25,232 nucleotides of DNA. Origin: Vitrella brassicaformis CCMP3155. Lineage: Eukaryota > Protista > Chromerida. Below, piece after piece: positions 1 to 25,232 of the stretch (its first letter is position 1; each line of letters starts with the position of its first letter). The DNA is taken from assembly GCA_001179505.1 (NCBI GenBank), contig CDMY01000743.1:1-25232 (forward strand), read 5' to 3'. The notes beneath the pieces were generated by a model, which did no database searches, was not told the origin of the DNA, and saw only the letters and a list, made by a program, of their open reading frames with translations. The translations under genes and the position numbers were made by a program.

Positions 1-5
1 GGTCC

Positions 6-1028
6 ATGAAGGGACTCGGTGCCTTCCTATCTGACTTCTTGTCCAACATGCGTGAAGAGCAGGCTTGCACGGAGTGTTGTGTGCAATGTGGGAGCGAGAA
101 GGATGCGTTTTCTTTCGTCAAGGGAGACATTCCATCCATGTTCACCAACATAGATGGAGACAGCGCACTTTCTGCAGCCAGGGAGGTGCTTACCTTTGCT
201 AAGCTCCGCACACATGGTCGGTATATATGTGTGAAAAAAGGCACACGTGTGGAGGGTCGCATCACCAGGCAGCGCAGCAAGAGCAAACGTGACGTGTTAT
301 CTTCTCTTGATGAGGTGGCGCGCCTGATGAGTTTTGCATTGCATTGGCGTGTCTTTCGCATCGGTCAGATCGTCATGCGCCAGCGCACGGGTCTGCCGAT
401 GGGCGGGATGTCTTCCATGGTGATGACCGGCCTCGCTCTGTCTGCTCGAGAGAGGGACTTCTGTCGTGAGCAGATTTTTGCTCGCCGACGGCAAGGCCTT
501 TTCTCGCAGCTGCCTTGGCGGGCGGCTCGTTACGTGGATGACAACCTGTATGCGTCTACTCTCTTATGCCTGTCTTGTCTGCGTCGGGTAGCTGAGTGCA
601 CGTACAGCGGCCGTCTTGCGCTGGACATAGAGGAGGTTGATTCGTCTGTCACTTTTCTGGACGCACACATCGTTGGCACACACGAGCAACCACACATACA
701 ACACACCAGTCGCAACAGTGAGCGTGTGGACACGCTGGCCGACATGCGTGTGACGCGTTTTTTGCCGTTCCTTGGCCGTGTTCAAGGGGAGGTCAGAAGT
801 GTGAGGGGCATGTTTCATGGACATGTGTTGCGTGCGTTGGACTGCTCGCCATCCATTCAGGCAGCTTCGGCGGCGTTGCGTAGGGTAGTAATTGAGTGGC
901 TGCTGATGGGCTATCCGGCTGACTTGCTGTACAGATTTGCATGTGCGACGCCTGTCGTGCATCCACTAGTGGGTGTCCTGCGTGTTGCTTTGCGTTCTCT
1001 TTTGTGCGCACAATACAACCGGGCCTGA
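6..1028 (+). mobile_element. Penelope-like element (PLE) reverse transcriptase ORF, open to the left window edge, no C-terminal GIY-YIG endonuclease
   Basis: PLE-type RT motifs in order: SFVKGDIPSMFTNI (motif A, DxxSxFTN), RQRTGLPMG (B'), RYVDD (C), TFLD (E), then a thumb ending EWLLMGYP. No stop or frameshift in 340 codons. The codon before the ATG (tcc, 3-5) is also open, so the ORF probably starts upstream of the window. Confidence 0.85.
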
Positions 1029-2448
1029 CGTTATGGCTGCGTGTAACGTGTCCACCGTCTCGTAGATCGCGTGCTGCCTTCTCCGCGTTGCTTTTCGCCC
1101 TCTCGCTGCTGTATAACACCCTCATGGGCCCTGTGATCGGTTTCTCTTTCGCGTGAGTCGCCTATCTACCTCTCTGGTATGCATGCGCGTGGAAACACGC
1201 AAAGGGACGAGGGCACGAAAGTGGACGCATATTCGTTTGTTCGTGTGTGGGCTGTGCGCGGCCGTTGTGCTTTCGTCGTGGTGTGGTGTGGCAGGTTCCT
1301 TTTCACACTCTTCTGTCGCGTCGCTGTTCCCTGTGGGTGCTCTCACAACACTATCTGGTGCGCAAGCGTACACACACGTACGAGTGCACACACTGACTGG
1401 ATGGCTGGTATGCACGTGGTCACTATCCTGTTGGTGTGCTGTTCGTGTGGTGCCTCTGGCAGGCTGTTCAGCGCACCACTCTATCGTATCGCTTTTCGTT
1501 CGAGTACTCTTCACACAGTCTGGTGCGTAGTTGGACAGACAGACGTACCACCACGACACACACAGCTTGTCCGTCTGTCTGTCAATCTATCTGTCCGTCT
1601 GGCTGGCTGTGCATGCAATGTCCTCAGGCGTGTTGTTTCCTTTTGCCGGTCGTCTGCGAGTTTGGCAGCGGCAGTTCCCTGCCTTGTCAACGCTCACAGC
1701 GCCCATTGGTTGAGCTCGCTGCATGACCGGCACTGCCTAGTGGACATTCACGTTTGACACGTATTCAGTCAATCGCTCTCGAGTCCCCGTGCTTGAGTCG
1801 ACCTGTGCTGATCTAGCCCATCACCCCCGTATTGGATGGTCTGAGCAGAGCACAAGACAACCAACTACAGCCTCATCAAAAGCTGCACTCCGCCAATACC
1901 GCTTCAGTGTCGGGGTCGGAGTTATCGTGGCGAAAAAGAGGCAAGACGGGAAGGAGTATGTGTTAATGTGCGCATGAAGCGGGCAGCCGACCGGTCCGCC
2001 ACTCCCAATTCGAGTCCGACTGACCGGCAGACCGCCACACTTACACGCAAGACACGCACGGCCCCACGACATATGGATGGCATGCACGGCACACAATACC
2101 CATGGATGAGTCAATCAAGAAACAGATCATTTGCATCAGCATAAAAAAGCAGAGAGATGGAAGAATCTAATTGTCAGCTGACGCGTAAGTGAAGACCCAC
2201 AGACATGCCCGCTTCGCATGTGTGTGTCGGAGAGCACTCATGCATCGCCAGCACAGCAGAAGCACACTTGGACACAGTCGAAAAAGAAGTCGAAAAGACG
2301 CATGTATATGTGTTGGTGTGCACAATGTATACGTGTGTTGGTGCGCACAAATACACGTGGAAGACAAAGATAGACCTCCCCCTCTCATGTATGCGCGTGT
2401 GTCATCGGACAAGTGTTCTGAGTGTTCTGCTGCGCAGAGGTGTCGTCC

Positions 2449-4288
2449 TCAGGGTTTGGGGCCCCAGGTATAGATCACCTTCCACGTTCCGACATTGGCC
2501 GCAGAGACTTTATGTCCACGCTCGTAGGGACGTAGCTCGTCCAGCTCGTGCAGCTCGACGCGGAACCGGTGGTTCTCATCACGGCCTCCGCAGAAGGGCC
2601 AGTCGTCTTCCCTGATATGAATCTGAAGAACATCCAATGAACAGAGGAACATCAGCAATCTGAAATGGATTGTACGCATTGCTCTACTATGACCCGAATG
2701 GGCATCTTCTGGAAGCGAGTATAACAGATCCGTCTCCACCCCAAGGGCCAATTCCTTCCATGTGGATTAGCTGGCAATCAATACACATCGATCATGCCAT
2801 ATGACAGGCAATCAATGCAATCAATGCGCGTTACCTGTGTCGACGAAGTTTCGATCGTCGGCAGGCTCGAAGTACGACCTGTAAGTTTGCTCTCCCCCTT
2901 GTCCAATTGGGAGGCCCCCCAAGCCAATCGTCACGCTCATGTGGTACTCATTTTCACCCCCACAATCATTTGCCGACTCCATGACATACAGGTTGGCCCA
3001 CGTACAAAACTCATGATGTTCAGCACTTGTAGTGTTCCCTAGAGCGTCGTGAGGGGGGGGGTTCCTGGGGTTGTCTTCTCCTCCACCATCCGGAATGATA
3101 TCATCGATCTCGATCTCAAACTGAGGAATTGTATTCTCTGTGCACAGACACAGACGATCATCAAAGCACGTCATTTTGGATGCTCGTCCTCACCCCGGGA
3201 CATTTCATCGGTCGGAGCGGACGCCTCGCCGTTCTCAATGGGCATGCTTTCACCGTAGGACATGCCGTTCCTCTTGGTGGTAGTGGATGGCTCATCGCTG
3301 GAGTCCGGGGCGGCGGTGGTCGGAGCAGCGGTGGTGGTCGTGTCTCCGTAACCTTTGCATGAGCAAGAAAGACCAGAGAAAGAAGGAATGAGCTGACCAG
3401 TTGCATGGCAGTAATGCCGCTAGGTGGCCCATGTCGCTAGACCTCAATCACCTTGGAACTCATGTTGGAAGTCCTCGCAGTTTAATTGCAGCTCACCCAG
3501 GTCTTCTGTCTTGCCGCACCCATCATTGCCTGTCGTCTTGGCTTTGATCTCGACCTTGCTCGGTGCGGTCTCCTTGTAGACAGCGCAGAGAGTCTCCCGC
3601 AGCCATGTGTCGAGGGGAGAGCTGGCCTTGTAATCCTCCTCCACTTTCTTATTCGAGTAGTGTCCCGGCTTGCACACCGATGGGATCCCCACAGGTATAT
3701 CCTTGGTTGCCCAGTGCTCCCTCATGCACTCGTGGGCGACATCTCGCGCTCGCCGACGACAGCGATCCGGAGCATACCAGGGACATTCTCCCTCGGCGGT
3801 GAAGCGACCAATCTTCTTGTTTTCCAAGCCCGCCTCAACTGCGTATCGCACACACAAGGAAGACAGGCAAACAATGATCGACATAGCCGCGTATGTGGCT
3901 GTTCTGTGATATATATTGGCATCGGACTTACGAACGCGAGCATAATAGAATGCCGTGCAGTGGCGCTCTGACGCACACGCAAAAGTACATAGAGAACAGC
4001 CATGTTTCCTTGTTTATATCTGTGAATACATACTGATCTCTTGCGTCGCATTCAGAGCAGGCGCGTTGTCGCCCTCGGCCGGCGAATCCTCCAAAGACAA
4101 GTCAACCTGGTCACCGTCTGCGCGAAGAAGGAGCAGCAACGGAAGAACAAAGAAAACAACATCAAAGCAAGCAATTCTCGGCGGCCAGTCGTGCAGTCAG
4201 CTCACCCACCTTCAGGCGGCAGTCTCCGGAGCTGACAGTTGGCCACGGCCAGGGCGAGGACCAGCAGCCCTGGCACGCGCACCATCAT
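2449..4288 (-). CDS. 8-exon gene for a 438-aa predicted secreted protein of unrecognised family
   Basis: Manual model on the minus strand: exons 4288-4210, 4117-4034, 3967-3932, 3838-3452, 3352-3194, 3137-2835, 2770-2676, 2622-2449. All introns are GT-AG with compatible phases; total 1317 nt = 438 aa + TGA. N-terminus MMVRVPGLLVLALAVANCQ is signal-peptide-like, followed by a Cys-rich domain, a T/P/S linker (GYGDTTTTAAPTTAAPDSS) and a second domain. The exon 7 donor is the least certain junction. Confidence 0.8.
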
Positions 4289-5328
4289 CACGAGAGAGAG
4301 GCAGGGAAGCTAGCGGCTCAGAGAAGGAAGGAAAGGAAGAGATGAGCGATCAGAGAGAGAGAGAGAAGGGAGAGCTGCCGACTGGACGAGGTGCGCTGGA
4401 TGGATAGACGGAAGGACGCAGGCGGGGGAGGGGTTACTGGTCTCTCTCTTCCGTTACGCTCCGCTCCCTCACGTTTCGAATTCGGATGACTGTTTCAAAT
4501 TCGCATGCGGATCGCTTCGCCGATCTACCAGACAATCGAGGAAGAGAGCCTCAGTGCAAATGATGCTCGGAAGCAAGCCGGGTGCTGCTGCTGACCCGCT
4601 GCCTCATATGCTCCAATCTCGACGATATGTGCGGGTGCATACATGACCCACCGCAACTCTTCCTCTCATATATGCCGCCGGGTTCTAGGAGGCCTGCACA
4701 AATGCAGCAAGAGAGAACGAACGTGGGGAACCTTTGGTTGGTGCCTGCCGGCCATGGTCGCCTTTTTCTTTTCCGAGAAGGGACGCACCGGATGCGTAGC
4801 GCGCAGTGGCGGCTGACACCATCCAACCATTCCCATTGCCCCCAGTGCACGTGCACCGATGTCATGTAATGTCCTGCAGCGCGGCCGACCTTCCCACTAA
4901 ATTTTACCGATGTTCGCGGACAATCAAACTCCTCATCATTTATGTAGAATGAAACGTGAGCTGTAAGCGGGCTCCTGGCGACGAGGCTCCTCCAGGACTT
5001 GCGAGCGACCACCTATCATGCCTGTTGGTCCATCACGACTAAATCTGCTTAGCGAGGTCGTTCGTTCGTTCGTTCGTTCGTTAGCCTTTAACGGGCCTCC
5101 GACCCGAGGCAAAAGGAAAGAGTTCGCACGCACTCGTCAGTTCTTTGTCGCATGGACGGACTGCATTTCACAGACACGGATGTGGCAAAAGCATAGGTAT
5201 CACGTGGTGATGGATGGTGATGGATGTGGGAAGAAAAGCAAGGCAGTGACTATCTCTTGATCCTGGCACTCACACCTACACACACACAGACCCGCCCGCA
5301 CACACACACTACGTATGTGTATACACAT

Positions 5329-5330
<2 letters not shown>

Positions 5331-5362
<32 letters not shown>

Positions 5363-5363
5363 T
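5331..5363. repeat. (TG)n microsatellite
   Basis: Near-pure tg dinucleotide run. Confidence 0.9.
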
Positions 5364-5441
5364 GGGTGCAGAGGGGCGGGTGGCGTGAAAGCAACTGATG
5401 CAGTGCCACCAACGAGCAAGCAGGCACGCAACAAACAAAAG

Positions 5442-5664
5442 ATGACAACTTGCATTAATCGTAACACTCGTCTGTGTGTCCGTGACACTCATATAAATAC
5501 AGTCCCATGAGCACGCAGAGTAAAACAGGCTCAAGGGGAGGAGGGATCGATCCCCGCCCCATCAGCACATCCCAGCCCCGCAAACCCCCCCCTCCCTCCC
5601 CCACGCAGACAGTAACTAGTCGCACGCGCGAGGGCGATAGACAAGCGAGAGCGAATCCATCCAA
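5442..5664 (-). mobile_element. 5'-truncated 3' end of a CRE-like non-LTR retrotransposon flanked by a 17-bp TSD
   Basis: Minus strand encodes GWIRSRLSIALARATSYCLRGGGRGGFAGLGCADGAG, matching the C-terminus of the element ending at 21809 (GWIRSRPSIALVRATSYCLRGGGRAFGALGCDGGAG). The 3' UTRs are also similar (ctgcgtgctcatgggactg...aatgcaagt vs ctgcgtattcatgggactg...aatgcaagt). Identical flanks cacgcaacaaacaaaag at 5425-5441 and 5665-5681. Confidence 0.9.
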
Positions 5665-6492
5665 CACGCAACAAACAAAAGTAGTCGCACAGCGGCAGTG
5701 CGAGCAAAAGAACGGAGGTCGTGAAACGCGATATGTCGTGAAACGCTCCTCGCGACGGCGGCAATGCCCTCTTCTTTGAAAGAGTCTTTCCTTGGCGAAG
5801 AAGAGACATTTTGGCGATCATGGACCATAGTCGATCCGCAGCTGTATACTGATTGCTTAGTGACAACCGTGGGGCGGAAGAAAGTGAGCGAGACACGGGA
5901 AGAAGCGGAGGTCTGAAAGAAGAAAAACTCAAAAGAATCAGAGCTTCTCTTGCCTCGATACAAACCTTCACTCTGCTGAAAGGACCGTTCTGACGGAACC
6001 TTTCATGAGTGCGTTCCAATGCGTTCGTCCACTTCGATGTCGCGTGCGTTGAAGGTGGTATTTGTGTCGTCATTCCCATGCATGGCCCATGTCTCTGCCT
6101 CCCCTTTTTCCCTCCTTCCTCGCCCTCCCGCGTTCATGATGGCCTCACACACACTCATGCAATTCATGACGTCAGGCAAGCATGCATACATGCATTCATG
6201 TGGTGATCCAAGGCCTCGTGTATGTTAGAGAATAGGCTGATCTCATGACTCCTCTCGGTGTGCCTTGTTGTCGTTTGCCAGAGAAGAGAGAGAGAGACCC
6301 ATCGGTTTGCCCCCATGTGTTTTCTGACGACAGCCAAGTGAGAGGGGTTTTCTTGACGCATCGCGAGGGTCATTTTCTTACTTCACGTGTGGTGGGTGTT
6401 GTAGGGCAGCGTTGGTGCACGCCTTGATTTCACACATGGATGGGACGGAGTGACCTGCATACATCCATGCATGTTTTCAATCTTGTGATGTG

Positions 6493-6662
6493 AAGTCCAC
6501 ATGTGCATACGCAGGTGTGCGCACAGAGACATTCATGACATACACACACTCCAAGTCCAAACGTGCATGCGCAGGTGTGCGCACAAACGTGCATCCGCAG
6601 GTGTGCGCACAGAGACATTCATGACATACACACATTCCAAGTCCACGCGTACATGCGCAGGT
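6493..6662 (+). repeat. ~58-bp satellite, interstitial block 1
   Basis: Units like cactccaagtccaaacgtgcatgcgcaggtgtgcgcacagagacattcatgacatacaca, the same family as 21861-22128 and 22914-24250. Confidence 0.9.
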
Positions 6663-7184
6663 AGCTCTGCTACCCCATTCTGTGCTTGATGACGCAGCAG
6701 GCTCTTCTCTTGCCGGATCTGGTTCTCCTCACAGAATGCCTTCCACGTACCGGCGATGAGCTCGGCGCCTCCATCGGTCCTCACTGCCTTGGGTATGCGG
6801 CTGGCCATGCAGTAGTGCATGAACGCCTTCGGTGCGGTGGACTTCTTCTTTAGGAAGTAGGCCTGCACATAGCGGCTGTAGTCGTCCATCATGACCATGA
6901 GCCACTTGAATCCTCTCTCGCTGAGCTGTTTGATCTGTGCCAGGTCGACGTGCATGAGATCACCAGGTGCCGAATGACGCAAGGCATCACCAAGGTAGGG
7001 CCGAATCTTCACCTTGGCTTGGACACACACCTCACACTTGTGCTCCTCTCCTTCCTCCTTCTTGCTCCTCTCGACGTCAGGTGCGTTGCGGCACACTTGC
7101 TGCAGTTGGTCGATGGCTGCATCGTTGTAGTGGAGGAAACGCTGGTGAGCGAGCTCCTCGCTGATGACCTCGGCTATCATTGCC
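6663..7184 (-). mobile_element. Ty1/copia integrase fragment (HHCC zinc finger plus DDE core)
   Basis: Minus-strand frame reads AHQRFLH...CEVCVQAK (H-x4-H / CxxC), then MHVDL, MMDDYSR, VRTDGGAE, QNGVAE, the copia integrase signatures. It is truncated right after the catalytic Glu. No LTR, RT or gag nearby. Confidence 0.9.
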
Positions 7185-7240
7185 GCGTGTACTTGGAGGG
7201 GGAGTATGTGATGAATGTCTCTCTGCAAAACTTGCGCATG
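7185..7240 (-). repeat. Single inverted, diverged satellite-like unit in frame with the integrase
   Basis: Reverse complement catgcgcaagttttgcagagagacattcatcacatactccccctccaagtacacgc vs satellite catgcgcaggtgtgcgcacagagacattcatcatatacacacactccaagtcgacgc (~80% by eye). Confidence 0.8.
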
Positions 7241-7246
7241 GACCAG

Positions 7247-7414
7247 CCAAACGTGCATGCGCAGGTGTGCGCACAGAGACATTCATTGCATACACACACT
7301 CCAAATCCAAACATGAATGCGCAGGTGTGCGCACAGAGACATTCATTGTATACACACACTCCAAGCCAATGCGCAAGCCAATGCGTGCATGCGCAGGTGT
7401 GCGCACAGAGACAT
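7247..7414 (+). repeat. ~58-bp satellite, interstitial block 2 (runs into gap)
   Basis: Same monomer as block 1; ends at the N-gap. Confidence 0.9.
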
Positions 7415-7714
7415 NNNNNNNNNNNNNNNNNNNNNNNNNNNNNNNNNNNNNNNNNNNNNNNNNNNNNNNNNNNNNNNNNNNNNNNNNNNNNNNNNNNNNN
7501 NNNNNNNNNNNNNNNNNNNNNNNNNNNNNNNNNNNNNNNNNNNNNNNNNNNNNNNNNNNNNNNNNNNNNNNNNNNNNNNNNNNNNNNNNNNNNNNNNNNN
7601 NNNNNNNNNNNNNNNNNNNNNNNNNNNNNNNNNNNNNNNNNNNNNNNNNNNNNNNNNNNNNNNNNNNNNNNNNNNNNNNNNNNNNNNNNNNNNNNNNNNN
7701 NNNNNNNNNNNNNN
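7415..7714. other. Assembly gap (300 N)
   Basis: Exactly 300 N, as are 12346-12645, 13758-14057, 15488-15787 and 18259-18558, indicating placeholder size. Confidence 0.99.
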
Positions 7715-8172
7715 CTCATGCTTGTTTGCAGTGTGCGACATGTATTTGTTCGCAGTCAATGAGCGTTGTTCATTGGCTTTGCATGTCTTGTTCCCCTTTG
7801 CTTGCTTGATACGGACTGATGCTTAGACGAACTTCGTCGCCCGTTCATGTAACTTGAGGTTAGGCATGTAGAGCCTGCTTTAATCGCTTCAACCATGTAG
7901 AGCACATGACCACCAGTAGCTGGGAGGAACTCCCAGACAACATCAGAGGGTCGGAAAAAGCAAATGTGCCTGCCCTCACGAACATGGCAACGCAGGCAAG
8001 GCACTTCAGCTCGATAGATCCGAGTTCCGAATCCGATTCCCATCTGGCCGCGTCTCGGAACCCGTGATATCGGCAGCAGTTCACGTGAAGGGCGGACGGC
8101 CTTACGGCCTCGTGATATCGCACGATGGATCGTGCTCATATCACTCAGCAGTTAGCTATTCGTTGTTCTCTC

Positions 8173-8282
8173 TGCCTGAGCTTTCAAGCGCCATGTAGCT
8201 TGACAGACAGAAGCTAGGCCAGTCAGCCAGTGGGGTTGGATGGGAGAGATTCCCTTCCGTAGAAGCGCTCATCGCGCCCATT
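8173..8282 (+). repeat. Dispersed ~110-bp repeat, copy 1 (inverted partner at 22130-22242)
   Basis: tgcctgagctttcaagcgccatgtagcttg...agctaggccagtcagc...ggttggatgggagagattccc...agcgctcatcgcgcccatt aligns with the reverse complement of 22130-22242 (~80% by eye). Confidence 0.85.
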
Positions 8283-8720
8283 GGCGTTACTCACTGACGC
8301 GCTGACGCTGACTGATATGTGAATGATGGATGGGAGCGTGCTTGAGATCGAAGAGCCGCCTCGAGATCTGCTGGCAACGTGGCGACAACGTCCTGACGTG
8401 TCCAAGCAGAACCGCGTCGGAATCAGCTACAGAGAGCCAAGCATCTAACCGCAGGGGATTTGCTTAAAGCTTGTTCGTTTATCCCCAGAGGCCAGTGGAC
8501 CTTTTTCTCGGGAGGACACAACATGTCCACCTGAAGCACTACCTGCAGAAAGAGACATACATACAGTCATGTATCGTCTTGTTTACCTCTCCTGCGAGTT
8601 GGCTGTTCTGTGTGCTAACGAGTATCTCCATCAGCAGAAGAACATAGAAGCCAGAGCATTCCGGCTGCACAACGTCAGCAGTAAGCCTTGTCCCTAAGGC
8701 AGTTTCTAGTGTTAGTCCCG

Positions 8721-9655
8721 GTAAGGAGCTTTCTGTCGCCCTGAAGCCGAAGAAGAGGCGCAAGCAGGGGGAGCCCTCTGACCCTTCGCAGCTCTGGATA
8801 GACCACGAAGACGACATCTGCCAGACCAGAGGGGCCTTCCGCCTTGTGCCTGAGGCGTTTCGCCACCGACGCTTCGAGTGGACAAGAAGATACTCGTCTT
8901 GGACAGGCCGACCATCGAAATCGACAAGACCGATGCAAATGGGGAGGCCAAGTACGAGCAGTTGGAACCGACGCCATCTGACGAGAGAGACCCTTTCGAT
9001 TTGTGTCGCTTGATCTCTGCCGCGTACTGCAGGCCTTCGGTTTCGAAAGATGAAGTGCATGCGCATACCACAGGAAGACGGGGCAGCGCTGTGTACGGCA
9101 TTAAGTCGACTCTGTCGTATGTCGGCCTACCGGAGTACGTTTTCTGCGTAGGAAATAGCAAGCTTGTTATGAAGGAGCACGGGCGAAAGACGGGACGCCT
9201 GTGGCAGGCCAGCGAGCCCTTCGTGGTCGAAGGTACAAATCACTGCGGGCACGGCTGTGTGGTGCGTGTGTCGAATAAGAGCCTGTCGTTGCCTTCAGGC
9301 CAAGCGGCATTCGTCGATCGCAAAGGCGCAGGTCAAGACACCGAGACGACAGCAAGCGAAGAGGTCAGGACAAGATAGGGATGCGTTCTGTGGTTCATGT
9401 CTCTGGTCTCCTTGTTTCAGAAGACCATCTTTGAGGCCTGTGCTGAGAGCGATCTAAAGGCACTGATCAGATTCATCGACGAAGGGGGGGTCCAAGTGTC
9501 TCGAACTGGCCGATGACGATGGATTCACGCCCCTCTACTATGCCGCACAGAACGGCCGGCTGATGCTGACGAAGGAGGACGACAAGCGAGGAGGAAAACA
9601 CCTGATCGAGAAGCCGGGCGTGGATGAATTGCAGATGGATAGGTTGCACAGATAG
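8721..9655 (+). pseudogene. Frameshifted gene with C-terminal ankyrin repeats
   Basis: The ORF at 8878 splices in phase 0 (gag|gtcagg at 9364; tttcag|aag at 9421) to KTIFEACAESDLKALIRFIDEGG. Removing one G from the G7 run at 9484-9490 continues into SKCLELADDDGFTPLYYAAQNGRL, an ankyrin TPLxxAA motif. An upstream frame (GKELSVALKPKKRRK, ~8721-8860) needs another frameshift. The 5' structure is unresolved. Confidence 0.55.
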
Positions 9656-9712
9656 AAAGGCACTGCAAGCTTCATCAGTAGTCTGTCAGGCCGGACCTTC
9701 GAGCTGATAGAC

Positions 9713-9790
9713 GGAATGACGGATGGACGGATGGACAGAAGTGAATTTCGATTTGTTGGCGGACAGAATGACGGACGGACAGATGGACAG
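9713..9790. repeat. Degenerate (GGAC/GGAT)n tetranucleotide tract
   Basis: gacggaatgacggatggacggatggacag...gacggacggacagatggacag. Confidence 0.75.
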
Positions 9791-10446
9791 GAGGGACCTT
9801 CATTTTTACGCGCTCTCAGTCTCGTGTGTGTCAGAAAAGGTGCTTGAAAAAGTGACCGACTGTGTGGCTTAGGTGCTTGAAAAAATGACTGACTGGGTGG
9901 CTCAAAAGAGGTGTGCATAAACAAAAGCCGACAAGAGTCGTATGTGTGAACAAACACAGACAAAAGTGGAATACACAGACGTATGCCAAGAACAGTGTGT
10001 ATCTGTATATATACACAGCTCGCACACTGAACACACCATCATGTTCTGACTGTCTGTCCCACCGCTTACACCGTAAGACAGACAGCAAGAAGCATGACAA
10101 TGTAGTTCTTCTGCGTGTAGCGAGCGAGCGAGCGATAAGCATAAGCATATGTACACACAAGGCTCACACACGCCCCATCATGCATCCTGTCATCTGTCCG
10201 AGCAGACAGACAGCAGGAAGCAGACAGCTACGTGTGGCGAGCCAAGTTGGTGAAGAAAGCTATCTTGGGGAGCCAAGTGAGCTTCGGTCCGCCAACGGAT
10301 TGGCAGCACGGCATGATAAGTCCGTGATTTCGCAGATGCGATGAATAGAGGCAGCTGCAGCAGATCGACCTCTAGAAGCACTCACTCCTAAAAAAGGAAG
10401 CATTCACCCTTGTCGGAATCCGCTTCACTCTTATCGGCAGTCGACA

Positions 10447-12219
10447 ATGGTGAACACAATGGTGTTAGTGCTGGCTTTTGTCGCCTCGGCCCTATGCGCG
10501 GCCACTAGCGTCGCCGATCATCCTGCGCTGCATCTGCTTTTTAGCGAGAACCAAACTGCCGTTTTGACGAAGCGCTCGGGTGCATCGGGGAAGCTCGTTG
10601 TCAGTGATGCCCCACCTGTTCAGCTGAAGCGCTCTCATTTCGAGGTCACCGAGATCCTTTCCAACGTGACAAAAGAGTCCGTTGAGCTTCCTAGATGATC
10701 GATTGATGTGAAAGGGGTCCGTTGAGCTTGGAGGTTTGCTTGGTGTGGTCAGTCAAGATGATGAATGGACTGGTGAGGTGGTGATGGACAACAGAGAAAG
10801 GGCTGACAAGGTCATCAGCAATATCCACTCGTTCGCATCTGTCAACAGCACTGTCGGAGGAGAGCTCGTTGGCGGCAACTTAATACTGAGCCAACACTAC
10901 GTCTCCGCCGAATGTATTTGCTATCCTAACTTGGCCAAGGTGACATTCCCTTTCTATCGTTCTGACGTTTGCGACCGCCCGATTGCTGGCATTATCGTCT
11001 TCGATAACGGCCCTGAGAGCCATCACGCCCTCCTCGTGAAGGATGAAGATGATAATGATGTTTTATGTCCGGCGGTCGTCTTTTTCGATACAACGGCGTT
11101 CATCAACACAACTTTCGAGATTCGCCATGATGTTCGGGGGGAACATTTGGAGTCGACGCTATGGGTTAGGAAGAAAGCGGGAAGCACAAACGGTAAGGAA
11201 CAGAGTGTTCGGACGACTTACAGGAGGTTTGCTAATGTCGAGTTTGCTCACTTGACAGCCCTGCAGCCTCTAGCTATTGTCGATGCTCGAGGAATCCAAA
11301 GAGGCCAAGATCTCAAAGGGTTGCATCTCCAGCTAGAGCGGATCAATATTCCAACTCAAGACTAGATCAGCTATTGGATCTCTGATTACTTCTTTCAAGC
11401 TGAGCGACTCGGTCGAGAGGCTCTAACGGAGGATATCGAGGCGTTGTTGCGACGGGATTCAGAGATTTTGAGGAGCGATCGAATAGACGACCTACGATCG
11501 ACATGGAGTAGAAGCGTCTTCTTCGCTAAAGTCGGGGTGCTCGTTCTATTTGTCTTTGCCTTTATCGAGAGTATGCGCAAGCTCTCGGAACTCACCATAT
11601 GCAAATCGAAGGCAGAAATGCGCTCGAAGGCAGCCGAAGTTGTGCTGACGCTGCTTGTTATGAGTGGCTCGATATGCTTTATCATCTTCATGTTTGATCA
11701 AGCTCGAGAGATAAGCAGCAACATCCAGGACAACAACGAGTACTTGAAATCCTTACGTTCGACCGAAGTGGTATTTTTTGATCCGAGTTTGGCTCTACTG
11801 AGTTTAGTAATGCGGGCTTGCTGAATCTCTATGTCGCAAGGATGACGCACTCTATCGCCGCTCCAGACCCAAGCACGACAGATGCCGACTACCCCATTCT
11901 CCTGGTCAAGTGCGGGTGGGCAATCTGGGGTGGTGTCTTGCTGGCATTATGGGCAACTGGTCTTGTCCGCATCTCGAAGAGCTTCTGGGAGAACGCTGAT
12001 ATTTCATGCATTTTTCCAAGACAAAGGTCCCAAGACGACTACCCTGACATCTGCGCTTTTGTGGGCGATGCACTTATTGGCGTGTGCGCTGTTTTTCTGT
12101 GCTTCTGTACTGCAATACATTGGCTAATATTGGCCGAGCCCTTCGTGACTTCATATGTCTGTATTTGCCCTGTCGATTGCCCCCAGACAGACCTGAGGCA
12201 CTTGTTTAGTATTGTTTAA
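10447..12219 (+). pseudogene. Disrupted gene for a multi-pass membrane protein with a large glycosylated extracellular domain (possibly polycystin/TRP-like)
   Basis: Four ORF-track pieces join into one frame after three repairs: removing the 40 nt between the direct repeats gtccgttgagctt (10677-10689 and 10717-10729), reading through one TAG (11363-11365), and one frameshift near 11815. Product: hydrophobic N-terminus, sequons NQT/NVT/NST/NTT, then about 5 hydrophobic helices. The channel-family assignment is inference only. Confidence 0.6.
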
Positions 12220-13054
12220 GCTGTGCCGTCTATGGAAGAGAGGAGGGGAAGGAGAGGCAAGGAAGAGTCAAGCGTAAGGAGTACGGCTTAGCGAGCTTGC
12301 TGACAAGCAGTCATTTGCATGTCTCTCCCTTCTATTAGTGCATTCNNNNNNNNNNNNNNNNNNNNNNNNNNNNNNNNNNNNNNNNNNNNNNNNNNNNNNN
12401 NNNNNNNNNNNNNNNNNNNNNNNNNNNNNNNNNNNNNNNNNNNNNNNNNNNNNNNNNNNNNNNNNNNNNNNNNNNNNNNNNNNNNNNNNNNNNNNNNNNN
12501 NNNNNNNNNNNNNNNNNNNNNNNNNNNNNNNNNNNNNNNNNNNNNNNNNNNNNNNNNNNNNNNNNNNNNNNNNNNNNNNNNNNNNNNNNNNNNNNNNNNN
12601 NNNNNNNNNNNNNNNNNNNNNNNNNNNNNNNNNNNNNNNNNNNNNCAGATCCAGTCTCTGCAGAGCTCCATTGAACCTGCAAGATTCGGTAACTTTGGAA
12701 TAATCCAAGTGAAGTCTTCTTACTCTGTTAGTGATGGCAGCACGAAAGCGTGAAAACCAGTCTCTGACGCTATCTATTCCTCGCTCCATTTCAGGCTTCG
12801 GGAAGCTTACAGATCCTCTTTCTTATAAATCTACTCATATACTGACGCGAATTGAACAGTTGTTGAGTAAATGAATAGTGACGCTGATGAGGCATTGAAT
12901 ACTAATGTGTATAAAGCAGAAGGAGCATGTCGGACTCCAAATCACACGTTTTCTGTACCTCGTCTGCGGCCGAATTAGGCAAGACAAATCACTCATTGCA
13001 ACTGAGTTATATCGCTATCCAACAGCACGCCACAGGTATGCAGACAATGTCTAC

Positions 13055-13757
13055 AATGTCAAATGCTCGGCCGAGGGTATCACCATCCTTGGCTGCCCTC
13101 TTGGCACCACGCCTTTCGTGCAGCGTTCCCTCGAGAAGATCGTCAGCGATCACAAGCCGCTGCTCGACGCGATTGTAACCTTCTCTCAGATGGGCCTGCA
13201 TGGATCTGGCTTGCTTCTCCGCTATTGCGCGTGTCCCCGGCTAAACTACTGGCTGCGCCTTCTCCCCCCACACACCGACTTTCCCCTGCCAGCCGCCGAG
13301 AAACATGACGCCGCTATCATCACGACCTTTAGGCGCATGTTTCGCTTCCCCGGCGACTTTCCCAGCTCGATGTCTGCGCAAGTCCAACTGCCTATTCGGC
13401 TGGGGGGTTTCGGCCTTATCTCTGCAGTTTCGATCGATCGCGCCGCCTATGTGGGATCAGTCGCGGCCACCACTTCTGATGTCTCTAGCCGCTTCCGCGG
13501 AGCCCGTTGGATGTTTCAAGGGGGAGCCTCCGCCCTCCTTGACCTGCCCTGGCTTCAAGCAGCAGCTCCTGCCCTCACAGCGCTCTCGGCAGTGGTCGGC
13601 CCCTCTTTCTCTCTCCCCTCCCTCCAGGACCTCATCTCAAGACCGCAGGTGCGCCTGCAACATCGGCTGACCGACCAACTTCACAAGGCCCGCTTCAACG
13701 AGCTCTTCAACTCCCTCCCGCCTGAAAGCAGGTCCTGCTGCCGCCTCTTGAGCTCCA
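13055..13757 (+). mobile_element. RLE-type non-LTR retrotransposon family A, 5'-truncated, copy 1 (RT thumb region)
   Basis: GITILGCPLG, LLRYCACPRLNYWLR and QLPIRLGGFG are typical post-YADD/thumb motifs of CRE-like elements; ends at the gap. Confidence 0.85.
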
Positions 13758-14465
13758 NNNNNNNNNNNNNNNNNNNNNNNNNNNNNNNNNNNNNNNNNNN
13801 NNNNNNNNNNNNNNNNNNNNNNNNNNNNNNNNNNNNNNNNNNNNNNNNNNNNNNNNNNNNNNNNNNNNNNNNNNNNNNNNNNNNNNNNNNNNNNNNNNNN
13901 NNNNNNNNNNNNNNNNNNNNNNNNNNNNNNNNNNNNNNNNNNNNNNNNNNNNNNNNNNNNNNNNNNNNNNNNNNNNNNNNNNNNNNNNNNNNNNNNNNNN
14001 NNNNNNNNNNNNNNNNNNNNNNNNNNNNNNNNNNNNNNNNNNNNNNNNNNNNNNNNNAGATCCAGTCTCTGCAGAGCTCCATTGAACCTGCAAGATTCGG
14101 TAACTTTGGAATAATCCAAGTGAAGTCTTCTTACTCTGTTAGTGATGGCAGCACGAAAGCGTGAAAACCAGTCTCTGACGCTATCTATTCCTCGCTCCAT
14201 TTCAGGCTTCGGGAAGCTTACAGATCCTCTTTCTTATAAATCTACTCATATACTGACGCGAATTGAACAGTTGTTGAGTAAATGAATAGTGACGCTGATG
14301 AGGCATTGAATACTAATGTGTATAAAGCAGAAGGAGCATGTCGGACTCCAAATCACACGTTTTCTGTACCTCGTCTGCGGCCGAATTAGGCAAGACAAAT
14401 CACTCATTGCAACTGAGTTATATCGCTATCCAACAGCACGCCACAGGTATGCAGACAATGTCTAC

Positions 14466-15487
14466 AATGTCAAATGCTCGGCCGAGGGTATCACCATCCT
14501 TGGCTGCCCTCTTGGCACCACACCTTTCGTGCAGCGTTCCCTCGAGAAGATCGTCAGCGATCACAAGCCGCTGCTCGACGCGATTGTAACCTTCTCTCAG
14601 GTGGGCCTGCATGGACCTGGCTTGCTTCTCCGCTATTGCGCGTCTCCCCGGCTAAACTACTGGCTGCGCCTTCTCCCCCCACACACCGACTTTCCCCTGC
14701 CAGCCGCCGAGAAACATGACGCCGCTATCATCACGACCTTTAGGCGCATGTTTCGCTTCCCCGGCGACTTTCCCAGCTCGATGTCTGCGCAAGTCCAACT
14801 GCCTATTCGGCTGGGGGGTTTCGGCCTTATCTCGCAGTTTCGATCGCTCGCGCCGCCTATGTGGGATCAGTCGCGGCCACGACTTCTGATGTCTCTAGCC
14901 GCTTCAGCGGAGCCCGTTGGATGTTTCAAGGGGGAGCCTCCGCCCTCCTTGACCTGCCCTGGCTTCAAGCAGCAGCTCCTGCCCTCACAGCGCTCTCGGC
15001 AGTGGTCGGCCCCTCTTTCTCTCTCCCCTCCCTCCAGGACCTCATCTCAAGACCGCAGGTGCGCCTGCAACATCGGCTGACCGACCAACTTCACAAGGCC
15101 CGCTTCAACGAGCTCTTCAACTCCCTCCCGCCTGAAAGCAGGTCCTGCTGCCGCCTCTTGAGCTCCAGGGGCCGCTCTCGTCTGGTTGGCTGTCGGCGGT
15201 CCCGTCCAGCGACCACAAGACGCTGAACAACTTCCAGTACCGTCTCGCCGTCGCCGAGCGTCTCGGCATTGCCCTCCCGCACGCAACCGTCATGCAGCGA
15301 TGCACCTGCGGCGGGGAGGTTGACGAGTTTGGCGACCACTATTTTCTCTGCCATACGGGCGGCGAGCGGATCTTTGAGACACAACAACATGCGCAAGCTG
15401 TTTTTTCGCGTTTTGGCGGAAGCAGACGTGCCGTCCAACGTGGAGGCGCCCCTGCAGAGCCTCGGCATCACCCCACCCGACGACAGC
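14466..15487 (+). mobile_element. Family A copy 2 (thumb to zinc knuckle); overlaps copies 1 and 3 in sequence
   Basis: Offset 1411 from copy 1. Has a 1-bp deletion (atctcgcag vs atctctgcag) and reaches CTCGGEVDEFGDHYFLC. Confidence 0.85.
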
Positions 15488-15787
15488 NNNNNNNNNNNNN
15501 NNNNNNNNNNNNNNNNNNNNNNNNNNNNNNNNNNNNNNNNNNNNNNNNNNNNNNNNNNNNNNNNNNNNNNNNNNNNNNNNNNNNNNNNNNNNNNNNNNNN
15601 NNNNNNNNNNNNNNNNNNNNNNNNNNNNNNNNNNNNNNNNNNNNNNNNNNNNNNNNNNNNNNNNNNNNNNNNNNNNNNNNNNNNNNNNNNNNNNNNNNNN
15701 NNNNNNNNNNNNNNNNNNNNNNNNNNNNNNNNNNNNNNNNNNNNNNNNNNNNNNNNNNNNNNNNNNNNNNNNNNNNNNNNNNNNNNN

Positions 15788-17392
15788 CTCTCAGGTGGGC
15801 CTGCATGGACCTGGCTTGCTTCTCCGCTATTGCGCGTCTCCCCGGCTAAACTACTGGCTGCGCCTTCTCCCCCCACACACCGACTTTCCCCTGCCAGCCG
15901 CCGAGAAACATGACGACGCTATCATCACGACCTTCAGGCGCATGTTTCGCTTCCCCGGCGACTTTCCCTGCTCGATGTCTGCGCAAGTCCAACTGCCTAT
16001 TCGGCTGGGGGGTTTCGGCCTTATCTCGCAGTTTCGATCGCTCGCGCCGCCTATGTGGGATCAGTCGCGGCCACGACTTCTGATGTCTCTAGCCGCTTCA
16101 GCGGAGCCCGTTGGATGTTTCAAGGGGGAGCCTCCGCCCTCCTTGACCTGCCCTGGCTTCAAGCAGCAGCTCCTGCCCTCACAGCGCTCTCGGCAGTGGT
16201 CGGCCCCTCTTTCTCTCTCCCCTCCCTCCAGGACCTCATCTCAAGACCGCAGGTGCGCCTGCAACATCGGCTGACCGACCAACTTCACAAGGCCCGCTTC
16301 AACGAGCTCTTCAACTCCCTCCCGCCTGAAAGCAGGTCCTGCTGCCGCCTCTTGAGCTCCAGGGGCCGCTCTCGTCTGGTTGGCTGTCGGCGGTCCCGTC
16401 CAGCGACCACAAGACGCTGAACAACTTCCAGTACCGTCTCGCCGTCGCCGAGCGTCTCGGCATTGCCCTCCCGCACGCAACCGTCATGCAGCGATGCACC
16501 TGCGGCGGGGAGGTTGACGAGTTTGGCGACCACTATTTTCTCTGCCATACGGGCGGCGAGCGGATCTTTGAGACACAACAACATGCGCAAGCTGTTTTTT
16601 CGCGTTTTGGCGGAAGCAGACGTGCCGTCCAACGTGGAGGCGCCCCTGCAGAGCCTCGGCATCACCCCACCCGACGACAGCCCCAACAGCCAGCGCATGG
16701 ACATCTACTGCGTGATCGACGGACATGACTATCTCCTCGGTGTCACTATCACCTACCCCTGCCGACCTGACGCCTCCACTATCCCTTTTCACCGGACGGT
16801 GAACCGGCGCGGCGCGCAGCTGCCTGGTGGGAAAGCAGCAGGACTGGCGGAGAAGGAGAAGATCGACAAGTATGGTCCTGCCGCCCGTGCAGCCGGCTTT
16901 CGCTTCGTCCCTCTCGCGAAGGAGACATTCGGCAGATGGGGAGAGAAGACGATGGATTTCCTGAAGATGCTGGCCAAGAGGAAGCCCCGCCCCACTTCCA
17001 TCCCCGCCGATGAGGACGGAGCTTTCCGCGAGAGTGTCATCAAACATTGGAGCCAACTCCTGTCCGTCGAGCTGACGAAGCACAACGCGTTCCAGGTGGC
17101 CAGCCGAGCGCAGCGCGCCGCAGCCGCCAGGGGTCCTCGGAGGGCCCACGCCTTCCCAGAAGACTCTGTCAGCCGCGGGCCATACAGGCCCCACACCATC
17201 CCCGCCTCTGTGCTATAAGCAGGCGGGCGGGTGCTTTCGTGCAGGGTTGGTGTTTGGGTGTGTGTGTGTGTGTCTCGCGTGTGTGTTTTCGATGTTTTGC
17301 CTTCTTCCGCGTGGCTTGCAATGGTCTGGTTGATTGGAACGCTAGTGTCTTTGGTTGAGACGGATTTCGTCGCCCCTTTGTGTCTTTGCTTT
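15788..17392 (+). mobile_element. Family A copy 3 including zinc knuckle, restriction-like endonuclease and 3' UTR
   Basis: CTC-x8-H-x3-C knuckle, RHNN, RMDIY...LLGVT (second catalytic Asp appears as Gly, ggt 16739-16741), AEKEKIDKY, FVPLAKETFGRWG, stop at 17218. Frameshifts near 16024, 16365 and 16568 are shared with copy 2. Confidence 0.9.
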
Positions 17393-17459
17393 ACAATGTC
17401 TACCAACACGCCCCCATGTGTAATTTGGCTGTTTCTCGGCGGTTTCCCCTTCTCTCTGG

Positions 17460-20400
17460 ATGAGAGAGCACGTGTCTGACTACCTCCAACCCCCGCGCTC
17501 CCAGCTCCCTGCAAAGCGAGACACAGACGAGCCCCCATGTTGCGCATGCAACGCGAATGGACGGACTCAGCTGTGCAGAGAAACTGCTCATGCCGCCAGA
17601 AGGGAGCCCTCTGCACTAACTGTGTCAACTGCAAGCGTGGTACCTGCACGAATTTTGTGTATCCCATGCACCCGGTGATTTGCAGTGGTGATGTTGAATC
17701 TTCCCCTTCTGACGGCCCTGCCGCACCCTCCCCGGCCTCCTTCGTCGATGACAAGATGCAGGAGGCCTTCGGCGAGCCCCTCGTCAACTCGCCCGGCGAT
17801 GCGGGCTTTCCTGAGTGGGAGGAGTATCATCAGCGGGTCTGTCAGCTTCGCCTACGCTGTGTGACCCTATCCGATGGCAACCTTGGGGAAGCTATTGCTG
17901 ATGCTGTCGCTGACGAGGTGGAGAGCATTGCCGGACAGGAGGCGCCTGCAAAACGGCTCTTCGTCTTCATCCGCACACTGATCCAGCGAGATCCCGATGT
18001 GCGGCAAACCAAGGACATCCGCCGGGTGGTCTGGCGGCGGCTGGAGATGTGGCGGGACGGGCTGGTGGAGGCGCTCTGCGAGGCTGAGCGACTGGACCAG
18101 CAGTTCGCCACCACTCAGCCCCCTCTTGACGACGAGTCCGTCTACCGCATCTTCAACAGACTCATGCAGGGCAAGATCCGGGCGGCCGTCCGCTTCGTCA
18201 CCGAGAAGGGGGGGCGGGGGTGTCCTCCATCCTTCTGCTCAAGCTGAGAAGCGCCCACNNNNNNNNNNNNNNNNNNNNNNNNNNNNNNNNNNNNNNNNNN
18301 NNNNNNNNNNNNNNNNNNNNNNNNNNNNNNNNNNNNNNNNNNNNNNNNNNNNNNNNNNNNNNNNNNNNNNNNNNNNNNNNNNNNNNNNNNNNNNNNNNNN
18401 NNNNNNNNNNNNNNNNNNNNNNNNNNNNNNNNNNNNNNNNNNNNNNNNNNNNNNNNNNNNNNNNNNNNNNNNNNNNNNNNNNNNNNNNNNNNNNNNNNNN
18501 NNNNNNNNNNNNNNNNNNNNNNNNNNNNNNNNNNNNNNNNNNNNNNNNNNNNNNNNNNAGCTGTGCAGAGAAACTGCTCATGCCGCCAGAAGGGAGCCCT
18601 CTGCACTAACTGTGTCAACTGCAAGCGTGGTACCTGCACGAATTTTGTGTATCCCATGCACCCGGTGATTTGCAGTGGTGATGTTGAATCTTCCCCTTCT
18701 GACGGCCCTGCCGCACCCTCCCCGGCCTCCTTCGTCGATGACAAGATGCAGGAGGCCTTCGGCGAGCCCCTCGTCAACTCGCACGGCGATGCGGGCTTTC
18801 CTGAGTGGGAGGAGTATCATCAGCGGGTCTGTCAGCTTCGCCTACGCTGTGTGACCCTATCCGATGGCAACCTTGGCCGAGCTATTGCTGATGCTGTCGC
18901 TGACGAGGTGGGGAGCATTGCCGGGCAGGAGGCGCGTGCAGAACGGCTCTTCGTCTCCATCCGCACACTCATCCAGCGAGATCCCGATGTGCGGCAAACC
19001 AAGGACATCCGCCGGGTGGTCTGGCGGCGGCTGGAGATGTGGCGGGACGGGCTGGTGGAGGCGCTCTGCGAGGCTGAGCGACTGGACCAGCAGTTCGCCA
19101 CCACTCAGCCCCCTCTTGACGACGAGTCCGTCTACCGCATCTTCAACAGACTCATGCAGGGCAAGATCCGGGCGGCCGTCCGCTTCGTCACCGAGAAGGG
19201 GGGGCGGGGGTGTCCTCCATCCTTCTGCTCAAGCTGAGAAGCGCCCACCAGGCGTCACACTGCTCGACGTCCCTCGCGAGAAACACCCACCGCAGCAGCA
19301 GCCATGCGAGGAGGCCTTCCTTCCCTGCGACTCCCTCCCTCCCCTTATATATATATTATATTTAGACATGGACATCACTGAGTCAACGGCGGAGCGCACT
19401 ATACGAAGCCTGAGCGGGAGCGCTGGGCCGACTGGAGGCGACGTGGACTTCTGGCAGGGGCTCCTGCTTCGCTTCGGCGCCAAGAGCGGCCGCCTTCGCT
19501 CGGCAGTGGCTTCTCCCGTGTCCGCCCTGGCCAAAACCATTGTTCCCTGAGACAACATCAAGGCCCTGCGGTTGTGCCGCCTCATCGCACTCGACAAATG
19601 CCCGGGGGTCCGCCCGATTGGCATCGAAGAGGTCCTCTCTCGCCTGGCGGGGAAATGCACGGGCACCGGCGACTCGATCTGACCTGGAGACTGCGGCACC
19701 GATCAGCTGTGCATCGGTGAAGGCGGGCATCGAGGGGGCCGTGCATGCTATGAACGACATCTTCCAAGAGGATGGGACTGAAGGCTTTCTGCTGGTGGAT
19801 GCGAACAACGCTTTCAACAGCATCAGTCGACCTGGAGCCATCTGGAACACTCGTGTACTGTGGCCCCGCTGCTCTCGTCACGTGTCCAACACCTATTGAG
19901 GCTTCGCCGGCCTCTACCTGCAAGACTCGACAGACTGCCTGTGGAGCCGTGAAGTTGTAACCCAGGGCGATTCCTTGGCGGTGTTCGTCTACGCCTGCGG
20001 CAGCCTCCCCCTCATCCATGCTTTGCGGGCCGCCTGTGCTGAGGAGGGGTATCGGATGCCATCGAGTGGGAGGTAAGACGACCTTGGCGGGGATGAGTGT
20101 GGATCAGATGAGGATGAAAAGGAAAAGGGGTCATCAGAAGCCAATGACAAGCCATCAGAAGTGGAAGGGGGAGGGGTGGGTGCGTCTGTGTATCGGGTGT
20201 GGATGTAGATGTGAATGTGGAGGAGAATTCGCCTGTTCTTCGTCGGCCTCTTCGCCTGATGCCCCGCTTCGACAGTGCTGTTATGCGGACGACTCGTCGG
20301 CCCTCGGCAAACTTCTCGCTATCCTCGTGTGGTTCCGTGCCCTGTGTCGCATCGGCCCCTCATATGGCTACCACCCCGACCATGCCAAGTGCTTCCTCGT

Positions 20401-21855
20401 CGTCAAGCCCGACCTCGTGCACACCGCGCGAGAGCTGTTCGCGGCCGAGGGGGTGCAAATCGTCATGGGCAGGAGGTTTGTGGGCGGCTATATGGGTGAC
20501 GAGACGGGGAGGGCAGCCTTCCTCCGCGAGAAGGTCGAGGGTTGAGTGCACAGCGTGCGTGCGCTCATTTCAGCTTCCCGCAACTTCCCCCACACGGCCC
20601 ACGCGGCGATGACGCGGTCCTTGCAGAGAGAGTAGGGCTACGTCCTTCGAGTCGTGCTCACCGACGAGTGTGCGCCGAGCCCTCTTCGTGACGCCATCGT
20701 CAAGGAGTTCCTGCCTGCCCTCTTTGGCGGTCCGGTGACGCCCTCGGAGGCCGACCTGATACTTCTACCTGCCCGCTTCGGCGGCACCGGCATCTGAGAC
20801 CCGCTAAACCGAGCCGCAGCCGCATATCCCGCCTCTCGCGCGGGCACCAAGGTGCTCTCCCGGTCCATCCAAGGCAAGGCACCCTTCCACCCTAGCGATC
20901 ACCGTGCCACGCTTCGTCGCGCCCTCACACAGAGCCGGCAGCAGCAGGGCACCGCCCACAAGGCCAAGCGGGAAGCCGCCCTCCCTCACATCGACCGCCA
21001 GCGCCACCGCGCGATCAATCGCAGCGCCGAATACAAGACGTCCGGCTGGTTGACCACCCTTGTCCTGAAGGCCAGCAAGACTGATCTTGATGCTGCGGGG
21101 TTTCAGATCTCTCAATATGCAATACGGACGGTACCCGCCCGGCCTTGCTGCGCGCCGCGACCACTGCAACAAACCCCTCACCGTCACTCACGCGCTCGAC
21201 TGCAAGCGATACGGCCTGGTGAATCGGCGTCACAACGAGCTGAGGGACACCTTTGCTGAGCTGATTGGGATGGCGTGGGGTGCGGCTGGCGTGCGTCGGG
21301 AGGTGGTGTTGCAGGAGGGGACGAAGGGAGAGGACGGTGTCAGGGCGGACATTGTCCCTCGGAGCGTTTGGGAGCGGCAGGCGGCTGCATCGTATGACGT
21401 CTGCATCACTGATGCTGACGCACCCTCCTATGCTTCCAAGAACCGATCGATCAAGTCCATCCTGAAGGGCCACGAGAATAGCAAGAAGAACAAATACCGC
21501 GAGGCCATTCGCGACTCCCACATGTCCTTCACTCCCTTGGTGGTGACGTGCGACAGAGTGTGGGGACACGATGCCAACGTGATCATCGCCCACATGGCCC
21601 GTGCGCTGATGGAGAAGGAGGGGTGGACGGGACGGGAATTTGGCTATGTGTCTGGCTGGATTCGCTCGCGTCCGTCCATTGCTCTTGTGCGTGCCACTAG
21701 CTACTGCCTGCGTGGGGGAGGGAGGGCGTTTGGGGCATTGGGGTGTGATGGTGGGGCGGGATCGATCTCTCTTCCCCCTAACTGCGTATTCATGGGACTG
21801 GATTCATAAGTGATACGGACACAGGGACGATTGATTCGGTCAATGCAAGTACTTG
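17460..21855 (+). mobile_element. CRE-clade-like non-LTR retrotransposon family B, near full length but heavily mutated (17569-18258 repeated at 18559-19248 across a gap)
   Basis: Motifs across frames: Cys-rich N-terminus (CCACN...NCSCRQKGALCTNC), RPIGIEE (19611), QLCIG, DANNAFN (19798), TQGD (19960), YADD (20282), GYHP...KC, LPARFGG, HALDC..RHN (21189-21236), RADI...DVCITD, KKNKY, FTPLVV, GWIRSR...RATSYCLRG; stop at 21809. Multiple stops and frameshifts. Confidence 0.9.
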
Positions 21856-21860
21856 TTGTG

Positions 21861-22128
21861 TATACACACACTCCAAGTCGACGCGTGCATGCACAGGTGT
21901 GCGCACACAGACATTCATCATATACAGACACTCCAAGTCCAAATGTGCATGCGCCGGTGTGCGCACAGAGATATTCATCATATACCCACACTCCAAGTCC
22001 AAACGTGCAAACGCAGGTGGGCGCACAAAGATATTCATGATATACACCCACTCCAAGTCCAAATGTGCATACGCAGGTGTGCGCACAGAGACGTTCATGA
22101 TATAGACTCCAAGTCGACGCGCGCATGC
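21861..22128 (+). repeat. ~58-bp satellite, about 4.5 units, directly after the family B 3' end
   Basis: tatacacacactccaagtcgacgcgtgcatgcacaggtgtgcgcacacagacattcatca repeated with variants. Confidence 0.95.
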
Positions 22129-22129
22129 A

Positions 22130-22242
22130 AATGGGCGCGGTGAGCGCTGTAACGAATGGGAATCTCTCCCATCCAACCTGGTGACTCTGCTGACTGGCCT
22201 AGCTCCTGTCGCTCAAGCTGCATGGCGCTGAGAGCTCAGGCA
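22130..22242 (-). repeat. Dispersed ~110-bp repeat, copy 2
   Basis: Reverse-complement match to 8173-8282; abuts the satellite. Confidence 0.85.
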
Positions 22243-22580
22243 AACAGCAAGTGAGCAACGGATGTTAACGTACTTGGATCAGGCGAGCTACAGCAAAAGC
22301 ATCAGGCCCAGTTACATTTTTAGGCACATCGCCGGTGCGTGCATGGACCCAAATACACGTACATGGTCTTCTGACGGATGGCCCCTTTTATTGGCTGCAG
22401 GTCGAAACCAACAAGAGCAGAGGGTCTATGCCAGCAGAAATCCCTGCCAATGTGCCTACTGGTCTCCTATATGCGGGTCCTTGGAATGGTTCTGAGCTTT
22501 GTTTCAATAGAGGCGCATCATGGTTAGAATAGGCGTTTTTCCCCTCTTTTTACTGTCTTCCCTGACCTCCAGATTTGCTG

Positions 22581-22791
22581 CTCCAGCTCCTCATGGGCGT
22601 AGAAGCAATTGTTGAGACCTGTACCACCTGGAGACACAGATGTGTCCGTATAGCCATGATCGGTGACACACATCGCAGCCAAACCCTGTTTCGCAAACCG
22701 CACATATGATGTTTGGGTTGCCTCTCAGCTCCTCTCTCCCTTGGGCATACATGCACCTCTCCCCATACTTGCATCCGGTAGACTTATAGCA
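22581..22791 (-). pseudogene. Remnant with CCCH zinc-finger-like motifs
   Basis: CYKSTGCKYGERCMYAQGREELR (22791-22723) resembles the C-x-C-x5-C-x3-H..ELR consensus with H>Q. A second motif NNCFYAHEELE (22613-22581) lies in another frame. Confidence 0.45.
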
Positions 22792-22913
22792 AAAGACAAC
22801 GAAGGACGAAGGCGAACACCGGCTCACGTATTTGTTTCACTACCCTGCCAAACCCCTACACCGCACCGTTTTGAAGTACTTGCCTCCACTCGCCTGCGCT
22901 GTCTCTGCAGCAG

Positions 22914-24250
22914 AGTCGACGTCTGCATGAGCAGGTGTGCACAAAGACATTCATCAAAATTCAAACGTGCATGCGCAGGTGTGCGCACACAGAGACATCC
23001 ATCATATACACTCCAAGTCCAAACGGGTATGCGCAGGTGTGCGCACACAGACATTCATCATATACGTACTCTCCAAGTCGACGCGTGCATGCGCAGGTAT
23101 ATACGCACACAGACATTCAACATACACACACGCCAAGTCCAAACGGGTATGCGCAGCTGTGCGCACACAGCGTTCATCATATACACACACTCCAAGTCGA
23201 CGCGTGCACGCGCAGGTGTGCCAACAAACATATACACACACTGCAAGTCCAAACGTGCATGCGCAGTTGTGCGCACAGAGACATTCATCATATACGCACA
23301 CTCCCGGTGGGCGCACAGAGACACTCAAAATATACACACACTCCAAGTCGACACGTGCATGCGCAGTTGTGCGCACAGAGACATTCATCATATACGCACA
23401 CTCCAAGCGCAGTTGTGCGCACAGAGACATTCATCATATACGCACACTCCCGGTGGGCGCACAGAGACACTCAAAATATACACACACTCCAAGTCGACAC
23501 GTGCATGCGCAGTTGTGCGCACAGAGACATTCATCATATACGCACACTCCAAGTCGACGCGTGCATGCACAGGTATATTCGCACACAGACATTTAACATA
23601 CACACACGCCAAGTCGACGCGTGCATGCGCAGGTTTGCGCACAGAGATATTCATCATATACACTGACTTCACCTCCAGACGCACACAGACATTCATCATA
23701 TACACACGCCCCAAGTCGACACCCCAAGTCGACACGTGCATGCGCAGGTGTGCGCACAGAAACATTCATCATATATACACACTCCAAGTCGACGCGTGCA
23801 TGCGCAGGTGTGCGCACAAACATATACACACACTGCAAGTCCAAACGTGCATGCGCAGTTGTGCGCACAGAGACATTCAGAATATTCACACACTCCAAGT
23901 CGACGCGTGCATGCGCAGGTGGGCGCACAGAGACATTCATCATATACGCACACTCCCGGTGGGCGCACAGAGACACTCAAAATATACACACTCTCCAAGT
24001 CGACGCGTGCATGTGCAGTTGTGCGCACAGAGACACTCAAAATATACACACACTCCAAGTCGACGCGTGCATGCGCAGGTGGGCGCACACAGACATTCAT
24101 CATATACGCACACTCCCGGTGGGCGCACAGAGAGACTCAAAATATACACACACTCCAAGTCGACGCGTGCATGCGCAGGTGGGCGCACAGCGACATTCAT
24201 CATATACGCACACTCCCGGTGGGCGCACAGAGACACTCAAAATATACACA
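22914..24250 (+). repeat. Main subtelomeric satellite array (~1.3 kb), ~58-bp monomer plus ~40-bp deletion variant
   Basis: Long unit ...ctccaagtcgacgcgtgcatgcgcaggtgtgcgcacagagacattcatcatatac...; short unit cactcccggtgggcgcacagagacactcaaaatatacaca. Confidence 0.97.
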
Positions 24251-24354
24251 ATAACATCCAACACTCTCGTCGGTGCTTGCTTTCGTTCTCCTTTCTATCT
24301 GTCTGGCTATCTGTGTGGACGATGTGTGCTAGCGTATGTACACGCATTGTGTAG

Positions 24355-25075
24355 CTAGGCTAGCCTGCGTAGGAATTCTGCCAGCTCGTCGTTGTGGTTA
24401 TGATATTCGAAGAGTGCATTGCCAAGTGCCTCCAGATCTGTTATGTGCTGCTCCGAAGCATCGTCCATCAGGTCATTGGCGCTCAGCTGGTCCTCATTTT
24501 GAATACGTATGTAACGACCAGGGTCCAGCACCTGACATCAACAAAACATGGAGAGATGAAGCCCTCGACTTGGAAGCAAAGCACACGAGACGTTGCTTCT
24601 TACGGCTTTCACTTGGTAGTCGATATGCTCGCTGGGACCCTGCATGCATAGTGATGAGATGGGTACCTTCCAGCCCCACAAGCCGGCATTCTTCAACTGC
24701 TCGGGTGTCCTGGAGTACTCCTTTCTTCCAGTTCTGAAAAGAGAGGAGAGAGAACAAGGAGTCCTTGTCGTAGATGAATCACTTCATTTACCCGATGCTC
24801 AGCATGAGGATATTATCTCGCTTGCCATCCCATTTTTTCATGGCCTCTACAGCGCCAATGATCGATGGATTGTTTGCCAACACACCGCCATCCACTAGAA
24901 TGCGAGGGTTGAGTGTCAGCGGATCGTCGGCCATAGGCAGCACTTCCATCTCGTAGGCGGGAAAATACGTGGGAGCAGCGGTAGAGGCAGACACGCAGTC
25001 GGCCAGAAAGAAGTTGAAGTCTTCTCGCTCTCTTGCCTTCGAAGTCTTGAAGATGACAGCACGATCATTCCTACA
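24355..25075 (-). pseudogene. Patatin-like phospholipase, intact 3' half (~196 codons), 5' half replaced by telomere
   Basis: Exons 25075-24792, 24733-24604, 24531-24355 with GT-AG introns of 58 and 72 nt. Translation: CRNDRAVIFKTSKARE...FFLADCVSASTAAPTYFP...LVDGGVLANNP...LMLSIG|TG...WGWKVPI...DYQVKA|VLDPGRYIRIQ...MDDASE...RRLA*. SAAPTYF, DGG and LSIGTG are patatin motifs; the N-terminal GGGxR and GxSxG motifs are absent. Confidence 0.92.
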
Positions 25076-25077
25076 CT

Positions 25078-25232
25078 TTTAGGGTTTAGGGTTTAGGGTT
25101 TAGGGTTTAGGGTTTAGGGTTTAGGGTGTAGGGTTTAGGGTTTTAGGGTTTAGGGTTTAGGGTTTAGGGTTTAGGGTTTAGGGTTTAGGGTTTAGGGTTT
25201 AGGGTTTAGGGTTTAGGGTTTAGGGTTTAGGG
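25078..25232 (+). repeat. Telomeric repeat (TTTAGGG)n, about 22 units
   Basis: G-rich strand runs 5'->3' to the sequence end. Variants TGTAGGG (25127-25133) and TTTTAGGG (25141-25148). Confidence 0.99.

What the first reader, a model, noticed from the sequence alone, without database searches (positions are those of the whole stretch)
24355..25232. Telomere added directly inside a patatin phospholipase gene: candidate de novo telomere / chromosome healing site
Seen: the patatin frame is open and patatin-like to within a few bases of the first repeat (…gatcattcctacacT|TTTAGGG). The retained 196 codons and two introns have no lesions, but the 5' half with the oxyanion and GxSxG motifs, and the promoter, is gone. 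The junction has T-run microhomology to the repeat and no subtelomeric buffer, and the satellite lies internal to the gene. Known: telomerase heals breaks using a few bases of homology, and some protists fragment chromosomes in a programmed way. Inference: a recent break healed by telomerase, or a gene piece plus telomere translocated onto this end. If many ends in this genome cut through genes, that would point to an undescribed programmed or frequent fragmentation process. The minus-strand AG/TAG just inside the junction could alternatively be a splice acceptor, placing the break in an intron.
Basis: partly seen in the sequence, partly recalled or inferred. Interest (0 to 1): 0.75.

Follow-up and report, generated by a model that had tools for sequence, protein, structure and literature searches.

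The report
Telomere capping a truncated patatin gene
In the assembly of the alga Vitrella brassicaformis, one scaffold ends with telomere repeats joined directly to the back half of a lipase (patatin) gene, most likely a broken chromosome end that telomerase re-capped, as is well known in its malaria-parasite relatives; the sequencing reads that would prove it could not be examined.

Summary
The window is the whole scaffold C743 of Vitrella brassicaformis CCMP3155. On its minus strand lie three intact exons (196 codons, two GT-AG introns) of a patatin-like gene. They keep the catalytic Asp motif but lack the oxyanion-hole and GxSxG half. A 22-unit telomere array starts at 25078 and runs to the scaffold end.

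The remnant is single-copy. Neither Pfam nor a subfamily profile finds an orphan 5' half in the 72.7 Mb assembly. All 18 terminal arrays I examined point the telomere-proper way, each abuts different DNA, and C743's last 3 kb shares nothing with the other 17 ends.

I verified a second case: scaffold C20's array cuts a copy of a large membrane-protein family 29 nt upstream of a conserved intron acceptor. In C743 the junction is 6 nt upstream of a possible acceptor.

The best reading is a terminal deletion healed by de novo telomere addition, as in Plasmodium falciparum 3D7, where 5 of 28 ends are healed. Programmed fragmentation is not supported: 2 of 18 ends, no shared motif.

Three earlier first-reader notes flag similar ends on other pieces of this genome.

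The parts
25078..25232 (+). Terminal telomere array: 22 units of the 7-base repeat, G-rich strand running 3' to the scaffold end. The first 7 units are perfect, followed by two variant units.
   Evidence: TRF; sequence; proximal purity 0.83.
25077..25077 (.). Junction base (T) that could be original sequence or the first added base. The last unambiguous gene base is 25076.
   Evidence: Read directly.
25071..25076 (-). gtgtag, immediately inside the junction. It is either codons Cys-Arg of the exon or the last 6 nt of an intron with a YAG acceptor before G at 25070.
   Evidence: The alignment to homologues does not decide: C-R sits where homologues have I/V plus a polar residue.
24792..25076 (-). 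Patatin exon A, 5'-truncated. It holds the AAPTYF motif, the catalytic-Asp motif LVDGG, NNP, and the start of SIGTG.
   Evidence: Pfam PF01734 at E 9e-9; best non-self relatives are 36-42% identical.
24734..24791 (-). Intron 1, 58 nt, GT..AG, phase 2.
   Evidence: agrees with the annotated protein P0001.
24604..24733 (-). Patatin exon B, 130 nt.
24532..24603 (-). Intron 2, 72 nt, GT..AG, phase 0.
24355..24531 (-). Patatin exon C, 58 codons plus the stop codon.
21858..24224 (.). Satellite with a unit of about 60 bp, internal to the gene. It is a dispersed family, not specific to telomeres.
   Evidence: TRF; 247 matches on at least 30 scaffolds; absent from the other 17 examined ends.

Best explanation
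This is a real chromosome end produced by a terminal deletion. A double-strand break fell inside a patatin-like phospholipase gene, either in the exon or within the last 6-10 nt of the preceding intron. The break lay in a repeat-rich, satellite-bearing compartment of a Vitrella brassicaformis chromosome. The distal piece, carrying the promoter and the oxyanion-hole/GxSxG half, was lost. Telomerase then added repeats directly onto the resected 3' end with at most a few bases of homology. The retained 196 codons are a catalytically dead relic, because no nucleophile serine is left. The relic is still undecayed because the event is young on an evolutionary scale. Shown: the anatomy, the absence of a second copy or a 5' half in the assembly, the atypical subtelomere, and a second end of the same kind. 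Inferred: that the array is terminal in the cell, that telomerase did the joining, and that the event is recent.
For: (1) The array sits at the scaffold end in the telomere-proper orientation, as do all 18 terminal arrays examined. Breaks at interstitial tracts would give both orientations. (2) The gene is truncated exactly at the array. About 130-145 N-terminal residues expected from homologues are missing. (3) The 826-nt remnant is single-copy. Pfam Patatin and a profile of the N-terminal halves of its 14 nearest relatives find only otherwise accounted-for patatin loci. The one orphan 5' piece, at the left end of C903, is a roughly 95% DNA duplicate of a different single-exon paralogue that is only 38% identical to the remnant. 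(4) C743's last 3 kb shares nothing with the 17 other ends, although many of those share subtelomeric families with each other. (5) The array is perfect from its first unit, as at C20, C720 and C539, whereas other ends begin with degenerate units. (6) A second case: C20's array cuts a family gene whose paralogues stay conserved for at least 1.3 kb further upstream. (7) Runs X1 and X2 hold 0.99 of the 93 sampled 31-mers of 24240-25120, of which about 3 should span the junction. This is weak evidence, since these runs may be the source reads. (8) There is precedent in a related lineage: P. falciparum heals spontaneous and induced breaks this way, and 5 of 28 3D7 ends have repeats fused into or next to genes (PMC5550746, PMC5513710).
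Against: The assembly is a short-read scaffold set of 1064 pieces, so absence of the 5' half is not proof of loss. The junction lies next to a possible splice acceptor, which is where an intronic tract would also sit. The remnant shows no decay, which also fits an intact, functional gene.
Confidence: 0.6

Rival explanations
1. An interstitial telomere-type tract lies inside an intron of an intact patatin gene. The short-read assembler stopped in the tract, or walked from a short tract into true telomere reads. The 5' exons exist in the organism but were not assembled.
For: A candidate acceptor gtgtag|G lies 6 nt inside the junction. The remnant is undecayed. C571 shows a long array that is not at a scaffold end. 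The assembly is fragmented into 1064 scaffolds.
Against: No scaffold carries the matching 5' exons. No examined scaffold begins with an array in the 'wrong' orientation, as the other side of a split tract would: 18 of 18 are telomere-proper. The array is at least 155 nt and as long as those at other ends.
Confidence: 0.17
2. This is an older, stable end. A 3' fragment of a patatin gene was duplicated or translocated into a subtelomere, or eroded step by step, and the adjacency to the telomere is not a single recent healing event.
For: The surrounding scaffold is repeat-rich, with satellite and a Copia integrase fragment, like a junk compartment. Arrays start at different points of shared subtelomeric elements at other ends, which shows ongoing end turnover.
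Against: No parent copy exists: the remnant is single-copy and its nearest relative anywhere is about 40% identical. The 196 codons and four splice sites are intact. The array has clean proximal units.
Confidence: 0.1
3. The scaffold end is chimeric. Telomere reads were joined to the gene by an assembly or library artefact.
For: It is a short-read scaffold assembly. C571 shows that arrays can be scaffolded to unrelated DNA.
Against: At most 1-4 bases are shared between the gene and the repeat, too few for a false k-mer join. Two runs hold 0.99 of the sampled 31-mers across the junction stretch. A second end (C20) has the same anatomy.
Confidence: 0.08
4. Vitrella has programmed or site-preferring chromosome fragmentation, and this junction is one of its products.
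For: Two of 18 ends cut genes. Both genes point away from the end. One junction lies 29 nt upstream of a demonstrated acceptor (C20) and the other 6 nt upstream of a candidate acceptor (C743). Three further first-reader notes report similar ends (unchecked).
Against: The junction flanks share no motif. Sixteen of 18 ends abut non-coding, low-complexity DNA. The frequency matches spontaneous healing in P. falciparum (PMC5550746).
Confidence: 0.05

Closest known systems
Chromosome breakage and telomere healing in Plasmodium falciparum (Scherf & Mattei 1992; Bottius et al. 1998; Calhoun et al. 2017, PMC5550746)
   Same: [quoted passage not shown] The usual telomere-associated repeats are absent. 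A truncated pseudogene is left at the end. The events occur in a variable, multi-copy compartment. The lineage is related (chromerids are sister to Apicomplexa) and uses the same type of 7-base repeat.
   Different: In Plasmodium the events were shown with clones, long reads, induced breaks and telomerase assays. Here only one short-read assembly was available. The cut gene is a single-copy patatin, not a variant-antigen gene.
De novo telomere addition at double-strand breaks in yeast and human terminal deletions / neotelomeres (Pennaneach et al. 2006; PMC3136441; PMC11293586)
   Same: Repeats are added onto non-telomeric sequence with 0-4 nt of homology, and the distal segment is lost.
   Different: Those cases are somatic or pathological events with known seed preferences (TG-rich). 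The C743 flank (…TCCTACAC) is not G/T-rich.
Programmed chromosome fragmentation in ciliates and Ascaris (e.g. the Tetrahymena Cbs; Oxytricha, PMC3558436; Paramecium, PMC13076228)
   Same: Telomeres are added de novo to internal sites, sometimes near or in genes.
   Different: Those systems use a germline/soma split, thousands of sites and, in part, conserved breakage signals. None of these is seen here.
Interstitial telomeric sequences inserted at repaired breaks (PMC5388398)
   Same: Telomere-type repeats lie next to unique DNA, often in introns.
   Different: Such tracts are flanked on both sides by unique DNA. Here nothing follows the array in the assembly.
Patatin-like phospholipases (Pfam PF01734, PNPLA)
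   Same: The remnant carries the C-terminal half of the domain with the catalytic Asp (DGG), and the SIGTG block that is conserved among its nearest homologues.
   Different: It lacks the GGxR oxyanion hole and the GxSxG serine, so it cannot be an active member. Its nearest relatives are only 36-42% identical.

Membership tests
Patatin-like phospholipase (PF01734) | Domain match above the curated cut-off | tested here: met
   Exon A scores 36.2 bits against 27.7, E 9e-9, but covers only profile positions 137-186 of 191.
Patatin-like phospholipase (PF01734) | Catalytic Asp in a DG[AG] motif | tested here: met
   LVDGG is aligned with the invariant DGG of 8 homologues.
Patatin-like phospholipase (PF01734) | Nucleophile Ser in GxSxG and the glycine-rich oxyanion hole | tested here: not met
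   Both are absent from the locus. The frame hits a stop in the first repeat unit. No orphan N-terminal half is present in the assembly. The locus is therefore a gene fragment, not an active member.
Healed chromosome break (de novo telomere addition) | Telomere array in G-strand-3'-out orientation at the physical end | tested here: inconclusive
   The orientation is correct and the array runs to the scaffold end.
Healed chromosome break (de novo telomere addition) | Repeats abut unique or coding sequence, without the subtelomeric elements seen at other ends | tested here: met
   The junction is inside a patatin gene. There is no similarity to the 17 other ends, many of which share families with each other.
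Healed chromosome break (de novo telomere addition) | The distal part of the interrupted sequence is missing from the genome (or present only in an unbroken allele) | tested here: met
   The part is missing from the 72.7 Mb assembly. This holds at assembly level only.
Healed chromosome break (de novo telomere addition) | Reads span the junction and show only repeats beyond it | not testable with these tools
The only evidence is the indirect 31-mer share of 0.99 in X1 and X2.
Programmed chromosome fragmentation | Conserved breakage signal, or reproducible sites at many ends | tested here: not met
   The 18 junction flanks are all different. Only 2 of 18 cut a recognisable gene.
Interstitial telomeric sequence | Unique sequence on both sides of the tract | tested here: inconclusive
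   Nothing follows the array in the scaffold. No partner scaffold with a same-orientation array at its start was seen among those listed. The list of arrays was not exhaustive.

The most novel reading that the evidence does not exclude
Vitrella's satellite-rich, multi-copy compartments break and are re-capped often. Healing may favour sites just upstream of intron acceptors of genes that point away from the end: one junction lies 29 nt from a demonstrated acceptor (C20) and the other 6 nt from a candidate acceptor (C743). If so, telomere-initiated transcripts could splice into and express the remnants, making this an end-turnover system in a free-living relative of Apicomplexa that predates parasite antigenic variation.
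Probability: 0.1. Interest if true: 0.65.

Novelty: new member of a known kind. Interest (0 to 1): 0.35.

Why it matters
If the end is real, telomerase-mediated chromosome healing is at work in a free-living photosynthetic relative of the Apicomplexa. In malaria parasites this repair route shapes subtelomeres and deletes genes such as hrp2. Finding it in a chromerid would suggest the route is ancestral to the group rather than an adaptation to parasitism. It also flags Vitrella's satellite-rich compartments as unstable. In practical terms, the annotated 154-aa 'PNPLA domain-containing protein' at this locus is a dead fragment and should not be counted as a lipase.

Tried and rejected
I worked beside them (references end at 25075 or 25076).
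- The left end of C903 looked like the lost 5' half: right family, right orientation, at a scaffold end. I rejected it. It is a roughly 95% duplicate of the 5' end of the intact single-exon patatin at C903:4584-6629, whose C-terminal half is only 38% identical to the remnant, and no further copy of that paralogue's 3' half exists.
- The C189 N-terminal patatin hit is part of an intact multi-exon gene of another subfamily.
- The look-up of encoding contigs with P0001 returned nothing on record.
- The search for homologous proteins found only the annotated protein itself.
- The full HMMER search found no relative above 42% identity apart from one much shorter partial overlap among the weak hits, so no orthologue settles the exon-or-intron question.
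- The metagenome scan gave a best hit of 40% identity, from bacterial patatins, and no unbroken orthologue.
- Pfam scans of open frames next to ten other ends and of nine window ORFs gave nothing except an rve integrase fragment. The open frames at the other ends look non-coding.
- A literature search found no paper on Vitrella telomeres or healing. Scherf & Mattei 1992 and Bottius et al. 1998 are not held and are cited only through PMC5550746 and PMC5513710.
- The exons were searched one by one by reference. I made no joined spliced model; the only spliced sequence used is the database's own P0001.

Full report
**What is there.** The window is the complete scaffold G000:C743 (25,232 bases) of a 72.7 Mb, 1064-scaffold assembly. 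The word search names the organism as Vitrella brassicaformis CCMP3155. The scaffold has five 300-N gaps, and the terminal gap-free piece is 18559-25232.
- The minus strand of 24355-25076 carries three exons separated by two canonical GT..AG introns: exon A 24792-25076, intron 24734-24791, exon B 24604-24733, intron 24532-24603, exon C 24355-24531 with its stop.
- The public annotation uses the same splice sites but starts at an internal Met (P0001, 154 aa, 'PNPLA domain-containing protein').
- Exon A matches Pfam Patatin over the curated cut-off (E 9e-9), but only the last quarter of the profile, positions 137-186 of 191.
- Aligned with its nearest relatives, exon A keeps the AAPTYF block, the catalytic-Asp DGG motif, NNP and SIGTG.
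- Those relatives are 300-350 residues long and carry about 130-145 residues, including the oxyanion hole and GxSxG, before the point where exon A starts. Those residues are not in the scaffold.
- From 25078 to the last base there is a 22-unit array of the 7-base telomere repeat, with the G-rich strand 3'-outward.

**Is the 5' half elsewhere?**
- Exon A as a protein query and the 826-nt remnant as a DNA query find only themselves in the assembly.
- Pfam Patatin finds eleven places.
- A profile of the N-terminal halves of the fourteen nearest relatives finds eight places, all belonging to other patatin genes.
- One hit looked promising. The left end of C903 holds a patatin 5' part with GGGxRG and GTSTG, running off the scaffold in exactly the orientation needed to continue C743. 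It is, however, a roughly 95% DNA duplicate of the 5' end of an intact single-exon patatin 5 kb further along C903. That gene's C-terminal half is only 38% identical to the remnant. No other copy of that gene's 3' half exists. I reject it as the lost half.
- The C189 hit belongs to an intact multi-exon gene.
- No close orthologue exists in the 1.8-billion-protein library, where nearly all listed hits are 31-51% identical and the few above that are much shorter partial overlaps among the weak hits, or in JGI/ENA metagenome contigs, where the best is 40%.
- At assembly level, therefore, the 5' half is gone.

**Is the array a telomere?** Before the reads filter tripped, a pattern search showed arrays at many scaffold ends. 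I fetched 18 of them.
- All 18 have the telomere-proper orientation, C-rich at left ends and G-rich at right ends. Breaks at interstitial tracts would give both orientations.
- Array lengths are 61-262 nt, so C743's 155 nt is typical.
- Every junction flank is different.
- Many ends share subtelomeric families with one another: C130/C424 at 85% over 1.7 kb, C539/C542/C597 at 77-79% over 1.3-2.3 kb, and shorter blocks among C283, C310, C374, C574 and C720. C743's last 3 kb matches none of them.
- Several ends (C597, C264, C310, C374, C130, C542, C376) begin with degenerate units, as old telomere-proximal repeats do. C743, like C20, C720, C539, C424 and C805, is nearly perfect from the first unit. 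This fits recent addition, though it is only suggestive.

**A second case.** Of the 18 ends, only C743 and C20 have a long, plausibly coding open frame abutting the junction.
- C20's 488-codon frame belongs to a family of TRP-like membrane proteins, with 98 matching stretches in the genome at 60-66% identity.
- The paralogues stay conserved with each other in exon-like blocks for at least 1.3 kb upstream of the point where C20 meets its array.
- Alignment places the C20 junction in an intron, 29 nt upstream of a conserved acceptor.
- The C20 copy is thus also 5'-truncated by a telomere array, with the gene pointing away from the end, as in C743.
- The frames next to the other sixteen ends have no Pfam match and look non-coding.
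- Three first-reader notes on other pieces of this genome describe similar ends (s1-199341, s1-239538, s1-221904). I could not locate or test them.

**Exon or intron?** The six bases inside the C743 junction read gtgtag on the coding strand, followed by G. They may be the codons Cys-Arg, sitting where homologues have I/V plus a polar residue before a semi-conserved Asn. Alternatively they are the last bases of a phase-2 intron. No orthologue is close enough to decide. The frame is open for only three codons beyond that point, which carries no weight.

**Context.** The satellite internal to the gene is a dispersed family with 247 matches on at least 30, mostly small, scaffolds. Several of those scaffolds also carry TRP-like or patatin paralogues. 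The window also holds a Copia-type integrase fragment. C743 and C20 therefore lie in a repeat-rich, poorly assembled, multi-copy compartment, where terminal loss should be tolerated.

**What could not be done.**
The tool itself says this filter also trips by chance and is evidence of nothing.
This also stopped me from completing the census of array-bearing scaffolds.
- The only read-derived hint is indirect. Runs X1 and X2 (one sample, one study) hold 0.99 of 93 sampled 31-mers of 24240-25120. About three of those should span the junction, so most junction words exist in reads. Those runs may be the assembly's own source.
- Telomere-type arrays that are not at a scaffold end do occur. C571 has a 293-nt array followed by a 300-N gap and unique DNA. 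An unchecked note reports a tract in a TRRAP intron (s1-242762). An intronic tract at which the assembler stopped therefore remains the main rival.

**Comparison with what is known.**
- Telomere healing of breaks inside genes is textbook biology in Plasmodium falciparum. Spontaneous and Cas9- or X-ray-induced breaks are repaired with telomere repeats.
- Five of the 28 ends of the 3D7 reference lack the usual telomere-associated repeats and have telomere repeats fused into or next to genes, four of them creating truncated pseudogenes (PMC5550746; PMC5513710, citing Bottius et al. 1998 and Scherf & Mattei 1992).
- Two gene-cutting ends out of 18 in Vitrella is the same order of frequency and needs no new process.
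- Nothing resembling a ciliate-type breakage signal is shared by the flanks.
- I found no paper describing Vitrella telomeres or healing.

**Verdict.**
- The healing interpretation is the best-supported reading (about 0.6), but it lacks read-level proof.
- Programmed fragmentation is not supported (about 0.05).
- This is a new member of a known kind, of modest interest.
- The one unexplained detail worth a look is that both gene-cutting junctions lie within 30 nt upstream of an intron acceptor (demonstrated in C20, candidate only in C743) in genes pointing away from the end. With n = 2, this may be chance.

Noticed in passing
G000:C20:1-1704 (L044): The terminal array (1-235) abuts a 5'-truncated copy of a large TRP-like membrane-protein family. 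The junction lies 29 nt upstream of a conserved intron acceptor, and the paralogues continue for at least 1.3 kb upstream.
   Followed up: yes
G000:C571:265796-266388 (L056, L105): A 293-nt telomere-type array (42 units) sits inside a 331-kb scaffold and is followed by a 300-N gap and then unique DNA. It is either a mis-scaffolded chromosome end or a long interstitial tract.
   Followed up: partly
G000:C903:1-460 and 4584-6629 (L043): The scaffold starts inside a roughly 95% identical duplicate of the 5' end, with upstream region, of an intact single-exon 681-aa patatin gene on the same scaffold. A diverged block of the same satellite lies between the two copies (1270-1792).
   Followed up: yes
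window 21858-24224, 6493-6663, 7247-7414: The roughly 60-bp satellite is a dispersed family with 247 matches on at least 30 mostly small scaffolds. It often lies on scaffolds that also carry TRP-like or patatin paralogues (C508, C481, C585, C892, C903). It is absent from the other 17 examined chromosome ends.
   Followed up: partly
window 6533-7282 (-): An open frame with an rve integrase core domain (E 5e-11) and a weak gag-pre-integrase match, embedded in satellite.
   Followed up: partly
L045/L053, L054/L055/L058, L047/L049/L050/L057/L060: Several chromosome ends share subtelomeric sequence families at 75-86% identity, but the arrays start at different points of the shared elements. For example, C542's junction corresponds to a point about 200 nt inside C720's subtelomere. 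This suggests repeated end erosion and re-capping.
   Followed up: partly
window 24240-25120: Two 2023 marine-sediment metagenome runs hold 11-13% of the sampled 31-mers of this stretch. That is more than the repeat array alone can explain and hints at Vitrella-like DNA in sediments.
   Followed up: no
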